IMG/VR virus record: IMGVR_UViG_3300045971_000149
Span: 93,926 to 157,925 of that record
Source: a virus
Length of the DNA stretch: 64,000 nt
Strand: one strand, 5' to 3'
Part shown: positions 1-64,000 of the stretch, in pieces
Position numbering within the stretch: position 1 is the first letter of the stretch
Layout of the letters: each line of letters starts with the position of its first letter
Notes under the pieces: generated by a model
What the model was told of the DNA's origin: nothing
What the model saw: only the letters and a program-made list of their open reading frames with translations
Database searches by the model: none
Made by a program: the position numbers and the translations under genes

Positions 1-2
1 GT

Positions 3-428
3 ATACGGCAATGCCGAACACCACCGATTATAGTCTGCCTGTGTAATATGTTCGCAACTTGTGTTAATTATAATGTCAGCGTTACTTTTAATGTCACACA
101 TATTTGCTGTTACTGCGGTGAATCTACCTTGCATTTCTTCGCCCTTATTCATCATGGTAGCAATAGGTGCACAAGACGGATCTATATCGATGCTGCGAAT
201 ATTTCCTACCGGAGTATGACTTTGAAATAACATGCTAGCAAGTATGCCAACCCACCCTCCGTGGATATCAACAGAGGCCTGTTGTAATACAAAAGGCCGT
301 AGGTTACTAATTAACCATTCCTTACTGGAAATTTGTCCTTTCCAAAATGCATCTAGTGTACGAATAGGATTATCGCTTTGCCTAATAGCCTGCATCCAGT
401 AATGGATATGGTCCGAATCAAGTTGCAT
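3..428 (-). CDS. Putative class I SAM-dependent methyltransferase-like protein (partial, runs off the window start)
   Basis: Manual translation from ATG at 428: MQLDSDHIHYWMQAIRQ...VDIHGGWVGILAS...IRSIDIDP...IIINTSCEH. Has a glycine-rich motif I and an acidic motif II; absent from the ORF track because it is truncated. Confidence 0.65.
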   Translation of the reverse strand, partial: MQLDSDHIHYWMQAIRQSDNPIRTLDAFWKGQISSKEWLISNLRPFVLQQASVDIHGGWVGILASMLFQSHTPVGNIRSIDIDPSCAPIATMMNKGEEMQGRFTAVTANMCDIKSNADIIINTSCEHITQADYNRWCSALPY

Positions 429-1407
429 TTATTGGTATCACTTTTCTTTTTGGTATTTTACTATCAGCTGAACTAACGCATGTGGGAGTGATACATTTTG
501 CAGGAGCATTAAAAATAGTAAACCCGTTATCTAACGTTCCTAACATAGTATCGTGACAACTGTAACCACGTTTCACTTCGTTAGACTTAATTATAACACT
601 TTGATGACCACTATTGCAAGTCCAATCTGTAAACTTATTAAACCCGAATGAATTGAATCGTTCAGCTTGGTCAAGCAAGTATTCTGTATTATGGTTATCA
701 TATAACGCTATCTGATATATAGCTGCTCCGTTACTCCGCTGTGGGAATCCGGTTTGCATGAGTTTAATCATATCATCAGTGTATCCGCTTACTATGTTAG
801 AAGCAGTTAAGTCGCTTTGCGGTTTAAGTGTAACATTAATACCTTGCCTATTAAAATTAACTAATCGATCATACAGCTCGTAAAACTTTCCGGGTACCAT
901 AACTTGATTTACAGTAACATGTACATTATCGTCTATTAACTGTAACAGTTTGTCACTGAACTGATCTTCTTTTGAAAACTCGTCGTGATAGCTGGCAGTT
1001 ATGCTTCTACGTTGTAACATACTTGTAGAATCTGCCCAATTTCTCCACCAATTCTTACTAGGTGATAAGTTAGTAGTCATATGAATACTTTGATACGGTG
1101 TTTGAATACCATCATCAAGGTGCTTCGTTAACTCTAGAAGATGTTTATAAGCAGTAGGTTCACCACCACTAAAACTCCAATGAAATTGGTTAAAACCATT
1201 AGATCTAGCTTGCGACTTAATTTCGTCTATTGTGTGTTTATATAGTTCTAACGGCTGGTAATCTAGAGTATCTGATCTAGCATACGGCCAACAATAACTG
1301 CATTTATAATTACAAAATCGACCTAAAATCCAACTCACAGAAAACAATTGAGAATCGAGCATAGTCCGTTGACCAAAAACTTTTATAGTTTTCCATGGGA
1401 TGTTCAT
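418..1407 (-). CDS. Radical SAM protein
   Basis: CNYKCSYC (CxxxCxxC), SGGEPT and TTNLS motifs; C-terminal Cys cluster (SPASM/twitch-like). Confidence 0.9.
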   Translation of the reverse strand: MNIPWKTIKVFGQRTMLDSQLFSVSWILGRFCNYKCSYCWPYARSDTLDYQPLELYKHTIDEIKSQARSNGFNQFHWSFSGGEPTAYKHLLELTKHLDDGIQTPYQSIHMTTNLSPSKNWWRNWADSTSMLQRRSITASYHDEFSKEDQFSDKLLQLIDDNVHVTVNQVMVPGKFYELYDRLVNFNRQGINVTLKPQSDLTASNIVSGYTDDMIKLMQTGFPQRSNGAAIYQIALYDNHNTEYLLDQAERFNSFGFNKFTDWTCNSGHQSVIIKSNEVKRGYSCHDTMLGTLDNGFTIFNAPAKCITPTCVSSADSKIPKRKVIPINAT

Positions 1408-1471
1408 AATGTTATTTAATTGTGTACTTTATGCTAATGCAGAATACTGACTACTGACTAAATACTGTACT

Positions 1472-2215
1472 ATGATGCCATTTCTACATACCAAATTCCT
1501 TACGTACACAGAAGCAAACGTAATTCAGTTTAGCAATACTGTAGCGGTAAAACGCTTACCTACTACTGCTAGATTAGATGTTACTGCTACTGATGTAACT
1601 ATGTGGACAAATGAAGTTGATCCTGTAGGGTTTTCTCAAGTTAGTTGCTATAATGCATATCTATTTGAAAATACAGGAACATATCATTTAATAAGTGTTG
1701 ATAATACATTTAACATTTACTCGGATTTATATAAAGAAAGCATTAACAGTAATGCATATAAAATGGCAACTCCTGTATCTTCTGATCAAACAGTAATCGG
1801 AGATACAGGAAACAACCCGCTATTTCCAAATACTACTCCGTTATATTACAGTAAGTATTCTATGCCTGATGGGTACGGCCCTCCGTTTATGCTAGATTAT
1901 ATGACCGGGGCACTTACAGATGTTGCAGCATTACTGAAACAATTTATTAATGAATGGACAGTGATGTTTCAAGTTCTAAAACAATACGGCCACCCATTTC
2001 CTGTAACAATCGAAGTAGTTGATAGATTGCGAACAGGTAGTAATGAATATACTCATTATAAATTTACTCACCCTTTTAAGTTAGGAGTAAATGATGGAAT
2101 TGATGCTGCGATTACAAAGGTAGACAGATTATTGCATGGAATAAATTCCGACCCTACAATAATATTAGATATATCAACTTATGCGAGACAACAATGGTTA
2201 CCACTGAAAATTTAA
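1472..2215 (+). CDS. Hypothetical protein
   Basis: 247-aa ORF directly after a TAAATA late-promoter motif. Confidence 0.7.
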   Translation: MMPFLHTKFLTYTEANVIQFSNTVAVKRLPTTARLDVTATDVTMWTNEVDPVGFSQVSCYNAYLFENTGTYHLISVDNTFNIYSDLYKESINSNAYKMATPVSSDQTVIGDTGNNPLFPNTTPLYYSKYSMPDGYGPPFMLDYMTGALTDVAALLKQFINEWTVMFQVLKQYGHPFPVTIEVVDRLRTGSNEYTHYKFTHPFKLGVNDGIDAAITKVDRLLHGINSDPTIILDISTYARQQWLPLKI

Positions 2216-2404
2216 ATTGCATGGTAGTACTCTATTTAAATGATGCAAAAGTTGCTAGGGTCCCTTGTAATTTTTTGCAACATTTAATGCTTAATGATGT
2301 TTTAACTTATTTCGGACATCTTAATATCGAAACACTTAAATTCTACACAGATCTTAGTGTAGAAATGAACGGTGTGACAATTTTTAAGAAACCGTTAACT
2401 CAAC

Positions 2405-3073
2405 TTATCGGTTAAAGTAATTTTTCAACCAATCAAAATCGTTGATCAATTTAATTGCTTCAGTATTACCCGAGTTAAGTGTACCGTATTTTCTCCCTAA
2501 TACTGCGCCATCTATAGAATATTCGCTGTAGTCGCCGTTAGCAATAGTACACCATGTATCGAGGCGCTGTTCGGTTTCGGTATTAACTTGCCTGTCTATA
2601 CTTTTACTGCTAAGTTTAACGCATTCTCTAAATGCTGACTTCCAAGTATTAAATGGGTCAGTATTAAATCGAGTTATACTTGCAACCTGATCAATTGCCA
2701 TGAAGTGCTTACTGATCGAAGTTGTCATATCGATGCTATTAACATCCAATGCTGCTGTAGCAATACGGGGCAACAGTTTAACTCCACCGTTACCGTATGC
2801 TAATCCGTTAAGAGGATTAACTGCTCTATATACACAAACGATATCTTCTAGATCTAATTCAGGAGTTTGAAAATTAAAGTCCTCTGCTATTTCAGAGTCA
2901 CCATCTACTACCCAAAATCTAGTTGTAAAGCAGTTGTTAGCCGCATTGATATGAGCATTATGTATTCCTTTGACTCCGTGTATTCTACGAGCAAACGGAA
3001 ACCGATTCTTTAATCTTTCCCAATTAGCATCGGCATTAGATTCGTTATACGATATAAATGCAATATCAAACAT
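2405..3073 (-). CDS. Glycosyltransferase-like protein (GT-A fold)
   Basis: FISYNE start, RIHGVKG and VVDGD (DxD); paralogous to the adjacent gene. Confidence 0.65.
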   Translation of the reverse strand: MFDIAFISYNESNADANWERLKNRFPFARRIHGVKGIHNAHINAANNCFTTRFWVVDGDSEIAEDFNFQTPELDLEDIVCVYRAVNPLNGLAYGNGGVKLLPRIATAALDVNSIDMTTSISKHFMAIDQVASITRFNTDPFNTWKSAFRECVKLSSKSIDRQVNTETEQRLDTWCTIANGDYSEYSIDGAVLGRKYGTLNSGNTEAIKLINDFDWLKNYFNR

Positions 3074-3980
3074 GTTTACTCATTACCCACAAAATTTGTT
3101 CTTTGGTTTGATTATATTGATCTGCAAAGGTGTCGACAATAAACTCGCTAGTTACTGGATCAAGCAACACTGTTTTTATACCTAACTCTTGCTCGATTAG
3201 ATTACCGTATTCTGTTATAGCAGACGTAACATCGAGAGAAGAAACTTCTTTCCAAACATCTTTCAGTTTGTCAAAGTCTCGTACATCAAGGTGATTCCAC
3301 TCAGTGCAGTTTGTTTTATAACAGCCGTGCCTTGCTCCGAGGATTGCCCATAGTCCATTGTCAACATGAGATCCAATATTCATCCAGGCCTTTAGTCTAT
3401 GCAGGTTATGCCAGTGTAGTTTTTTAATGTCCTTTTCTTTAGGAAGCAGGCCGTTAACTAAACTCATCTTAACACCTTCTCTAAATCCCGCACGCCATGC
3501 TTGATAAGGACTTGCATTAGGATAGGTAACTGAGAAGCTATCCATCATCGGAATGTATCCTGCTTCCCAACAAAAGTCTACAGCATTTTTATCTACTGCT
3601 GCTGCTTCGTGAGTTCGCATGTTTAATACAAAGTCCTTGCGCCATAACTTTAAACTGCCGTTACCGTACCGTAAGCCGTTAAGCACATTAAGTCCTGGCC
3701 AGCTACATGCATCGGTAGAATCTGGAAGTTCTACCACTTGGTCGAAGAATCTTGTATCTACAATGTTATCTGCATCGACTGTAATAAACCAATCAGTTTC
3801 GCTAAGATTAGCGGCTGCTTTATGGCATTCGTCACTGCCTTTAACGCCATGCACTCGTTTAGCCCACATACATTTATCAACAAGGTCTGCCCAATTCTGT
3901 TCTGCGTTGGGCTCGTCATAGCTCATAAAAATGCAATCAAGTTCTGTGATGTTTAATTTTATCATAATTTTGATCCCCAC
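3066..3980 (-). CDS. Glycosyltransferase-like protein (GT-A fold)
   Basis: FMSYDE, RVHGVKG, TVDAD (DxD), YGNG and AWRAGFREGVK, shared with 2405..3073. Confidence 0.65.
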   Translation of the reverse strand: MGIKIMIKLNITELDCIFMSYDEPNAEQNWADLVDKCMWAKRVHGVKGSDECHKAAANLSETDWFITVDADNIVDTRFFDQVVELPDSTDACSWPGLNVLNGLRYGNGSLKLWRKDFVLNMRTHEAAAVDKNAVDFCWEAGYIPMMDSFSVTYPNASPYQAWRAGFREGVKMSLVNGLLPKEKDIKKLHWHNLHRLKAWMNIGSHVDNGLWAILGARHGCYKTNCTEWNHLDVRDFDKLKDVWKEVSSLDVTSAITEYGNLIEQELGIKTVLLDPVTSEFIVDTFADQYNQTKEQILWVMSKHV

Positions 3981-4510
3981 ACACTAATCTTCTCAAGTGT
4001 GTCTAATTCTAATTCTAGTGTTTTATCTATGCTCAATTGGTAGATATCGATTTTGTATTTTTTCAATAGCGCAGTTGGGTCGTTGTACTTAGTAACATAA
4101 ATTATACTATCGCCGTACCCTGCAGATATAGTTGTCTTGAAGTAATATTTAGACTGGGTAGACAATCTAGATGAATCAAATAATAATGTTAACTTATCGG
4201 AATGTTCAAACTCGATGTTAAGTTGATCAATGAATACTGTTCTATAATTTAAATCTCTAACTACATTGTTTGCTCTAGCGGATTTATTAATAGTTGTAGA
4301 TAATTTAGGGATAGGCTCAGCGTATCCAGTATTTGTTATACTAACAAAATACTCATGTAGCCGAAGAGGCCCTGAAATAAATTCAAGTGCAGTAGATTCC
4401 TGAATACGTGCTTCGCATTTTTTGTGTGGAATATCGTTATGAGGTGATCCGCCTATACTGTATATTTCAAAAGTATCAACATCATATAGTAGATAGAAAT
4501 CAGTGTCCAT
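3962..4510 (-). CDS. Hypothetical protein
   Basis: 182-aa ORF overlapping both neighbours in the operon. Confidence 0.7.
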   Translation of the reverse strand: MDTDFYLLYDVDTFEIYSIGGSPHNDIPHKKCEARIQESTALEFISGPLRLHEYFVSITNTGYAEPIPKLSTTINKSARANNVVRDLNYRTVFIDQLNIEFEHSDKLTLLFDSSRLSTQSKYYFKTTISAGYGDSIIYVTKYNDPTALLKKYKIDIYQLSIDKTLELELDTLEKISVWGSKL

Positions 4511-5321
4511 ATAAAGCCTCTAATGTTTTTATAGTAGACTCGTGTATAATATCTTTGTTTACATAATGAAGCAGCTCGTGTTGTTTCCATACTCCGAGGC
4601 TAACTTGTCCTGTGATGTCCATAGAAAATCTAAGTCTATCGGTCCAATCAATAACGTGGTCACTCCACCCTTGTACCATGCCCTTCATATGTGTGATGCT
4701 AGGTGTGTCATGCGATACTGCTAAGTCAACGATATCTAACATACTTACTGCTAATGCAAATGCTTCATCGGTAGGAATCGAGGTCATATGCTCTGCCGAA
4801 ATTAAATCTTTCAAAAAATATTGCGGATTGTTAGTGACTAATTTTACAGTATCAAAGAACTCTTTAGAAATTGCAGCATCTTTTTTAAAGTAAGTCCATG
4901 CATTATAAACATCAGGTAACTTATTATCTTCGAATACTTTGCGATAATAACCAAACTTGATCTTCTTGCCTTCAAATGTTTTGGCCGATGATGCGACTGC
5001 TATATCTCGGTCTTTTACCATATCCCAATAATGCGACATATCTTTTAAAAATAGCATATCCGAATCGAGTAATACAGTTTCATCGTACACTGCATAATCA
5101 AGAGCACGTGATCTAGCATCCATACCTAAGGGCCCGTTGTACGTGATTACGTTATCAAATATCGGGTATAACTCTATTACTTTAGCAGGGTTGTTTGTAA
5201 CTATTGCTACTTTATTATACTCATCCGGTTGTGTTATTTTTATAGATAACGCACACGCATATGCTAATCTAGTGTAGTCAATAGAATCAGTGTCTAATGC
5301 AAATAACAAATATCCTCTCAT
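4500..5321 (-). CDS. GT8-like glycosyltransferase
   Basis: LAYACALSIK N-terminus, TVLLDSDMLF (DxD), late His motif. Confidence 0.6.
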   Translation of the reverse strand: MRGYLLFALDTDSIDYTRLAYACALSIKITQPDEYNKVAIVTNNPAKVIELYPIFDNVITYNGPLGMDARSRALDYAVYDETVLLDSDMLFLKDMSHYWDMVKDRDIAVASSAKTFEGKKIKFGYYRKVFEDNKLPDVYNAWTYFKKDAAISKEFFDTVKLVTNNPQYFLKDLISAEHMTSIPTDEAFALAVSMLDIVDLAVSHDTPSITHMKGMVQGWSDHVIDWTDRLRFSMDITGQVSLGVWKQHELLHYVNKDIIHESTIKTLEALYGH

Positions 5322-6154
5322 TTGCTTAGTTCCAATAGTTTATCTAAATTTGCCAATAAACTTCGTTTATTCATAATATGAACATCCTGACCTTGACATT
5401 TTGTTAAAGCATAATCATCACCGCTTAATCTCTTTAATAAGAACACAAGTGATCCGTCGTTGTCTACTTTTAGTATTTCGTCAGTATCTCTATAAAACAA
5501 AGGCACTGGTAGTTCGCCGTGCCACATATCTTCGGGAAAACCGTTCATTGTAAAACATGCAATGCTGAATGCAAAGTCGTTTCTAAACTGGCGACTATCA
5601 AATTCGTACAATTGAGAAAAGTAAGAATATTCTTCTTTGATGTAATTAACTAAGTTAAACAGTATCTCAACTTCGGGAGTTTTGCTAAACATAATGTTAG
5701 TGGCCCATAGTTGGCGAATTGAATTGGGACTTATTCTATAATCAGTGTAGCTGTGTGTTTCCTGTTGTAATTCCATCATCCCCGGAGTGATTAGAAAATC
5801 ATGAGGGTCGTCCCAAAACTTACCAAGGGTATCACTAAACACAAGAAAGTCGCTGTCGATTACTAATGTCCTATCATATGGGGTAATTGAATATGCTAGC
5901 GATCGAGAACCATTAAAGAACGGCAACTTCTCCCCGGCTAATACTCTTTGATTAGTGCTATCATTAGTAATCTCTATAAGTTGATCAAACGGCAATACTT
6001 TAAACTTTGATTTAACATTATTAATAGTAGTGATGTCGGCAACTAACGATACAGGTACATTTAAATGTTTAACAACAAGAGAAGCAGCTAATACAGCTTG
6101 TGATCCGTAGTCCATTATCCCGTCGTGGGCAAAAATTAAACATCCACAATTCAT
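5318..6154 (-). CDS. GT8-like glycosyltransferase
   Basis: TPYDRTLVIDSDFLV (DxD) and FRNDFAFSIA; paralogue of 4500..5321. Confidence 0.6.
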   Translation of the reverse strand: MNCGCLIFAHDGIMDYGSQAVLAASLVVKHLNVPVSLVADITTINNVKSKFKVLPFDQLIEITNDSTNQRVLAGEKLPFFNGSRSLAYSITPYDRTLVIDSDFLVFSDTLGKFWDDPHDFLITPGMMELQQETHSYTDYRISPNSIRQLWATNIMFSKTPEVEILFNLVNYIKEEYSYFSQLYEFDSRQFRNDFAFSIACFTMNGFPEDMWHGELPVPLFYRDTDEILKVDNDGSLVFLLKRLSGDDYALTKCQGQDVHIMNKRSLLANLDKLLELSK

Positions 6155-6501
6155 AAATTAACAATTGCTTTGATTGTTCGTTTCTTTTTTAAGGCATCAA
6201 TATCCAATGTGTATTGGTTGATTACAGTAAAATATGTATTTGTAATCTGTTCTCTAAATTTAACAAGATCATCAACTCGAATTGGATTTTGAGTATCATC
6301 AAGCAAGATTACTGAGTTGGTACCTTCGACTGGTGTTATTAAATTTAAGAAAACAATTAAATTTCTATCGATGTAAAATCTCCCACCATTGTATCCAATA
6401 GTGAGATCTGATTTAAGTTTTTCTTGTAACCGTAATTTTTCTAAATATAGAGTTCGTCTAAACTTAGAGATTTCGAGAGCTTTTTCTAAACGAGTATCCA
6501 C
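6151..6501 (-). CDS. Hypothetical protein
   Basis: 116-aa ORF at the head of the operon, GTG start. Confidence 0.7.
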   Translation of the reverse strand: MDTRLEKALEISKFRRTLYLEKLRLQEKLKSDLTIGYNGGRFYIDRNLIVFLNLITPVEGTNSVILLDDTQNPIRVDDLVKFREQITNTYFTVINQYTLDIDALKKKRTIKAIVNL

Positions 6502-6548
6502 AATATTTTTCCTATTGTGTTAATTATACACGAACTTAATATGAAAGA

Positions 6549-7409
6549 TCAAGTAAATGCGGTATTTACAATGTTAGAAGTTGGAAGTAATCCAGTAAAT
6601 GCGCCTGTTGCAGCCAATCGGTACACATTCATTTGAACACCGGGACTAACATTATCTGGGCCACCGCTGATGCCGACGTGCCCATCTTGTAACACTAGCA
6701 TAAATCTGCATCCTTGATCACTAGTAATCTGTAATGAAAGAGTCAAATTATTTGAAGTATATGCACCACCACCTGTATTTGAATACAGTGTTAACAAATT
6801 GGATGGGGATTTGTTGCCTCTAGCATTCCAAGCATTAGTAAAATCAGCATAGGTAACTGTATAATTTACCGCGGCTAACTCAGTATGCCATGCAACGTCT
6901 TGAGCAGTATTTTGATTAGGCCCTGCTCCAACTATCTTAAATGTGCCACCTTGGTTAAAGTAAGTGTATAAGTTACTAGTGGTACCAAAATCATTAGTAG
7001 TTTGACCAATATTGGTTCCTGCCCAATTTCCGGTACCAGTAATCTGTTCAACCAATGTTTGAGTTCGCTGATTAGCTGCTATGTTAAGGCGATTAGTTAG
7101 TAGAGAATTAGCAATTCCATCTAATAACACTAAATTAGTATACGAAATAGTGCCGCTAACTGTGAATAATGAAGGCCAATTAACTCCGTTTTGATGAAGG
7201 TAACATGTGTTAACATCATTTACCAGGTGTTGCCATTGTAACGCAGTAATAACATTAGTTGGGTTAACTAGTGATGATGTTAAAATTTGTTCATAGCCGT
7301 AGCCTGCTGCGTATCCGCCGTATCCGCTACCGAACCCCAGTACTCCGTCGACCTTAACTTGAACAGCATTATAGTCTGCTCCGTAAATAATTTGTCCAAT
7401 GCCTGCCAT
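6549..7409 (-). CDS. Putative virion structural protein
   Basis: G/T/N-rich 286 aa; minus-strand TATAAATAC late motif at 7441-7449. Confidence 0.55.
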   Translation of the reverse strand: MAGIGQIIYGADYNAVQVKVDGVLGFGSGYGGYAAGYGYEQILTSSLVNPTNVITALQWQHLVNDVNTCYLHQNGVNWPSLFTVSGTISYTNLVLLDGIANSLLTNRLNIAANQRTQTLVEQITGTGNWAGTNIGQTTNDFGTTSNLYTYFNQGGTFKIVGAGPNQNTAQDVAWHTELAAVNYTVTYADFTNAWNARGNKSPSNLLTLYSNTGGGAYTSNNLTLSLQITSDQGCRFMLVLQDGHVGISGGPDNVSPGVQMNVYRLAATGAFTGLLPTSNIVNTAFT

Positions 7410-7486
7410 GTTTCAAACTCCATTGATTAATTTTGATACTGTATTTATATGACTATAAATACCTGTATAAAAATAAAGGATTCGAG

Positions 7487-7906
7487 ATGAGTGACTATAT
7501 CTTACAAGACATTACTAAAATTGAAAAAGAAGAAATTTACGTCAAAGCACTGCGTACTCCTATCACTCGAGATATCCAAGTAATACTCTCAGTATGTAAA
7601 GGTGTTACGGTATGGAAAGACGACGAAGTGCATGGCGGAGTGATGATGATAGGAAACCAATTGGTTGGGGCATCTATGGGGCACGGAAAATGGGTTCCAG
7701 GTTGGCCACTTTTGATAAACTGGGCACATACTCAAGCAGATACGTTTGACGCTGTTATCCAAGATGAAAAAACTGCTGACCTAACAATAAAACTAGGTGC
7801 TGTATCTAAAGTATTACTTCCAAATGGGTTTTTCCGAGTAACATTTGAAAAATCACACACTGAGGAAGTATTGGCAACTATTGACCTATTTAATATTACC
7901 CCGTAA
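7487..7906 (+). CDS. Hypothetical protein
   Basis: AAGGA RBS then ATG at 7487; TATAAATA upstream. Confidence 0.65.
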   Translation: MSDYILQDITKIEKEEIYVKALRTPITRDIQVILSVCKGVTVWKDDEVHGGVMMIGNQLVGASMGHGKWVPGWPLLINWAHTQADTFDAVIQDEKTADLTIKLGAVSKVLLPNGFFRVTFEKSHTEEVLATIDLFNITP

Positions 7907-7912
7907 AAACTT

Positions 7913-8359
7913 ATGGCATGCCGGATATTAATTATGGGCCTTCCGGGCTCGGGTAAAACCACACTTGCAAACTTGCTATCCAAAAGGTTGCAGGCAGATT
8001 GGTTTAATGCTGACGAAGTACGAAAGCAAAATGAAGATTGGGATTTTAGCATTACTGGTAGAATTAGACAAAGTGAACGTATGCGAGCATTATGTGATGC
8101 AAGCACAAAAGAGTTCGCTATTGCTGATTTTGTGTGTCCGTTGCCTGAAATGCGAGAAAACTTTTCAGCACATTGGACAATATGGCTTGACACAATACAA
8201 GAAAGCCGTTATACTGATACTAACAAAGCTTTTAACCCACCTAGTAGCTATGACTTTCGGCTTTCAACCCGAGATGCAGAAATGTGGGCGTTATTCATTT
8301 CAGAATACATATTAGCTATAACAGCAGAAAGATGCGTGATTCGAACATCCGAAGTTTAG
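7913..8359 (+). CDS. Adenylylsulfate-kinase-like P-loop kinase
   Basis: GLPGSGKTT, NADEVR, DFSITGR and DFVCP motifs typical of CysC-like kinases. Confidence 0.75.
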   Translation: MACRILIMGLPGSGKTTLANLLSKRLQADWFNADEVRKQNEDWDFSITGRIRQSERMRALCDASTKEFAIADFVCPLPEMRENFSAHWTIWLDTIQESRYTDTNKAFNPPSSYDFRLSTRDAEMWALFISEYILAITAERCVIRTSEV

Positions 8360-8568
8360 CTAAAGCAGTTAGTTGGCGAGTAACTGGTACCGTTGATACT
8401 TTTATTATCAGTTGGTTCATTACAGGGCAACCGTTATTAGCTACTGGAATTGCACTAACAGAAATTATAACAAAAGTATTTTTGTTTTGGGTTCACGAAC
8501 GAGCATGGAATAAAATAAATTGGGGAAGAGCAGATGTTGTACCAACCGTTAAAAACGCAAACGATTAA
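8332..8568 (+). CDS. DUF2061-like small membrane protein
   Basis: RSLAKAVSWR...HERAW...WG signature. Confidence 0.75.
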   Translation: MRDSNIRSLAKAVSWRVTGTVDTFIISWFITGQPLLATGIALTEIITKVFLFWVHERAWNKINWGRADVVPTVKNAND

Positions 8569-8775
8569 GCTTGCACCAACCGAAACACTAGAATACAATG
8601 CCTTAACAGGTGTTGTATTTGTTCCACAGCTTGACTCCAAAATTTATCTACATTGGATGGCCGGCGACAAGATCCGTGCCACATTCACGATGACCTACTC
8701 TACTAGAGTAGAGGGCGAATTTAAAATTATAAATGGTTCTGGAAAAGAAACAAGCATTATGGTAATACCTCTCGA

Positions 8776-8804
8776 TTGACATCTGCTGTAAAACCTGTTA
8801 TAAT
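8776..8804 (+). promoter_or_regulatory. Sigma70-type early promoter
   Basis: TTGACA-N17-TATAAT. Confidence 0.85.
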
Positions 8805-8810
8805 TAAAGC

Positions 8811-8990
8811 ATGAACAAAGAAATTAACGAATTGCAATTGCCCGTTGTTACAGATGCGCAGATAGAGCAATGGAAGTCTACTTGGGACGGAGTAAGTAAT
8901 CCACCCGACTGGGTACATGCACATATGTTGAAACAAATTCAACAGTCAAATACTGACTGGAATGAAATTCAAAGAAAGTTTCATAAATGA
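8811..8990 (+). CDS. Small hypothetical protein (59 aa, likely leaderless)
   Basis: MNKEINELQLPVVTD...; ATG 6 nt after the -10 box; stop overlaps the next start (ATGA). Confidence 0.55.
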   Translation: MNKEINELQLPVVTDAQIEQWKSTWDGVSNPPDWVHAHMLKQIQQSNTDWNEIQRKFHK

Positions 8991-9274
8991 AATTTACCGA
9001 ATTAGTTGAGTCAGTATCTAGTCAGCAATCATTTATTGAGTTATCTAAAGAACTTAATGCGTTAACTATAGAATTAGTTAAATTTAATGATATAGTTAAC
9101 GCAATTGGATACGATGCTGCTCGTAAGTTAATTCAACAACAAATCAATAATTCAATTAGTCGAGATTGGTATTATAAGCTATTAGCAACTAGTAATCCTA
9201 AAACAAACCAACTGTTTAATAAATTAGTTTCGGCAAGAACTCAATTACAGGCTAAAATTAACTCAGGAGTATAA
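8987..9274 (+). CDS. Hypothetical protein with MKFTELVE N-terminus
   Basis: 95-aa ORF sharing the N-terminal motif described in the findings. Confidence 0.6.
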   Translation: MKFTELVESVSSQQSFIELSKELNALTIELVKFNDIVNAIGYDAARKLIQQQINNSISRDWYYKLLATSNPKTNQLFNKLVSARTQLQAKINSGV

Positions 9275-9275
9275 C

Positions 9276-10589
9276 TTGAACCAATGCTACAACATTATTC
9301 GTGAACTCGAAGCGGACAATAGCCGCCTTGCAAAAGAAGCTATTGTAGAACGCGAAGCCAAAGCAAACAATGTAGAGTTGTTCGAAGGCATTCGACTTGC
9401 ATGTGACAACCTTATCACTTTCGGTGTTAAGAAGATCCCTACACACAGTGGCCCTGATGGTCAAGGCCTACCTTGGGTTGCATTTAAAGAATTGCTACAA
9501 TATCTACGAGTACGTGAATTGACAGGCGACGCTGCTCGCGAGGCTATTGAACTAGCACTTACTGTAAGCACACAAGCACAATGGAATGATTGGTACCGCC
9601 GTATCCTTATTAAGGACCTGCGTTGCGGTATGAGCGAGTCTACAGTAAATCGTGTGTGCGAAAAGAACTACCCACAGTTCGCTATCCCTGTATTTGAATG
9701 CCAACTTGCACACGATGGCGCAAAGCACGAAAAGAAAGTTAAGGGTAAGAAGATCCTTGACGGCAAGCTTGACGGTGTACGTTGCTTAACTGTTATTAAT
9801 ATGGAAAGCCGCACTGTACAACAGTTTACTCGAAATGGTCAACCGTTGGATAACTTCGGACACATCACGGCAGGACTAGAAGCAAACATTGCAGCCTTTG
9901 ATCGTAGCTGGGTGCTGGACGGCGAGATGACAGGTGCGTCCTTCCAGAAGTTAATGACTCAAGTTAAACGTAAGAGCGATGTGCAAACAACTGACTCTGT
10001 TCTTAACTTGTTTGATATGATTCCACTTAGCGAATTTCAGAACGGCAAAAGTGTTATGGGACAGAAGCGCCGTAGTGCGTTGCTGAAGTCCATGCAGCCT
10101 GTATTTGATAAAGCCGGTAGCATTGTAGTTGTTGATCAAATCGAAGTTGATTTGGACACTGAAGAAGGGCAGATAGTGTTCAAGCAATTCAACAAAGATG
10201 CACTAAAGGCAGGACTTGAAGGAATTATGATCAAGGATCCTAATGCACCTTACGAATGTAAGCGCAGTGTAGCATGGTTGAAGCAAAAGCCGTTTATCGA
10301 AGTTTCATTGGAGATTATTGATGTTGAAGAAGGTACTGGAAAAAATGTCGGACGCTTGGGCGCGTTTGTATGCTCCGGCGAAGATGATGGAGTCCTCATT
10401 ACCGTCAACGTTGGCAGCGGATTTACTGATGAACAGCGGATTGAATTCTGGAATAGTCGCAACACCCTACCCGGACAAATTGTTGAAGTCCGAGCTGACG
10501 CAATTACCCAAAACCAAGACGGAACCTACAGTTTGAGATTCCCTCGCTTTCTTCGCTTCCGCGGATTTGTTGCCGGACAGAAAATATGA
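9276..10589 (+). CDS. ATP-dependent DNA ligase
   Basis: KLDGVR (motif I), LDGE, EGIMIK, WLKQK, VGSGFTD and SLRFPRF; AGGAG RBS before a TTG start. Confidence 0.95.
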   Translation: MNQCYNIIRELEADNSRLAKEAIVEREAKANNVELFEGIRLACDNLITFGVKKIPTHSGPDGQGLPWVAFKELLQYLRVRELTGDAAREAIELALTVSTQAQWNDWYRRILIKDLRCGMSESTVNRVCEKNYPQFAIPVFECQLAHDGAKHEKKVKGKKILDGKLDGVRCLTVINMESRTVQQFTRNGQPLDNFGHITAGLEANIAAFDRSWVLDGEMTGASFQKLMTQVKRKSDVQTTDSVLNLFDMIPLSEFQNGKSVMGQKRRSALLKSMQPVFDKAGSIVVVDQIEVDLDTEEGQIVFKQFNKDALKAGLEGIMIKDPNAPYECKRSVAWLKQKPFIEVSLEIIDVEEGTGKNVGRLGAFVCSGEDDGVLITVNVGSGFTDEQRIEFWNSRNTLPGQIVEVRADAITQNQDGTYSLRFPRFLRFRGFVAGQKI

Positions 10590-13511
10590 TTGAAACAAGT
10601 TGGTTGTATGTACCAATGATGGCTTACGGCAAAGAACGCCGTAAGTTCATTAAAGATTGGTTTACTGCAAATCCTGAGGGAAGGTACTGTGTTAACACAA
10701 AGTATCGTCCTCAGGTTAAAGAAGATTCTGATTTGAAGAAACTAATCCGTGTTGGATTCCTAAAGCAAAAGCGTATGCACACAAACAGATCACACGCACG
10801 TTCTTATTTGGTGAAAGCATGACTCTGATAGCGACTGCCCGTACTATAATGGCCGATCCTATTAAGTTTACAAACTTAGAGATTCAGGATTTACTGCGCG
10901 ATTTGATTGCAGAAAACGAAAATCTTCGCAGGGCAAATCTTGATTGTTGATCACTATGAAGATGCTGTTGCCGAACTACAACGACTACAAGCAACAGGTG
11001 CGGGAGATACTCCGTGACTGATGACCTATCTCCAGAAGGCATTAACCGTAAGCACGGTAAGCCTACATGGCGATGCTGGGGATGCAAGGCCGAAACGGGA
11101 TTGCACTGGCACTACGGATTATCAGTCGCTATGTGCAACAATCCCGAGTGTGGAAAAGCGTATAATGAAATGTGCAGGCAACAAGAAGAAGCGCAAGCTT
11201 CGTACGAAGCGTATTGCAGAGAGGTGTTCGGTGAATATTGAATTTATTAGAGCAGCGTTAGGTTATCACGACCTAATGTCCTGGTTTGGACAACCTATGT
11301 TATATGATGGTGGGCTGTGTGTTAATCGAACACTTGAAGATCATGTTGAACACAACAAACACCCTAACTCAAGGTTAATGGTATGACACTCGAAGACCTA
11401 CAAAATGAACGTTCGAACTAGAAAACTTGCAGCCAGTGCCGGCATTGATATTAGGCATATTGAAAAACATGCAGATGAAGAGTTTGCTGACAACTTGGAA
11501 AAATTTGCCAAGTTGCTCATTGAAGAATGCATGGGCAAGATGTCCGTGGAGTTTATCGAGCACAGTATGATAGATGTTGCTATTACTAATACTACCGAAT
11601 ACTTTGGAATTGAAGAATGAAAATCGCAGATCCTTACAAAGAATTGAATATCTTAGCATTTCAAGATCCACAGCCCGGAGACTTCTGGTTGGAACGGTGT
11701 TATTGCCCTTACTTTATTATAGTATCTGCGGATCAAAAGAATGATAGCTACACTGTGTTAAGTTGCATGGGTGGCCCAAACTCTTTTAACCGAAAAGAAG
11801 AACTGTACGCCAAGAAAGAAAACAACGACGGCACTTGGGAGTTTGACTACTCTAAGCACATGGTTGTGAATTTTGCCTGGATTAAGAAAGCTGTGAAGTA
11901 TGATTCTATCGACGGCTTTGTAGCAGATGTTACCCGAAGTGAACGCAATAACACTATTGTAAAAGAGTGGACTGAATACCAGACTGATAAGCTTCTAAGA
12001 GAGCTTAAGGCGTTAGGTCCTGTTGCAACTATGCATATGTATAGGACTCTAGGCTATCAAAAGGAAGAAGCATGACACCTACTGAAAAAGAAGCTGCAAT
12101 GATATTGCTCGATAAAGGATGGTCCACTACTGCTGTAGCAATGCAATTTGGCGGCCCTGTTGGCACACTAGAGTACTATCAATGTATAGATGACCTGGGC
12201 TGCGAGCTGCATACTGGCTGTCCTCGCTGCGGCGCAAAGTATTGTTTCGGCACAGGCGATTGTAACTGCGGAGAAGACTAATGGGTGCATTTGACGGATA
12301 CTGGGGCTGGGGCGGCAATAGCAATAGCTTTACCGGTGTTAGCAAGCGAGCAATTTATCCATACTTTAGCAATCAATCATCGTTCGAATTCTTTAAAGGA
12401 TTTGAGATGCCCGAGCTAAAGGCACTGTTAGCAGAAGCAGAGCGAGATGGTGATGACACTATATGGGTCCCGCAAGAACAACCAGGCCAAGGCCGCAAGG
12501 GATTAAAGACTTGGTATGTTAGAGCGTTAATTAAGGAATACGATGACACCGGCACAAATTAACAAGCGGCGCGAACAAATCGAAAAACATCTGAAACGTT
12601 GGCAAGCAGGGCTAGGCGGGTTGCAAGATATGTGTCCTCACTTCAACGCAACACACAAGAACGGCGCAAACACTGGGAATTGGGATAGAAGTGATGACTG
12701 CTATTGGACAGACCACGTCTGTCCTGACTGTGGTAAGCATTGGACAACTGATCAAGATTGGGATAGAAAATGACCGACGAACTTAAAGGCAAAGCATTTG
12801 TTGAACAAGCAAAACAATACGCAAGAGATCGAATGAATCACAGCCTGGTGCCGGAGTTATTTTCTGCCGCCGTTTTCGAACAACGTCTTGTAGAATTAAT
12901 TGTGCGCGATTGTCTAAAGCAACTGGAAACTGGGGATCTAGATTTTGCAATCTGGAAAATAAAGAAAGACTACGGAGTAGAATAATGATCGAAGAATTTC
13001 CAATGGAAGACGATGAGCATGGTGAAAAAATATTTGAACTACAGCAAGAGAACAATAAATTGCGTGGGCAAATTACATACCTACAAGAAGAACTATCTTG
13101 TGTAGAAGATGAGTTAGACAAAGTACGCGATAGTTATGAACGACAAATCGAATCGCTTGAACAACAGCTAGGCGATGCCTTATACGGAAGAGAATAATGA
13201 CACTAGACGAAATGGCAGAAGAAGTACATACTGAAATGCACAAAGGAATGTCAGTTGAAGCTCTCAACGAGTTCTTTATGTCAGGATGGGGCAGCGGCAC
13301 ACTTACTCACTATCATACAGGTTTGGGCCGATATATCCGTAATAAGTATAAGCTGTGGGCTACACATTGGGTGGCAGAGGTAGCAGAGACTGCAAACGGT
13401 GCTGATTGTTCACCTAATCACCCAGATCAGGTAAGTATGACTATAATAAAAGAAATATGGAAGAAAGGCTTCCAACAACATAAACTAGGAGATAGTAAGC
13501 AACGTGGCTAA
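10586..13511 (+). other. Array of small accessory hypothetical ORFs, several with CxxC zinc-binding pairs
   Basis: Tightly packed ORFs, many with overlapping start/stop (10586, 11014, 11405, 11617, 12072, 12281, 12543, 12770, 12985, 13197). Confidence 0.7.
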
Positions 13512-13725
13512 TAAAAGCGATGTCCTTGAATTGGACGGTGTAGTAGAAGAATGCCTCCCGAACGCAATGTTTAGGGTAAGGATAACTGAAAGTCATTTAG
13601 TGACAGCAGTTGTAAGTGGTAGAATGCGCCAGAACCGCATTCAAATCTTGTTAGGCGACAAGGTTAAACTAGAAGTTAGCACGTATGACTTAACAAAGGG
13701 CCGAGTAACTTATCGGTCAAAATAA
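13504..13725 (+). CDS. infA: Translation initiation factor IF-1
   Basis: [18 protein letters not shown]...[17 protein letters not shown]...[11 protein letters not shown]. Confidence 0.95.
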
Positions 13726-13749
13726 AAGGAGCATTTCTGCTCCTTTTTA
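13724..13749. terminator. Bidirectional intrinsic terminator
   Basis: AAAAGGAGCA-TTTC-TGCTCCTTTTT between convergent genes. Confidence 0.8.
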
Positions 13750-14259
13750 TCCCAAATACTGTTCCCAGCTAGGGTATTGAAGATCAAACTTCATCACCTT
13801 TCGCTTTTCTACGAGTTCCCAGTAGGAAGCCTTGTATGGCTTAGCCTTTGGAATAATCTTCTTGTTGTTACCTTTGTTGCTGTTGCAAGGGCCGCAAGAA
13901 GTAGTAGAGTTTTCCCATGTGCTCTTACCGTCGTGACTAACAGGCACAACGTGGTCTAACGTTGCAGTCTTGCGAGTCACTGGTGTGTGGCAGTATTGGC
14001 AAACATATCCGTCACGAAGGAATACGTTTTGCTTACTGTAGCGAACGTATGACTTCTTCTTGTAGTATTTCTTCAGCATGATAACAGAAGGAACACGAGT
14101 TTGCCAGTTTGCACTGTGGACGATCCAGTCTTCGTGCCATTCCAACACGACAACTTTATCCGATACTAGATACTGGATCGCGTCCTGCCATGAGATGGCA
14201 CTAAGTGGCAGTAATGACACTGGGCTTGCGTCTGAATTTAGTAGTAAACAGGCTGACAT
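13747..14259 (-). CDS. HNH endonuclease
   Basis: RDGYVCQYC...TLDHVVP...WEN...CGPCNSNKG. Confidence 0.92.
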   Translation of the reverse strand: MSACLLLNSDASPVSLLPLSAISWQDAIQYLVSDKVVVLEWHEDWIVHSANWQTRVPSVIMLKKYYKKKSYVRYSKQNVFLRDGYVCQYCHTPVTRKTATLDHVVPVSHDGKSTWENSTTSCGPCNSNKGNNKKIIPKAKPYKASYWELVEKRKVMKFDLQYPSWEQYLG

Positions 14260-14317
14260 GATTTCTCTCTTTTTCTATATTTATAGTTGCATAGATACAA
14301 TTATTATACTATAATTA

Positions 14318-15130
14318 ATGTATATGAGCAAGCTTTTAATTACGGGGAACCGGGGGTGGATTGGTAAAAACTTTACCAAACTGTTAGATATTTACAACAT
14401 TCCGTGGGCAGGAGTTGATAGACTGGACGGACATTGGCTTGGGCCAAGTATGAAGGATATTTTGGAGGTAATCGATGAATGTGACATTGTAGTGCATCTT
14501 GCAGCGACTCCTAGAATACCCGCAAGTTGGACTGATTCTAATAGATACCGTGACAATAATGTAGGCGTTACGGATCAACTTGCTCGCATCTGTGCAGAGC
14601 ATCAAAAGCATTTAGTGTTTGCAAGCTCAAGCAGTGTATACGGAGACGGAGAAGGACCACTTAACCCGTACTCTTGGACTAAATTAGCATGCGAGGAAAG
14701 CATCAAAATGCATTCTCGAGGTATGGGCATGCAATACACTATCTTACGTATCTTTACAAACTACGGTGAGGACGATCCTAGCGGGCTTGTTATCAATCGC
14801 TGGATCAATGCATACAAGGGCGGCACTCCTTTACTTCTACGAGGTGATGGTAGCCAAAGTAGAGATTTTATACATGTTAGTGATACTGCTCGTGCATTAA
14901 TGGAAGTATGCATACAACGTCCAATAAATGTTACATTAGATATTGGAACAGGAAAGTCACACTCTTTAAAGAATCTAATTAGCATGTTTCCGTGTGATTA
15001 CACTACTGAACCCGAGTTGCCAGGATATGCACATTCAACAAAAGCTAATTTAGAATACACCCAATCTCATATGGTATGGTCCCCTATCACCCATATAGAT
15101 CATTGGTTATCCTCTCAAATAGTAACATAG
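14318..15130 (+). CDS. NAD-dependent epimerase/dehydratase
   Basis: ITGNRGWIG, HLAA, ASSSSVYG, YSWTK (YxxxK) and RDFIHV. Confidence 0.9.
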   Translation: MYMSKLLITGNRGWIGKNFTKLLDIYNIPWAGVDRLDGHWLGPSMKDILEVIDECDIVVHLAATPRIPASWTDSNRYRDNNVGVTDQLARICAEHQKHLVFASSSSVYGDGEGPLNPYSWTKLACEESIKMHSRGMGMQYTILRIFTNYGEDDPSGLVINRWINAYKGGTPLLLRGDGSQSRDFIHVSDTARALMEVCIQRPINVTLDIGTGKSHSLKNLISMFPCDYTTEPELPGYAHSTKANLEYTQSHMVWSPITHIDHWLSSQIVT

Positions 15131-15161
15131 ATTCAACTGTGCTATTTCTATAAATAGCACT

Positions 15162-15392
15162 ATGCTCCCAGAAAAACCCTTATTAAAAGAAGTCGCACTA
15201 GACGCAAAAGCGATAAAAACCTCACGATCTGAAGAAATACAGATCGAGCGTCCCGATACTAGTATGACATTCATACGTAACTTTATCTTAGGTATTCCGT
15301 TCCAAGAAGTTCGAGAAACGGCAGAGCCTGAACAGGTGTTACCAGAGCAACACGATCTAGATCATATTAAAAAACTAGCAGGAATTAGATAA
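15162..15392 (+). CDS. Hypothetical late protein
   Basis: TATAAATA just upstream; C-terminal IKKLAGI. Confidence 0.6.
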   Translation: MLPEKPLLKEVALDAKAIKTSRSEEIQIERPDTSMTFIRNFILGIPFQEVRETAEPEQVLPEQHDLDHIKKLAGIR

Positions 15393-16510
15393 TGTCCATT
15401 AACTATGTAAACACCGGAACAAGCCCGAACAAAGGGAATGGCGACACATTAAGAACTGCATTTAATAAAATAAATGCAAACTTTAGTTTCCTAAATACCG
15501 TAACTTCTGCGGATATTTCGTCGATAAAAGGAGATATCCTTCCAAATCTAGATGTAACTTATAGCCTGGGATCTCTTACTAAACACTGGAAGAGTCTGTA
15601 TGTTAACACTGCTACCTTTAATACAGTATATGCTAATAGTGCTTCTATTAACTCTATTGTAATCAGTGGCTTTCCTTTAACTATAGATACCGCAAGTAAT
15701 ACAATAGTAATCGGCTCGATAACTTCGTCGACAACAAGTACTAGCCTTGCTACTCAAAGTTATGTTATAGAACAAATTTTAGCGAATCCAGGAACAATAG
15801 GTCCTGTGGGGCCGCAAGGTCCTGCAGTCAGTACAGGACTACTTGTATTTGATGCCAGCGTAGGAATTGTTGGGGGGAATAACTTAGATCCTGCGTATCC
15901 GTATAATCTTATTCAATTAATTCCGAATAATGGTGTGTACGATATTAATAATCCGGTATTCGGTGGCAGCTTCCAGCAATCGGGTCAATTCTTAAATATC
16001 TATCCAGATACTGCAAATGCATTAGATCCTCGTATTCATATAGCAGCAGGTATAGGGGGCGATTTAGCAATAGGTACCACACAAACAAATGTCCTAGTTA
16101 ATCATCTAGGCAATATAAGTATCACTTCAATTAATCCTACAACAGGTACACACCATACTTGGAATTTTGGTGTGGACGGTAGTTTAATTTTACCTATAGG
16201 CGGCACAATTACTGATAGCAGCGGAACAAATATACTGGCTAGCTATGTATTCGGTACTCCGTGGGCTCAGGCAGGGTACTTAACATCGAGCACGGTAAAT
16301 CAATATGTAGTACATGCTACTACATCGACATTAGTTAACGGCACCTATACCATCGCACTTAACACAATCGGTGAATTGGTATTCCCAGATGGTACGATAC
16401 AAACTACAGCAAGCACAGGAACACAAACTGTAAATCTTGCAGTATTAAAGGCAGTAGTAGCAGCAAGCGTGTCGTTTGCGGATTTCCAAACATTGATAGC
16501 CAATCTATAA
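15392..16510 (+). CDS. Tail fibre / baseplate-associated protein
   Basis: N-terminal GTSPNKGNGDTLRTAFNKINANF motif, short collagen-like GPxGP stretch and LVFPDGT. Confidence 0.7.
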   Translation: MSINYVNTGTSPNKGNGDTLRTAFNKINANFSFLNTVTSADISSIKGDILPNLDVTYSLGSLTKHWKSLYVNTATFNTVYANSASINSIVISGFPLTIDTASNTIVIGSITSSTTSTSLATQSYVIEQILANPGTIGPVGPQGPAVSTGLLVFDASVGIVGGNNLDPAYPYNLIQLIPNNGVYDINNPVFGGSFQQSGQFLNIYPDTANALDPRIHIAAGIGGDLAIGTTQTNVLVNHLGNISITSINPTTGTHHTWNFGVDGSLILPIGGTITDSSGTNILASYVFGTPWAQAGYLTSSTVNQYVVHATTSTLVNGTYTIALNTIGELVFPDGTIQTTASTGTQTVNLAVLKAVVAASVSFADFQTLIANL

Positions 16511-16555
16511 ATAACAAAGTATAAGAACAATACAGGTCTTATCTAAAAGGAAAAT

Positions 16556-16873
16556 ATGTTAACAAAAACAATCGGAACTTCAACAGTTCTAACAATGAGC
16601 GGAACTGCTCAAACAGTAAATCCAGTTACTAACGAAATTGGTACCTACAACGGGTTATTATACCAAAGATTACCAGCAGTCAAGGTTAGAATTGCTACAA
16701 ACACTCAACCGGCGTTTGTTACTTTTGGAGTTGTTGCCACCGCAGGAACCGGAGTATTGATACCTGCAAATACATCAGAGCATTTTAAGCTAGATGCAGG
16801 CACACTTACTAACTATGTAAGCGTTCTTCAGGCAGGCACTGGTGGAATAATTTCTATTACACCAGTAGCATAA
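16556..16873 (+). CDS. Small putative structural protein
   Basis: Thr-rich, beta-type 105 aa; late motif and AAGGA RBS. Confidence 0.55.
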   Translation: MLTKTIGTSTVLTMSGTAQTVNPVTNEIGTYNGLLYQRLPAVKVRIATNTQPAFVTFGVVATAGTGVLIPANTSEHFKLDAGTLTNYVSVLQAGTGGIISITPVA

Positions 16874-16881
16874 GGATCACT

Positions 16882-17286
16882 ATGCGATCTCGTGAATTTA
16901 CAATTAATATTCCGATCAACATTAGGATTAATGGTGACGGCGAACCTGTAATTGATATGGGGCAAGGACAAAAATCAGACGATACTCCTGCTCTAAATCA
17001 AAATCCAGTCATGGTGCCGCCTCTACAACAAGATATTGAATTAAAGAAGGCTGAACTAGGCAAAGAAAGTCCAGTGATCGATAAATTAATCCAAAATAGT
17101 CCCGAAGTAGGTAACGAGCCTGCGCCGGGATATCCTAACACACGCCCACCAGAACAGCAACAAACTATCCCTATTAGTAATGTAGCTAATAAAGTATTGC
17201 AAAATATTCCAAGACTTCGCCAAAGACCAGATGATGGATTGAATAGTGAATTAGCCCGTATTAAACAACTAATACAGAGAAAATAA
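16882..17286 (+). CDS. Hypothetical protein (PPLQ..IEL.K family)
   Basis: Shares VPPLQxxIELxK with 22472..22777. Confidence 0.65.
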   Translation: MRSREFTINIPINIRINGDGEPVIDMGQGQKSDDTPALNQNPVMVPPLQQDIELKKAELGKESPVIDKLIQNSPEVGNEPAPGYPNTRPPEQQQTIPISNVANKVLQNIPRLRQRPDDGLNSELARIKQLIQRK

Positions 17287-17287
17287 T

Positions 17288-17620
17288 ATGACTGTTCGTA
17301 AGATACAGTCCGGTCGCGTTGTAACGCTGACTGCCGAGCAATTTATCGGCGAGAAAGGCACGATTTTTTACAACGAAGATACCGGCAATCTACGAATGAG
17401 TGACGGATTAACAGTCGGCGGAGTCCCGATTGTTGGGCTAGCAGGTAGCCCAGGACCAAAGGGAGATACCGGAACCCAGATAAATAGACTTATAGATATT
17501 CCGGATGTAAACAGTGCAGATTTGCAAGCAGGCTCGATACTAGTGTACGATGGAGCGAGTCAATGGGTGACAACCTTAACTATACCAGCACAAAGTAATA
17601 TTGATGCAGGCGAATTTTAA
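17288..17620 (+). CDS. Short fibre-like protein
   Basis: FIGEKGTIFYNEDTGNLRMSDGLTVGG head motif plus collagen-like GSPGPKGDTG. Confidence 0.65.
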   Translation: MTVRKIQSGRVVTLTAEQFIGEKGTIFYNEDTGNLRMSDGLTVGGVPIVGLAGSPGPKGDTGTQINRLIDIPDVNSADLQAGSILVYDGASQWVTTLTIPAQSNIDAGEF

Positions 17621-17635
17621 TAGATATATAATAAC

Positions 17636-19963
17636 ATGACAACAATTAGAATTAAACGATCGGCCGTTACAGGCAATCCAGGTACGCTTGCTAATGGTGA
17701 ATTAGCATATTCGGGCTTAACGAATAATGGCGCAAACGGTGGTGATAGATTATACATTGGTTTTGGAACTGAAACTACTGGTAATGCTGCAAACCACTAT
17801 ATAATCGGTGGTAAGTATTACACAGACTTAATGGCTGGGACTGCCGGTACGCTAGTTACAAATGCGACAAGCGTTCCTATTCTAAGTGCAACTGGTACAA
17901 TCGATAAGTGGTTAGTTGGTAACTTACAACTAACTGGCAATACAATTAGCTCAACAGCTACTAATGGTAACATAGTATTGAGCCCGAATGGCACAGGCTT
18001 AATAAGTATCAACAACTTATACACATTGCCTGCTGTAGTAGGTACCGCCGGATATGTTTTAACAACAAACGGTGCAGGTGCAACTTCGTGGGCACCGGGT
18101 GCGGCAAGTTTATTATTCCAGGGTAATAATACACTTAACACCGGAACAATTAATCTATTAACACAAACATTAAGTATTGTCGGTGGAACAAACGTTGTTA
18201 CTACTTCAAGTGGACAAACACTTACCGTTTCGGTAGCGACTGCAACTAACACAGTATTAGGTGTTGCATCTTTTGCGTCTGCAAACTTTACAGTGAGTAA
18301 CGGTGCAGTTAGTATCACAAATGGTACTATTTCTAATGCACAGCTTGCAAACTCGAGCGTTACAATTAACGGCGTTAACGTTGCATTGGGTGCAAGTGTT
18401 AATGTTGCAACTACTCAAACATTAACAATTGGTACTGGCTTAACAGGTAGCACCTTTAATGGATCTACTGCAACTACTATTAGCATCGATGGTACTGTTG
18501 CTACAACTAGCACTGCACAGACATTTACCAACAAGACGATATCCGGTGCTTCTAACACATTCAGTAACATTCCTAACAGTGCGTTAACTAGCAGCACAAT
18601 TAGCGGAGTTGCACTAGGTGGAACACTAAATGCGTTAACAATCGGAACTGGTTTAAGTGGCGCAAGCTACACCGGCGCTGCTGGAGTAACAATTGCAATT
18701 GATAATACCGTTGCAACTACAAGTACTGCACAAGTTATTACCAACAAGACAATCGCTGCCGGTTCAAATACTATCAGTGGGTTAACAAATGCAAACTTGA
18801 GCGGTACTGCTGGTATCACAAATGCTAACTTAGCTAACAGCACCGTTACTATTGGTACTACACAACTTGCATTAGGTGCAAGTTCTACAACACTTGCTGG
18901 ATTAACTCAAGTCGATATTGGTAACTTGCGAGTAACTGGTAACACTATTAGTTCAACAAATACTAATGGTAACATTATCCTTGCACCTAACGGTACTGGC
19001 ACAGTTGATTTCAACGCCGCAAGACTTACAAGCGTTGCAACACCGACTACTTCAACAGATGCTGCTAATAAGTCGTATGTTGATTCAGTAGCAACTGGTT
19101 TGACAGTAAAGTCAGCGGTTGTAGCTGCTACTACAGCGGCATTAAGTGCTACTTACGCAAACGGTACAGCCGGCGTTGGCGCAACACTTACTGCATCGTC
19201 CCCAGTAACTTTACCAACAATAGATGGATACACTGCATCAATTGGTGATAGAATCTTAGTTAAAAATCAAGCTTCTTCTATCCAAAACGGTATATATGCA
19301 GTTACGTCAGTTGGTAGTCCATGGGTGCTAACTCGTACTACAGACTATGATAATAGTCCAGTAGGAGAAGCAACTGCTGGTACATTCTTATTCGTGGAAG
19401 CAGGTACAACTCAGGCTTCCACAGGTTGGGTAGAATCTGCTTTAGGAACAGGTGTAGGATTATCACTTGTATTTGGTACAGATGCTGTTACATTTACACA
19501 GTTCTCCGGTGCTGGGTCGTACCTAGCAGGCAACGGGTTAACCCTAACCGGTAATACATTTGCTGCAACCGGAACAAACGGTATTACCGTTGGAACATCT
19601 ATCCAGTTGGCATCTACTGTTGCAGGTGCTGGTTTAAATTATGCAGCCGGCGTATTAAGCGTTGGTGGTACTGCTGGTAGAATTACAGTTGCTGGAACAA
19701 CAGTAGATATTGCCGCAACTTATGTCGGTCAAACAAGTATCACTACAGTAGGAACAGTTGCAGTAGGTACTTGGACAGCAACTACAATTGCTGCACAATA
19801 CGGTGGAACTGGTGTAACTAGCTATGCTGCTTACGATTTACTTTACGGTACAGTAAGTGGTCCATTAGGTAAATTAGCAATGGGAACTGCTGGTCAGATT
19901 CTTCAAGTTAACACTACCAGTAACGCGCTCGTTTATGGCGACATTGATGGCGGAACGTACTAA
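17636..19963 (+). CDS. Long tail fibre-like protein
   Basis: 775 aa, T/G/A/S-rich, IRIKRS...LANGELAY N-terminus, DAANKSYVD, GDRILVKNQ...NGIY, ends DGGTY. Confidence 0.8.
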   Translation: MTTIRIKRSAVTGNPGTLANGELAYSGLTNNGANGGDRLYIGFGTETTGNAANHYIIGGKYYTDLMAGTAGTLVTNATSVPILSATGTIDKWLVGNLQLTGNTISSTATNGNIVLSPNGTGLISINNLYTLPAVVGTAGYVLTTNGAGATSWAPGAASLLFQGNNTLNTGTINLLTQTLSIVGGTNVVTTSSGQTLTVSVATATNTVLGVASFASANFTVSNGAVSITNGTISNAQLANSSVTINGVNVALGASVNVATTQTLTIGTGLTGSTFNGSTATTISIDGTVATTSTAQTFTNKTISGASNTFSNIPNSALTSSTISGVALGGTLNALTIGTGLSGASYTGAAGVTIAIDNTVATTSTAQVITNKTIAAGSNTISGLTNANLSGTAGITNANLANSTVTIGTTQLALGASSTTLAGLTQVDIGNLRVTGNTISSTNTNGNIILAPNGTGTVDFNAARLTSVATPTTSTDAANKSYVDSVATGLTVKSAVVAATTAALSATYANGTAGVGATLTASSPVTLPTIDGYTASIGDRILVKNQASSIQNGIYAVTSVGSPWVLTRTTDYDNSPVGEATAGTFLFVEAGTTQASTGWVESALGTGVGLSLVFGTDAVTFTQFSGAGSYLAGNGLTLTGNTFAATGTNGITVGTSIQLASTVAGAGLNYAAGVLSVGGTAGRITVAGTTVDIAATYVGQTSITTVGTVAVGTWTATTIAAQYGGTGVTSYAAYDLLYGTVSGPLGKLAMGTAGQILQVNTTSNALVYGDIDGGTY

Positions 19964-20025
19964 GTAATAGTAATATAGAAGTACACGGGGATTTTTATCC
20001 CCGTTATTCCTTTTTAGGAAATTAA

Positions 20026-21075
20026 ATGTCAGTTATTAAATTCAAGCGGTCTTCCGTTTCTGGAAAGATCCCCTTATCGACCGACTTAGCATATGGCGAA
20101 ATGGCCCTAAACTATGCTGATGGCGCGATTTATTATAAAAATACAGCAAGTCAAGTTGTAAGTTTAGGTGGAATAGCCGGCCCTGCTCATGTATGGACCA
20201 CCGCCACTTTATACGCATTAAGCTCATTAACAAACGACGTAGGATACCTCACTTCAGCGGTATTAGCATCATACGGTGTAAGCACAATAACCGCAGGAAC
20301 AGATACTGCAATTTCAACAGCATCAGGTAATGTAACTGTTTGGAACACTTCAAATTTACAATCTATTACAAATAGAGGATCAGTAACTACAAACACAATT
20401 ACTGCTCCGACTTTTATTGGAAATTTAACAGGTACATCAACATATGCATCGTATGCATATAGTTTTAACACCGGGACATTAGTTGCAAATGCAGACGTTG
20501 CTAACAAAATTGGACTAAATTCCTCTACAGATATCACTGTTCGTTCGAGCCTAATTCCAGATACCAACATTAGTTACGACCTAGGCTCTGCCACTAACAG
20601 ATTTAGAACGTTGTACATATCAAGCGGCACAATTGATATTGGTGGTGTTTTAATATCAGTTCTTCCTAATTCTAAATTATCAGTTGGTGGATTTGAATTA
20701 GTGAGTACTGCAACTATAGTGTCAACTGCGACATCTTCTGCTATTGCATACTCACTTGCTAATACATCAACTACACAAGTTGGTTACGCAACAACAACAT
20801 CGTATGCATTATCTTTTAACACAAGCACACTAGTAACTAATGCAGTTAATGCAACTACTTCAACTTATGCAGCAATTGCGTATTCGATTGCTAATACGTC
20901 AACGCTACAGGTAGGATATGCAGTTGATGCAACCACCTCAACTTATGCAGCAATTGCGTATTCGATTGCTAATACATCAACACTACTAGTTGGGTATGCA
21001 GTTACCGCTACTAGTATTGTAGGAGGAGCACTGAATCCGACTACTGCTTACTTACAGAATTTATTTTATTTTTAA
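20026..21075 (+). CDS. Tail fibre-like protein with internal repeats
   Basis: IKFKRS...LAYGEMALN N-terminus, YDLGSATNRFRTLY and repeated AxxAYSIANTST units. Confidence 0.7.
   Translation: MSVIKFKRSSVSGKIPLSTDLAYGEMALNYADGAIYYKNTASQVVSLGGIAGPAHVWTTATLYALSSLTNDVGYLTSAVLASYGVSTITAGTDTAISTASGNVTVWNTSNLQSITNRGSVTTNTITAPTFIGNLTGTSTYASYAYSFNTGTLVANADVANKIGLNSSTDITVRSSLIPDTNISYDLGSATNRFRTLYISSGTIDIGGVLISVLPNSKLSVGGFELVSTATIVSTATSSAIAYSLANTSTTQVGYATTTSYALSFNTSTLVTNAVNATTSTYAAIAYSIANTSTLQVGYAVDATTSTYAAIAYSIANTSTLLVGYAVTATSIVGGALNPTTAYLQNLFYF
20851..21003 (+). repeat. 78-bp tandem coding repeat (2 close copies, more degenerate copies upstream)
   Basis: TCAACTTATGCAGCAATTGCGTATTCGATTGCTAATAC recurs at a 78-nt offset. 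Confidence 0.85.
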
Positions 21076-21084
21076 GAGAATCAC

Positions 21085-22446
21085 ATGCTATTATTAACTA
21101 CAACATTGGATAAGATCCAACTGATTACCGGCACAGCAGGTAATGTTGACATATACTCTACATGGGTAGACAATTCAACTACTTCAGTAATTGCCGGCCG
21201 CACGGTAACACCAGTTGTCACAGGTGCAGTAACTACTGATATCATTCCCGCACCAGCAGCAAGCACTCAACGAAATGTTAAGTCTATTATTGTGTATAAT
21301 GGAGGAGCAACAAATGCAATGCAGATTCAACACACTGACGGCACAAATGTTTCTACATTATGGTCCGGAACATTGCTCCAGTTTGAAAGTATTGTATATG
21401 AAGGAGATAATTTTACACGGTTGAATAGTGCAGGAACTCCTGTTACTCAAGGCTATTCAACTCCTAGAGATATTCAAATATACTCTACAGCCGGTGCATC
21501 TACATGGAACAAACCTACAACATTTACTCCATCTGTTGTGCATGTTAAGGTATGGGGTGCCGGCGGTGGCGGCGGCGGTGGCTCTTCTTTAGGCACTGCA
21601 ATTGCAAGCCATGGCGGTGGCGGTGGCGGAGGTGGAGCATTTGCAAGAGAAACATTTAACGCAGCCGATTTACCTGCATCAGTTACGGTAACTGTGGGGC
21701 AAGGTGGTGCTGCGGGCACAGCAGGTGCTACAGGTACCGCAGGCGGTGCAGGCGGCATTGGCGGTAGTAGCTCATTTGGTGCATATACAATTTCTTATGG
21801 TGGCGGTGGAGGCGGACCTGGGGCAATTACTGCGGCAGCTTGTGGTGGAGGTGGCGGTGGAGGCACAGCAACAGCAGGAACAAGTGGGTCAACTACCGCT
21901 GGAGTAGGCGGATTTCCGGGAACTGCGGTGGCTACGGGAGCTGCTGGTGGTACAGGAGCAACAAGTGTTGTTACCGCAACTGCGAATGCTGTTAACGCTA
22001 CAACATGTTCTGAATTTGGAGGAGCAGGTGGTGCAGGACAACCGGCAACTTCGGCAGGTGGTGCATTTGCCGGATCATCATTATATGGTGGCGGTGGAGG
22101 CGGCTCAGGCGGATGTCACTCGGCAGTTCCGGCAGCCCTAGCGGCAGGCGACGGAGGCGGGTCGGGTAAGTATTCAACCGGGGGCGGTGGCGTTGCCGGC
22201 ACTAACGGATTAGCCGCAGCAAACGGCGGCGCAGGCGGTGCAGGAGCAAACGGTAACTCAACTACAGGCGGCTCAGGCGGCGGCGGCGGCGGCGCAACTA
22301 CACTATCGGGCGGAACTGGTGGCGCTGGAGGAGCAGGCGGATTTGGAGGCGGTGCCGGTGGTGGCGGGGGTGCAGCCTTTAACCCAGGAACTGGCGGAGT
22401 TGGTGGGTTAGGCGGTGCCGGTTTAGTTATTGTAATGACTTGGTAA
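21085..22446 (+). CDS. Glycine-rich tail-fibre-associated protein
   Basis: VKVWGAGGGGG...GGGGG runs; ends GLVIVMTW. Confidence 0.75.
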   Translation: MLLLTTTLDKIQLITGTAGNVDIYSTWVDNSTTSVIAGRTVTPVVTGAVTTDIIPAPAASTQRNVKSIIVYNGGATNAMQIQHTDGTNVSTLWSGTLLQFESIVYEGDNFTRLNSAGTPVTQGYSTPRDIQIYSTAGASTWNKPTTFTPSVVHVKVWGAGGGGGGGSSLGTAIASHGGGGGGGGAFARETFNAADLPASVTVTVGQGGAAGTAGATGTAGGAGGIGGSSSFGAYTISYGGGGGGPGAITAAACGGGGGGGTATAGTSGSTTAGVGGFPGTAVATGAAGGTGATSVVTATANAVNATTCSEFGGAGGAGQPATSAGGAFAGSSLYGGGGGGSGGCHSAVPAALAAGDGGGSGKYSTGGGGVAGTNGLAAANGGAGGAGANGNSTTGGSGGGGGGATTLSGGTGGAGGAGGFGGGAGGGGGAAFNPGTGGVGGLGGAGLVIVMTW

Positions 22447-22471
22447 ATATACATAACAGATCAGGAATTAT

Positions 22472-22777
22472 ATGAAATTATCGGAAATTTTAAGAGCACT
22501 TGCAGATATAGTTGATTCAGCCGACGGTGATCTATTAGATTTAACACAACAAAACGCAGCATCACTGAACACAATTAATACGCCAAATATAGATAAGAGT
22601 CGTTCCGAAAAATTTGTTCCTCCTCTTCAGACTAAAATTGAATTACTAAAGAAAGCAGTTGATGTAGATAGTATATACGATTCCGGAGCCGGCGAGATGG
22701 CACGTATGAAAAAGATGGCAGGCCTTAATCCTGTAGTCGCAGACGAAGCAGCTAGCGACGAACCACTAGATTCTTAA
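22472..22777 (+). CDS. Hypothetical protein (PPLQ..IEL.K family)
   Basis: MKLSEIL start, FVPPLQTKIELLKK and RMKKMAGL. Confidence 0.65.
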   Translation: MKLSEILRALADIVDSADGDLLDLTQQNAASLNTINTPNIDKSRSEKFVPPLQTKIELLKKAVDVDSIYDSGAGEMARMKKMAGLNPVVADEAASDEPLDS

Positions 22778-23571
22778 TGGCAACTACTCAGAAGTTTTTT
22801 ACTAGTAGAGTACAAACTGACCCTACTGCTTTTATTGGCGAAGTGGGGCGTATGTTCTATAACGAAGAAACTGGAGCAATACGTATCAGCGACGGAATTA
22901 CACCGGGCGGAGTTGCAGCTACAATTGAAATCCATTCAGTTACTGATTTTTCAAACACTGCAACCTATGCTAAATTTGCGGGAACTGCTACTCACGCAGC
23001 ATTTGCAGATGTCAGCGGGTTTGCTAACTCCTTTAATACTAATACGCTAGTCGCAAATGCAACAAATGCACAAACTGCAGGAACGGTTACTACTCCGGAG
23101 CAACCTGCTATAACTAGCGTAGGTACATTAACTAATTTAATGGTTGCTTCAATAGTAACTGCTACTAATTATAGCGGAGGTACTACACTTAATTGGACTC
23201 CAACTTTAACATTTGGAACAGTCCAAGGCACTCAAACCTACACTACTCGTGTGGGGTATTACACACAAGTTGGAAAATTAGTAATCGCAACATTTGACAT
23301 AGCTATTAGCAGCCTTGGCACAGCAGCTGGCGCCTTTAGCCTAACAATGACCGGATTACCAAAATCGCTAGCAGGTGCTCTAAAAATTACCACTAGAACA
23401 CTTTCGTCACAAAATGCTGTGGATATTATGGGTAGTGTTACTACTGCAACATCAATTCCTATATTCGGAAACATTGTGGTTGCTGGTACTATTTCTTATC
23501 GTCAAATACAAGCATCGGATCTGGGCGGAACAGCAATTATTTCCGGCACCATACAATATATTGCTAGCTAA
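22777..23571 (+). CDS. Tail fibre-like protein
   Basis: Head motif shared with 17288; QPAITSVGTL and GYYTQVGKLV. Confidence 0.7.
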   Translation: MATTQKFFTSRVQTDPTAFIGEVGRMFYNEETGAIRISDGITPGGVAATIEIHSVTDFSNTATYAKFAGTATHAAFADVSGFANSFNTNTLVANATNAQTAGTVTTPEQPAITSVGTLTNLMVASIVTATNYSGGTTLNWTPTLTFGTVQGTQTYTTRVGYYTQVGKLVIATFDIAISSLGTAAGAFSLTMTGLPKSLAGALKITTRTLSSQNAVDIMGSVTTATSIPIFGNIVVAGTISYRQIQASDLGGTAIISGTIQYIAS

Positions 23572-23579
23572 ATATTACT

Positions 23580-24338
23580 ATGAAAAAACTATTACTAATC
23601 TCATTATTAGCACCTATGTTAGCTTGGGCTAATCCCATTGATGACAAGTGCCCACAGTTTACCTATCAAGGTGCTCCAGTTAGTACACTTGCAGATAGCA
23701 AGGGACAATACCTTTGCAAGATGAACTATGCTATTCGATACAACTATACAACAAAGACTCCTGAATATGTTGTAGAGCATCCTACTAAGGCAGTGTTCAC
23801 CGGACCGGCAAAGCGTAAGGATAATTTCCATGCAGATGCTAGTATTCCATCTCAATACAGCGCACATTTATCGGACTATGATCTAACATATGATCGTGGT
23901 CATATGGTGCCTGCGGATGATAATACACAATCTGATGCTATCATGAGCGAAAGCTTCACACTTGCAAATATGGTACCACAAGTGCCTAATAATAACCGTG
24001 GTATCTGGAAGCAACTAGAAACCCAAGTACGTAAATGGGTTATTGGCGGAAAAGACATTTATGTATCGAGTGGTCCTATATATGACAAGGGATACAAGAC
24101 AATAGGAGCAGGTGTTGGTGTTCCTACTAGATTATTTAAAGTAGTTTTTAACAAAACTGATAATATTGCAATTGCATTCTTAATGCCAAATACAGAACTA
24201 GTAGTAAAAGACTTACCAAAGTATGCAACTACAGTCGATGCAGTGGAAAAAGCTACCGGACTAAAGTTTATGCCTAAAGCAACGAGCACTACTATTAAAA
24301 CCACTATACCTAATTTAGCTAAGTGGCCCGGACTATAA
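23580..24338 (+). CDS. DNA/RNA non-specific endonuclease (Serratia NucA family) with signal peptide
   Basis: YDRGHMVP, ESF..ANMVPQ...NRGIWKQLE; N-terminal MKKLLLISLLAPMLAWA. Confidence 0.92.
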   Translation: MKKLLLISLLAPMLAWANPIDDKCPQFTYQGAPVSTLADSKGQYLCKMNYAIRYNYTTKTPEYVVEHPTKAVFTGPAKRKDNFHADASIPSQYSAHLSDYDLTYDRGHMVPADDNTQSDAIMSESFTLANMVPQVPNNNRGIWKQLETQVRKWVIGGKDIYVSSGPIYDKGYKTIGAGVGVPTRLFKVVFNKTDNIAIAFLMPNTELVVKDLPKYATTVDAVEKATGLKFMPKATSTTIKTTIPNLAKWPGL

Positions 24339-24348
24339 ATGAGTAACA

Positions 24349-24576
24349 ATGAATATCCTGTCTATCCTGAAGATGACGGTTACGACCGTTTCAGAAATCC
24401 TTACAGTCCTGTTTAACGGGTTTGTAGAAGGGTTGTCGCGTGCTGGCTGCGGAGTAGCAGGCATATGGTGGGAACCGGAACAAGTTACTCCAGAAAAAGA
24501 AGATAAGACTATTCCGATCGAACAACAAGAACTTGTCTCAACTTCTTCAAAAGAAGGAAGAAGGAGACTTACCTAA
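24349..24576 (+). CDS. Small hypothetical protein (start uncertain)
   Basis: 75-aa ORF that overlaps a 25-aa ORF at 24339..24416 in another frame. Confidence 0.45.
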   Translation: MNILSILKMTVTTVSEILTVLFNGFVEGLSRAGCGVAGIWWEPEQVTPEKEDKTIPIEQQELVSTSSKEGRRRLT

Positions 24577-24690
24577 CCACCTTAGGTCCGTTTGTCGTCA
24601 ACGGTAGGGAGAGAGCGAAAGCTGGTCTTCCACAGGCGTCCGCGCAATTGCACTAACCCGCGTAGTGGTTCCAGTATTAAGTAAGCTGGA
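24575..24690 (+). ncRNA. Candidate structured non-coding RNA
   Basis: GC-rich intergenic segment with several nested stems and a GAAA tetraloop, followed by a terminator. Confidence 0.5.
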
Positions 24691-24700
24691 CACTCATAAG

Positions 24701-24722
24701 AAAAGCGCCCTAGGGCGCTTTG
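24701..24722. terminator. Bidirectional intrinsic terminator
   Basis: AAAAGCGCCC-TA-GGGCGCTTT palindrome between convergent units. Confidence 0.8.
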
Positions 24723-24738
24723 TCACGATTAGCGTTGT

Positions 24739-25005
24739 TTAACGAGTAGACTTTGCGTTTTCAACAAACTTATACATTTTTTCCGCAGTTTCTAGAATCT
24801 TATCTAGACCCGGAAACTCTGGCATAGCAATAGTACTAATAAGTTGTCCTGTCTTTTCATTGCGTGTTGCAGTTAATTCCCATCCTTGCAACTTTGCATG
24901 AAAGTCTTCAGTAACAAGCCCCTTAGCCATTGCTAAGATGTCAGTACGAATTTCGTATCCGTTTTTGTTAAATTTTACTTCCGGTAGTTTAAGTGTGTTT
25001 GTCAT
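24739..25005 (-). CDS. Phage hypothetical protein (KNGYEIR motif)
   Basis: AGGAG RBS and late motif upstream; 88 aa. Confidence 0.7.
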   Translation of the reverse strand: MTNTLKLPEVKFNKNGYEIRTDILAMAKGLVTEDFHAKLQGWELTATRNEKTGQLISTIAMPEFPGLDKILETAEKMYKFVENAKSTR

Positions 25006-25069
25006 TTTTATTCTCCTGTGTGTATGACTGTGTACAGCAGTATTGCTGCGTCTATATTTATTATACTGT

Positions 25070-25728
25070 CTATAGTGTAACAGTTAACGCGATTTCTTTA
25101 AAGTTTTTCGCCAGCTTCCTTAATCTCGGTGCCAACTTCTTTGCGATTGATTGCTCATCAAGGCGCTGTCCTAAGTGATACTGTCCGTAAGCTTCTAATG
25201 CTTTAACGATTAATTCTTTTTGCCGAGTATCGATTGTGAGTGTGTATGTGTGATTATTCATATTTAAAACCAGCGGGGGTAATTGTTCTTCTTTGCTTGC
25301 AGCAATCGGTATCTGGTCAAATACGCTAAAAAACCAAATACATCCTTAATTGTAAACAAAAATTTAGATAGCATAGTTTTCATATTTAAACCCTATAGTC
25401 AAAGTTAGACGAGCGAGCACGGTGTTGTCTACGGTCGTATTCATTAAGCCAATATTCAACATCGCATACGTTAGTAGGTTGTTTTTCGGCAATATAAGCG
25501 TCAATGCGTTCTTGTTCAGATACGGGTTTAAAGGCGCTCTTTACTCTTTCTAATAGATTAGATAGCATTTAATAACTCCTGAGGTGATGGTAAACGTTTG
25601 TTTTGGGCTAAAAAGTACTCTACATAGTCAAGCGGAACTGAACGGTATTCAGCACGAACCATACGTAGATAAGTTTCTGGGATCTTTTGTTCTCTTTTTA
25701 AGAGATATTTGGCAAATTTCAATAACAT
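25070..25728 (-). other. Cluster of small hypothetical ORFs
   Basis: ORFs 25070..25261, 25386..25568 and 25558..25728 with RBS/overlaps. Confidence 0.55.
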
Positions 25729-25898
25729 TATGTGTTTTCCTTTGGTTAGTATAGACTCATGGTTTCTACTGATATGTTTATTTATACTTATTATACCTTG
25801 CACTGCAACATAAGTCAAGTCCATTTTTAGTGTTTGCTCACTATCCAAATGATATGCTATACTGTTACATACAATAAATACAAAAAAGGAAAGACCCC

Positions 25899-26198
25899 GT
25901 GAAAAGACATACTCGTAGCCTGCTCGAAGAGCTGAACGACATAGCAGTTAAGAAAGATACCGAAACTGTAGTTGAAAGCCGTGCGGTCCACGTCATCAAC
26001 AGTGCTATCAATTTATTAACATTGATCCGCGAAAACTTTGAGCCAGAGTTGGCATATGAGTTAGAGAGACGATTTATAAATTCGATTAAGGGTGCGGATC
26101 CTGCTAAGTTTACACGAGGTATCCGCAAGCTACGTGATTCAAAGGACCTTAAAAGCAATCTACGTATTATAGAAGGTGACGCCAAAAAAGACGACTAA
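25899..26198 (+). CDS. Hypothetical protein
   Basis: 99 aa, GTG start with AAGGA RBS, late motif. Confidence 0.7.
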   Translation: MKRHTRSLLEELNDIAVKKDTETVVESRAVHVINSAINLLTLIRENFEPELAYELERRFINSIKGADPAKFTRGIRKLRDSKDLKSNLRIIEGDAKKDD

Positions 26199-26282
26199 TT
26201 GATGTTTTTTTGAGATCGTGATAAATACTTTTACAAATTGCTTCAGAGAGAAGCAAGTCATACGAGATCAAGGAGAAATATT

Positions 26283-26657
26283 ATGACAGCAGGAATTACA
26301 CGTATTCATGGCACTTCATTAGCAGGTGACTTCCGCGGTGGTTATCAACCACGTATTTTTAAAGTTGTCCCTACACAAGGCGACTTTTCAATTGGCTATT
26401 CAGCTACAGCTACAAACAGCGTATTCGAAGGTGCAGTTCGCGCTATCGAAAACGTTGCATCGCTTGTTCAAGTTGGTGTTCCAACAGCAGCAGGTTTCGT
26501 TGTTGTAGTTGACGGTGGTAACTACTACGGTCGTGGTGATAACACTGGCTATGCAGCTGATACATCAGCAGCTACTTTGAAGTCAAACATCGAAGCATTC
26601 ACAGCAGTTACAGCTACAGTTACTGAAGTTGTATTCAGCGGTATCACATTAGTTTAA
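26283..26657 (+). CDS. Probable abundant small virion protein (head-decoration-like)
   Basis: Strong AAGGAG RBS, biased codon usage, own late motif and terminator; function is inferred. Confidence 0.6.
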   Translation: MTAGITRIHGTSLAGDFRGGYQPRIFKVVPTQGDFSIGYSATATNSVFEGAVRAIENVASLVQVGVPTAAGFVVVVDGGNYYGRGDNTGYAADTSAATLKSNIEAFTAVTATVTEVVFSGITLV

Positions 26658-26670
26658 TTAATTTTTAACT

Positions 26671-26703
26671 AAGAAAAGGGAGTTTTTAACTCCCTTTTCT
26701 TTT
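26671..26703 (+). terminator. Intrinsic terminator
   Basis: AAGAAAAGGGAG-TTTTTAA-CTCCCTTTTCTTTT. Confidence 0.85.
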
Positions 26704-26730
26704 GACATAAATATCATATATAGGTACATA

Positions 26731-28677
26731 ATGGACGTTATTGAAATTAAAACCCTTATTGATATTACTAACACAGAAGTTAGGCGAATCAATCAAGGCA
26801 CCCAAATAGAATTAGATCAGTTTCGCAACTGGACCACATTGTTACAATGTATAGGTATGCGAGCAATCATGACATACGATAAAAACCCAATAAGTAATAC
26901 TGAGAATATTGATAATTTAGGGTTTGGCACAGAATATAAAGGTGTGCATACAGTATGGACTTTTAGATTTCGCCCCGATAGGGAAGGAACATTTGCAGAC
27001 ATTAGTTTATTAAAGGCCGACTTAGATCAAGTTCCTATTATACTAGACCTTTGTGATAGCATAAATCTTACAGAGATAATAAATACTCCAAGGGCAGTGT
27101 TTAATGTATCTGATAAGAAATACATGAACACAGTGGTTAAGGCAATATAGACCGCGACAGTATAAGATAAACAAATTTCCTGGAGATGATTTTATGGCCG
27201 GACCAACAGACATTGAAAAAGAAAACCTTGAAGCACACGTAGAGTTATGTGCCTATCGTTTTCAGCATTTAGATGACCGCCTTACAAAGATCGAAACTAA
27301 AGTAAGCACATTGCAAGATACAATTGAGAAGAGTCATCTTAGTATGATTAAGGTACTAATTGGCACCGCTGGCACAGTAGTTGCAGGTGTGTTATCAACT
27401 CTTGTTGTTATATTAACCAAATAAAAATGAGATTTACTGAGTTTGTAAAAGAAGCAAATGTTCCGCAACCTGTAGGTGGTACAGGTGCAGCTTCGGGAGT
27501 ATCCGGCATGTCCGGTGCAACTACTCAACCGAAAACTGTTACTGCACCAAAACCAGTAACTGCTACCAAACCAATACAACAAGTGACACCTGCAGGACAG
27601 GCTGCACAACCAAGTCAATCGTCGTCTACTGTAGGTACTACAGGCAGCAGTACAGCACCTATTCCCAAGCCCGAAGATCAAATGGGGCAGGAGCCGGCTC
27701 CTGCAGGCCAACCAGTGCAACCTAATACTCAACAGGCACAACCTAACCCACAACAAGATCAGTTACGTAACGATGCCGCGGTAATGGCAAAACGGTTAGG
27801 AATGAATCCTCAACAGACACAGGCATTTACCAATAAAGTTATAGGAACTGGGCAGACTAACGACCCACAAGCTATACAAAAAGCATTGCCAAAGCCGGGC
27901 GAAAAACTTGGGCAAGCAACAGTAATGCAATCACCTGCTGGGTCCAAAGGGATTAAGCTAGATACTAGAAATCAGTTAGGTTATCCTGTAACCGTTGACC
28001 CCCAAGATCTAACGTAATGAAAATACATCAACTTTTAGGTGGACCTTCCATCATCATCACTAATGAAGAACAAACCTTCATTGACCAGCATCATAACGAG
28101 ATCTCAATAGACAACTTACACGATCGTGAAGAAGTAGTGGCTCGTAATCTAGTACGCAAGGGCGTATATGAAATAAGTAATGATAGTAACAGAATCATTC
28201 TTAAAAAAGATGCAAAAAATAAATCCACAATTATTTGAAAAAATAGAACGCCTAGCTAATACAGTTAAACAAGAGTTTAAACAAAAAGGATTAGCGATCC
28301 CACATAAAAACAGAGATGGATCTGTGCAAATGGGAGACTTTATAATTACAAAGCACGATTCGTCATTTTGGATTAGACACGTATTAGGGTACGATGTTGC
28401 GGGCCCTATCAACTTAGCCCAAACAGCGGCTGTGATTGCTAACGATTTAGCATTAGGTCGAGCAGTTGATCTAAAGTTATTAACTAGTGATAAATGGTAC
28501 GGATACAAGGCATTCGATGTACAAGCATGCCAAATTCATGTAGCTAGTGCTCTAAAAAAGAAAGATTACGATAAAGCCGACTATAATATTAGCAGGATTG
28601 ATCTTGCCCAAGAACAGATGCTATACTATAAACGACCTATAGATTCTAGGTTTGCTAAACTAAGAAGTTTAACATAA
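26731..28677 (+). other. Late hypothetical genes (26731..27150, 27194..27424, 27427..28017, 28017..28238, 28210..28677)
   Basis: Contiguous ORFs; 27194 is a coiled coil plus C-terminal TM, 27427 is Q/P/T-rich low complexity. Confidence 0.7.
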
Positions 28678-28705
28678 ATACATTAAACGTTTTTTGGAAA
28701 CCAAT

Positions 28706-30094
28706 ATGAAATCTACCGAAATGAATCGTCCGGTTACTGCCGCTCAATTAAATGAGAATATGTACAAACAGTTTAATGTAAAAATTAACTTTGAGAAGTA
28801 CACACGTGAGCAGTTGGAAAATGCGCGTAATTTATTGCGTACAAAGACCGGTACTGTTGAATCAAGTGCCAACTTCAACGATTTACTTTCTAATGAAAGT
28901 TATCAGCGTGACAAGTTTATGCTTGGTGTACTAAACACTAAGATTAAAGAGATGCTAGGCGAAAGTAAATTAGCTGAACTATCTGTTAAAAAGTTAGATA
29001 AATTTCGTAAAGATGCTAGGGCAGCATCACGCGATGATTCAACTCCAGATGATAAAAAAATAAAACATATCACCGGCGCACAAAAAGCAGATAAAAAAAT
29101 AATGGCTAAAACAGGTAAGTACGCCGAAGACATTAACCAATCAGGAAACAAAATGAAAAATAAAAAAACAACCGAAGCAGCACCTGCAACTATAAAGACA
29201 TCTTCCGGCGGCCACGCTACCCGTACTGCTACTGGCGTTGTACATAAAGCAGGTTCAAAAGGTTACGGCAACAAGTGGGATGGCGAGACACAAGATCAAG
29301 CTCCTGCAAAGTCCAAGGCTGCAAAGTCAGCTGCTGAAAAGAAAGCAAGCAAAGCAAACGATATCAAACTTCCAGCATGGAAGGGTAATGTTACAAAGCA
29401 TAGTAGCAACCACGGTGCTGAGAAAGATGACGGCACAGGTGATGTATCCGAAGCCTTAAAAGGTAAGCAGAAGAAGTTAGATGCTGACAAAGACGGCAAG
29501 CTAGAAAAGAGCGACTTTAAGAAGCTTCGTGCAAAGAAGTCTGTTAAAGAAAGTGAAATGATGCACCTTGCATATGCAAACTTCATTAACGAAGGTCTAC
29601 GCCGTTTTGTTGCAGAAGATGAAGAAGGTAAAGCTAAGTCCATTACAGCAGCAGCTGATATGGTTAACGACTTTACAAGTTGGATGCAACGTGTTGGTAA
29701 CTATCAAACAAAGAGTATGATTGAATTAGCAGATAATATTCGTGCTAACTTTGGTATGCAAGAAGCTGAAACATTTAAGCAAGCTGTCGGTCAAGCACTT
29801 GAAGGTGCATTAAACTCATTAACAACTGCTCGCGAAGAAATTAACAATGCTGTTGCTGTTCTAGCAGGTGAAGCTCCTGCTGAAGAACAAATGGGGCAGG
29901 ACATGAGCCAAGATGTCGGTGATGTTGGAATGGCAGATCCAGAAATGGATGCAAGCATGGATGCAATGAATCCATCAGCAGAAGACGAGTTCGCAGCAAG
30001 CGATGCAGCATCAGGCGGCCCTGACACAACTGGTCGTGCAATGCGCGAGCACATCGAAAAGGGCAATCGATTAATGAGAATGCTAGGTTCATAA
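28706..30094 (+). CDS. Large charged protein, prohead core/scaffold-like
   Basis: 462 aa with a K/E/A-rich disordered middle and acidic tail; late motif upstream; function is inferred. Confidence 0.55.
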   Translation: MKSTEMNRPVTAAQLNENMYKQFNVKINFEKYTREQLENARNLLRTKTGTVESSANFNDLLSNESYQRDKFMLGVLNTKIKEMLGESKLAELSVKKLDKFRKDARAASRDDSTPDDKKIKHITGAQKADKKIMAKTGKYAEDINQSGNKMKNKKTTEAAPATIKTSSGGHATRTATGVVHKAGSKGYGNKWDGETQDQAPAKSKAAKSAAEKKASKANDIKLPAWKGNVTKHSSNHGAEKDDGTGDVSEALKGKQKKLDADKDGKLEKSDFKKLRAKKSVKESEMMHLAYANFINEGLRRFVAEDEEGKAKSITAAADMVNDFTSWMQRVGNYQTKSMIELADNIRANFGMQEAETFKQAVGQALEGALNSLTTAREEINNAVAVLAGEAPAEEQMGQDMSQDVGDVGMADPEMDASMDAMNPSAEDEFAASDAASGGPDTTGRAMREHIEKGNRLMRMLGS

Positions 30095-30438
30095 TGCGTT
30101 TATTTGAAGTTGCTGGCAATCAATTTCAGGATGACCTTGCAAATGTCTTAAAAGTTATGCAAGGTCAAGCTGATAACAAAAGAACTACAAGTAAAGTATT
30201 GTGGTCCGATATTAACAATAGACTACAAGGGTACGGCGAAGTTAATCAAGCCATGATGGATAAAGTTAAAGATAATATTGATCCAGACGGTAACCTTATC
30301 CAAGATATTGTACCAGACGGTATTATCCTTAAAACTCAAGTAGCAAGTCCGGAACAGCCGATGGGTATACAACCCGCAAATGCTGGAAAATCCGTAGATT
30401 CAATGGCGCACTCTGCGGCGCAAGATACTCTAAAATAA
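30094..30438 (+). CDS. Hypothetical protein
   Basis: MRLFEV start, coupled to the upstream gene. Confidence 0.65.
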   Translation: MRLFEVAGNQFQDDLANVLKVMQGQADNKRTTSKVLWSDINNRLQGYGEVNQAMMDKVKDNIDPDGNLIQDIVPDGIILKTQVASPEQPMGIQPANAGKSVDSMAHSAAQDTLK

Positions 30439-30475
30439 TTGTTGTATTTGCTCATTGTTTGTTGTATAATGAACA

Positions 30476-31177
30476 ATGAGCTCTACAATAACAATTAACC
30501 CTCCTCCTTTTGTCGAAAAACATCAGTACCAAAGCTGTAAACAAATAAACGATCCTGTCACTCGTAAGCGTGTTTACCTAACACCAGACGGACTCAAAAC
30601 TCCAAGTGTAACAACTATCCTTAGTGCCACTAAAGACATGACACACTTGAATGAATGGAAAAAGCGTATCGGCGCCGAAAAGGCGCAACAGATCGTAACC
30701 GAAGCATCCGGAGTTGGCACTGCAATGCACGGTAATCTAGAACGATTCATCGCGGGTATTGCACGACAACCCGGTAACAATCCTGTGCATGTGCAAGCTA
30801 ATAAAATGGCCGATGTTATTATTGCAAACGGTTTGAGCAAGGTAAACGAAGTTTGGGCAATGGAGCAAAGTTTGTACTTTCCGGGGCTGTACAGCGGAAC
30901 AACTGACTTAGTTGGAGTGTACGACGAGCAGCCGGCAGTAATGGATTACAAGCAAACAAATAAGCCAAAAAAAGCAGAATGGGTTGAAGATTATTATTTA
31001 CAACTTATGGCTTATATATTAGCACATAATGAGGTTTATAAGTCTGACATTAGGACAGGTGTTATCTTCATGTGCAGTAGAGATCTACAATACCAGCAAT
31101 TTACTCTAGAACCTAAAGACTTCAACAAGTATCAAGATTTATGGCTAGCTAAGGTAGAAGAATACTACAATTTGTAA
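30476..31177 (+). CDS. PD-(D/E)xK exonuclease
   Basis: PSVTTIL, GTAMH, E...GTTDL...DYKQ and QLMAY. Confidence 0.85.
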   Translation: MSSTITINPPPFVEKHQYQSCKQINDPVTRKRVYLTPDGLKTPSVTTILSATKDMTHLNEWKKRIGAEKAQQIVTEASGVGTAMHGNLERFIAGIARQPGNNPVHVQANKMADVIIANGLSKVNEVWAMEQSLYFPGLYSGTTDLVGVYDEQPAVMDYKQTNKPKKAEWVEDYYLQLMAYILAHNEVYKSDIRTGVIFMCSRDLQYQQFTLEPKDFNKYQDLWLAKVEEYYNL

Positions 31178-31216
31178 TCGCTGTTTCAGATAAATATCTC
31201 ATACAGGAGATATCCA

Positions 31217-32797
31217 ATGGCAGTTATTCAGATTAGTAAGATTCAAATACGACGCGGGCAAACGAAGCAGACAAACTTCCCGCAACTAGCCAGTGGAGAA
31301 TTTGGGTGGAGCATTGATAATCAAGAGCTGTTTATCGGTAATGGTGCAGTGTCCGAAGGTGCTCCTGCTGTCGGCAATACTCGTGTATTAACTGATCACG
31401 ACATTAAAAATCTATTTACATTTTTTGATAACGAAAGAGGTATTCAGTATACCTACAGAAATGATAATAAAGCTACTACTCGCTGGTTACAAGATAGATT
31501 AGACGAACAAGTTACTTTAGATGCGTTTATAACTACATCAACTGATTGTACCGCTGCTCTTCAAACCGCAGTTAATTATTTGTTTAATGGAACAATTACA
31601 AATTACGGTCCACTACTTCTTCCGGGAAAGAATTATGTCGTAACCGGTACAGTGTATATTCCTCCACATGCTGAAATACGTGGAGCAGGCACACAAAAAA
31701 CATTCATTACAAACACATCTAATAAATCAATATTTCAAACAGTGGCAGCAAACGGCGGAACACTGCTAGCCACACAAAATGTTAACATCAGCGGTATTAC
31801 CTTTAGTTCACAGTTAGATAACGCCAATCCTATTATGCAGTTAGATTGTTTAACAGACAGCGCAATAACAAATTGTGAATTTATCGGTAATGCATCTTCA
31901 AGTACTTCCGCAATTGCAGTACAACTACGAGATAACGCCATTACTGGTGCAAATTCTACTGATAATGTATTGATTGCTAATTGTGTATTCTCAAAGGTAT
32001 CAAGTGGAGTTAGTAGTGATACTGATATTACAAACATAAAGATTTTCAGTAACAAGTTTAAGAGTGTAGATAGAGGAGTTGTATTAGGCGAAACAATTGC
32101 AATTAGTTCGGCTTCTATGTACGGCCCAACAAATATTCTTATTTCAAATAATACATTTAGCGATGTTAACAAACAAGCAATCTATTCCGGCACCACAATA
32201 TACCCGGGTGGGCCTAATGTACAAAGTATAAACAACACTTATAAGAATGTTGGAAACTCAAGTAACGGAAATACACAGATAACTGAAGTTATACGATTCG
32301 AGAGTCCCGGTAGTAGATCCGACGGTGATACGTTTTCTAGATTAACAGATATTAATGCTCTTACATTCTCAATTACATCTGCAACAGTGCAGCCGTTAGT
32401 AAGTGGATCAGTTAGCTTAGTTAGTAAAACGACTGTTATTCCAGTTAACATTACAACTCGTCTAGCTGGCCAGACATATTTGATATACCCGATGGCATCG
32501 ACTTCAACCGGGTTGACTATGATTATTGATTACGGGTTTGTCCAACCCGATACAGGTGTTCGTAGATTGGGTAAGCTTACAGTTGCAATGGATAGTTCTA
32601 ATACGCCTACTGTACGTGACGAATATTCGTTTACCGGACCAAACGACGGATTCTTGTATTTTGTTGCAGAGCCAACTAGCCAATATCCGGGCTATAACAC
32701 ATTAGCCACAGTACAAAACGGCGCAATTGTGTTACAATTAAGATGTGATATTAACTTCACAGGTTATTTAACCTACTCATATACAGTAAGGCAGTAA
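31217..32797 (+). CDS. Virion protein with beta-helix (pectin-lyase-like) region
   Basis: ISKIQIRRG...PQLASGEFGW head, DCTAALQTA and repeated I.NN.F motifs. Confidence 0.7.
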   Translation: MAVIQISKIQIRRGQTKQTNFPQLASGEFGWSIDNQELFIGNGAVSEGAPAVGNTRVLTDHDIKNLFTFFDNERGIQYTYRNDNKATTRWLQDRLDEQVTLDAFITTSTDCTAALQTAVNYLFNGTITNYGPLLLPGKNYVVTGTVYIPPHAEIRGAGTQKTFITNTSNKSIFQTVAANGGTLLATQNVNISGITFSSQLDNANPIMQLDCLTDSAITNCEFIGNASSSTSAIAVQLRDNAITGANSTDNVLIANCVFSKVSSGVSSDTDITNIKIFSNKFKSVDRGVVLGETIAISSASMYGPTNILISNNTFSDVNKQAIYSGTTIYPGGPNVQSINNTYKNVGNSSNGNTQITEVIRFESPGSRSDGDTFSRLTDINALTFSITSATVQPLVSGSVSLVSKTTVIPVNITTRLAGQTYLIYPMASTSTGLTMIIDYGFVQPDTGVRRLGKLTVAMDSSNTPTVRDEYSFTGPNDGFLYFVAEPTSQYPGYNTLATVQNGAIVLQLRCDINFTGYLTYSYTVRQ

Positions 32798-33231
32798 TGT
32801 TTAAATTAGATGTAGAGGCTAGGCTAGCCGCCTGGTCTGCCCTGCGCAAGCAGATAAGCGTCAGTGAGTCCCCTTTCCAGGAACTTATTAACTTTTGGGC
32901 ACATACCCCATTCACTCCACACAATCACCATATCGACCCATACCATCAAGCATCTTGGGCAACTCCTTGGGAAATAATTGTGGAGAATAAGTATGATGAT
33001 TTTACCAAAGCAGTAATGATAGGGTATTCATTGCAGCTTACTGATCGGTATAAAAATTCCAACATTCAAATACGTACTCTTATAGACACAGAACACAACA
33101 GATTGTATAATGTAGTATATGTAGACGATGCATGGGCCCTAAACTTTGACGATAATCAAGTGGTGGCTGTTGAAAATATACCGAGTTCATTCAGATTAGA
33201 AAATCTAATCGAGTTAAAACGCCCAAGGTAA
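32797..33231 (+). CDS. Hypothetical protein
   Basis: 144-aa coupled ORF. Confidence 0.7.
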   Translation: MFKLDVEARLAAWSALRKQISVSESPFQELINFWAHTPFTPHNHHIDPYHQASWATPWEIIVENKYDDFTKAVMIGYSLQLTDRYKNSNIQIRTLIDTEHNRLYNVVYVDDAWALNFDDNQVVAVENIPSSFRLENLIELKRPR

Positions 33232-33275
33232 ATATCAATCTCAGCGTTAGAAATACAATAATTACAAGGTATACA

Positions 33276-35597
33276 ATGATTACAGTTGTCAAGCGTAATG
33301 GTAAAAGAGTTCCATTAGACATTAGCAAGATACAGAGACAGGTAGCACATGATTGCAAAGGCATTGACGGAGTTAGTCCGTCAATGATTGAAATTAAAGC
33401 ACAAATAGAATTACATGATGGGATGTCAACTAAGACAATCGACGAACTTTTGCTAAAAGCAATGGTCGACTTAATCGATGAAACAGAAAACCCAGAAATC
33501 AATAATGTAAATTATCAATATGTAGCAGGTAGACAAAAAGTCAGTATGCTACGCAAAGAAGTATACGGAGAATACGATCCTCCTCGATTATACGACATCG
33601 TAACAAAGAATGTAGAACTAGGTATGTATTCTAGTGAATTACTAGATTGGTACACTAAAGAAGAATGGGATATTATTGATCTGTTTCTAGATCATGATAA
33701 AGACGAGAACTATACCTACGCCGCAGTTGCACAGCTTGCTGAAAAATATCTTGTGCAAAACAGAGCAACAGGTCAAATCTACGAAACTCCACAAGTACGT
33801 TATGCTATTGCAGCAGCAACAGCATTCCACAACGAAGCCAGAGATAAGCGATTAAAGTATGTTAAAGATTATTACGAGTGTGCTAGTGACGGCCATTTTA
33901 CCCTTGCCACTCCTGTGCTTGCTGGGCTTGGGACTCCTACTAAACAGTTTAGTAGTTGTGTTCTCATTAGCTCCGACGATACACTGGACTCTATTTTCGC
34001 CTCGGGCGAGATGATGGCAAAGTATGCTAGCAAACGCGCTGGCATCGGATTAGAGATTGGACGTATACGGCCTGTCGGCGCCCCTATTCGAAATGGTGAG
34101 ATCAAACATACAGGCATGATACCATTCTTGAAGAAATGGTTTGCCGATTTGCGGTCTTGCTCACAAGGTGGCATTCGTAATGCATCATGCACAGTAACAT
34201 TTCCCATTTGGCATGCACAGTTTGAAGACCTTATTGTTCTTAAGAATAATCAAGGTACTGAAGAAACCCGTGTACGTCAAATGGATTACAGTGTTGTAAT
34301 CAACAAAATGTTTTGGAATCGTTACAGGAACAAGCAAAATATTACATTGTTTGATCCGCACGAAGTTCCAGACTTGTACGAAGCATATTATCGCAACAGC
34401 GTAGAATTTGAAAAGTTGTATGTACAGTACGAACAAGATGCAACTAAAAAGCGTAAAGTGTTATCTGCTGAAGAAATCTTTAAACAAAGTATTCTTAAGG
34501 AACGTAGCGATACTGGACGCATTTACTTTGTCTTTATTGACAATGTTGTTAATCAAGGCCCGTTTGACTCTAATACTGATCCCATTTACCAAAGTAATTT
34601 ATGCCAGGAAATTTTGTTACCCACAAGACCTTTCCAACGTATCGAAGACCCGGAAGGACGCATTGCGTTATGTACACTAGGATCAATTAACTGGGGTGCA
34701 TTCCGTAACCCACAGGATATGCGTAAAGCCTGCCGTGTATTAGTTCGTAGTTTAAGTAACCTGCTTTCGTATCAAGATTTCTTATCTATTCAAAGTAAGC
34801 TTGCTAACACTGAGTTCGAGCCACTAGGTGTTGGCATCACCAACCTTGCTTACTGGCATGCTCGCCGTAGTTTTAAATATGGAACACCCGAGGCACTTGC
34901 AGAAGTCAAACGTTGGATGGAACATCAAGCATACTATCTAACCGAAACAAGTGTAGAGCTTGCCCAAGAAAAAGGGCCATGCTCGCGTAGCGAATACACT
35001 TGGTACGGCAAGGGAGTATTTCCTTGGGAGCGACGGGCAACCGGTGTTAATGAATTGACAGACTTCACACCTAGCTTAGATTGGGAGCCACTACGTGCTA
35101 ACATGATTAAGTATGGCATTCGTAATGCTACGTTAATGGCAGTCGCACCAGTTGAGTCTAGCAGTGTTGTATTGAACAGTACAAACGGAATTGAAATGCC
35201 AATGGAACTTATTTCTGTTAAGGAATCAAAAGCAGGATCGTTTGTGCAGGTTGTACCAGAATATAGGAAGTACAAAAACCGTTATCAAATGATGTGGGAA
35301 CAAACTGATTGCGTTGAATACTTAAAGACAGCAGCAGTTCTAGCAGCTTATGTTGACCAGAGTTTGAGTACAAATACATTTTACAGTCCAAAACACTTTA
35401 AGGATGGCAAGGTTCCCGGTACACTAATTGCAAAGAATTTAATGCTTGCATATAAATGGGGTTTGAAAACTCTATATTACTCACTTATAGATAAAGTTGG
35501 TTCTAAAAATGTGTTAAACACCCAAACTGATGTATTAGTGGCCGCCACTCCTGTTACACTGTATGAAGATGACGACTGTGAAGCCTGCAAGTTATAA
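33276..35597 (+). CDS. nrdA: Ribonucleotide reductase class Ia alpha subunit
   Basis: ATP-cone VVKRNG, TPVLAG, FSSCVL, SQGGIR, SNLCQEI, LKTLYY and C-terminal CEACKL. Confidence 0.97.
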   Translation: MITVVKRNGKRVPLDISKIQRQVAHDCKGIDGVSPSMIEIKAQIELHDGMSTKTIDELLLKAMVDLIDETENPEINNVNYQYVAGRQKVSMLRKEVYGEYDPPRLYDIVTKNVELGMYSSELLDWYTKEEWDIIDLFLDHDKDENYTYAAVAQLAEKYLVQNRATGQIYETPQVRYAIAAATAFHNEARDKRLKYVKDYYECASDGHFTLATPVLAGLGTPTKQFSSCVLISSDDTLDSIFASGEMMAKYASKRAGIGLEIGRIRPVGAPIRNGEIKHTGMIPFLKKWFADLRSCSQGGIRNASCTVTFPIWHAQFEDLIVLKNNQGTEETRVRQMDYSVVINKMFWNRYRNKQNITLFDPHEVPDLYEAYYRNSVEFEKLYVQYEQDATKKRKVLSAEEIFKQSILKERSDTGRIYFVFIDNVVNQGPFDSNTDPIYQSNLCQEILLPTRPFQRIEDPEGRIALCTLGSINWGAFRNPQDMRKACRVLVRSLSNLLSYQDFLSIQSKLANTEFEPLGVGITNLAYWHARRSFKYGTPEALAEVKRWMEHQAYYLTETSVELAQEKGPCSRSEYTWYGKGVFPWERRATGVNELTDFTPSLDWEPLRANMIKYGIRNATLMAVAPVESSSVVLNSTNGIEMPMELISVKESKAGSFVQVVPEYRKYKNRYQMMWEQTDCVEYLKTAAVLAAYVDQSLSTNTFYSPKHFKDGKVPGTLIAKNLMLAYKWGLKTLYYSLIDKVGSKNVLNTQTDVLVAATPVTLYEDDDCEACKL

Positions 35598-35778
35598 CCT
35601 GTGTGCCTGTATGGGCCCAATGTACGGAGAACCGATGTGCCCATGTAAAATGGCAGGTTTGCCACGTAGTGAAGAATATAAAACTTATATGTTACCAGAA
35701 AATGTAGCAGCAAGAGAAGCAGAAATAACTAAGGTCTTTGCAGAAATATTTGCAAGAAGGAAAGAAAAGAATGTCTAA
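35563..35778 (+). CDS. Small Cys-rich hypothetical protein
   Basis: CACMGP...PMCPC; fills the nrdA-nrdB gap. Confidence 0.5.
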   Translation: MKMTTVKPASYNLCACMGPMYGEPMCPCKMAGLPRSEEYKTYMLPENVAAREAEITKVFAEIFARRKEKNV

Positions 35779-36871
35779 AGAACAATACGATTTTACTAAA
35801 CAAACAAACTATCTAAAGCGTAAGATGTTTCTGGATCCAGCAGGACCAGTTACGGTACAGCGTTTTGAAGAAGTTAAGTATCCTAAATTACAGAAGTACG
35901 AAGAGCTCGCCCGCGGGTTCTTTTGGGTGCCAGAAGAAATTAGTTTAACTAAAGATAAGATTGATCACAAAGAAGCAAGCGAAGCAGTAAAACATATCTT
36001 TACAAGCAACTTGTTACGTCAAACTGCGTTAGATAGTATTCAAGGCCGCGCACCATTCCAAGTGTTCGGTCCTGTATGCAGTATCCCGGAACTAGAAGCC
36101 CTCACGCTAACATGGAGCTTCTTCGAAACAAGTATCCACAGTAAAAGCTATAGTCACATTATTCGCAATGTGTACGGTGTTCCGAAAGACGAGTTCAATA
36201 AAATACATGAAACGAAAGAAATTGTCGGGATGGCGGCAAGTATTGGCCGCCATTATGAGTCTCTGCACCAATTGAACAGCCGTAAAGAAATCGGCGAAAA
36301 AGTAGACGAATATGAGCATAAAAAGGCGATTTGGATGGCATTAAACGCCAGTTATGCGCTGGAAGCGTTCAGATTTATGGTCTCCTTTGCTACGAGCTTG
36401 GCAATGGTAGAAAACAAGATTTATATAGGAAACGGTAACATTATTAGTCTTATACTCCAAGACGAATTGCTACATACAGAATGGACTGCGTGGCTAATTA
36501 ATAATGTAGGGAAAGATGATTCAGACTTTGAAAAGATTGAAGTAGATTGTGCAGTAGAAGTATATCAGATGTACATGGAAGTGATACAGGAAGAAAAGGA
36601 TTGGGCGGACTACTTATTCAAACTAGGCCCGGTCATTGGACTAAATGCAACTATTCTAAAAGACTTTGTAGACTTTACCGCATTTTCTCGATTAAAAGAT
36701 ATTGGAGTTAAGTATCTTGCAGATCATCCTAAAATGAGTCCTATCCCTTGGTTTAACAAGCATGTAAACATCGGCAAGAAACAGTCGGCGTTACAAGAAA
36801 CAGAATCGACAAACTATGTTATCGGCGTAATGTCTGACACAGTTTTGCACGAGGAATTACCGGAGTTATAA
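35771..36871 (+). CDS. nrdB: Ribonucleotide reductase class Ia beta subunit
   Basis: FFWVPEE, LDSIQ, ETSIHSKSY, LEAFRF, DELLH and QETESTNY. Confidence 0.97.
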   Translation: MSKEQYDFTKQTNYLKRKMFLDPAGPVTVQRFEEVKYPKLQKYEELARGFFWVPEEISLTKDKIDHKEASEAVKHIFTSNLLRQTALDSIQGRAPFQVFGPVCSIPELEALTLTWSFFETSIHSKSYSHIIRNVYGVPKDEFNKIHETKEIVGMAASIGRHYESLHQLNSRKEIGEKVDEYEHKKAIWMALNASYALEAFRFMVSFATSLAMVENKIYIGNGNIISLILQDELLHTEWTAWLINNVGKDDSDFEKIEVDCAVEVYQMYMEVIQEEKDWADYLFKLGPVIGLNATILKDFVDFTAFSRLKDIGVKYLADHPKMSPIPWFNKHVNIGKKQSALQETESTNYVIGVMSDTVLHEELPEL

Positions 36872-37066
36872 AAATGTCAAATTGGGTTAAATTTCCTGGA
36901 AATCCGTTGCCTGTACCAGGCCAATGGTATAGTGTCTCTCCAACTGGAAGAGATGTCGATGCAATACGGGGGCAGTTTACTGGTTACCCGGCAGGATTTG
37001 CCCAATTCGTCAATGAATACTATCTCCTAATGTTCCCCGGAACTATTTACTGGAAGGAAATATAAA

Positions 37067-37291
37067 ATGAAACAAGCTATAGTATGGTCAAAGGATGCTT
37101 GCGCACATTGCGAACAGGCTAAAAATTTATTGAAGTCTAAAAATATCGCGTATGAAGAACGTAATATTATGAAAGACTGGACAAAGGCACAACTGCTAGA
37201 GGCTGTTCCCACCGCAAGAGCACTTCCACAAATTTTCCTAGACGGAGAGTATGTTGGCGGGTTCTCTGAATTACGAGCAAAAATAATGTAA
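37067..37291 (+). CDS. Glutaredoxin
   Basis: CAHC and LPQIFLDGEYVGGF. Confidence 0.92.
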   Translation: MKQAIVWSKDACAHCEQAKNLLKSKNIAYEERNIMKDWTKAQLLEAVPTARALPQIFLDGEYVGGFSELRAKIM

Positions 37292-37822
37292 TGAACACAG
37301 TAGGAAATATAAATTACGGTACTGTATTGCCAAACACAGTATCAACTGGAACTATAACTATTCCGGCCGCTGGCCTTTCAGCAGCAGGTGCATATTCCTT
37401 TGCTGTGCCTGCATACACAATGAATTACGCTGCAAATCAGATAGGCATTGTAAGTAACAGTGGCCTTAAAGTCACAGGGTCTTCTACATTTGACGGCGAC
37501 GTGACCATACAAGGACGCAGCATCAGTAAGACTCTTGAAACTATAGAGAAGCGATTAGCTATTCTTACGCCCGATCCTAAAAAGTTAGAGAAGTGGGAAG
37601 TATTGCAAAAAGCGTACTCACAGTATAAGATGTTAGAAGCGTTGCTCCATGAGGAAGATAATGGAAACGCCTGAACAAAAGATTGCTAAACAAGAAAAAG
37701 AAATACAGCAGCTAAAAGCCAGTATACAAAGACTTGAAAAGGCTGTATCATTGTTAGAGCGCGAAAACAATCGCCGTAAGCAAGATATTACACAAATAGC
37801 AAACGTATTAAAAAGAGGGTAA
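37291..37822 (+). other. Two hypothetical ORFs (37291..37674; coiled coil 37661..37822)
   Basis: Coupled ORFs; the second reads METPEQKIAKQEKEIQQLK... Confidence 0.65.
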
Positions 37823-38491
37823 ATGAAAGTAAAATTAATATCTACTAGTAAGCCTAGTAGACACATGTACGACGAAGGTCTCATAGATGCACAAGATTTA
37901 ATCGGGTTTTGTGCAAGAGTAAGTAATCCTAGTAATCAGTTTAACACTGAAACAAGCGAAAAGCTAATACGGTATCTAATCAAGCATCAACACTGGTCCC
38001 CACTAGAGATGGTGTCTGCGTGTATTGAGATCGAAACAACCCGTGATATAGCAAGACAAATACTACGTCATCGTAGCTTTAGCTTTCAAGAGTTTAGCCA
38101 ACGATACGCCGACCCTACAAAGGATCTAGATTTCGTATTGCGGGAAGCAAGATTACAAGATACTAAAAATAGACAAAACAGCATAGAAACGACTGATGCT
38201 GAATTACAAGTATGGTGGGATGCTAAACAGAAATTCTTAATCGATTATGTAAAGGCTACATATGCAGAAGCAATCGAGAAAGGTATTGCTAAAGAACAAG
38301 CCCGATCTATTTTGCCCGAAGGTAATACAGTTAGTCGATTGTATATGAACGGTACACTACGCTCGTGGATTCATTTCATTGAATTGCGTAGCTCAAACGG
38401 TACACAAAAAGAGCACCAAGCGGTTGCTCGAGCGTGTGCACAGGCTATTGTGGAAGTATTCCCAATGGCATCAGAATTTGTAAAGGATTAA
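37823..38491 (+). CDS. thyX: Flavin-dependent thymidylate synthase
   Basis: HWSPLE, RQILRHRSFSFQEFSQRY and TQKEH. Confidence 0.96.
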   Translation: MKVKLISTSKPSRHMYDEGLIDAQDLIGFCARVSNPSNQFNTETSEKLIRYLIKHQHWSPLEMVSACIEIETTRDIARQILRHRSFSFQEFSQRYADPTKDLDFVLREARLQDTKNRQNSIETTDAELQVWWDAKQKFLIDYVKATYAEAIEKGIAKEQARSILPEGNTVSRLYMNGTLRSWIHFIELRSSNGTQKEHQAVARACAQAIVEVFPMASEFVKD

Positions 38492-38492
38492 A

Positions 38493-38783
38493 ATGCTTAT
38501 CACTAAAGGCGCCTCAATTGGCGAAGTTGTAACTATGAAGTTAGTTACAGGAGAAGAAATCATCGGCAAGCTAGCAACAGAGACAGATACACATTACGGT
38601 ATCGCTCGTCCCCTTACGCTAGTAGCAGGACCTAAGGGACTAGGATTGCAACCGTGGTTGTTCACAGTAGACACAGAGAAGACAATCAAGTTCCCAAAGG
38701 ATAAAGTTATCATCATCGATTCTACCATGAAAGAAATGGCAGATAGCTATCTTACTGGTACAACTGGCATTGCACTGAGTTAA
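38493..38783 (+). CDS. Sm/LSm-like small beta-barrel protein
   Basis: VVTMKLVTGEEIIGKL Sm1-like motif. Confidence 0.55.
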   Translation: MLITKGASIGEVVTMKLVTGEEIIGKLATETDTHYGIARPLTLVAGPKGLGLQPWLFTVDTEKTIKFPKDKVIIIDSTMKEMADSYLTGTTGIALS

Positions 38784-38791
38784 ATAGTTTT

Positions 38792-39238
38792 ATGATTACG
38801 CCGGCAGCGAACACCACTAATTTTTATTCTGCGTTCTCTGTTGGCATACTAGTAACTAATACAAGTAGTGGAACAACTATAGTTTCGGCTCCTGTTGTAT
38901 CGGCAAGTTTTGTTGACCCCGGCATTGTAATTACGTCTGATATCTCTGGATTAGTTACAATATCGGGAATGTATAAAACTATTATCCCAATCGGGTACAC
39001 ATGGCGCGACAATAGTTTTAATCTAAAAACTGGAACAACTGCTCCAAATGCAGGTGAGTATCAAAAGTTTATAAAGATTGATTCTCCAGCTAGTACATCT
39101 GCAGATTGCACATACACAATTACTACAGCATACGATTCGGGCACAATAACTGATACATATGTTGACCACGTAATCGTTGATAGCTTCACTAAAGTTGCCG
39201 ATATACTAACTGGATTATTAGCAGGAGTAAAACCGTGA
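38792..39238 (+). CDS. Hypothetical late protein
   Basis: Thr-rich; precedes the PAAR gene. Confidence 0.6.
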   Translation: MITPAANTTNFYSAFSVGILVTNTSSGTTIVSAPVVSASFVDPGIVITSDISGLVTISGMYKTIIPIGYTWRDNSFNLKTGTTAPNAGEYQKFIKIDSPASTSADCTYTITTAYDSGTITDTYVDHVIVDSFTKVADILTGLLAGVKP

Positions 39239-39540
39239 GTTCACAACCAATAGCAAGAATAGGCGATAAAACAACAGGGCATGGACCGTACCTCCCAAGA
39301 CCGAGTACAGGTGGAAGTAGTGATGTGTTTGTAAACGGAATTGCAGTAAGCAGGGTAGGTGATGATTGGGCACCACACGGAGGAATTCCTCCTGATGTTC
39401 ATTCCGGAGAAGTGGGGGAAACAGTTTCGGGTTCTGGTACAGTATTTGTCAATGGCAAACCGCTAGCAAGGATCGGAGACACAGTAGACGGTGCTGATAA
39501 GATCGCAGGCGGCAGTTCTGATGTATTTGCCGGTGGTTAA
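39235..39540 (+). CDS. PAAR-repeat spike-tip protein
   Basis: PIARIGD, GSSDVFVNG, PLARIGD and His ligands. Confidence 0.92.
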   Translation: MSSQPIARIGDKTTGHGPYLPRPSTGGSSDVFVNGIAVSRVGDDWAPHGGIPPDVHSGEVGETVSGSGTVFVNGKPLARIGDTVDGADKIAGGSSDVFAGG

Positions 39541-39562
39541 TTAAGTCAGAACTAAATAATTT

Positions 39563-39671
39563 AGTCTAGAGGGAGCAAACCTGCATAGCGTGGTTGGGAT
39601 AGTGAGAGTCTATCCTTTTTGACGAAGAACTGTGCCCTCGGATTTCGTCAGGTTGACAACATTCCTAGATT
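39563..39671 (+). ncRNA. Candidate structured RNA upstream of the cold-shock gene
   Basis: Closing stem plus three internal stems after a TAAATA motif. Confidence 0.45.
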
Positions 39672-39708
39672 GTTGTAAAATTAATTTTTAAGGTAATAAG
39701 GTAACACA

Positions 39709-39912
39709 ATGGCAACAGGTAAAGTAAAATGGTTTAGCGCCCCTAAGGGTTTCGGGTTCATTACCCCTGATAACGGTGGAGCAGACTTGTTTGCACACTT
39801 CAGTCAAATTAACTCGCAAGGATATAAGAGCCTAGACGAAGGTCAAGCAGTAACTTTTGAAGTTACGCAAGGCCAAAAGGGTCCTCAGGCTAGCAATATT
39901 CAGTTAGTCTAA
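39709..39912 (+). CDS. Cold-shock domain protein
   Basis: [21 protein letters not shown] and [10 protein letters not shown]. Confidence 0.96.
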
Positions 39913-39914
39913 AA

Positions 39915-40245
39915 GGTTATTGCTGTACGAAGCAAATAGAAATAAGTGGAACACCCGGGGGCAGTGCCCGGCATCTCCACCATAAGGGAAGTTATGAAAC
40001 ATTTAGAATGGTATCAGATATTGCTGTGTCTTGCAGTTCCGATAAACTATTTTTATTGGTGTGTATTACATAGTTTCTTTATGATGGGGATGACACAGGA
40101 TCGACTTCGCAAAGAGTACATAAGCAGACAGCACGACACAGATAGTCGTAAAAAGTAAAACAAAAACAACCGCAAACGATTCAGTTTACGCATTAGCAGC
40201 TTAACAGCCGCTTAGGGTAGTTATACCTCGTAACAGAAACTAACA
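39915..40245 (+). ncRNA. ssrA: Circularly permuted (two-piece) tmRNA
   Basis: Acceptor piece ends CATCTCC-A-CCA at 39982; coding piece starts GGGGATG at 40086 (G3:U70 pair); tag ANDSVYALAA-stop at 40172-40204; T-loop GGCAGTG; AACAGAA at 40232-40238. Outer ends approximate. Confidence 0.93.
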
Positions 40246-40269
40246 AGGACCCGCTTCGGCGGGTTTCTT
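40244..40269 (+). terminator. Intrinsic terminator after tmRNA
   Basis: ACCCGC-TTCG-GCGGGT followed by TTCTT. Confidence 0.85.
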
Positions 40270-40304
40270 ATGTGGAATGTATAACTACTATATAAGGAGA
40301 TTAT

Positions 40305-40448
40305 ATGGAAGAAAAGCGAGGAAAACGAATCGAAAAATGGGTAAAACGATACCATTATCGCCTGGAATTGTTAAGATCTGTTGCTCCTGTTGTCGTTATC
40401 ACTTTACAATGCATTATACTGTATCATGTTTACTTTGTGAAGAATTAA
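40305..40448 (+). CDS. Small membrane protein (47 aa)
   Basis: AAGGAG RBS; basic N-terminus plus hydrophobic helix. Confidence 0.6.
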   Translation: MEEKRGKRIEKWVKRYHYRLELLRSVAPVVVITLQCIILYHVYFVKN

Positions 40449-40463
40449 TGAGATAAATATTCA

Positions 40464-41145
40464 ATGCGAATAAAAGATCTATTAATTGAAAACATAGTTA
40501 ACGCCGGGGTACAAATAAAGGCGGACGAGTATTATGCGAACGTAAAGAAGACTATCCCTAATGTGTTTAACATGTTAAATCAAGTTGTAAAAGGCCCTAA
40601 ACCTACATACGAGCAATTACAAGATGCCGCAGAAGCCGGATACAAGTTTTTACAAGATCAACTCAATACAGATAACTGGGATCAAAAAGTAAAGCAGGCA
40701 GGTGAGATTGTTAAACGACATATTTCAGATATAGTTACAAAGCAAACAAATAACACTGATCAATAAGATGAAAATATACGAGCTATTTGAAGATATAACT
40801 CAACCTGAATTAGATCATGTTGAACAAGTTGCCGATGCTTTGTGGGCAAAGTTGGGAATTGATGTTGAGTTTACTAGACATTTTTTTGATCGTGTAAATG
40901 ACGAAAGAAACGGAAAACCTATTACAGCAGATGAGCTAGTAGCAATGTTTCAGAAAGAGTTTCGAACAAACGGTATTCAGATTTCTAATATGCGTCGCCC
41001 GGAAGCAGTATTAAAAGATTTATTGTCTAGCATCAATATCCCGTTTGTGTTAAAGAACACCGGTGGCCAGAAACAGTTAGTAGGTAAAACAGTTATGCGT
41101 AAACGTAACTTTACAAGTCCTGACCCGGCGTATGTAGTAAAATGA
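40464..41145 (+). other. Two late hypothetical ORFs (40464..40766, 40768..41145)
   Basis: MRIKDLLIE and MKIYELFE N-termini; the second contains FTRHFFDR. Confidence 0.7.
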
Positions 41146-42503
41146 GATTCAACGACCTTACTAAATCAAAAGCACCTGTAAAACTGTCTTACACAGAAAG
41201 TTTACAGCGCAAGCTCAACAAGTGTTTAGACAATTTCCCATCCACAAAATTTACTCCGCTCGAAATTGCAATAATGGAAGGTGGCGGTTCTTTAACAGAA
41301 TTCCAACTTACGAAAAATCAGTGGGAACTGTTTATATCAAATGCAGACAAGGAAGAAGCAGGTTCTGACTTAATCGGGTTGGTGCAAAATGCATACGGCG
41401 GCACATCACAAGGTAGCTTTGTGAATAGCATGAAAGATGTTATTCCGTCAGACTGGAATGTAATTGATTGGGATCACGATCCGGATGTAGACGCAGCCGT
41501 TTTCTATCGCAAAAACAGAGCAGGCGAAAGTTGGAGTGGACATAAAATCCAAGGATTAGGGCACGATGGTACACGCACGAGTAAAGACAAAGCAATCGGC
41601 AAGGTACAAGCTTTGTTAAGCAAGCCCGGAGTATGGATTGAAAGTAGCGATGCAATGCGCTCGATCCTAAAAAAGTACAATGTGCAAGCAGTAACTGATG
41701 TTGAGTTATTGCGTTCGTTGTTTAACGATCCAAATTTAGAAATGGTAGATGCCGACACATATACTCGAACAATCGGATCTGGACAAATTACCGAAACTGT
41801 ATTTGGCAACCCGCATCTAACTGCATCGTTAAAAGAAACTACAATTAATGAGTTTGAGAACGGTACAGATAATAGTAAACAAATATTACAAAAATTAAAA
41901 GCAATGGGCTACACTATGTTAGGTAGTGGAGTTGATGCAACGGTATGGACTAAAGAAGAAGGGCACGTTATTAAAATTTTAATGCCGACAGCACCTAATC
42001 AAGGCGGTCGAGACCGTGCAGATCTAAACTTTCTAACTTTCTATAATTTTTGTCAACAGAACAAAGGCAATCCAAATCTTCCCATATTCACGGAAATTAA
42101 TGGGGCCGGACATTCAACATTTGAAATAAATGGGTCGCCGTATAGACAAATTGCAATGGAACGATTGCACCCAATTAGTTCTGGGTTTGCCGAACACATG
42201 GTTTGGCAATTGGGAGAACTAACAAAAGTCGCTTTTATTAAATGGAAAGATGTAGTTAAACAGTTACTAAATCCAGCGTCGTGGAATGCATTAGGTATGC
42301 AAGCAACAAAAGAAATGCCAGGTCATATTAAATATGAAATAGATAATGATCCTGCATTTACAAAACAATGGAGCGGACTATTTGCAACAATGCAAGGCTT
42401 ATACGCAGCAGGTAAGAAAGCAGGCGTAGAATGGGATATGCATACTGACAATGTAATGGAACGAAATAACGGCACAATTGTAATAACTGACCCGTTTATT
42501 TGA
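41142..42503 (+). CDS. Multidomain protein with C-terminal protein-kinase-like domain
   Basis: LGSGVDATVW, VIKI, MERL, DMHTDNVM and VITDP. Confidence 0.7.
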   Translation: MRFNDLTKSKAPVKLSYTESLQRKLNKCLDNFPSTKFTPLEIAIMEGGGSLTEFQLTKNQWELFISNADKEEAGSDLIGLVQNAYGGTSQGSFVNSMKDVIPSDWNVIDWDHDPDVDAAVFYRKNRAGESWSGHKIQGLGHDGTRTSKDKAIGKVQALLSKPGVWIESSDAMRSILKKYNVQAVTDVELLRSLFNDPNLEMVDADTYTRTIGSGQITETVFGNPHLTASLKETTINEFENGTDNSKQILQKLKAMGYTMLGSGVDATVWTKEEGHVIKILMPTAPNQGGRDRADLNFLTFYNFCQQNKGNPNLPIFTEINGAGHSTFEINGSPYRQIAMERLHPISSGFAEHMVWQLGELTKVAFIKWKDVVKQLLNPASWNALGMQATKEMPGHIKYEIDNDPAFTKQWSGLFATMQGLYAAGKKAGVEWDMHTDNVMERNNGTIVITDPFI

Positions 42504-42544
42504 AACTAGTAATCAAATCGTAATCAACTGCTATATAAATAATA

Positions 42545-42613
42545 GTACGGACACAAGATAGCGTGTCGCTGGATTTGCGTAACCAGCATAAAAGCACCCG
42601 ATGGTGCTTTTTT
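42545..42613 (+). ncRNA. Candidate small RNA with terminator
   Basis: TATAAATA at 42534, two 5-bp stems, then AAAGCACC-CGAT-GGTGCTTTTT. Confidence 0.5.
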
Positions 42614-42628
42614 CTTTGACAAAACAAT

Positions 42629-43263
42629 TTAGGGAATAGGCAAAATGCTTATTGCAGTAAGTAAATCTGCAATGGCGTTATCGATTACTGCTTTTATTTC
42701 AATATCTTCAGCATCTGTTACAATTTGATTCTGTAACGCAACATCATTTAATAATTCAGTTGCCTCTTCTTTTGTAATAAGCTTATTCTCGAGATTCTGT
42801 GCAATAGTTATAGCCTGTGTTGCATTTTTACCAACAACTGAATTATCGTGATCGGCTAACTTAATGAGCGTGTGTAGATCTAACATTATTTTTTCCTTTG
42901 AGCAATGGCGGATTTAATTACACCAGTTGATAATCGTATCATGTCGAATTTAGTTTCGCAGAATGTTTTACTGTGCGGGTCTTTTAATTGAGTAGCTGCG
43001 CGTTGCACTAATGTATCTAGATCGGTAAAAGCTTTACGTGCAACAGCATCGTCCGGAAAGTCTGCTCCGTAATTTGCTAACGATTCGCTTGCCAGTGCTA
43101 GTGTATTAATATTAGTTTTAGTTTGGACAAGATCGCCACAATCTGATTTATAATGTCCAGCATATGTGTAAATCTTATTAAGCTCATTGTACTCGATGTT
43201 GTCAAACGGTGTTGCTGCGCACCCGACTAACAACAATACTCCTAAAATTACAAGTTTCTTCAT
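42629..43263 (-). other. Lipoprotein (42886..43263) and partner ORF (42629..42886)
   Basis: MKKLVILGVLLLVGC lipobox; coupled downstream ORF. Confidence 0.7.
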
Positions 43264-43364
43264 GAGAACTCCTTTTGATTATTTATTGGTTAGAATTTGG
43301 TAAAAATATTTCTTGTGTTTTATTAGGTTTTGTCGTATACTGTATACATAACAACAGGAATTTT

Positions 43365-45862
43365 ATGAACACAGATCAAACCATTAACGCTATTAAACAA
43401 TTTTGCAAGGCGAGCAGCAGCGATGAGCAAATTTGGAATGGCAATAAAAGCACATATCATTGGAATATCGGTAAAGTTACATCGATTGGAATAGTAAATG
43501 GTGTAGTGCGAAAGTTAGCGGGTATTGATGTTAGCGGAAAGCAGATTTGGGCAGTCGCGGGCAGTCTTAAGATTATGCCCGACGGTACCATCGCCCGCTT
43601 TACAGGAATGCCAAAAAAGTTCATCTCCGACATTATGAGTAAAGTTGCATTAACTACCGCACCTAAAGAAGTAACGGAGACAGCAGATGTTGTATCTGGG
43701 ATTTAGAATTTCGAATCCTTGGAACAAGGATAGGTTCGAAAACCTATGGAATAAAAGTTGGCTTGTTACAAAACAAAAAGCAATTGAACTCGAAGTTTGC
43801 TATTCCGACGATACTATATTAAACGGAAGTTTCAATGTTACAACAAGAAGTGACCATGCAGGACTACAGATTGCAGTGGGTTTGCTGTTCTATAGATTTG
43901 ACTTTAACTTTTATGACACGCGTCATTGGAATGACAAAACTAACGATTGGGAAAAATACAATGGATGAAAAGTTTGGCCTGTCCACAACGATTCGAGTTT
44001 TATCAGTCTTGGCATTTACAGTATGGATTATTCAAAGTCCATATAGCGGCTGGTGGGTCTCCTTGGCGATATTGATTGCCGGATTATGATCCTAATCGAA
44101 GATAACGGTTTATACTGGTATGTTAATCCACTGTTTCCAGAACAGCATAATATGCTAAGTCCGGTGTTCAATGATAGTGCATTAGCATTACAGTGGCGAG
44201 GACGAGTAGGACACGAAAACTTCGGCGATATTGAAGAACTACAAACTAAATTAACTGCATTACAAAATGGAACAGAAGTGGTACTTCCATCAAGTAAGGG
44301 ACATGCAGAAGCAATGCTACGAGTAGCAAGTTTTTATTTGGATAATTTAAAATGAGTACATATACCCCGGACCGTTGGGTCATGCTTGAAATGACAGCAG
44401 ATGACGGAACCAAACTTAAGAAAGTCCTTGCCTCGTACTACGGTGGCTACGCCGGCAGCGATAGTTGGAAGCTCAGTTCGGGAGTAACCGAAACTAAAGA
44501 GTTTGATAACCGCTATGAGTTTTTGAACTTCAGTGGAAGCACTTACATCTGCTACAAAAAAGCATACGGTATGAGCAACTACACCTCTATGATACTGAGC
44601 GGATGGCAAGAAGAACTACCTAACAAGGTTGAGATATTGGAAAGTTATCAGGAAACTATATGACTGAGCTGTGTGTGCTTACATTGCTTTTTACAAAGCA
44701 TTTCATTGTAGACTTCCCTCTACAACCACGCTATATGTATAGCAATAAGGGCACATACGGGCATCCGGGCGGAGTGCTTCACGCATTCTTGCACTTAGTT
44801 CCTACCTTCGCTATCTTTTGGTTTTTCTTTGATATCGAGACTGCTACCATTATTGCTTGGGCCGATGCGTTAATACATTATCATATTGATTGGGCAAAAA
44901 TGAACATCAATAAGAAAATGGGATGGGGTCCAACTACCCACGAAGAATTTTGGTGGTTGACTGGACTTGATCAATTTTTACATGCGCTAACGTATATTGT
45001 ATTAGTAGCAGGTACAATTGAATGAAAAAATCAATCCGGTTTACTTATTCAATTCCGGAAATGCAACAGTTAACCAACTATTGCGATCCGGATATGGTAA
45101 TTTTTGGAAAGGACTATCCACCAGAAGGTAGTCCGCCGTGGGCCGAAATCAGAGCTAAAACAGAAACATATAGAATGATCGAAGGACAGTGTGTTACTAA
45201 AACAAAGACTGGATACATTATAAAATGAACAATCGAATTGACGAACTTAAAGAAGAATCATTGTTATGGGCAGTAGAAACCCTAGACCCAGATCAGCTAA
45301 ACGAATACGAATGGGGCGTGGCAATTGATAAAAAATTTGCCGAGTTGATTATTCAAGAATGCGCCGACTACATCAACTATCGAACCGACGACTGGGATGC
45401 TAAGTTACGCTGGATATTTAACGACGGATCGGGTTATATGAAAGTAGATGTTGATAGTTTGTTAAACGGACACTTCGGAGTTGAAGAATGAGTATGCACC
45501 TACACCACCCTTCACTGTCAATGGCAGGGAAGAAAAAGGGCAAGGTAAAATTCCGCAATGCCGAAGAAGCGCGAAAGGCGCGCGAGCTCGATGAGAGTTG
45601 GAAACAACTACAAAAGAAATATGTTGCCAAAATCAATGTGAGTAGTACAAACGCAAAGTTTGACGACCTATCAATTCCCGAAGGTCGTAATACTACTGCT
45701 CATATTAAGAGCAAAGTTACCGAAGGCGGTACTGCTACATTGCAACCTGCTAAAGTTTACACTGGGGATAAGATGTTAGGAATTGGGCAATTGCACAAAA
45801 GCAATGCGGTACCTGTTTTTAGCTCAGACGAAGTTGTAAATATAGCCAGGATGCGTCGATAA
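43365..45862 (+). other. Array of small accessory ORFs
   Basis: Coupled ORFs at 43365, 43687, 44352, 44660, 45022, 45225 and 45488. Confidence 0.7.
44660..45025 (+). CDS. DUF3307-like membrane protein
   Basis: KHFIVDFPLQ, H...H, HYHID and DQFLH. Confidence 0.7.
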   Translation: MTELCVLTLLFTKHFIVDFPLQPRYMYSNKGTYGHPGGVLHAFLHLVPTFAIFWFFFDIETATIIAWADALIHYHIDWAKMNINKKMGWGPTTHEEFWWLTGLDQFLHALTYIVLVAGTIE

Positions 45863-45883
45863 CAATACGATAAATATCACACT

Positions 45884-47413
45884 ATGTTAATGGCTTATCT
45901 AACTCTATTATCCGGACTGCTTATAAGCGGTGTGGCAATCTTTTATTCAGTTTCGGGACTAACTAGCATCTTCTCTGCGGCTGCATGGCCCATTATCATT
46001 ATGGGATCGAGTCTCGAAGTAGCAAAGCTAGTAGCTACTGTTTGGCTAAAACAGAACTGGTCATTTGCCCCTAGGTTTCTAAAAGCGTATTTACTTATTG
46101 CTGTTGTACTGCTTATGGGCATTACTAGTATGGGCATCTTTGGATACCTAAGTAAAGCGCACAGCGATCAAAGTTTAGTAAGTGGAGATGCAACTTCAAA
46201 GGTAGCAATATATGATGAAAAAATTAAAACGGCCCGTGAAAATGTTGAGGCTAACAGGAAAACGCTTAAACAGTTGGACGAGGCAGTGGACCAAGTCATG
46301 GCACGCTCAACAACAGAAACGGGTGCCACCAAATCTGTTCAAATCCGTAAAAGTCAACAAGGCGATAGAACTCGTATTGCCCGCGAAATTGAAGCCGAGC
46401 AACAAACAATTGCAAGACTTACTGACGAATCCATACCGTTACGTGCAGATGTACGAAAGGTCGAAGCAGAAGTCGGCCCGATCAAATACATTGCGGCATT
46501 TATCTACGGGGATAACCCAACTGAGAATGTATTAGAAAAAGCAGTTACATGGGTTATTATACTAATTGTTGCTGTATTCGATCCTTTAGCCATTATGCTG
46601 CTATTAGCAAGTCAATATAGTTTCCAACAACTTAAAAAAATAGAAGATGATTTGGATAAAATAGAATTGGGGGGATATCATGTACCAACGAAAGATGACG
46701 ACGATACTCCGCAAGTAGTATCACGAGAAGAAGCAATCGTTGAACCGGATGAAGATCCAACAATGATTCCATTACCGGACCTCGGAGTGGGGGTGTATGC
46801 ACAATCAGTAGAAAGTATATTACCTGAATTAGTTCAACCAATATACGAAGAACTGAATGACGATCCGTTAACAGCTGATCAGGATTTATTGTCGTTGGAA
46901 TCGAGATTAGATGCACAAGAATCTATCTTCCCGGAAAATATTGAGCACGACCCGTTCCCTAACATAAATCATAATGCTCCTGTTCCTCTAGATATATTGT
47001 TTCCAGAAGAGGAAGATAGGCCGATAAGAGAATTCTTCGAGCGCGGCAGGGAAGTAGCACGTAGGTTAGATGCTGGAGAAAGCCTTGAAGGTATCCCGGG
47101 TGCAATTACTCAGTCTACAGTAGATTATGAATTTATCGACGAGGAGTATGAGCCAGACTTTATAGTTCCGGAAAAGGAAGAAGTGCCAAGTGAAAGTGAA
47201 ACTATAATCACTGAACAAGCAGATGAAGTGAAAGATAGTCCCACTGACGCAGAGAAGCTTGCAAGTGCAGGGTATGTTCAAAATGAAGAACAAAACGAAG
47301 GCGGGCTTTGGAGTAAGATTGCAACTGGAAAGTGGGATGATATTGCAAGTAAGCCGATTACTGAACCAAAATATCTACTGATGTCCAAACTACGAAATTC
47401 TGATGTCCAATAA
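45884..47413 (+). CDS. Membrane protein with coiled coil and acidic tail
   Basis: N-terminal TM helices, EAEVGPIKYIA and VFDPLAI. Confidence 0.75.
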   Translation: MLMAYLTLLSGLLISGVAIFYSVSGLTSIFSAAAWPIIIMGSSLEVAKLVATVWLKQNWSFAPRFLKAYLLIAVVLLMGITSMGIFGYLSKAHSDQSLVSGDATSKVAIYDEKIKTARENVEANRKTLKQLDEAVDQVMARSTTETGATKSVQIRKSQQGDRTRIAREIEAEQQTIARLTDESIPLRADVRKVEAEVGPIKYIAAFIYGDNPTENVLEKAVTWVIILIVAVFDPLAIMLLLASQYSFQQLKKIEDDLDKIELGGYHVPTKDDDDTPQVVSREEAIVEPDEDPTMIPLPDLGVGVYAQSVESILPELVQPIYEELNDDPLTADQDLLSLESRLDAQESIFPENIEHDPFPNINHNAPVPLDILFPEEEDRPIREFFERGREVARRLDAGESLEGIPGAITQSTVDYEFIDEEYEPDFIVPEKEEVPSESETIITEQADEVKDSPTDAEKLASAGYVQNEEQNEGGLWSKIATGKWDDIASKPITEPKYLLMSKLRNSDVQ

Positions 47414-47798
47414 AATAACATTAATCACACCGCCTGACATATACGAGAATTCGAACTTCAGTATTTTGTTCTTAGGGCTTAGTGAGACTGATCAAGATGA
47501 TGCAAGTCTCTGGTTAGGACAAAACGAAGGCTATCCGGAAACAAACTTTTACTACTACCAAGGTGAAGATAATTTGACTTGGTTGCTGTATGCATTAAAT
47601 AGAGCAGATGTAAAGTTCTTGAACTTCGACACAGATAGTGCTATAATTAATTTACTCGGCAGTTATATTCTAGGACGCCCGAATGTGTATTATAGCACAA
47701 AAGACCCTAGCATACAAGAACTGATGTCTCATATCAATAACCAATTTGTGCCCGATGTACAAACATTTTTAAAGAGAGCATTTAATGGAAAAGAATAA
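47403..47798 (+). CDS. Hypothetical protein
   Basis: 131-aa coupled ORF (LITPPD). Confidence 0.7.
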   Translation: MSNKITLITPPDIYENSNFSILFLGLSETDQDDASLWLGQNEGYPETNFYYYQGEDNLTWLLYALNRADVKFLNFDTDSAIINLLGSYILGRPNVYYSTKDPSIQELMSHINNQFVPDVQTFLKRAFNGKE

Positions 47799-49035
47799 GA
47801 ACGACGATCACCAATGTAGTTTTTGTGGAAAACACAAGGAAGACGTTGAAAAAATGATTGTTGGAGACGGCGCTGCAATCTGCAATGATTGTGTAGATCT
47901 ATGTACTAATATATTAGACGATAAAAAGGTAAAAGACTTTCCGTCTAAGGGTGATAAAAAGCAATTTAATCCCACAAAAATTAAAGACTTCCTTGACGAA
48001 TATGTTATCGGACAAGAGCGAGCAAAGATTGCGTTAAGTGTGGGAGTTGCTCAACACTTTAAGCGTGTGTTTAGTCCATCCAAGGATATTAAACTTGAAA
48101 AGACAAATGTGCTTATGCTCGGCCCTACAGGATGCGGCAAGACAATGATGGCAAAGAAGGTTGCAGAATTTCTCGATCTGCCGTTTGCAGTTTGCGATGC
48201 AACAGGGCTAACTGAAGCAGGATATGTCGGCGACGATGTAGAAAGTATTCTTATTCGATTGTTAGCAGTAGCTGACGGCGATGTAGAACGTGCAGAACAC
48301 GGTATTGTTTACGTCGATGAAATTGATAAGATTGCTCGTAAGGGCGAAAATATGAGTATCACCCGTGATGTGAGCGGTGAAGGTGTACAACAAGCATTGT
48401 TGAAAATTATCGAAGGCACAATTGCCCGGGTACCTGCAGGCGATAAGCGTAAGCATCCTAAGGGCGATATGATTGAAATTGACACTTCAAACATTTTGTT
48501 CATTTGTGGCGGCGCATTTGTGGGCTTAGATAAGCAAATTGCAAATCGCAAGGATGCAAACAGTATCGGCTTCCATACTCCTGCAAAGAAGAAAGACAAA
48601 TCAGAGAGCAGCTATCTAGACGACTTTACTACAAAGGATCTTATTAGCTTTGGACTTATTCCCGAGTTTGTGGGGCGCTTTGGACTTACAGTAAACGTTA
48701 ACGAACTAAGCGTCGAAGATTTAATGCAGATTCTTAAAGAACCTAAGAATAGCATTATCCAGCAGTACCAGTATATTTTTAAGTTAGACGGTGTTGAATT
48801 GAAGTTTGAAGATGAAGCACTTCGTGTTATTGCAGAAAAAGCAAAAGAACTTAAAACTAACGCACGTGGCCTAAAACAAATCATCGAAAAGATGTTGTTA
48901 AATTATCAATTTGAAGCGATGGACCTTGCAGAGCGCGGGTTAGAGCGAATTGTGATAACCAAGGATACAGCCCAAGGAGGCAAAGCTGTTTTAATTTTTA
49001 ATAAAGAGCATGGCAAAAAATCCGAACAGTCCTAA
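47785..49035 (+). CDS. clpX: ATP-dependent Clp protease ATPase ClpX
   Basis: C4 zinc domain, [34 protein letters not shown] and IGF loop. Confidence 0.96.
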
Positions 49036-49252
49036 GCTTACTGGACTTAAAGTAGAAGTAGGCGACGCTAATATTAGCGTTGCCCTGCGTAAGCTAAAAC
49101 AAAAAGTAGAAGATGCTGGTCTCCTGTTGGATGTTCAGAAACATGAATTTTACGAAAAGCCCACAACAGAACGTAAGCGTAAAAAAGGTGCTGCAAAAGC
49201 CCGTCTAAAAAAACAACTACGCGATCAACAATTACCTCCAAAGCTATATTGA
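49010..49252 (+). CDS. rpsU: Ribosomal protein bS21
   Basis: ALRKLKQK...HEFYEKPTTERKRKK. Confidence 0.9.
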   Translation: MAKNPNSPKLTGLKVEVGDANISVALRKLKQKVEDAGLLLDVQKHEFYEKPTTERKRKKGAAKARLKKQLRDQQLPPKLY

Positions 49253-49276
49253 AATATTGTAGTTTTGTGTTATACT
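49249..49276 (+). promoter_or_regulatory. Sigma70-type promoter for the tRNA
   Basis: TTGAAA...TGT-TATACT, 8 nt before the tRNA. Confidence 0.65.
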
Positions 49277-49284
49277 GTATATAT

Positions 49285-49360
49285 GCGGTATTAGCTCAGT
49301 GGTTAGAGCGTGGACTTCTAAACTCCCGGGTCGAGAGTTCGATTCTCTCATATCGCACCA
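49285..49360 (+). tRNA. tRNA with CUA anticodon (putative amber suppressor)
   Basis: 76 nt; acceptor GCGGTAT/ATATCGC, D arm GCTC/GAGC, anticodon loop TT-CTA-AA, T arm GAGAG-TTCGATT-CTCTC, encoded CCA. The anticodon stem has two mismatches. Confidence 0.85.
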
Positions 49361-49373
49361 ACAGGATAACATT

Positions 49374-49760
49374 ATGCAAAGAGGAAACAGAAACGTTATG
49401 AACGCAATTAAAATGAAACGTCTAGAGCTTCTAGACATTGTTCGTGCAAACAAAGAAAAGCACATTGCAGAATACGTAGAAGCTGTCATTGATTATAAAC
49501 AACTTGTAATTAAAGTAGCCGAAGCTAATTCTAAAATCGCAAACGATAATACTACTATTAAGAATTTTAAACATTGGCCAACAACTCCGGAATCTTTTGA
49601 AGATAGCTACAAACGAGCGATTCGTATGTTAGAACTATCCATTGAAGACGTAATCGAAGTTGAAGAAGATATATTCAACCAACTAGTACTCGATGAATGG
49701 TCGTGGAAGCGCCAATTTGTCGGAAGCACAACTTCTTACAAGACCGGCTTGGGATTCTAA
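49374..49760 (+). CDS. Hypothetical protein
   Basis: AGGA RBS; 128 aa (PESFEDSYKRAIRMLE). Confidence 0.7.
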   Translation: MQRGNRNVMNAIKMKRLELLDIVRANKEKHIAEYVEAVIDYKQLVIKVAEANSKIANDNTTIKNFKHWPTTPESFEDSYKRAIRMLELSIEDVIEVEEDIFNQLVLDEWSWKRQFVGSTTSYKTGLGF

Positions 49761-49796
49761 ATCACATTAGGGAGCATTGTCTCCCTAATAAATAAA

Positions 49797-49865
49797 TTTG
49801 TAGCGCAGGGCTACAAACCGACAGACTTTAACAATATGCACTTAGTCTGTGTGCAGTAAAAAGGA
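49797..49865 (+). promoter_or_regulatory. Structured 5' leader (hairpin plus H-type pseudoknot next to the RBS)
   Basis: TTTGTAGC/GCTACAAA; ACAGACT/AGTCTGT; loop TGCAC pairs with GTGCA. Confidence 0.55.
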
Positions 49866-49870
49866 AAATC

Positions 49871-50773
49871 ATGATGTATAATCAAAAAATGGTCGCCTCC
49901 ATTAAAGTAAAGGGCAAAATCCTCCGTGAATTCAAAGATACAGTTTATATCCCATTTGGTGCTGAATATAGCATCCTTCTTAAAAATCTTAATACTGTTC
50001 GGTGTGTTGTTAATGTGTTCATTGACGGCGATAATATGGTTCCTGGCGGAGTCGTGTTGGGAGCCGGTCAAACAGTTGATCTCGAGCGTTCGGTTAAAAA
50101 TGGGAATCTAAGCGCAGGTAACAAGTTTAAGTTTATTGAACGTACTGGTGCAATTGAAGACGGTCCTCGTGGTGTTAAACTCGAAGATGGTCTTATCCGT
50201 GTTGAATATCAGTTTGAAAAAGCATATCCTTCCTTAAATGTAAATGATTGGTATCAAAAGCAAATATTACCTCAACAACCGTACCATGGTCCATTCTTCG
50301 GAAGTATTGCTCGAGATACAGCAGGCGATCGTTTTAGCGTAACAGCAGCCGGCATGTTTAATCAAGTAAACATCGGTGGCGCGCTACGTGGAGTTGATAC
50401 AAGCCAAAATGGTGCTACAATGCAAGCATCAGCAAGTGCTGCAATAAATCAATTTTGCGCAACTAACGGAATCACATCAGAGGTTCACGACGGTGCCGCT
50501 ACAATGGATAGCTTTGTTCCGAAAAATGATGTCGGTATTACGGTAGCAGGCAGTAAGAGTACTCAGCAGTTTCAAAATGTGACAATGGGTGCGTTAGAAG
50601 TTGAGAAGCATTCCATTGTGCTAAAACTGTTAGGCGAAACTCCTGATAACAGGCCAGTGCTAGATCCAGTGACAGTTGATACAAAAACAAAGTGCACTAC
50701 CTGCGGAATACAAAGTAAACGTAATGCAAAGTTCTGCGCACACTGCGGTACTTCTCTTGTGGTATACGCATAA
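49871..50773 (+). CDS. Hypothetical protein with C-terminal zinc ribbon
   Basis: 300 aa ending CTTCG...FCAHCG. Confidence 0.8.
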   Translation: MMYNQKMVASIKVKGKILREFKDTVYIPFGAEYSILLKNLNTVRCVVNVFIDGDNMVPGGVVLGAGQTVDLERSVKNGNLSAGNKFKFIERTGAIEDGPRGVKLEDGLIRVEYQFEKAYPSLNVNDWYQKQILPQQPYHGPFFGSIARDTAGDRFSVTAAGMFNQVNIGGALRGVDTSQNGATMQASASAAINQFCATNGITSEVHDGAATMDSFVPKNDVGITVAGSKSTQQFQNVTMGALEVEKHSIVLKLLGETPDNRPVLDPVTVDTKTKCTTCGIQSKRNAKFCAHCGTSLVVYA

Positions 50774-50813
50774 ATAGTGTATACTGTTTATACAGTTTCG
50801 ATAAAGGAGTAAT

Positions 50814-50975
50814 ATGAAACAACGCAAATTGATCAAAGAAGTTTATAAGGCTTGCATCGAGCACAATCTTGAGAAATTAGTTGAACTCCGTATTGAAGAG
50901 TTCCGCAAAATTTTAAAGAGAAAAGCAGAAGGTAAAGCATTTACTTCACCAAAATGGGCTATAGTACGTTTGTAA
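50814..50975 (+). CDS. Small basic hypothetical protein (53 aa)
   Basis: AAGGAG RBS; MKQRKLIKEVYKAC... Confidence 0.65.
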   Translation: MKQRKLIKEVYKACIEHNLEKLVELRIEEFRKILKRKAEGKAFTSPKWAIVRL

Positions 50976-51019
50976 TCTAATTGCAATCTTAGCCCCTAGT
51001 TTAGAGCGATAAATAAGGC

Positions 51020-51805
51020 ATGAAAGCCAAAACTTATCGCTCTATTTTTATCTCTGATGTACATTTAGGTACAAGGGACTGTAAAGCAGAACAACTAAAC
51101 AACTTCCTCAAACATAACTCCTGCGAAACGCTATATATGGTAGGCGATATTATAGATGCATGGCGTATTCAGCAAAACAAGTGGCGCTGGAAGCAAAGTC
51201 ATACAAATGTTGTCCGACGTGTGTTAGGACATGCAAAGCGTGGTACTCGCGTAGTCTATATAGCAGGCAATCACGACGAATTTCTAAGACCCATGATACC
51301 ATATGGGTTTTCTTTTGGGCATGTCGAAATTTGTAATCAAATAGAGCATATTGGTGCAGACGGCAAGCATTACCTAGTAGTGCATGGAGATTTATTTGAT
51401 GGAATAACACGATTAGCTCCTTGGCTTGCGTTCCTTGGGGATAAAGCATATGATTTTATCCTAAATCTAAATGGCAAGTTTAACTGGTTTCGCCACAAGA
51501 TGGGATTCGGGTATTGGTCACTAAGTAAATATCTCAAAGCGCGAGTTAAGAAAGCTGTAGACTTTATGTTTAAGTTTGAACAGAATTTAGCAGACTACTG
51601 TAAGAAGCGCGGATTTGACGGCATAATCTGCGGGCACATACACCACGCTGAAATTAAAGAAATTGACGGTATTACATATATGAACGACGGTGATTGGGTA
51701 GAATCAATGACTGCATTAGTAGAACATCACAACGGACGTTGGGAGATAATACATTGGACACAGGCAAGCGATGAAACAAAAGACGATACTGATAATAACA
51801 GATAA
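51020..51805 (+). CDS. Metallophosphoesterase, PlcP/LpxH-like
   Basis: SDVHLG, GDIID, GNHD, HGD, GHIH and NDGDWVES. Confidence 0.9.
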   Translation: MKAKTYRSIFISDVHLGTRDCKAEQLNNFLKHNSCETLYMVGDIIDAWRIQQNKWRWKQSHTNVVRRVLGHAKRGTRVVYIAGNHDEFLRPMIPYGFSFGHVEICNQIEHIGADGKHYLVVHGDLFDGITRLAPWLAFLGDKAYDFILNLNGKFNWFRHKMGFGYWSLSKYLKARVKKAVDFMFKFEQNLADYCKKRGFDGIICGHIHHAEIKEIDGITYMNDGDWVESMTALVEHHNGRWEIIHWTQASDETKDDTDNNR

Positions 51806-52775
51806 TTTACCGGACCAAATAAATGGCGTTGTCACGACTTACAAAAACATTGAGATTTGCGCGACTCGTGATAATTATAACGTTGTGGTGCTTCATCCCG
51901 GGTGGTTCAGCTATGTTGATTGCCCTCGCTACAACGAAGTCAAGATTACCTATCCGCGGCAGATGGGCAAGAAGATTGCGGAGATCGATCCGGATTATAT
52001 CCATATCGCCACAGAAGGTCCTCTTGGTATGTGGGCTAGAAAGTATCTTTCACTATATAATATTAGGCACAATACCGCTTATCATACTAAATTCCCTGAA
52101 GGGCTAAAAGCACTATTCGGAATACCGGAATCTATTACTTGGAAGTTTGTTCGTTGGTTCCACAAGCATAGCGGCAAGGTACTTACTACTACAGACTCAA
52201 TGGTTAAAGAATTGCAAGCCCACGGGTTTGATGGGGATATTATTCCTTGGACACGCGGAGTCGATAGAAGCATATTTTATCCCGACCATGCTCTTAACAA
52301 GCAGGTAACATTAGTATGTGTTAGCCGCGTAAGCAAAGAAAAGAATTTAGAAGATTTCTTTGAGTTGGACTATCCGGGCGCACGTAAGATTATGGTCGGT
52401 GACGGACCAATGCGAGCAGCATACGAAAAGAAATATCCGGATGTGGAATTCGTAGGTTTTAAAATTGGTGCAGATTTAGCAGAATATTACAGATTGGCAG
52501 ATGTGTTTGTATTCCCATCACGTTGGGAAACATTTGGCATTGTAATGATTGAAGCAATGGCGTGCGGCACGCCAGTTGCCGCTTATCCGTGTCAAGGTCC
52601 TGAAGATGTTATTGATGAAGGTGTCACCGGATGTATGGACGAAGACTTAACATCGGCAGTTAAAAGCGCCATACAGTTAGATAGACAAACTGTGTTAAAC
52701 GGTAGTATGCGTTGGAGTTGGGAAAATGCTTGGAAAATATTCCGCGATAATCTGATTGACTGTCGAAGCAGATAG
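51771..52775 (+). CDS. GT4 glycosyltransferase (Agt-like)
   Basis: QINGVVTT, HIATEGPLG, YHTKFPE, SRVSKEKN and ETFGIVMIEAMACGTPV. Confidence 0.92.
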   Translation: MKQKTILIITDNLPDQINGVVTTYKNIEICATRDNYNVVVLHPGWFSYVDCPRYNEVKITYPRQMGKKIAEIDPDYIHIATEGPLGMWARKYLSLYNIRHNTAYHTKFPEGLKALFGIPESITWKFVRWFHKHSGKVLTTTDSMVKELQAHGFDGDIIPWTRGVDRSIFYPDHALNKQVTLVCVSRVSKEKNLEDFFELDYPGARKIMVGDGPMRAAYEKKYPDVEFVGFKIGADLAEYYRLADVFVFPSRWETFGIVMIEAMACGTPVAAYPCQGPEDVIDEGVTGCMDEDLTSAVKSAIQLDRQTVLNGSMRWSWENAWKIFRDNLIDCRSR

Positions 52776-52979
52776 TGCTATACTAAATACATCATGCAAA
52801 TGTAGATCATCAACCATTTAACAATGCCCGAGCTGTGTAGCGAGCAATCGCTTACGTTTGGGCTTTCTTTTGATTGGAGGAAATATGTAGATTCATATTA
52901 ACGGCCCTCCTTAAGTGGATTACACTTTTCAAGTCAGTAATCAAATTTCCAAACACTTAACATCAGGAGAAATCAAATG
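52756..52979 (+). promoter_or_regulatory. Promoter and structured attenuator-like leader with two ATG-TAG uORFs
   Basis: TTGACT-N17-TATACT; uORFs at 52794 and 52885; terminator-like and RBS-masking hairpins. Confidence 0.7.
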
Positions 52980-53300
52980 GAAAACCAATTTAACATCACT
53001 AAAGAACAATACCTTACTATGCTTTCAACTTGGAGAGCAAAGAAGGCGCACGATGCAGCGGATCAAATCCTCTACAACATCTTGCGAACAAAGCCTGCAG
53101 ATAGGGGCTTTACTGCAAAGGGTAAAAACATACAAGGAAACGATCCTTGGTTCGCGTACCACAATGCGTTGTTCCTTGCTCGTAATCGCGTGAGAATTAC
53201 AAGTTCCGGACTGGAAGCACGTAAAGAAGCGTTTAAGAAAACTTTCGGATTCGATGCTCCCGACGATATCGCAGCAAAGTTAGAAGGAGCAAAGAAATGA
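52977..53300 (+). CDS. Hypothetical protein
   Basis: AGGAG RBS; ILYNILRTKP..RGF; ATGA-coupled to the Pth2-like gene. Confidence 0.75.
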   Translation: MENQFNITKEQYLTMLSTWRAKKAHDAADQILYNILRTKPADRGFTAKGKNIQGNDPWFAYHNALFLARNRVRITSSGLEARKEAFKKTFGFDAPDDIAAKLEGAKK

Positions 53301-53602
53301 ACCCGTACATGTATTTGTTCGTTCGAAGCGACTTGTCGGCACCGCAACAGATTGTTCAAACTGCACATGCTGTAGACGAGATAGGAATGCGTTACAAATC
53401 CGATGGTACTAATTACATGGTATTGTGTGGAGCAACTAACGAAGAACACCTGCTCACAATTGCAGAATGTTTGGACAAAAACGAGATCGATTACGAAATG
53501 TTCTTTGAGCCAGATATCGGTGCGCACACTGCGATTGCAACTCGCCCATTAAGAGGCACTGAGAGAGCACCGTTAAAGAAGTTTCGGCTAAAGACGGCTT
53601 GA
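53297..53602 (+). CDS. Peptidyl-tRNA hydrolase 2 (Pth2)-like protein
   Basis: YLFVRSDL...QIVQTAHA...VL...FFEPDI...TAIATRP matches the Pth2 pattern. Confidence 0.8.
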   Translation: MNPYMYLFVRSDLSAPQQIVQTAHAVDEIGMRYKSDGTNYMVLCGATNEEHLLTIAECLDKNEIDYEMFFEPDIGAHTAIATRPLRGTERAPLKKFRLKTA

Positions 53603-53627
53603 CAAAAGGTAAAACCTGTGTTATACT
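53599..53627 (+). promoter_or_regulatory. Sigma70-type promoter
   Basis: TTGACA-N17-TATACT. Confidence 0.8.
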
Positions 53628-53655
53628 GTAATTATAGTAATAACACAGGTGTCTA

Positions 53656-54087
53656 ATGGAATACGCAATTGAAGCAAGTAATAAGAAAATTGACAAACTG
53701 TTTGAAGCAATTATGCCGTCCATAGTTGACCAACTCGGACTTACTAATAGCAGAAAAGCAGTTCTAATCAAAGTTACTCCGGACACTCCCGAAGGGTTTA
53801 TAGGTGCAACTTATGATCTTAAATTTGCAGATTGCATGCTTGTGCTCATTACTCCTCCAAAGCGAGTTACAGAATCATCATTGTTAGATATCGCACTAAC
53901 TCTTGCACACGAAATGGTCCATGTAAGACAACTTTCCAAAGGTATTATGCAGATGTTACCCAATAATGCTCGCATATGGAAGGGTAAGAAGTACACTAAA
54001 AAAACAAAGTATTTGGATCAGCCTTGGGAATTGGATGCATTTGCCAGACAAGAAATTATTTTGCGAAGGGCTATCGAACTCTATTGA
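53656..54087 (+). CDS. Zinc metallopeptidase-like protein (HExxH)
   Basis: LAHEMVHVRQ...PWELDA. Confidence 0.75.
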   Translation: MEYAIEASNKKIDKLFEAIMPSIVDQLGLTNSRKAVLIKVTPDTPEGFIGATYDLKFADCMLVLITPPKRVTESSLLDIALTLAHEMVHVRQLSKGIMQMLPNNARIWKGKKYTKKTKYLDQPWELDAFARQEIILRRAIELY

Positions 54088-54112
54088 CAGCGGGTAATAA
54101 ACCTGCTATAAT
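54084..54112 (+). promoter_or_regulatory. Sigma70-type promoter
   Basis: TTGACA-N17-TATAAT. Confidence 0.85.
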
Positions 54113-54168
54113 AAATACATGCAGCAAAGAGATAGACTCGATGCACATACTTTACATAGGATTTATGT

Positions 54169-55194
54169 ATGACTAAGAAATATGATACCCTCGTCCTAAT
54201 CGGACGCTTTCAACCATTCCACTCGGCACACTTACTGCTGGTTCAACGTGCTACTGCACTTGCCAAAAATGTTGTGTTTATTGTGGGCTCAGCAAATCAA
54301 CCGCGTACTTATAAGAATCCATTTTCTTTCGCAGAGCGAAAGGTTATGATCTACGAAGCAACCCGCGGAATGGCAGGAACACTTTCGTTTCACACCGAGC
54401 CAAACCCTGATAGTCTGTATAACGATCAAGCATGGGCCGTTCGTGTTCAAGCAGCAGTCGCAAAGCATACTAAGCCTGGCGACAAGATTGGCATTATCGG
54501 ACACAAGAAAGACCCTTCAAGTTTCTACTTAGATATGTTTCCGCAATGGGAATTTGAATCAGTAGAACTATTAGAACCGCTCGATGCAACTGACATTCGA
54601 GACTTGTATTTCAGGTGTGATGTGAATATGAACTTCATTAAGAATGTTGTTCCACCGTCCACATTCGATATACTGAATTACTTTAAGGACACAAAGGACT
54701 ACGAGCAGATCATCAAGGAACGTGCATTTATTGCACATTACAAAAAGCAATACGAGTCGCTGCCCTACCCGCCAATCTTTAGCACTGCCGATGCTGTGGT
54801 TATCCAAAGCGGTCACGTACTGATGGTGAAGCGTCGTGCAGAACCCGGTAAAGGACTATGGGCATTGCCCGGGGGCTATGTGAATGCAAATACTGACCGC
54901 ACTGTTGAAGATGCTATGCTGCGTGAGCTGCGTGAAGAAACGATGATTAAGGTTCCTGCTCCGGTCCTCCGTGGCAGCATTGTACGAAGTAAGGTTTTTG
55001 ATGCAATTGACCGTAGCCCACGAGGACGGATCATTACACATGCATTCTTTATCAAATTGTCCGACGGTGAACTGCCAAAGGTTAAAGGTGCCGATGATGC
55101 TGAAAAGGCAAAGTGGGTTCCTATTGCAAGTGTAAAGAGCGAAGAATGCTTCGAAGACCACTACGAAATTCTACAACACTTTTTAGGAGCGTAA
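54169..55194 (+). CDS. nadM: Bifunctional NMN adenylyltransferase / Nudix ADP-ribose hydrolase
   Basis: IGRFQPFHSAH, KNPFSFAER and Nudix box GGYV...RELREET. Confidence 0.93.
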   Translation: MTKKYDTLVLIGRFQPFHSAHLLLVQRATALAKNVVFIVGSANQPRTYKNPFSFAERKVMIYEATRGMAGTLSFHTEPNPDSLYNDQAWAVRVQAAVAKHTKPGDKIGIIGHKKDPSSFYLDMFPQWEFESVELLEPLDATDIRDLYFRCDVNMNFIKNVVPPSTFDILNYFKDTKDYEQIIKERAFIAHYKKQYESLPYPPIFSTADAVVIQSGHVLMVKRRAEPGKGLWALPGGYVNANTDRTVEDAMLRELREETMIKVPAPVLRGSIVRSKVFDAIDRSPRGRIITHAFFIKLSDGELPKVKGADDAEKAKWVPIASVKSEECFEDHYEILQHFLGA

Positions 55195-55603
55195 TATGAT
55201 TGCACAAGGATACGAACAATACTCAAAGTATGTTGAAGATCGCAAACAGAATGAGCACATTGCCGAAGACCTAACACGGCTCCGCGATGAGTTGGTTGCG
55301 ACAGCATTTAACGACAAGGGTGCACTGATTGACCCAACGTTAGCTGTGGTTGTTTACAAAATTAATAGTTGCTTATTTAGGGGTTATCCCCGGAGGACAG
55401 AATAATGGTACGCATTGTAAAAATTGAACCTCACCCAACTGTGGTGAAAGAAGTCGTGTGTAAGGGTTGTGGTGCAACGTTGGAATATGTTCCAAACGAA
55501 GTGCAAACCCGGACATGGATGGATTACGGTGGCGACAACAATGTCGTGAAGTATATTTCTTGCCCAAATTGTGGTAACGAAGTAATAACAAAGGAGTATT
55601 AAA

Positions 55604-56221
55604 ATGGAATGGTTTACATGGACACCTTTAGAACTTGCGGCAAACGTAATGACCGCAGTTTGTATTTTTCTGGCAGGGCGCAATAACGTACATACTTGGT
55701 GGACGGGTATTGTTGCATGTGGATTGTTTGGCTGGTTGTTCTATACATCACAACTGTATGCTGATGTAACGCTGCAAGTGTTCTTCATTGCTACTAGTTT
55801 CATTGGATGGTGGAATTGGGCGAACAAAAATATCCCAATGGATGTGTCCACAGCCGGCGATGGTTCGGAACTACAGGATAAAATAGAATCAATGAAGGTA
55901 GCATATGCCGGATGGTCTACCGTAGTTACTATGGCAGGAATTGCTATTGTAGTTGCTGCTGGATACGGCTGGATGCTACACAAATACACTAATGCGTATG
56001 CGCCGTGGATTGACTCAACTGTACTCACATTCAGTGTTATTGCTCAACTGTTGCTAATGCGTCGTAATGTAGAAAATTGGCCACTGTGGGTGCTAGTGAA
56101 CACATTAAGTGTACCGCTGTACTGGAGCCGAGGACTGTATATGACATCTGCACTGTACGCAGTGTTTTGGGTAAACGCATTGTGGTCGTGGAAGACTTGG
56201 GTTAATTTGGCAAAGAAGTAA
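55604..56221 (+). CDS. pnuC: Nicotinamide riboside transporter PnuC
   Basis: Multi-TM; LYAD..LQ, GWWNW, DS...SVIAQLL...ENW..W. Confidence 0.9.
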   Translation: MEWFTWTPLELAANVMTAVCIFLAGRNNVHTWWTGIVACGLFGWLFYTSQLYADVTLQVFFIATSFIGWWNWANKNIPMDVSTAGDGSELQDKIESMKVAYAGWSTVVTMAGIAIVVAAGYGWMLHKYTNAYAPWIDSTVLTFSVIAQLLLMRRNVENWPLWVLVNTLSVPLYWSRGLYMTSALYAVFWVNALWSWKTWVNLAKK

Positions 56222-56222
56222 A

Positions 56223-56251
56223 TTGACTAGACCGGTAAAACCTGCTATAAT
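56223..56251 (+). promoter_or_regulatory. Sigma70-type promoter
   Basis: TTGACT-N17-TATAAT. Confidence 0.8.
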
Positions 56252-57012
56252 TAATACATAGAAATTAACATAGCAGGTTTTATGACGCCAAAAGACAAAT
56301 TAGCAGTTGAATTTTTTATAAAGGTTGTTATTGCATTTTGGGCGGTTAGTACACTTGCACAATGGTTTGGAGAACATGTATTATGAACGAACGAATTAGA
56401 GCAATTGCTATACAATGTCATCATAGGTATTCAGAACACCAAATTGACTTAGAAAAGTTTGCTGAGTTGATTGTGCGCGAATGTGCATGGTTTATGGAAA
56501 CAAATACGAAAGTTAACGATGATGGCGCAGTAGTTGATGCACCTGAAGCGTGGGAAATGCTAAATCACTTCGGAGTTGAATAAAATGGAACTATATCTAA
56601 CTATAAGTGCAGTATGTTTGGTAGTAATGATAGCATGTACTTGGTTTGCAAAAGAAGACTTAACTATCACGGCGCTGGGACTATATGTATTTTCATCTAT
56701 CATTCCGTTAGTAAATCTTTTTGCGGCTGCGTTTATGATCATTTGTATTGTAAGTGACAACCGGAAAGCGTTCGACATTACTATCCTAAAAGGTAGAAAA
56801 TGATAGAATTATTTAAAGAGCTTGCATTCAAAGCACTAAAGAATCCTCATAACCCCTTTCCAGAAACTGGAAATGTGGGAGACATTCATTGCTTCGATGA
56901 CGAAGAATTAGTAACATTCGCAAACTCAATCATAGATTTTTGCGCAACACACTTAATGGCAAGATCACATCCTCTGTCGGCAAATGAGATAAGAAATTTA
57001 AAAGTGAAGTAA

Positions 57013-58002
57013 ATGAGATACGCAACTGGATTAGTAGTAGGTAAGTTCTGTCCACTACACCTCGGACACGAAAAGGTAATTCGTACCGCACTGTCCAATT
57101 GCGAAAAAGTTATCATCCTTTCCTACACTTCTAAAAACTTCACCGGTTGCGAACCTGAAAGGCGCAAGGAGTGGTTGACAAAGACATTCCCAACTGCAAC
57201 GGTTGTTGTGCTAAATCCACGCGAAGTACCGGATGATGATATGCCCGATGATATGCATCGCTTATTCTGTGCAAACTACTTGCTAAACAAGATGAACACC
57301 ACTGTTCAAGCAGTGTTTACAAGCGAAGATTACGGCGATGGATTTGCAGCATATCTTTCGAAATTTTTCAGCTTAGAGTTGAGAACTGATATTAAAGTAG
57401 ATCACATTCTTGTAGATAAGGAAAGAGCACAGTTTCCGATCTCTGGCACTGTATTACGAAACAAGATAGATCCCAAATGGTTGAATCACTATGTAGCACG
57501 AGACTTCATTCCGCGCATTGCGTTCCTTGGTGGTGAATCAAGTGGCAAGACTACTCTAGCTAGAGAACTGGCACTGTTTACCGGAATGAATTGGGTACCC
57601 GAATATGGACGTCAACTGTACGACGAACGTAAAGGCAAGTTGAATTACGAAGATATGGAACTGATCGCGAGAACACAAATCGACGACGAGCGTAAGCACA
57701 GCATTGGCAAATATCTAATTTGCGACACAACTCCACTTACTACTCTATTCTACAGTGAACAACTGTTTGGACGAGCATCAGCTGCACTACATCGGATGGC
57801 GGATCGCGAATATCACAAGATTTATCTGTGTGATCCAAATATTGATTTTGAGCAAGATGGTACACGCAAAGATTCTACATTTAGAATGATAGGACACAAT
57901 TGGTATGTTAATCGATTGACAACTGATAATATTCCTTATAAAATTGTATCAGGGACTCTCGATGAACGTATAAACTTCGTGATGAAGGATTTAGGACTAT
58001 AA
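57013..58002 (+). CDS. nadR: NadR-type NMN adenylyltransferase / ribosylnicotinamide kinase (no HTH)
   Basis: GKFCPLHLGH, ISGT, GGESSGKTT, EYGR and QDGTR. Confidence 0.9.
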   Translation: MRYATGLVVGKFCPLHLGHEKVIRTALSNCEKVIILSYTSKNFTGCEPERRKEWLTKTFPTATVVVLNPREVPDDDMPDDMHRLFCANYLLNKMNTTVQAVFTSEDYGDGFAAYLSKFFSLELRTDIKVDHILVDKERAQFPISGTVLRNKIDPKWLNHYVARDFIPRIAFLGGESSGKTTLARELALFTGMNWVPEYGRQLYDERKGKLNYEDMELIARTQIDDERKHSIGKYLICDTTPLTTLFYSEQLFGRASAALHRMADREYHKIYLCDPNIDFEQDGTRKDSTFRMIGHNWYVNRLTTDNIPYKIVSGTLDERINFVMKDLGL

Positions 58003-58514
58003 TGGAATTACTCAACACAACCAAATTGACCTACAAAGTAGGTCGTAAAACAAAAGGCCTACGGGCAAAACCGATGGTAACCCTGTTGGTCGATCGCACT
58101 GTAATGGCAAAGTTCCTTGTGGATACACTTGAGGCTAAAGAGCCAGTACATGCAGATGCAATGTTTTGTATCGGTGAAAGCAATGATGCCTGGCAGCAAT
58201 CAGCAAAGAAGTTGCTTGCCAAATATACAGTGGATGCAATTGATCCGGATGGTTGGATGGTGTGTAATCCCAAGCAAGAAAGTAGCGTTGAGTTTTCGCA
58301 AATTACAACTGATGCACTTGATCAAATAAATTGGACAGGTGAGACTAATAGCGGATACATTCAAGGCAATTGGGGTGAAACGGTAGTAGGGTTCGGTTGT
58401 AATCTACAACGATTTAAACCCGGCGACTTTGTGGTACGCAATCGCGAAGACCACAGCGACACTTGGATTGTTGATAAGAAGATCTTTTTGAACAGTTATA
58501 CTGAGATTGTATGA
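58002..58514 (+). CDS. Hypothetical protein (PGDYG-like motif)
   Basis: KPGDFVV...WIVDKKIF..SY. Confidence 0.6.
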   Translation: MELLNTTKLTYKVGRKTKGLRAKPMVTLLVDRTVMAKFLVDTLEAKEPVHADAMFCIGESNDAWQQSAKKLLAKYTVDAIDPDGWMVCNPKQESSVEFSQITTDALDQINWTGETNSGYIQGNWGETVVGFGCNLQRFKPGDFVVRNREDHSDTWIVDKKIFLNSYTEIV

Positions 58515-58768
58515 ACCGAGAACTATTGACAAAATTGTATGAAGAGGCGGTTGACTATTGCATCGCCCAGGACCCAAACCCCGACGGTACGAATAAGGCA
58601 TGGATTTGGGAAGAAAGATTTGCGGAACTTCTCATCAAAGAATGCCAAATAGCGTTGTTGACAGAAGAGTGTAACACAAGTGATTTGGCAATGGAAGAAT
58701 ACACTCGAAGTGTTAAGAAGATTAACGATTACTTCGAAAATAAACGAGCAAATTAAGATGTACATAAG

Positions 58769-58797
58769 TTGACAAAACCTGCAACTTATGTTATAAT
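58769..58797 (+). promoter_or_regulatory. Sigma70-type promoter
   Basis: TTGACA-N17-TATAAT. Confidence 0.85.
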
Positions 58798-58856
58798 TAT
58801 TATGTAGTGAACACACTACTTTTAACAACTGTATTTAATTTTAAGGACACACAGAC

Positions 58857-59276
58857 ATGAAACGTATTTTGATCGCATCCGCAGTTATCGCAGCAACTAT
58901 GCTCGCAGCATGTAATGATGCTAAACAAGAAGTATCTTTTGCATCGCTCGAAGAAGCAAAAGGCACCGCCCGTGAAAACGCAATGTTCAACGCACAAATG
59001 TATCGCCAAAGCAATATTTTGTACAAAGGATGGGATTTGATCGGCCGTGGTGATTCTACCCAATCAAATGCATGCCCCCAAGGCGATGGTTGGGCAACAA
59101 TGGAATTCGTAAATCCGGAAAAGACAAAGATTGTTAAGGCTAAGTGCTCTACGGTTTCTGGTAACACTGGTTGCCTGGAAGATGCAGACTTTAAAACCAA
59201 ACCGTTTGCTGCCGAAGATGGTGTTTGCGCACCGTTGAATCGTGTTCCTTACCCGCTGCCTAAGATCGCAAAATGA
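58857..59276 (+). CDS. Lipoprotein
   Basis: LAAC lipobox and four further Cys. Confidence 0.75.
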   Translation: MKRILIASAVIAATMLAACNDAKQEVSFASLEEAKGTARENAMFNAQMYRQSNILYKGWDLIGRGDSTQSNACPQGDGWATMEFVNPEKTKIVKAKCSTVSGNTGCLEDADFKTKPFAAEDGVCAPLNRVPYPLPKIAK

Positions 59277-59636
59277 TCATAGTGGAGGCACTAATACTCA
59301 TTGGACTATTATGTGTCCTTTGGGTAGTAGGTACAGCATGTTTTAAACTTGGCAAACGTTTTCCAAAAAAGGAAAAGTAAAGTTTATCATTAACAGTGGG
59401 TAGTTACCGAGGGGTAGCTGCCCGAATTGATTGAAAATAATGCATAAAACAAATTATCGTCCAACACGAAGCCAGCAGATTGCGTTGGCACAAATGATTC
59501 GTGACAAATATACTGATAACGAAGTAATTGTACATCATGTGCTTGAGGATTCGTTTACAAGGCTGTATGTTCAAGTTGAGGAACGGTGGCATCGCTATCA
59601 GCAACTATCAAAAGTTTATTTTAAACGATACGAGCT

Positions 59637-59939
59637 ATGACTACAATTGAAAAAGGTATTTGTCCTTGCTGTCACGGTTCGGGACGGGTTCCGGTACCCG
59701 AAGAACAGCAACGATATAAAACGGTATCATCGAGTTACGATGCAGCAACTGATACATTTGGTTGCTCTAACTGCGGTGGACAATATATGTTTGGTAGGTC
59801 AACCGGTCTTGTAAGATTGCGTACAGATAACGGTGATCCGTGCAAACATTCCTACGAAAGTAAGAACTTAGGCCGTTGCTATACAGGGTATACCTGCAAG
59901 CATTGCGGAGATTATTATACTATTGACTCATCAGATTAA
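59637..59939 (+). CDS. Zinc-finger hypothetical protein
   Basis: CPCCHGSG, CSNCGG and CKHCG. Confidence 0.7.
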   Translation: MTTIEKGICPCCHGSGRVPVPEEQQRYKTVSSSYDAATDTFGCSNCGGQYMFGRSTGLVRLRTDNGDPCKHSYESKNLGRCYTGYTCKHCGDYYTIDSSD

Positions 59940-59940
59940 A

Positions 59941-60330
59941 ATGTCTATCCCAGCTGATCACAAACAAGCTATCATCCAAGATGGAATACACTTTATGCGT
60001 TCCATTACAGAATGCTACGGCCCCGATGATGGCATGAAACTATGGGATCAGATTGCAAGTGTGTTAGATCCATCTGTAAAGGGTGAGATCTTCTTTGCAA
60101 TGTTAACAGGGCAACATGCTGATCGACTAAACATTAGTTGTGAATCTAATGTAACGAATCGAGTTGCACAGATTAAGGCAATTCGTGTAGCAACTGGATT
60201 AGGGCTAAAAGAAGCAAAAGATATTTCAGACGAAATGGTAACTGGCAAGACAAAGGTAATCACATTGCAAAAACCAGCAAACCGTGCAAACACAATTCGC
60301 GAGTTCCGCGACGTAGGGATTAGAGTATGA
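59941..60330 (+). CDS. Protein with ribosomal L7/L12 C-terminal-like motif
   Basis: QIKAIRVATGLGLKEAKD. Confidence 0.7.
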   Translation: MSIPADHKQAIIQDGIHFMRSITECYGPDDGMKLWDQIASVLDPSVKGEIFFAMLTGQHADRLNISCESNVTNRVAQIKAIRVATGLGLKEAKDISDEMVTGKTKVITLQKPANRANTIREFRDVGIRV

Positions 60331-60947
60331 CACCACTATTTAAAGATACTAGCACAATTAGCGAGGTTATGTCGAACAGCGAAAAGCTAAAGCTAGCAGC
60401 AAAAATGGGAATTAGTTTCCCACATTTTACAAATACAGATAACCCGATTGATTTTCCTATGACTACTTCAAAATTGAAACATGTAAAAGGCAACTTGCTC
60501 GACCTTGCGGAGGCAGGTGAGTTTGATGTTGTAGTACAAGGTTGCAACTGTTTTAACAAAATGGGCGGTGGCATTGCTCGAGAGATTCGTGAACGCTATC
60601 CTGAAGTTGCGGCAGTTGATAGTATGACAGACCGCGGCGATTACAATAAGCTAGGGGACTGGACTTCTGAAATCGTTATACGCAATAATGGCACAACAAA
60701 ATTTGAGATTGTAAATGCCTACACACAATACAACATGAGTACAGGCGAAGATGTGTTTGAATACACGGCGTTTGCACTTATCCTGCAAAAACTTGCTCGC
60801 AGGTATCCCAAAGGTAAATTTGGCTTCCCCTACATTGGTATGGGACTTGCAAAAGGTGACAAAGATGTTATTATGACATTGCTAGATGCGTTTGCAGAAG
60901 CAGTCAACGCTACTGGTGGAACCGTTACTTTAGTGGAGTTTGCATGA
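60327..60947 (+). CDS. Macro-domain (ADP-ribose binding/hydrolase) protein
   Basis: GNLL...QGCNC...MGGGIA...NAYTQ...PYIGMGLAKG; the true start may be 60459. Confidence 0.85.
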   Translation: MTPLFKDTSTISEVMSNSEKLKLAAKMGISFPHFTNTDNPIDFPMTTSKLKHVKGNLLDLAEAGEFDVVVQGCNCFNKMGGGIAREIRERYPEVAAVDSMTDRGDYNKLGDWTSEIVIRNNGTTKFEIVNAYTQYNMSTGEDVFEYTAFALILQKLARRYPKGKFGFPYIGMGLAKGDKDVIMTLLDAFAEAVNATGGTVTLVEFA

Positions 60948-61345
60948 AAATCGGAATAACAGGAACACGTTCGGGGATGACCGAACATCAAAAACAAGTT
61001 ATTGCCCGCTTCCTACAAAACAGTTGGGTCGAAGGCGCAGAGTTCCATCACGGTGATTGCGTGGGGGTAGATGTCGAAGCTGCAGATATTGCAAAGATGA
61101 TGCGGTATAAAATCGTAAGTCATCCCCCGGCAAAGAACGATTTACGGGCATTTCATAAATCAGACGAGTTCCGCAAGCCCGGAACATACTTTGCACGTAA
61201 TCGTACGCTAGTAGATGAGGCAGATGTTGTTTTAGTTGTGCCCTTTCAAATGTCACATCAGCCAACTGGCGGTACTTGGTATACACATGATTATGCTGTG
61301 AAAAAGGATAAACCAGTCCACATTATCTATCCGGAGTCAACATGA
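60944..61345 (+). CDS. SLOG/DprA-like nucleotide-binding protein
   Basis: IGITGTR, HGDCVGVD, RN..LV and GGTWYT. Confidence 0.7.
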   Translation: MKIGITGTRSGMTEHQKQVIARFLQNSWVEGAEFHHGDCVGVDVEAADIAKMMRYKIVSHPPAKNDLRAFHKSDEFRKPGTYFARNRTLVDEADVVLVVPFQMSHQPTGGTWYTHDYAVKKDKPVHIIYPEST

Positions 61346-61924
61346 GATTAATGCTCGGAACTGAGGGCGAGCCAAGTCTGTTAGTAACCGTACTACATGA
61401 ATACGAGCCCTCGTACTTCAAATTCTATGTTGTAAACGGATCATGGGAAGGAGTATTTACTGACGGGCATGTAACAGTGCATATGCCTCACGGAGGAGAC
61501 TATTCTGATTTAGGTACCACGGAAATCCTCTGCTCTAATCAAGATAGACTGCGCGGTGACTACAACACAGTGTTTTACAACTTTGACAATCCGGACTATG
61601 TTGCGCCCAAAGCAGAAGAAGTTTTCTTTGCAGATATGGACGACGACATTCCGTTTTAATTATGGATGTAATCGTTAAATGTGGCAATGGTGGTGATTGG
61701 GAATGGGCAAACGATCAGCACTATTGGAAACTTTGGATAACACAAAATATGCCGGGTATTGCGTTTAAAACAGGCTGTTCAGAAGAATGTAAGGCAGACG
61801 ATTTATGCGTAACGTTTGAGAAACCGGCCGACGCAACCTTTTTTAGTCTAAAACGCCCGATTTATATAAGATACGAAGATATAAGATGATAAATAAACAG
61901 TAAGGAGATAGACTCCAAACTATA

Positions 61925-62857
61925 TTATTTTAAGGAATTTAAAATGTCAACTATATTATCATCATACCGTATCCTGAGCAATCTATAATTATTATTTTTT
62001 GCGTATTCAGTTTTAAGATTATCTCGAATTTGTGTAAGTAATAATTGATCTTCTCCTGATATTAATTTTGAAAAAGATATCGGATTGTAATGATACTCAC
62101 CATCAAATTCTACAAGCAATCTTAAATGTGGAATATAAAAATCATATTTTAAACGACCATTTTTAGATTTATAATATAAATCCGGAAATGTTTTTTGAAA
62201 TTCAAAATTTATATTATGCTCAGTCAACCAATTATGAATCTTAACTTCTCCTTTAGAAGGATTAGAGTTAAAACACGACAAACAGCCGACTCCGTTGCTC
62301 CAGTGATTAACAGGAGTAACGCTAAAATCGCCATGAGTAGGACAAGTTATGCTAACTTTCTTATGGGCACTTTCGTAAACTACATTATCGTAAGTGTATC
62401 TATTATTATGAGTTTTATTGGCTTTTTCTACAAAGGCAGTTTTGCCGAGTTGAGTTTTACTTGTAGCAAGATTTTTACCGCACTGTGGGCATCCAGATTT
62501 ATTAGTTATATGCGCTCTACAAAGTTGTTGAAACATTCCATGAATAGGACATATGATTGTTAATCTCTTATCAGTTAAGTTAACAAGAGAATAATCATAT
62601 TTGTTATTATGAATTGTACGACCTTCTTTGATAAAATTGTCCAATTGTTCTGTTTCGGAAAAACCTCTTCCGCTACATTTTGGACAACCGCATCCGTTAA
62701 GATGGTTGTTTGGTGTAACCAAAAAATCGCCGTGTGTTTTACACCCTACGATTACTTTGGTTTTAGCAGTTTGGTAGATAACTTTTGAATAATCAAATTT
62801 ATCACCGTGAATTTTTTGGAATTTGATTAAAATAGGTTGACTTGTTGTATGATTCAT
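61925..62857 (-). mobile_element. Free-standing homing-endonuclease-like gene (three CxxHG...CxxC repeats plus Vsr/PD-(D/E)xK nuclease domain)
   Basis: Repeated H..K/RY/FDY...C..HG.F...H....CP.C units; YDFY...VEFDGEYH; antisense to its neighbours. Confidence 0.8.
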
Positions 62858-62953
62858 TGTATAATTAGTTTATGTAACAACAGTATTTATATCAAGTTAC
62901 AGAAAAAGTCCTAGAGATAGACTCCGGGCATTTAACTTTAAAGGAACTTTAAA

Positions 62954-64000
62954 ATGAAAAATCTTAACAGTATTATATTAGATGTAGACAGCTACAAAGT
63001 GAGCATGGCATGGCAATACCCAGCAGGAACCGAGTATGTTTACTCTTATATCGAATCGCGAGGTGGCAAATATGACCGCACTGAATTCCTCGGTGTGCAG
63101 GCCCTCTCAAAGTATCTTGCAACACCTATTACTCAAGCTCAAATCGACTATGCTGATAAAATCTGGACATTGCACGGTGAACCTTTCAACCGCGAAGGTT
63201 GGCAGTACATACTTGATACACATCAAGGCAAGCTACCGATTCGCATTAGGGCAGCAAAAGAAGGTCTTATCATTCCGACTAAGAACGTCCTCTGCACCAT
63301 CGAGAACACTGATCCGAAATGCTTCTGGCTTACCACGTGGGTCGAAACAGCAGCTCTCCGTGCTATCTGGTATCCAACGACTGTTGGCACAACGTCTTGG
63401 CACATTAAACAAGAAATTCTGAACTACTTGGAGAAGTCTGGTGATCCTTCAACAATATCTTTTAAGCTGCATGATTTTGGTGCTCGCGGTGTCAGCTCTT
63501 TGGATTCTGCCGGCATTGGTGGAGCAGCGCACCTTGTCAACTTCATGGGGACGGATACTATTTCTGGCGTACTGTATGTCATGGATACCTATGGGGGTGA
63601 TGTGGCAGGATTTAGCATCCCAGCAGCAGAACACTCCACAATCACAAGCTGGGGCCGCGATAACGAAATAGATGCTTACCGCAATATGGTTAAGCAATTT
63701 GGCAAGCCAGGTGCTGTGCTTGCTGTGGTATCAGACTCTTACGATATTTACAAAGCCTGCGAAATGTGGGGAACGGAACTAAAAGATGATGTTATTAACT
63801 CTGGTGCTACTGTTGTTATCCGCCCCGACTCTGGCGATCCTGTCGTGGTGGTACCTAAAATGCTCCGCATCCTGGCTGATAAGTTTGGATTTACTACTAA
63901 TGAAAAGGGGTATAAAGTCCTCAACAATGTTCGTGTTATTTGGGGCGATGGTATTAATTCTGTGTCTCTGTCTAGCATACTTCGTTGTGTGGTTGATGTC
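62954..64000 (+). CDS. nadV: Nicotinamide phosphoribosyltransferase (partial, runs off the window end)
   Basis: Manual translation: DVDSYK, YIESRGG, LHDFGARG, SIPAAEHST, VSDSYD, IRPDSGDP, GYKVL and WGDG. Confidence 0.95.
   Translation, partial: MKNLNSIILDVDSYKVSMAWQYPAGTEYVYSYIESRGGKYDRTEFLGVQALSKYLATPITQAQIDYADKIWTLHGEPFNREGWQYILDTHQGKLPIRIRAAKEGLIIPTKNVLCTIENTDPKCFWLTTWVETAALRAIWYPTTVGTTSWHIKQEILNYLEKSGDPSTISFKLHDFGARGVSSLDSAGIGGAAHLVNFMGTDTISGVLYVMDTYGGDVAGFSIPAAEHSTITSWGRDNEIDAYRNMVKQFGKPGAVLAVVSDSYDIYKACEMWGTELKDDVINSGATVVIRPDSGDPVVVVPKMLRILADKFGFTTNEKGYKVLNNVRVIWGDGINSVSLSSILRCVVDV

What the first reader, a model, noticed from the sequence alone, without database searches (positions are those of the whole stretch)
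49285..49360. Amber-anticodon tRNA in a phage that is not recoded
Seen: canonical 76-nt numbering puts CTA at positions 34-36 (49318-20), with U33 and A37; the gene has its own promoter and an encoded CCA. The long genes here carry no in-frame TAG, and I noticed only a few plausible genes ending in TAG (14318, 25070, 26731, 43365, 51771), so this is not a code-15 genome. The anticodon stem has U27.C43 and C31.C39 mismatches, so suppression may be weak or tuned. Inference: the tRNA is regulatory or conditional, with the Pth2 leader as the obvious target. Its amino-acid identity cannot be assigned by eye.
Basis: partly seen in the sequence, partly recalled or inferred. Interest (0 to 1): 0.8.

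Follow-up and report, generated by a model that had tools for sequence, protein, structure and literature searches.

The report
Phage amber-suppressor tRNA with conserved target
A giant pond phage that uses the normal genetic code carries a genuine tRNA that reads the UAG stop codon, and its likeliest job is to unlock one small operon (a peptidyl-tRNA-hydrolase-like gene) whose leader holds deliberate UAG codons, not to rewrite the code.

Summary
Window 49285-49360 (+) is a canonical 76-nt tRNA with anticodon CUA, U33, A37, an encoded CCA and its own sigma-70-type promoter.

The genome uses the standard code, and so does a 99%-complete relative (G006, 353 kb). TAG ends 6-7% of genes, and no gene is interrupted by TAG.

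The tRNA belongs to an old family in jumbo phages. Members include the cultured XacN1, Xoo-sp13, GAP32, CBB and Phosso, whose suppressor tRNAs have no published target. Twenty-two distinct members show strong compensatory covariation.

The leader of the p107/Pth2-like operon (52794-52976) holds two UAG-bearing mini-ORFs that are nucleotide-identical in G006 and rebuilt in G008. Their Pro-Pro-stop codons pair with the operon's ribosome-binding site. Orthologous Pth2-like genes carry UAG at codon 3-4 (XacN1, Xoo-sp13, GAP32, CBB) or mid-gene (G008). A relative without the tRNA (G007) has no such UAG.

This scan has already noted the tRNA/PTH2 pairing on other genomes. I found no paper that describes it. 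Suppression, the inserted residue and the enzyme's role remain untested.

The parts
49249..49276 (+). sigma-70-type promoter of the tRNA (TTGAAA, 16 nt, TATACT, extended -10 TG)
   Evidence: It ends 8 nt before the tRNA 5' end, so the 5' leader is very short. Relatives have the same TATACT -10 just upstream of their tRNA.
49285..49360 (+). tRNA with anticodon CUA (49318-49320), class I, A73, encoded CCA. The anticodon stem has U27.C43 and C31.C39.
   Evidence: The family alignment A4 shows compensatory covariation.
49374..49760 (+). 128-aa conserved protein of unknown function (phrog_34511), starting 14 nt after the tRNA. It is the only syntenic neighbour of the tRNA slot across relatives.
   Evidence: The AF2 model has pLDDT 84 and no PDB fold match. 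It is probably co-transcribed with the tRNA, and no functional link was shown.
52756..52784 (+). promoter of the amber-gated leader (TTGACT, 17 nt, TATACT, TG)
   Evidence: G006 has an equivalent TTGACT-17-TATAAT at the same place although the surrounding sequence is unrelated.
52794..52805 (+). uORF1, ATG CAA ATG TAG, near-leaderless. If the TAG is read through, the frame stays open for 31 codons across the terminator hairpin to TAA at 52899-52901.
   Evidence: The block is 17/17 nt identical in G006, where the read-through frame stays open across the diverged hairpin and runs in frame into uORF2.
52826..52871 (+). terminator-like hairpin (GCCC...GGGC) followed by a T-run, placed between the promoter and the operon (candidate attenuator)
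   Evidence: The fold gives -27.2 kcal/mol, z -2.4. The hairpin region is 54% identical in G006, with the GCCC/GGGC ends of the stem and the T-run kept.
52876..52914 (+). Shine-Dalgarno GGAGG followed by uORF2: ATG TAG, then six sense codons ending Pro-Pro, then TAA (52885-52914)
   Evidence: It is the only SD-led intergenic ATG-TAG in G000, and likewise in G006. The block is 35/35 nt identical in G006. G008 has a uORF with the same plan (TAG, then ...Pro-Pro-stop) but different sequence.
52906..52970 (+). hairpin in which the Pro-Pro-stop codons of uORF2 pair with the Shine-Dalgarno sequence (AGGAG, 52965-52969) of p107
   Evidence: MFE folds of G000, G006 and G008 all give this pairing. The helix sequence differs in G008.
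52977..53300 (+). p107, first gene of the gated operon (phrog_22448, function unknown)
   Evidence: It is 85% nt identical in G006 and 44% aa identical in G008. Its stop codon overlaps the next start (ATGA).
53297..53602 (+). Pth2-like gene (divergent PTH2 subfamily), translationally coupled to p107
   Evidence: Pfam PTH2 scores 19.9 bits, under the cut-off of 23. Homologues in XacN1 and Xoo-sp13 score 27.2 and 31.6 bits, over the cut-off, and align at 44% identity.

Best explanation
The gene encodes a working amber (UAG) suppressor tRNA of an old family that standard-code jumbo phages keep. It is not a tool for recoding. It is the key to one lock, the operon p107/Pth2-like at 52977-53602. A sigma-70-type promoter makes the tRNA, and host enzymes presumably charge it (inferred). 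The operon's leader has two UAG mini-ORFs. Without suppression, ribosomes stop at codon 4 of uORF1 and codon 2 of uORF2. The terminator hairpin can then form, and the hairpin that hides the p107 ribosome-binding site stays closed. With suppression, ribosomes run from uORF1 across the terminator, which would prevent termination (inferred). They also read uORF2 to its Pro-Pro-stop end, which sits on the anti-Shine-Dalgarno arm, and so free the p107 start (inferred). Pth2-like follows by translational coupling through the ATGA overlap. In other lineages the same enzyme gene carries the UAG inside its own reading frame. The conserved non-Watson-Crick 31.39 pair probably tunes suppression so that ordinary UAG stops are little affected (inferred). 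Why a tRNA-hydrolase-like enzyme is tied to suppressor activity is unknown. A feedback or sensing loop on the state of the tRNA pool is my guess.
For: The tRNA is real and under selection. ARAGORN and Rfam both call it. In 22 distinct family members, 91% of cells pair, 18 of 21 pairs show changes on both sides, and 0 of 500 shuffles reach that value. U33-CUA-A37 is invariant. The family occurs in the cultured standard-code jumbo phages XacN1 (two copies), Xoo-sp13, GAP32, CBB and Phosso. The genomes are not recoded. The leader's uORF1 block is 17/17 nt and its uORF2 block 35/35 nt identical between G000 and G006, while the sequence just upstream is 39% identical, the hairpin 54% and the coding sequences 76-85%. 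uORF2 is the only SD-led intergenic ATG-TAG in either genome. G008 has a diverged uORF with TAG and Pro-Pro-stop about 90 nt after a CUA-family tRNA. The SD-sequestering helix is predicted in all three genomes, with a different sequence in G008. In the same Pth2-like subfamily, TAG is codon 4 in GAP32 and CBB, codon 3 in XacN1 and codon 4 in Xoo-sp13, and codon 54 in G008, aligned to a sense codon elsewhere. All 10 gate TAGs are followed by A, against 17 of 59 gene-end TAGs. As I recall the classical work, UAG-A is the context that favours amber suppression. G007 is 92% complete, has 28 tRNAs but none with CUA, and its Pth2-like copy has no TAG.
Against: There is no direct evidence of aminoacylation, suppression or regulation, and no RNA data exist. 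The full leader cassette is known from only three genomes, and G000 and G006 are close relatives. A degenerate pattern search found no further copy. ATG-TAG could act as a plain start-stop element without any suppression. In G008 an ATG directly follows the TAG, so re-initiation could replace read-through. The open frame across the terminator has roughly a 1-in-5 chance per genome of arising by accident. Many relatives that carry the CUA tRNA are fragments in which no Pth2-like subfamily gene is visible. The canonical PTH2 genes of these phages have no early TAG. Phosso's copy is ambiguous. In XacN1 the tRNA and the gated gene lie about 200 kb apart. The co-occurrence rests on few independent lineages and on one negative control.
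Confidence: 0.6

Rival explanations
1. The tRNA is an evolutionary way-station to recoding. A low-GC phage with few TAG stops has picked up a suppressor tRNA and has not yet accumulated in-frame TAG codons (the model of Borges et al.).
For: TAG is the rarest stop, at 6-7% in G000 and 5.8% in G006. The model is published, and standard-code phages with suppressor tRNAs are reported as possible precursors.
Against: The family is old. Members from different lineages are only 68-75% identical, are scattered over the tree of the neighbouring gene, and occur in cultured jumbo phages of different hosts. All of these phages use the standard code. TAG still ends up to 13% of genes in carriers. No structural gene carries an in-frame TAG. 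No RF-1 family gene and no GlnRS/GluRS gene was found. The UAGs that are conserved sit in one operon.
Confidence: 0.1
2. The tRNA is a global modifier of translation. It reads through host or phage UAG stops at large, perhaps together with the phage tmRNA, ClpX, S21 and Pth2-like genes, to disturb host proteins or to counter a host defence.
For: The tRNA has an early-type promoter. Translation-related genes cluster nearby: ClpX, bS21, a permuted tmRNA and Pth2-like. The XacN1 and RsoM2USA papers suggest many possible targets.
Against: No C-terminal extension is conserved or coding-like. Back-up stops are not enriched after TAG, with a median of 9 codons against 8 and 5. The XacN1 authors found nothing by in-silico read-through of 18 amber stops. 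The weakened anticodon stem argues against strong global suppression, which is my inference. The host is unknown, so host targets could not be tested.
Confidence: 0.12
3. It is not a suppressor at all. It is a decayed or mis-registered tRNA (for example Arg-UCU), or a tRNA-shaped processing signal for the downstream mRNA.
For: The anticodon stem has only three Watson-Crick pairs. ARAGORN labels the G008 family member Arg(tct). Other relatives have different tRNAs at the same slot in front of the 128-aa gene: an odd class-II GGA tRNA, Leu or Met.
Against: Two programs place CUA at positions 34-36 in the window. U33-CUA-A37 is invariant across 22 diverged members, while the stems covary. The three core anticodon-stem pairs are paired in all 22 sequences and covary. 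The alternative UCU register pairs poorly in the window tRNA, as the sequence shows.
Confidence: 0.05

Closest known systems
Suppressor tRNA(CUA) genes annotated in cultured standard-code jumbo phages: Xanthomonas XacN1 (PMC5852040), Ralstonia RsoM2USA (PMC8504454), Cronobacter GAP32, Pectobacterium CBB, Sinorhizobium Phosso
   Same: The kind of tRNA is the same: class I, loop CUCUAAA or UUCUAAA followed by A39 C40 in most members, G1-C72, mostly A73. XacN1 and Xoo-sp13 also share the C31.A39 and 27.43 mismatches. The genomes use the standard code. These phages are relatives by large terminase, at 44-53% identity.
   Different: The published accounts found no target (XacN1) or only guessed at many (RsoM2USA). 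Here a conserved target is proposed. In this phage the UAGs lie in leader mini-ORFs, whereas in those phages the UAG is at codon 3-4 of the Pth2-like gene itself.
Suppressor tRNAs of stop-codon-recoded phages (code 15, TAG to Gln: crAss-like, Lak and others; bioRxiv 10.1101/2021.08.26.457843)
   Same: A phage-encoded tRNA(CUA) in a phage whose host presumably uses the standard code. The idea that suppression times gene expression is also shared.
   Different: In-frame TAG is not widespread, coding density does not rise under code 15, and no release-factor gene was found. The UAGs are confined to one operon.
Leader-peptide attenuators and ribosome-stalling switches (trpL, ermCL, cat/cmlA leaders, SecM; Pro-Pro stalling) - from general knowledge
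   Same: Both have a short uORF in a leader, a terminator hairpin and an SD-sequestering hairpin whose state depends on where the ribosome stands. A Pro-Pro-stop ending is a known slow-termination site.
   Different: The signal sensed would be the activity of a dedicated suppressor tRNA at a UAG, not the supply of an amino acid or the presence of an antibiotic.
Synthetic suppressor-tRNA gene circuits in E. coli (PMC7969014; PMC13276491)
   Same: A gene with an early amber codon is expressed only when a suppressor tRNA is made. This sharpens control.
   Different: Those circuits are engineered. This would be a natural, conserved version in phages.
Laboratory amber suppressors supE, supF and su7 of E. 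coli - from general knowledge
   Same: The anticodon is CUA and A36-A37-A38 is present, which I recall to be the MiaA modification motif. The loop in most family members is identical to that of su7 or supF (CUCUAAA; the window has U32).
   Different: Those are point mutants of sense tRNAs with regular anticodon stems. This is a natural family with a conserved open 31.39 pair and no close sense-tRNA parent in the same genomes.

Membership tests
tRNA (Rfam RF00005), class I elongator | Cloverleaf with 7/4/5/5-bp stems, G18 G19, T-loop GTTCRA, U33, purine 37 | tested here: met
   58.3 bits against a gathering score of 29. ARAGORN gives a cloverleaf. Covariation over 22 family members. The anticodon stem has only 3 Watson-Crick pairs.
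Amber suppressor tRNA | Anticodon CUA at positions 34-36 | tested here: met
   It is invariant in 22 family members.
Amber suppressor tRNA | The tRNA is aminoacylated and inserts a residue at UAG in vivo | not testable with these tools
   No RNA run holds the locus. An amber reporter, acid-gel northern and mass spectrometry are needed.
tRNA-Pyl (the ARAGORN label) | Pyl-type architecture (as I recall it: 6-bp anticodon stem, 3-nt variable loop, small D-loop without G18 G19) together with pyl genes | tested here: not met
   The variable loop has 5 nt, G18 G19 are present, and the stems have ordinary lengths. The label follows from the anticodon alone. The pyl genes were not searched.
Code-15 (TAG to Gln) recoded phage | Many genes, especially structural and lysis genes, with in-frame TAG, and coding density that rises when TAG is read as sense | tested here: not met
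   G000; relatives; G006, 99% complete: coverage 0.883 under code 11 against 0.869 with TAG as sense.
Code-15 (TAG to Gln) recoded phage | Code-change module (RF2 and/or an aminoacyl-tRNA synthetase next to the suppressor) | tested here: not met
   PF00472 and PF00749 give no match in G000-G004. All of these records are fragments, and G006 was not searched.
Jumbo-phage CUA tRNA family (XacN1, Xoo-sp13, GAP32, CBB and metagenomic relatives) | A shared anticodon arm (loop YUCUAAA/C, then A39 C40 in most members; the window has C39 U40), G1-C72, a non-Watson-Crick 31.39 pair in most members, and a standard-code host phage | tested here: met
   Alignment A4, pair counts, and 31.39 mismatched in 14 of 18 CUA tRNAs against 7 of 190 sense tRNAs. 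The window member has C.C at 31.39, where C.A is usual.
PTH2 (Pfam PF01981), for the gated gene 53297-53602 | Score over the curated cut-off of 23 bits | tested here: inconclusive
   The window protein scores 19.9 bits, under the cut-off. Its homologues in Xoo-sp13 and XacN1 score 31.6 and 27.2 bits, over the cut-off, and are 44% identical to it. No catalytic test and no fold was done.
Ribosome-mediated leader attenuation | A uORF in the leader, an intrinsic terminator and/or SD-sequestering hairpin overlapped by the uORF, and conservation in relatives | tested here: met
   Only the anatomy is met, and the regulation itself cannot be tested here.

The most novel reading that the evidence does not exclude
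The suppressor tRNA and the Pth2-like enzyme form a self-referential circuit that jumbo phages have kept for a long time. The enzyme is made only when the phage's own tRNA(CUA) is expressed, charged and accepted by the ribosome. The enzyme in turn acts on tRNA esters, possibly those of the suppressor itself. Together they would work as a sensor or homeostat of tRNA-pool integrity during infection, for example to detect host attack on tRNAs or to cap suppression. In this phage the sensor has moved from the enzyme's reading frame into a two-stage leader that combines anti-termination with SD unmasking.
Probability: 0.2. Interest if true: 0.85.

Novelty: new variant of a known kind. Interest (0 to 1): 0.74.

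Why it matters
Suppressor tRNAs in standard-code jumbo phages have been recorded for years with no known target (XacN1, RsoM2USA, GAP32, CBB). A conserved UAG gate on one Pth2-like gene or operon would give them a function. It would be a natural example of a tRNA used as a dedicated translational switch. It would also explain why read-through of gene ends found nothing, because the UAGs sit at gene starts and in leaders that gene callers discard. The idea can be tested directly in cultured phages. It also warns annotators: the gated genes are called short or missed, and ARAGORN can mislabel family members as tRNA-Pyl or Arg(UCU).

Tried and rejected
- **Close relatives.** A megablast of the region against INPHARED phages found no near match. 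An exact pattern for the tRNA body in IMG/VR found none.
- **C-terminal read-through targets.** Extensions after TAG have the same length as after TAA or TGA, carry no coding signal, and no orthologue crosses a TAG.
- **TAG-interrupted genes in G000.** Five weak candidates all turned out to be overlaps or neighbouring cassette genes.
- **Genome-wide SD-led TAG mini-ORFs.** They are not enriched, and ATG-TAG is not enriched either.
- **The 128-aa downstream protein.** It has no Pfam family, and the AF2 model has no PDB match at E<=0.001, so nothing links it to the tRNA.
- **Parent isotype of the tRNA.** No sense tRNA in the same genomes is closer than 72-74%, so the amino acid was not assigned.
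- **Further copies of the leader.** A degenerate pattern found only G006 in IMG/VR and nothing in the JGI metagenome contigs.
- **RNA runs.** No RNA holder is listed. The only DNA holders are two pond metagenomes, which may be the source of the window.
- **Canonical PTH2 genes.** Those of G001, G002, XacN1, Xoo-sp13, Phosso, GAP32 and CBB have no early TAG.
- **Host identity and host TAG usage.** Neither was determined.

Full report
**1. Observation.**
- ARAGORN finds one tRNA in the window, at 49285-49360 (+), with anticodon cta at position 34.
- Rfam's tRNA model scores it 58.3 bits against a gathering score of 29.
- The sequence shows U33, CUA at 49318-49320, A37, A38, A73 and an encoded CCA.
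- The anticodon stem has U27.C43 and C31.C39 flanking three Watson-Crick pairs.
- A promoter-like site, TTGAAA-16-TATACT with TG, ends 8 nt before the tRNA.

**2. The genome and its code.**
- The window is the last 64 kb of a 157,925-bp viral record from pond metagenomes. CheckV rates the record 44% complete.
- It is a myovirus. Its large terminase is nearest to the Pseudomonas jumbo phage PA5oct (53%), Sinorhizobium phage Phosso (49%) and the Rak2-like phages GAP32 and CBB (about 44%).
- My gene caller gives 231 genes covering 90% of the record: TAA 147, TGA 69, TAG 15.
- Reading TAG as sense does not lengthen the long ORFs.
- TAG-ended genes have ordinary, non-coding extensions, with a median of 8 codons.
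- No convincing gene is split by TAG.
- A relative, G006 (353,233 bp, 99% complete), has the same tmRNA tag, 48 sense tRNAs and a CUA tRNA. It also uses the standard code: 449 genes, TAG 26, and no gain when TAG is read as sense.
- Fragments G001-G005 behave the same way.
- No RF-1 family or GlnRS/GluRS family gene was seen in G000-G004.
- The phage is therefore not recoded.

**3. The tRNA family.**
- I used the 128-aa protein just downstream (49374-49760, phrog_34511) as a handle. With it I found about 100 related IMG/VR loci.
- A CUA tRNA lies directly upstream of that gene in 8 of the first 21 loci and 15 of 80 in the wider scan, which re-samples many of the same contigs. It lies nearby in 4 more.
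- The CUA state is scattered over the protein's tree, with at least 7 changes. It is therefore old and has often been lost or replaced.
- BLAST with the XacN1 'tRNA-Sup' then showed the same kind of tRNA in cultured jumbo phages. These are XacN1 (two copies), Xoo-sp13, GAP32 (annotated 'Sup-tRNA'), CBB (annotated 'tRNA-Pyl CTA') and Phosso.
- In an alignment of 22 distinct members (A4), 91% of cells pair, 18 of 21 pairs show compensatory change, no shuffle of 500 reaches this, and slid controls fall to about 40%.
- U33-CUA-A37 is invariant.
- Pair 31.39 is not a standard pair in 15 of 22 members (mostly C.A), and pair 27.43 in 8 of 22. The three pairs between them always pair and covary.
- Among 190 sense tRNAs from the same phages, 31.39 is mismatched in only 7 (Fisher p 1.5e-13, not corrected for relatedness).
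That they lower or tune suppression is an inference from what I recall of classical work on the anticodon arm of su7. It is not a result obtained here.
- No sense tRNA in the same genomes is a close parent.
- The two XacN1 copies share one body but differ in acceptor stem and discriminator.
- The amino acid stays unassigned. With U35 and A73, my recollection of E. coli work points to Lys or Gln as the default.

**4. What is known.**
- Suppressor tRNAs in standard-code phages are on record.
- Borges et al. read them as forerunners of recoding.
- The XacN1 paper read through 18 amber stops in silico and found no target.
- The RsoM2USA and Atu_ph07 papers only speculate.
- The bare finding of an amber tRNA in a non-recoded phage is therefore not new.

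**5. The target.**
An earlier-findings look-up showed that agents of this scan, working on other genomes, had paired CUA tRNAs with PTH2-like genes that carry an early UAG. I treated this as a lead and tested it.

*(a) The leader in G000 and G006.*
- In G000 and G006 the cassette of leader, p107 and Pth2-like is conserved, while both flanks are unrelated.
- Inside it, uORF1 (ATG CAA ATG TAG plus 5 nt) is 17/17 nt identical. The block around uORF2 (ATG TAG, six sense codons ending Pro-Pro, then TAA) is 35/35 nt identical.
- By contrast, the sequence just upstream is 39% identical, the terminator hairpin 54% (its stem is kept), and the two coding sequences 85% and 76%.
- uORF2 is the only SD-led intergenic ATG-TAG in each genome.
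- After the uORF1 TAG, the frame stays open across the hairpin in both genomes although the peptide differs. In G006 it runs in frame into uORF2.

*(b) The leader in G008.*
- G008 is a third lineage, with 61% identity in Pth2-like.
- It has a CUA-family tRNA about 90 nt before a uORF with the same plan...CAA ATG TAG ... Pro-Pro-TAA. ARAGORN mislabels this tRNA Arg(tct), but its acceptor stem is identical to the CUA tRNA of L065 and its loop is UUCUAAC.
- This uORF stands in front of the p107 homologue.

*(c) The hairpin over the ribosome-binding site.*
- In all three genomes the minimum-energy fold pairs the Pro-Pro-stop codons with the Shine-Dalgarno sequence of p107. The helix sequence is different in G008.

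*(d) The same Pth2-like subfamily in other phages (alignment A5).*
- In GAP32 and CBB the gene carries TAG at codon 4, 3-4 kb from their CUA tRNA.
- In XacN1 the TAG is at codon 3 and in Xoo-sp13 at codon 4, in each case after a good Shine-Dalgarno sequence.
- In G008 the TAG is at codon 54 and aligns with a sense codon elsewhere.

*(e) Sequence context.*
- All ten of these UAGs are followed by A, against 17 of 59 UAGs that end genes.

*(f) Negative control.*
- G007 is 92% complete and has 28 tRNAs, none with CUA. Its Arg(tct) is a regular UCU tRNA. Its Pth2-like copy has no UAG.

*(g) Literature.*
- I found no paper linking suppressor tRNAs with PTH2 genes.

**6. Mechanism (shown and inferred).**
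- Shown by sequence and comparison: a selected CUA tRNA; a standard code; conserved UAGs confined to the leader or reading frame of one gene family; and a terminator and an SD-hiding helix overlapped by the UAG-bearing uORFs.
- Inferred:
  - Host enzymes charge the tRNA.
  - Read-through of uORF1 carries ribosomes over the terminator and prevents termination.
  - Read-through of uORF2 brings a ribosome to a slow Pro-Pro-stop on the anti-SD arm and frees the p107 start.
  - Pth2-like follows by coupling through the ATGA overlap.
  - The open 31.39 pair keeps suppression low enough to spare ordinary UAG stops. In line with this, no back-up stops are needed.
- The purpose of tying a tRNA-hydrolase-like enzyme to suppressor activity is unknown.

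**7. Limits.**
- Everything here is computational.
- The leader form of the gate is known from three genomes, two of which are close relatives.
- ATG-TAG might act as a plain start-stop element.
- In G008 an ATG follows the TAG, so re-initiation could replace read-through.
- Many carriers of the tRNA are fragments in which the gated gene cannot be seen.
- The window's Pth2-like protein is below Pfam's cut-off (19.9 against 23 bits), and its family membership rests on homologues that pass.
- There is only one negative control.

**8. Verdict.**
- The tRNA is real and belongs to a known but unexplained class.
- Relative to the literature, the tRNA-to-PTH2 gate appears undescribed. Relative to this scan, it has been noted before on other genomes.
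- What this window adds is a variant in which the UAG lock sits in a two-stage leader and not in the enzyme's reading frame.

Noticed in passing
window 39921-40204 (+): A permuted (two-piece) tmRNA scores 96 bits in Rfam. The tag reads ANDSVYALAA, identical in G006. Relatives L011 and L015 also carry permuted tmRNAs near their CUA tRNA.
   Followed up: partly
window 47785-49252 (+): A ClpX homologue (416 aa) is followed directly by a ribosomal protein bS21 gene (Pfam 55 bits), just upstream of the tRNA. Together with the tmRNA and Pth2-like this forms a translation-related cluster.
   Followed up: partly
L002:5890-5982, L004:5891-5980, L008:5899-5989, L009:5890-5983: In one subclade the slot in front of the 128-aa gene holds an odd class-II tRNA with anticodon GGA and discriminator U73, and an 8-bp acceptor stem in one case. 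ARAGORN calls it Ser, but for the two copies scanned (L004, L008) Rfam does not reach its gathering score.
   Followed up: no
window 49374-49760 (+): A 128-aa protein (phrog_34511) is highly conserved, with about 30 invariant residues, and many of its relatives are directly preceded by a tRNA gene. The AF2 model has pLDDT 84 and no PDB fold match. Its function is unknown.
   Followed up: partly
L124:36047-36205 (Xanthomonas phage XacN1): The two tandem tRNA-Sup copies have identical D, anticodon and T arms but different acceptor stems and discriminators (A73 against G73). They may accept different amino acids.
   Followed up: no
L168:19544-19619 (-) (G008): ARAGORN labels a CUA-family member as tRNA-Arg(tct) because the open 31.39 pair allows a shifted register. 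Surveys that rely on ARAGORN may undercount this family.
   Followed up: partly
L166:5001-5297 (G008): The Pth2-like orthologue has an in-frame TAG at codon 54 in a conserved stretch, aligned to Thr in the window. A gene caller would split or truncate it.
   Followed up: partly
window 54169-56221 (+): NAD salvage genes: an NMN adenylyltransferase-Nudix fusion (341 aa) and a PnuC-like transporter. The fusion is conserved at about 71-74% in relatives G003 and G004.
   Followed up: no
L125 / W02:281222-281488 (Sinorhizobium phage Phosso): A third PTH2-like copy has a TAG (followed by A) 14 codons upstream of the domain, in frame with a possible TTG start. Whether this is an amber gate is unclear.
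   Followed up: no

Follow-up and report, generated by a model that had tools for sequence, protein, structure and literature searches.

An amber-gated leader of a two-gene phage operon as a candidate sensor of suppressor tRNA

Several bacterial genes are controlled by short open reading frames in their leaders. In the leaders of ermC/ermB, cat, cmlA, SecM-secA and MifM-yidC2, a short upstream ORF (uORF) led by a Shine-Dalgarno sequence (SD) is followed by a helix that masks the next SD, and a ribosome located at the end of the leader ORF covers the 5' arm of this helix and sets the SD free. The arrest peptides of the RAPP/RGPP type (ApdA, ApdP, ApcA; PMC10951233, PMC12992588) are likewise encoded by small upstream ORFs and carry a C-terminal X-Pro-Pro. 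Their arrest requires the arginine and is abolished by its replacement with alanine (AAPP variants; PMC12992588). C-terminal prolines also slow termination (PMC6412442). Phages using genetic code 15 possess a tRNA(CUA), and their in-frame TAG codons were proposed to delay the translation of certain genes (bioRxiv 10.1101/2021.08.26.457843, PMC9523058). Xanthomonas phage XacN1 carries two tRNA(CUA) genes, and its authors could not find the genes targeted by them (PMC5852040). The phage leader described here resembles the first group in its SD-led uORF and masking helix, the arrest peptides in its C-terminal Pro-Pro and the code-15 phages in the phage-encoded tRNA(CUA).

The analysed DNA (hereafter the window), 64 kb in length, forms the right-hand end of a phage contig of 158 kb. 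It has a G+C content of 40% and, with the standard genetic code, dense coding. The tRNA gene, the leader elements and the two genes of the operon described below are all located on its plus strand. The leader of ~190 nt extends from a promoter to the start of a 107-aa protein gene at position 52977. The promoter is of the sigma-70 type (TTGACT-17-TATACT with an extended -10 TG, 52756..52784; 10/12 matches in a consensus scan), and its layout followed by AAATACA is repeated at 53599, 54084 and 56223 as well as in the relatives L018, L019 and L024. Downstream of it lie the near-leaderless uORF1 (ATG CAA ATG TAG, 52794..52805), a terminator-like element recognized by its fold energy (52826..52871, a hairpin at 52826-52863 with the U-tract TTTCTTTT at 52864-52871), uORF2 with its SD (52876..52914) and the predicted SD-masking helix (52907..52969). 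The first gene of the operon (52977..53300, family A1, phrog_22448) codes for a helical protein, and its stop codon overlaps the start of the second gene (53297..53602, ATGA), whose 101-aa product has the Pth2 fold. The window contains a permuted alpha-type tmRNA and one tRNA gene (49285..49360; ARAGORN, 58 bits with the Rfam tRNA model), which has its own promoter-like site. The anticodon of this tRNA is CUA, that of an amber suppressor, and it is the proposed trans-acting input of the leader.

The GGAGG of uORF2 (52876-80) is situated 4 nt upstream of its ATG (52885-87), which is followed by the amber codon TAG (52888-90), five sense codons, Pro-Pro (52906-11) and TAA (52912-14). The original prediction interpreted this arrangement as an attenuator gated by amber read-through. 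Its motif and pairing coordinates were all correct on re-check, both folds named in it are predicted by ViennaRNA, and its interpretation is supported by the favourable outcome of the proposed checks of conservation, covariation and tRNA occurrence on related loci. Most probably (with a probability of about 0.75), the leader is a switch, and the two-gene operon is expressed only when the phage tRNA(CUA) reads UAG as a sense codon. Within a single genome the leader pattern is not beyond chance: an SD followed by ATG, up to 8 codons and TAG is present at 55 sites of the 158-kb contig, 24 of which continue with 3–10 open codons, uORF2 at 52885 being the sole one of the 55 that ends with Pro-Pro-stop. 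The significance of the leader comes from the conservation of its design in related loci. Other amber-gated genes were also sought in the contig, and none was convincing.

The relatives comprise the 20 proteins of the 107-aa family A1 and, in addition, relatives of the second protein, with loci drawn from viral, metagenome and assembly collections and from cultured phages. A metagenome scan with the protein profile contributed 3 loci only, and at the DNA level the locus had no match in the phage collection. The operon stands behind an early in-frame stop, located either in a short uORF or in the gene itself, in ~30 lineages with the gene pair; these lineages share ancestry, and their number should not be read as a number of independent events. 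The SD of uORF2 was found in all relatives. The assignment of uORF2 is based on its frame, the UGUAGAU core around the amber codon and the conservation of the peptide. Lineages with a short uORF have a start codon, an internal stop, 2–7 sense codons, Pro-Pro and a stop, with Pro-Pro 5–7 codons past the last internal stop in most of them. Close relatives encode M-amber-IHINGPP or M-amber-ICNNGPP, and every difference within the ICNNGPP group is a synonymous third-position change (AAC/AAT, GGC/GGT, ATT/ATC). The peptides of distant lineages are more diverse (MM-amber-IRNHDPP, ML-amber-IRNHSPP, ML-amber-MPNKDPP, MHT-amber-IPNIRPP, ML-amber-IHNNGPP, MHTQM-amber-MAPKHPP, MKL-amber-IRPP, MKL-amber-IHPP), and one has two ambers and a RIPP end. 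Pro-Pro itself is spelled in four ways (CCT CCT, CCT CCA, CCA CCC and CCA CCA). Thus the ATG-TAG arrangement is kept in related loci together with the frame leading onward to xPP-stop, as had been anticipated. The xPP-stop ending is kept in most lineages, the exceptions being L015 (SP) and L023 (PT). The base directly 3' of the internal stop is a purine in 31/31 cases; a purine in this position favours suppression in E. coli.

In one pair of relatives (L050/51, two independent assemblies that agree) a conserved PDIRPP-stop follows UAG-A in a frame shifted by one base, and the adjacent tRNA(CUA) combines a perfect stem with an anticodon loop of 9 nt. These relatives may use four-base decoding of UAGA by this tRNA. 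The same reading of the window was ruled out because the synonymous sites and Pro-Pro-stop sit in the triplet frame.

The masking helix is predicted to be formed by the 5' arm 52907-52917, which overlaps the last Pro codon and the stop codon of uORF2, and by a 3' arm consisting of 52954-52960 and the GGAG of the main SD (52966-69), with the apical hairpin 52918-52942 between them. The pairs are CTCC 52907-10 with GGAG 52966-69, 52911-17 with 52954-60, 52918-23 with 52937-42 and 52924-27 with 52931-34. Energy minimization (MFE) and pair-probability tests both point to this element. When the segment from uORF2 to the main start is folded, the uORF is paired at its end with the main SD, whose paired probability is 0.99. 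The pair mass of the helix is 10.0 vs 1.7 in shuffles, 2/300 of which reach the observed value. Folding of the whole leader (52790-52990) gives -52.5 kcal/mol (z = -3.9, none of 200 shuffles equally stable); in this fold GGAGG pairs with CCUCC and the amber codon lies in the loop of a small hairpin. In all 15 short-uORF leaders tested the bases surrounding and immediately following the uORF stop pair with those immediately preceding and inside the main SD, with pair masses of 8–15 vs 1–4 in dinucleotide shuffles. The observed value is reached by at most 6/300 or 1/200 shuffles in 13 of the 15 tests, and L061 and L062 are the only ones weaker than ~1 in 30. Equivalent helices are found in 12 lineages with differing arm sequences, and therefore the helix appears to be kept by covariation, in accordance with the original prediction. 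The locus thus combines a short upstream ORF possessing its own ribosome-binding site with a masking helix overlapping this ORF, as leaders of the erm/cat/SecM type do.

Other relatives place the early stop differently. In L054, L073, L065, L058 and L009/L056 the amber-containing uORF, instead of stopping after Pro-Pro, runs onto the main start (ATGA) or the SD, and in L072 it ends on the SD. A uORF ending on the start codon or SD of the main gene is a textbook layout of translational coupling. Relatives lacking the uORF have the amber inside the protein gene, at codons 3–8. This is the case for the gene of the Pth2-fold protein in L064, L068, L069, L070, L071 and the cultured Ralstonia phage RsoM2USA, from whose annotation the amber-gated gene is absent. 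In XacN1 an SD-led ATG AAG TAG precedes the annotated start of a Pth2-fusion gene by seven codons and is in frame with it. The A1 gene of L008 begins with MKQS-amber followed by the invariant ITKEQY block, and no other start codon is available there. Both the short-uORF and the overlapping layouts imply that translation of the main gene would depend on a ribosome moving past the internal stop.

The original prediction expected such leaders to occur together with tRNA(CUA) genes, and this was borne out. Among distant relatives, a homologous tRNA gene immediately precedes the leader in L004, L015, L016/17, L047/48 and L053. For L004 the anticodon reported by ARAGORN is UCU, and the Infernal alignment gives U33-CUA-A37; the same CUA anticodon loop is visible by eye in L023. 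In further loci (L001, L060-L064, L068, L069, L071, L072) a tRNA(CUA) gene lies within 3 kb, frequently as the sole tRNA of the locus. In L055, L058, L065, RsoM2USA and the window it sits elsewhere on the contig. A tRNA(CUA) is present wherever enough of the contig is covered; the loci without it are small fragments or 6-kb loci. In L059, which is a single case, the internal stop is ochre (MIKVTDN-TAA-VPSLHDPP-TAG) and the only tRNA of the locus is an ochre tRNA(UUA). Taken together, the comparison of related loci provides strong evidence for the putative gating by the stop codon, for the predicted masking helix and for the presumed need for a suppressor tRNA.

At an amber codon, release factor RF1 and the tRNA compete. 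The anatomy of the leader would therefore fit equally well a switch that senses the activity of RF1 rather than the supply of tRNA, read-through rising when host RF1 is scarce or inhibited. This option, which the original prediction named as well, seems unlikely: the tight linkage of tRNA(CUA) and the pairing of the ochre tRNA with TAA indicate that the tRNA is needed, and near-cognate read-through in its absence would be very low. Sensing of RF1 should be regarded as a variant of the tRNA-dependent switch, not as an alternative to it.

The leader might also act as an RNA operator, with UGUAGAU and the small hairpin serving as a binding site for a protein (e.g. for autoregulation by the 107-aa protein) and the helix shifting without translation past UAG. 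The heptamer is invariant in 11/11 aligned leaders of the A1 clade, well beyond the needs of a stop codon, the ~27 nt that surround it are free of synonymous variation in L015, L016 and L023, and the amber codon occupies a hairpin loop UAGAUU in both the window and L055 with different stems. An operator of this kind leaves unexplained why the frame runs from the internal stop to Pro-Pro-stop with synonymous changes, and why uORFs end on the main start codon, ambers occur within protein genes and TAA is paired with tRNA(UUA); we consider it quite improbable.

Re-initiation, in which a ribosome terminates at UAG of a start-stop mini-ORF and restarts at the next codon with no suppressor tRNA involved, would suit the clade nearest to the window, where ATT, ATC or ATG (weak or normal starts) follows the amber. 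It is very improbable, as the corresponding codon is ATA, ACC, GTA, GTT, GTC, GAT or GAA in other lineages, the position of the SD suits the upstream ATG and the linkage with the tRNA would be left unexplained.

The least credible explanation is chance or ordinary recoding of TAG to sense throughout the phage, for which the commonness of SD-ATG-TAG in a single genome and a TAG-rich block hinted at 50–70 kb of the contig by a crude ORF comparison could speak, since the design is kept in ~30 lineages, the ORFs of the block are antisense shadows cast by small genes of the opposite strand and TAG ends normal genes. The phage is not TAG-recoded. Its coding density is 0.926 with the standard code vs 0.937 with TAG as sense, and the glycosyltransferase gene just upstream of the leader (51771-52775) terminates at TAG. 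Neither of the two features of a stop-codon-recoded phage, numerous genes with in-frame TAG and a gene map that improves when TAG is read as sense, was found here. Therefore the amber codons of the leader are special and do not represent ordinary sense codons. The block at 50–70 kb was rejected as a recoded region. Its TAG-containing ORFs score negatively for in-frame codon usage, and the coding signal comes from the opposite strand, where all three stops are used; they had no PHROG hits and no relatives in a 353-kb sister genome, and a similar gain in coverage is obtained when TAA is read as sense.

In the clade of the window the tRNA-dependent switch may have an additional, first layer in the upstream part of the leader. 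uORF1 starts 9 nt after the -10 element, and a leaderless or near-leaderless transcript is therefore probable. uORF1 is kept in L001, L018, L019-21 and L024. If its TAG is read, the frame stays open up to TAA at 52899-52901, through the terminator-like hairpin, which lies ~23 nt further on (-22.2 kcal/mol, z = -4.05). A stable GC-based hairpin with a U-tract occupies the same place in L001, L018, L019 and L024, with other sequence in L001 and L024. In five lineages the frame entered by read-through of uORF1 is open across the hairpin (~30 codons), and in 4 of the 5 it joins uORF2 to make one leader ORF with two ambers; in the window the two frames differ by one base. The order of promoter, leader ORF and terminator-like hairpin with U-tract, which is that of the trp/his type, is thus present and kept in five lineages. 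No conserved antiterminator hairpin was seen in the leader folds of the window and its relatives. Because translation past the amber would lead through the terminator itself, the ribosome is proposed to invade it directly: having read through uORF1, it would enter the hairpin and prevent termination. Judging from the shape of the hairpin, we put the odds of such a function at about even. With this layer, both transcription and translation would depend on suppression.

The 107-aa product has a helical AlphaFold model with pLDDT 75. No Pfam hit, Foldseek match or Atlas hit was obtained for it, and the best VIA-align Z was 3.4. The 101-aa protein had been predicted to be Pth2-like (peptidyl-tRNA hydrolase). 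Its fold agrees with this: the AlphaFold model (pLDDT 90) matches archaeal Pth2 and human Bit1 with Foldseek probability 1.0 and TM 0.74–0.77 (2zv3, 1q7s, 3erj, 1xty). The score with Pfam PTH2 (PF01981) is 19.9 bits, below the cut-off of 23; some homologues at 55–64% identity do carry PF01981. The catalytic Lys of Pth2 is that of the N-terminal GK motif (Sulfolobus enzyme). In the profile alignment to a solved Pth2 the Lys pair faces the invariant Gln17-Gln18 of the 101-aa protein, which thus combines the Pth2 fold with Gln at the position of the catalytic Lys. The invariant Asp73 and Thr78 may match other active-site residues of Pth2. In several phages the gene pair sits inside tRNA arrays, and this setting fits a role in the biology of tRNA or translation.

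The proposed mechanism of the switch is as follows. When RF1 terminates at the amber codon of uORF2, the ribosome would leave the mRNA ~17 nt short of the helix, with the main SD still masked. When the suppressor tRNA decodes UAG, the ribosome would enter the 5' arm; slow termination after Pro-Pro would then allow it to keep the helix open while a second ribosome starts the 107-aa gene, and the Pth2-fold gene would be translated via ATGA coupling. At codon 2, suppression has two competitors, RF1 and the drop-off of very short peptidyl-tRNAs. The original prediction invoked ribosome arrest at Pro-Pro. The C-terminal Pro-Pro is indeed kept in most lineages. The Arg-(Ala/Gly)-Pro-Pro core with its essential Arg is not found in the window peptide, which ends in NGPP, and only L054 has RAPP. 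A Pro-Pro-stop pause is proposed here because C-terminal prolines slow termination, and not by assignment to the RAPP/RGPP class. In the window Pro-Pro is immediately followed by the stop codon, so any pause would be at termination.

This arrangement probably serves to make the two proteins depend on how active the suppressor tRNA is, providing feed-forward or feedback control of read-through. A co-transcribed tRNA would make the circuit a coherent feed-forward loop. It is conceivable, if rather doubtful, that the tRNA(CUA), the 107-aa protein and the Pth2-fold protein form a self-contained controller of read-through, in which the leader measures the reading of UAG and the proteins act back on it. 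In such a controller the Pth2-fold enzyme might act on acylated or peptidyl tRNA(CUA), or the 107-aa protein on RF1. Standard-code phages would then run a regulated and transient change in the meaning of UAG.

Full-text literature yielded recoded phages, engineered switches and arrest peptides, and no natural leader gated by a suppressor tRNA was found there. If the proposed switch is true, it would be the first natural leader sensing a stop codon read by a dedicated tRNA. Many large standard-code phages possess an amber suppressor tRNA whose target is not known, and these leaders would supply a conserved natural one together with a plausible circuit of control; gated versions are present in two cultured phages, RsoM2USA and XacN1. 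For annotators it is of practical importance that standard gene callers miss or truncate such amber-gated genes.

The input of the erm, cat, cmlA, SecM and MifM leaders is a drug or the state of secretion, which acts on the nascent peptide, whereas the leader in the window would need a suppressor tRNA to decode an early stop. It differs from the RAPP/RGPP peptides in that NGPP is devoid of the essential Arg and the nascent chain has only 9 residues. Autoregulation of prfB (RF2) at UGA is similar in its early in-frame stop and in expression being set by the balance between termination and alternative decoding. However, prfB uses a +1 frameshift within the gene and senses its own product, while here a tRNA would read the stop, mostly in a separate leader ORF. 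In code-15 phages TAG is distributed across many late genes; here the code is standard and the ambers are found only at the entrance of one small operon. Man-made analogues also exist. A TAG engineered into the tna leader controls transcription with an output dependent on suppressor tRNA (PMC6412442), and an engineered feed-forward loop based on a suppressor tRNA (PMC7969014) follows the same logic, the leader in the window being its would-be natural counterpart.

The hexaloop UAGAUU, which holds the amber codon of the second leader ORF, is identical in the window (52882-52899) and in the related phage locus L055 (L055:2499-2516). The stems closing this loop differ in sequence between the two, which represent distant lineages. 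The heptamer UGUAGAU is unvarying throughout the clade of the 107-aa protein family A1. The constraint at the heptamer and loop exceeds the need of a stop codon alone.

In the L050 leader, and likewise in L051, the conserved PDIRPP-stop that follows UAG-A is shifted by one base from the frame of the amber codon; this is the only such leader among those compared. The amber suppressor tRNA(CUA) and the leader of this locus occupy L050:2261-2334 and L050:2506-2548, and L051 shows the same arrangement. The tRNA lies 240 nt upstream of the leader and has a perfect 5-bp stem with a 9-nt anticodon loop, in which Infernal shows a 2-nt insertion. The arrangement may correspond to a natural four-base decoding of UAGA, to a restart at TTG or to a decayed leader.

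Very few tRNA types are present on the phage fragments G005 and G006, the contigs of loci L065 and L058: Gly, Pro and CUA on the former and Gly, Met and CUA on the latter. The Gly and Pro types correspond to the residues with which the leader peptide ends, the conserved G-P-P.

In the window, a near-leaderless 17-codon ORF (54119-54172) follows straight after a promoter (54084-54112), and its TGA overlaps the ATG (54169) of an NMN adenylyltransferase-Nudix gene; judged by eye, it is a putative further leader ORF coupled to its gene. The terminal TAG of the glycosyltransferase gene (51771-52775) shares its frame with uORF1, perhaps by coincidence. Its read-through, across 52773-52805, would extend the protein by about ten residues, up to the amber codon of uORF1. 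Outside the window, apparent TAG recoding at positions 50000-70000 of the whole contig (G000:C1) was rejected as mimicry in naive ORF comparisons, arising from the many small minus-strand genes of this 20-kb stretch, where coding density is lower and no relatives were found in the sister genome.

An early in-frame amber is also seen in cultured phages. Xanthomonas phage XacN1 carries an SD-led ATG AAG TAG (L076:943-966), in frame and seven codons ahead of the annotated start of its Pth2-fusion gene, ORF364; the targets of the two tRNA(CUA) genes of this phage were not found by its authors (PMC5852040). In Ralstonia phage RsoM2USA an unannotated Pth2-fold protein gene (L077:1477-1812, i.e. MG752970.1 about 68883-69218, minus strand) opens with ATG TTG TAG ATT, the amber being codon 3, and a tRNA(CUA) is encoded about 13 kb from it. 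RsoM2USA offers a cultured model for tests of the amber gate.

What the first reader, a model, noticed from the sequence alone, without database searches (positions are those of the whole stretch)
52784..52901. A second amber-interrupted, near-leaderless uORF spanning a terminator-like hairpin in the same leader
Seen: ATG CAA ATG TAG at 52794-52805, just after overlapping sigma70 (-10 at 52779-84) and TAAATA (52784-89) motifs. After the TAG the frame stays open for 31 more codons, to TAA at 52899-901. It crosses a hairpin (GCCCGAGC/GTTTGGGC enclosing AGCGA-GCAA-TCGCT, 52826-52863) followed by TTTCTTTT. The upstream GT4 gene also ends in TAG (52773-75) in this same frame. Inference: read-through would drive a ribosome over the hairpin and prevent termination, giving a transcriptional gate in series with the translational one. 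Two ATG-TAG-AT motifs within 90 nt is striking in a window where TAG stops are rare.
Basis: partly seen in the sequence, partly recalled or inferred. Interest (0 to 1): 0.8.

Follow-up and report, generated by a model that had tools for sequence, protein, structure and literature searches.

The report
Amber-gated leader ORF spanning a terminator
A phage early operon for a peptidyl-tRNA-hydrolase-like protein starts with a tiny reading frame that stops at an amber codon but is kept open across a terminator hairpin in every relative found, so the phage's own amber-suppressor tRNA may switch the operon on.

Summary

- **Leader layout.** An early sigma70-type promoter (52756-52784) is followed by a 3-codon mini-ORF ending in TAG (52794-52805). 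A 20-nt spacer then leads to a 38-nt GC-clamped hairpin with a U-run (52826-52871).
- **Unusual position.** This is the only one of 52 terminator-like elements in the 158-kb genome that lies just downstream of a consensus promoter.
- **Conservation.** Five further metagenomic lineages keep the TAG-ended mini-ORF and a hairpin, although two have a completely different hairpin sequence. The stem shows compensatory pairs.
- **Reading frame.** The frame after the TAG has no stop in 6 of 6 lineages. In 5 of 6 it runs in phase into the second SD-ATG-TAG...Pro-Pro-TAA uORF. The window is the exception, 2 nt short.
- **Suppressor tRNA.** A tRNA(CUA) gene co-occurs in this genome, in the one close relative with enough context, and in phage GAP32. 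GAP32's homologous gene has an amber-interrupted leader.
- **Downstream gene.** The second gene of the operon has a Pth2 fold.

Best reading: a leader ORF gated by amber read-through, a pyrBI-like ribosome-over-terminator attenuator. Translation, termination and suppression are all untested. A new variant of a known kind.

The parts
52756..52784 (+). Early sigma70-type promoter (-35 TTGACT, 17-nt spacer, TG, -10 TATACT); predicted start near A 52791
   Evidence: 10 of 12 matches, TG present. One search shows it belongs to a family of ~45 promoters with a shared start-region. Promoters sit in the same position in L001, L026 and L027. The start site is inferred, not mapped.
52794..52805 (+). 5'-proximal mini-ORF Met-Gln-Met-amber with no Shine-Dalgarno sequence (near-leaderless)
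   Evidence: The 17-nt box 52794-52810 is identical in L001, L017/L018 and L026. L027 has Met-Met-Gln-amber and L037 has Met-Gln-amber. The stop is TAG followed by A in 6 of 6 lineages.
52806..52825 (+). A/U-rich unstructured spacer between the amber codon and the hairpin (20 nt)
   Evidence: predict it unpaired. The spacer is 19-23 nt in five lineages. A ribosome stopped at the amber would therefore not cover the stem.
52826..52863 (+). 38-nt hairpin with a GCCC/GGGC clamp and an inner 5-bp stem capped by a GCAA loop
   Evidence: Stem energy is -21.0 kcal/mol; folds. The outer helix is 95.8% paired in 6 sequences, with covariation 0.45 against 0.25 in shuffles (2 of 500). It is exactly 38 nt in four lineages, although L001 has a different sequence.
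52864..52871 (+). U-run (7 of 8 T) completing an intrinsic-terminator-like element; it can also pair with the Shine-Dalgarno of the second uORF or of the main gene
   Evidence: Tail score -4.78. Pairing with the main ribosome site appears, and pairing with the second uORF's site in L017/L026. The U-run is weaker in L027 and L029.
52806..52901 (+). Read-through frame: 31 sense codons after the amber, ending at TAA 52899-901
   Evidence: The homologous frame is stop-free in 6 of 6 lineages and in phase with the second amber in 5 of 6. The window is 2 nt short in the segment 52872-52884.
52876..52914 (+). Second element of the same leader: GGAGG, then ATG-TAG followed by seven codons ending Gly-Pro-Pro and TAA (subject of the sister note)
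   Evidence: It is conserved with synonymous changes in L017, L019, L026, L027 and L024.
52977..53602 (+). Regulated operon: a 107-aa protein of unknown function (phrog_22448) and a 101-aa Pth2-fold protein
   Evidence: The second protein's model has pLDDT 89.7, and its top 12 PDB matches are all Pth2-family, TM 0.53-0.77 (0.7 or more for eleven). The next consensus promoter is at 53599-53627.
49285..49360 (+). Phage tRNA with anticodon CUA, the presumed reader of the leader's amber codons
   Evidence: (Rfam tRNA, 58 bits). One search shows the cloverleaf; the anticodon stem has two mismatches. A counterpart lies 1.8 kb upstream of the leader in L001 and another in GAP32.

Best explanation
This is the 5' half of a translated regulatory leader for an early two-gene operon (an unknown 107-aa protein plus a Pth2-fold hydrolase).

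Proposed sequence of events:
1. Transcription from the early promoter starts 0-3 nt before an AUG.
2. A ribosome makes a two- or three-residue peptide and meets UAG in a fixed UAG-A context.
3. If release factor 1 wins, the ribosome leaves about 20 nt before the hairpin. The hairpin plus U-run then forms, and most transcripts end near 52871 or stay folded.
4. If the phage's tRNA(CUA) decodes the amber, the ribosome runs through the hairpin. This keeps the hairpin from forming, so RNA polymerase and ribosomes reach the second amber uORF and the genes.
5. In most relatives the same ribosome arrives in phase at the second amber and ends on Pro-Pro-stop.

The leader therefore acts as a serial (two-amber) sensor of nonsense suppression.

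Shown: the anatomy, its conservation, the covarying hairpin, the constrained open frame and the co-occurring tRNA(CUA).

Inferred: the start site, leaderless initiation, termination at the hairpin, suppression, and the direction of the effect.
For: - **Coordinates and promoter:**
- **Unique placement:** the only terminator-like element of 52 that lies less than 150 nt after a consensus promoter, and the second most stable on its strand.
- **No alternative promoter:** none lies between the hairpin and the genes.
- **Conserved as a unit:** the module is kept behind four different upstream genes.
- **Always amber:** the stop is TAG followed by A in 6 of 6 lineages, although TAG ends only about 12% of genes.
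- **Open frame:** the frame after the TAG has 0 stops in 6 of 6 lineages, and the other frames carry stops. Shuffle probabilities are 0.30, 0.22, 0.43, 0.41, 0.13 and 0.26. The segment length is a multiple of 3 in 5 of 6.
- **Peptide not conserved:** only openness is selected, as for regulatory leader ORFs.
- **Hairpin replaced but preserved:** L001, L027 and L037 have a different hairpin sequence but the same clamp. L001 keeps the 38-nt length, L027 has 45 nt, and length was not measured for L037. Compensatory pairs are present.
- **Geometry:** the amber lies 19-23 nt before the stem. This fits published distance-dependence of ribosome interference with terminators (PMC4824070).
- **No competing RNA structure:** the 5' region has no alternative pairing with the terminator. 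That points to occlusion by the ribosome rather than an RNA switch.
- **Suppressor tRNA:** tRNA(CUA) is present here, in L001 and in GAP32.
- **Distant homologues:** Mimasvirus and Eneladusvirus relatives keep an amber-interrupted leader with Gly-Pro-Pro after the amber, encoded by different proline codons.
Against: - In the window itself the read-through frame is out of phase with the second uORF.
- The first AUG has no Shine-Dalgarno sequence, and the start site is only predicted.
- Only about 80 nt separate the start from the U-run, and no pause hairpin is predicted. A ribosome may not load in time to affect the polymerase.
- The U-run is weak in L027 and L029, so the hairpin may not terminate in all lineages.
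- L037 has no recognisable promoter, and its mini-ORF is the tail of a longer ORF.
- The tRNA's anticodon stem has two mismatches, and its function is untested.
- The evidence rests on six metagenomic lineages, three of them closely related.
- No transcript data could be obtained.
Confidence: 0.45

Rival explanations
1. The gate is translational only. The hairpin does not terminate transcription to a useful degree. Read-through ribosomes instead unfold the hairpin and the pairing of the U-run with the next ribosome-binding site. They then arrive in phase at the second amber, so the first mini-ORF feeds the second uORF and controls translation of the main gene.
For: - The frame is in phase with the second amber in 5 of 6 lineages, and spacing is constrained (84, 84, 84, 90 and 111 nt).
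- The U-run pairs with the second uORF's ribosome site in L017 and L026, and with the main site in the window.
- The U-run is weak in L027 and L029.
- This reading avoids the kinetic problem of coupling within 80 nt.
Against: - The GC clamp directly followed by a U-run is kept in four lineages and scores as a strong terminator.
- The window has lost the phase but keeps everything else.
Confidence: 0.2
2. The element is a constitutive attenuator or terminator with an untranslated conserved 5' box. The hairpin simply damps a strong early promoter and ends upstream transcripts. The 17-nt box is conserved as a promoter-proximal or protein-binding element, and the open frame is a by-product.
For: - The box follows the shared start-region of the promoter family and loosely resembles the family's usual leader.
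- A similar ATGTAGAT core recurs 85-90 nt downstream, as operator pairs do.
- There is no Shine-Dalgarno sequence.
Against: - The open frame in 6 of 6 lineages, with phase kept through hairpin replacement, is unlikely by chance.
- In L027 the box is rearranged (Met-Met-Gln instead of Met-Gln-Met), yet it stays a 3-codon ORF ending in TAG-A. That fits a reading frame better than a binding site.
- The box is not palindromic.
Confidence: 0.2
3. The promoter-to-terminator unit is a gene for an ~80-nt small RNA. Its conserved single-stranded 5' end acts on another RNA or protein, and downstream gene expression is incidental read-through.
For: - The architecture is typical of bacterial and phage small RNAs: a strong promoter, a conserved unpaired 5' 35 nt, and a stable terminator hairpin with a U-tail.
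Against: - No complementary target inside the phage genome scores better than shuffled controls (best -19.6 against up to -20.8 kcal/mol).
- There is no Rfam match.
- This reading does not explain the open, in-phase frame.
- The operon has no other promoter.
- The host genome is unknown, so host targets could not be tested.
Confidence: 0.1
4. The mini-ORFs are minigenes that shed short peptidyl-tRNAs. The leader would then sense peptidyl-tRNA hydrolase or release-factor capacity rather than suppressor tRNA, giving feedback on the Pth2-like gene.
For: - The ORFs have one to three sense codons before a stop.
- The downstream gene has a Pth2 fold.
- Short ORFs are known to promote peptidyl-tRNA drop-off (PMC2490762 and PMC10192219, listed; lambda bar minigenes from my own knowledge).
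Against: - This reading does not explain why the stop is always amber, why a tRNA(CUA) co-occurs, or why the frame after the stop stays open.
Confidence: 0.05

Closest known systems
pyrBI (pyrL) attenuator of Escherichia coli
   Same: A leader ORF runs through an intrinsic terminator. A ribosome close behind the polymerase prevents hairpin formation, and no alternative antiterminator helix is needed. (Established knowledge; discussed in PMC4824070.)
   Different: There the signal is UTP-sensitive polymerase pausing, and the leader ORF has a ribosome-binding site and no internal stop. Here the decision point is an in-frame amber codon 20 nt before the stem, the ORF is near-leaderless, and no pause element was identified.
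trp/his/pheL-type leader-peptide attenuators
   Same: A ribosome reads regulatory codons in a short leader ORF. The supply of a particular tRNA decides whether a terminator forms.
   Different: Those use sense codons, charged-tRNA shortage and competing antiterminator/terminator helices. Here the codon is a stop, the tRNA is a phage suppressor whose presence (not absence) lets the ribosome proceed, and no competing helix was found.
prfB (RF2) in-frame UGA autoregulation and the tnaC leader
   Same: The efficiency of decoding a stop codon in a short upstream frame sets expression of downstream genes.
   Different: prfB uses +1 frameshifting inside the gene. tnaC uses a stalled terminating ribosome that blocks Rho. 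Neither involves a suppressor tRNA or an intrinsic terminator inside the frame.
Engineered suppressor-tRNA feed-forward circuits (PMC7969014)
   Same: The logic is the same: the target is expressed only once an amber-suppressor tRNA has accumulated, which cuts leak and adds delay.
   Different: Those are synthetic, with the amber placed in the target gene itself. Here the system would be natural, with the ambers in a leader and a terminator as the output device.
Phages with TAG-recoded late genes and tRNA(CUA)
   Same: A phage-encoded amber-suppressor tRNA changes what TAG means during infection.
   Different: This genome is not recoded. TAG ends about 12% of ORFs, and no evidence of in-frame TAG in long genes was seen. 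The only conserved in-frame ambers found are in this leader.
Lambda pR'-tR' unit (6S RNA) with Q antitermination
   Same: A strong promoter is followed within about 100-200 nt by an intrinsic terminator that gates all downstream genes, with a short RNA as the default product.
   Different: Read-through there is caused by a DNA-loaded antiterminator protein. Here a translating ribosome is proposed.
Start-stop elements and minigenes (E. coli start-stops, 10.1101/520783; lambda bar)
   Same: Very short ORFs in 5' leaders act through the ribosome rather than through their product.
   Different: Those have a ribosome-binding site and nothing conserved beyond the stop. Here the frame beyond the stop is conserved open.

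Membership tests
Intrinsic (Rho-independent) terminator | Stable GC-rich stem-loop | tested here: met
   Stem energy -21.0 kcal/mol with a GCCC/GGGC clamp; covariation in the outer helix.
Intrinsic (Rho-independent) terminator | U-run immediately 3' of the stem | tested here: met
   7 of 8 T at 52864-71, tail score -4.78. Weaker in L027 and L029.
Intrinsic (Rho-independent) terminator | Transcripts actually end there | not testable with these tools
Ribosome-mediated transcription attenuator (pyrBI type) | Leader ORF extends through the terminator | tested here: met
   This holds only if the amber is read through. The frame is open across the hairpin and U-run in 6 of 6 lineages.
Ribosome-mediated transcription attenuator (pyrBI type) | Polymerase pausing that synchronises the ribosome and the polymerase | tested here: inconclusive
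   No pause hairpin is predicted upstream of the terminator. Sequence-dependent pauses cannot be judged here.
Leader-peptide attenuator (trp/his type) | Mutually exclusive antiterminator and terminator helices | tested here: not met
   The 5' 35 nt are predicted unpaired and do not compete with the terminator's 5' arm.
Leaderless mRNA | AUG at or within a few nt of the transcript's 5' end, with no Shine-Dalgarno sequence | tested here: inconclusive
   The AUG lies 7-9 nt after the -10 in five lineages, and there is no Shine-Dalgarno sequence. The start site is not mapped.
T-box or other described RNA leader | Match to a curated covariance model | tested here: not met
   No Rfam family matched at gathering score. 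Only chance-level hits appeared at E up to 10.
Stop-codon-recoded phage (TAG as sense) | In-frame TAG throughout long (late) genes, and few genes ending in TAG | tested here: not met
   TAG ends 24 of 195 crude ORFs. The TAG-joined frames listed were not followed up, and several lie opposite the strand that carries the early promoters.
Trans-acting small RNA | Own promoter and terminator plus a complementary target | tested here: inconclusive
   A promoter and a terminator are present. No target in the phage genome beats shuffled controls. The host is unknown.
Pth2 peptidyl-tRNA hydrolase (downstream gene 53297-53602) | Pth2 fold | tested here: met
   Model pLDDT 89.7. The top 12 PDB hits are all Pth2-family, TM 0.53-0.77 (0.7 or more for eleven). 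Sequence evidence is sub-threshold (19.9 bits against a cut-off of 23; E 0.12). Catalysis is untested.

The most novel reading that the evidence does not exclude
This would be a natural sensor of nonsense suppression. The phage times or doses an operon for translation housekeeping (a Pth2-like hydrolase plus a tRNA-cluster protein) by making its leader ORF pass two in-frame amber codons that only the phage's own tRNA(CUA) can read. The first amber gates an intrinsic terminator and the second gates a Pro-Pro-stop uORF. The simpler one-amber form of this leader is conserved in cultivated Mimasvirus and Eneladusvirus jumbo phages. That would also give the long-unexplained suppressor tRNAs of non-recoded phages a regulatory role.
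Probability: 0.35. Interest if true: 0.85.

Novelty: new variant of a known kind. Interest (0 to 1): 0.72.

Why it matters
Many large phages that are not recoded carry amber-suppressor tRNAs, and nobody knows why. A conserved leader whose only sensible reading requires amber read-through would give these tRNAs a concrete regulatory target.

It would add a new input, nonsense suppression, to ribosome-mediated attenuation. It would also be a natural counterpart of the suppressor-tRNA feed-forward circuits built in synthetic biology.

The idea is directly testable with small reporter constructs. For the simpler one-amber leader it can be tested in cultivated phages such as GAP32, CBB or XbC2. The link to a Pth2-fold protein, a phage tmRNA and a ClpX-like gene in the same region suggests a phage-run programme for ribosome rescue.

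Tried and rejected
- **Close DNA relatives in GenBank phages:** none found.
- **IMG/VR scans:** scans with the 17-nt box, the second-uORF block and the Pro-Pro block found only one related contig. The other 17-mer hits were unrelated coding sequence.
- **Failed or unavailable look-ups:** the first locus search failed. Several relatives could not be fetched. L028 had no upstream DNA.
- **Small-RNA target search:** no target inside the phage scored better than shuffled controls.
- **Rfam:** nothing.
- **Late-promoter reading of TAAATA:** rejected. The motif is the shared early start-region.
- **GT4 TAG in frame:** specific to this genome. In L001 the upstream stop is TAA and out of frame.
- **Coding signature between the ambers:** none. 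The peptides are not conserved, so this is not a small protein gene under a TAG-sense code.
- **Antisense ORF as the cause of the open frame:** rejected. The minus frames carry stops.
- **Structure of the 107-aa protein:** the model was poor (pLDDT 57.6) and was not searched.
- **PDB sequence search of the 101-aa protein alone:** uninformative.
- **Literature:** searches found no description of such a leader.

Full report
**Setting.** The window is the last 64 kb of a single 157,925-bp virus record with 40.7% G+C. The region around the finding carries a cluster of translation-related genes:
- a permuted tmRNA at 39868-40247;
- a ClpX-like gene at 47785-49035;
- a tRNA with anticodon CUA at 49285-49360;
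- a metallophosphoesterase and a GT4 glycosyltransferase;
- a two-gene unit at 52977-53602.

The first gene of that unit (107 aa, phrog_22448) has no known function, and its model was poor. The second gene (101 aa) gives a confident model (pLDDT 89.7). Its 12 best PDB matches are all Pth2-type peptidyl-tRNA hydrolases, with TM 0.53-0.77 (0.7 or more for eleven). By sequence it is only sub-threshold.

**The observation.**
- The -10 at 52779-84 belongs to a full promoter: -35 at 52756-61, a 17-nt spacer and TG.
- The genome has about 45 such promoters. All are followed by a shared A(C/A)ATACAT start-region.
- That places the likely start at A 52791, 3 nt before the first ATG.
- It also explains the 'TAAATA' motif without invoking a late promoter.
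- TAG is the least-used stop (24 of 195 crude ORFs) but is not exceptional.
- The hexamer ATGTAG is common.

Within the window alone the pattern is only mildly unusual.

**The hairpin.** It has a stem energy of -21.0 kcal/mol and a good U-run. That makes it the second most stable terminator-like element on its strand. It is the only one of 52 in the genome that lies within 150 nt downstream of a consensus promoter, 41 nt after the -10.
- Elsewhere, the short hairpins found in the minus-strand early-gene block overlap the -35 of the next promoter.
- No other acceptable promoter lies between the hairpin and 52977. Expression of the two genes therefore has to pass it.
- The 35 nt before the hairpin are predicted unpaired and offer no competing helix.
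- No Rfam family matches.

**Relatives.** Homologues of the 107-aa protein led to five further lineages with enough upstream DNA, plus partial ones:
- L001, from a 353-kb viral contig;
- L017/L018;
- L026 and L027;
- L037;
- partial: L029 and L019/L020.

The gene upstream of the leader differs among them. It is GT4 here, an unrelated ORF in L001, a 53-aa gene in L017, a zinc-ribbon gene in L026 and L027, and another ORF in L037. The leader is nevertheless kept as a unit.

What the lineages share:
- The 17 nt at 52794-52810 are identical in L001, L017 and L026.
- L027 has the same codons in another order (Met-Met-Gln-amber), and L037 has Met-Gln-amber.
- The stop is TAG followed by A in all six lineages.

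A reordered box that stays a two- or three-codon ORF ending in amber looks like a reading frame rather than a binding site.

The hairpin across lineages:
- L001, L027/L029 and L037 have a different sequence but keep the GCCC/GGGC clamp.
- It is exactly 38 nt in four lineages.
- The outer helix is 95.8% paired.
- One position shows AU, CG, UA, GU and UG. Covariation is 0.45 against 0.25 in shuffles (2 of 500), and at most 0.18 when the partner column is slid.

**The reading frame.**
- In the segment between the first amber and the second ATG-TAG, the frame that continues from the amber has no stop in 6 of 6 lineages.
- The two other forward frames have at least one stop in all six. The three reverse frames have stops in all but one case.
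- Dinucleotide shuffles leave the frame open with probabilities of 0.30, 0.22, 0.43, 0.41, 0.13 and 0.26. Taking the three close lineages as one event, the joint probability is about 0.003.
- The segment length is 84, 84, 84, 90 and 111 nt in the five relatives. Their first amber is therefore in phase with the second amber and with the Pro-Pro-TAA end.
- The window has 79 nt. A 3-nt gap lies before the hairpin and a 2-nt gap lies after the U-run. Its read-through frame therefore ends at TAA 52899-901 instead.
- The encoded peptides are not conserved. Openness, not the product, is what is kept, which is the usual mark of a regulatory leader ORF.
- In L037 the mini-ORF is the last three codons of a longer upstream ORF.
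- In the window the GT4 stop is an in-frame TAG 18 nt upstream. In L001 it is not, so that detail is not general.

**The suppressor.** A tRNA(CUA) gene lies 3.4 kb upstream of the leader here and 1.8 kb upstream in L001.

More distant homologues of the 107-aa protein (33-40% identity) sit inside the tRNA clusters of cultivated jumbo phages of the genera Mimasvirus and Eneladusvirus.
- Their leaders read: ribosome site, ATG (ATG) CTA, TAG, then codons that include Ser-Thr-Gly-Pro-Pro.
- In five of the six phages this frame is in phase with the main start codon.
- The two prolines are CCT CCT in GAP32 and CCA CCG in XbC2. That speaks for selection on the peptide after the amber.
- GAP32 has an annotated suppressor tRNA whose anticodon is CUA.

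An amber-interrupted leader in front of this gene, together with a phage tRNA(CUA), is therefore old and widespread. The promoter, mini-ORF and hairpin module examined here is an addition found in one clade. The genome itself is not recoded.

**Mechanism.**
- A ribosome stopped at the first amber would cover roughly 12-15 nt beyond its P site, which is general knowledge about ribosome footprints.
- The stem begins 19-23 nt after the TAG in five lineages, so termination at the amber leaves the hairpin free.
- In E. coli an intrinsic terminator was almost fully repressed when it lay a few nt after a stop codon or inside a translated frame. Its efficiency was variable (0.12-0.8) at 17-18 nt and maximal beyond about 27-30 nt. 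Uncoupling translation abolished the effect (PMC4824070).
- Read-through of the amber would thus turn a terminator standing clear of the ribosome into one inside a translated frame.

This is the pyrBI design with a stop codon as the switch. I hold it as the best reading at about 0.45.

The weak points are:
- the unmapped start site;
- initiation without a Shine-Dalgarno sequence;
- the short time window for a first ribosome, with no predicted pause;
- the weak U-runs in L027 and L029;
- the imperfect anticodon stem of the tRNA.

A purely translational relay is the main variant, at 0.2. In that version read-through ribosomes open the hairpin and the U-run/ribosome-site pairing seen. They then arrive in phase at the second amber.

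Three further readings are less likely, because none explains the conserved amber and the open frame:
- an untranslated attenuator with a conserved box (0.2);
- an 80-nt small RNA (0.1);
- a minigene sensor of peptidyl-tRNA hydrolase capacity (0.05).

**Comparison with known systems.** The element works like a ribosome-mediated attenuator of the pyrBI kind. It also shares the 'stop-codon decoding as input' idea with prfB and tnaC. It fails the defining feature of trp-type attenuators, which is competing helices. It is not a T-box or any Rfam family. It is not evidence of a recoded genome. Its logic matches engineered suppressor-tRNA feed-forward loops (PMC7969014). Literature searches found no natural example.

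**Verdict.** I rate it a new variant of a known kind, with interest 0.72. All functional steps remain to be shown. The sister note on the same leader (e1-5680253) covers the second amber uORF. The two are best treated as one leader ORF with two ambers.

Noticed in passing
whole genome; e.g. window 53599-53627, 54084-54112, 56223-56251: About 45 near-consensus early promoters (TTGACA, 17 nt, TATAAT) each carry a shared start-region and leader that runs into a ribosome site and ATG. Most lie in a block of small minus-strand genes upstream of the window.
   Followed up: partly
L030, L031, L032, L034, L035, L036 (XbC2, GAP32, Kaldavass, CBB, fHe-Yen9-04, BF): In cultivated Mimasvirus and Eneladusvirus jumbo phages the homologous gene sits inside the tRNA cluster. 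It is preceded by a ribosome site, ATG(ATG)CTA, TAG, then codons with Ser-Thr-Gly-Pro-Pro. In five of the six phages this frame is in phase with the main ATG. GAP32 has a tRNA(CUA) at 293273-293347.
   Followed up: partly
window 53297-53602: The 101-aa protein has a confident Pth2 (archaeal/eukaryotic-type peptidyl-tRNA hydrolase) fold, although its Pfam score is below threshold.
   Followed up: yes
L025 89-164: ARAGORN reports a tRNA with a four-base anticodon (ttca), possibly an opal-reading tRNA. It lies directly upstream of a distant relative of this leader.
   Followed up: no
L021 and L023, about 130-65 nt before the main ATG: In these distant relatives a 51-codon upstream ORF ends in TGA. 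In the same frame 11 codons follow, ending Arg-Pro-Pro-TAA, at the same distance from the main start as the Pro-Pro-TAA of the window.
   Followed up: no
genome minus strand, e.g. G000 65612-65588, 58875-58854, 50472-50449: In the early-gene block, short terminator-like hairpins contain the -35 hexamer of the next promoter in their loop or stem. Terminator and promoter overlap there.
   Followed up: no
window 49285-49360: The tRNA(CUA) has only three Watson-Crick pairs in its anticodon stem; positions 27:43 and 31:39 are mismatched. The only other tRNA in the record is a non-initiator tRNA(CAT).
   Followed up: no
L037 228-335: The spacer holds a remnant resembling the 5' arm of the L017-type hairpin, followed by a complete L001-type hairpin. 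It looks as if one hairpin had been inserted next to a decayed one while the frame stayed open.
   Followed up: no
window 50814-50975 and 51020-52775: In relatives (L017 and the P0011 contig) the 53-aa gene lies directly before the leader. The metallophosphoesterase and GT4 pair therefore looks like an insertion between them in this genome.
   Followed up: no
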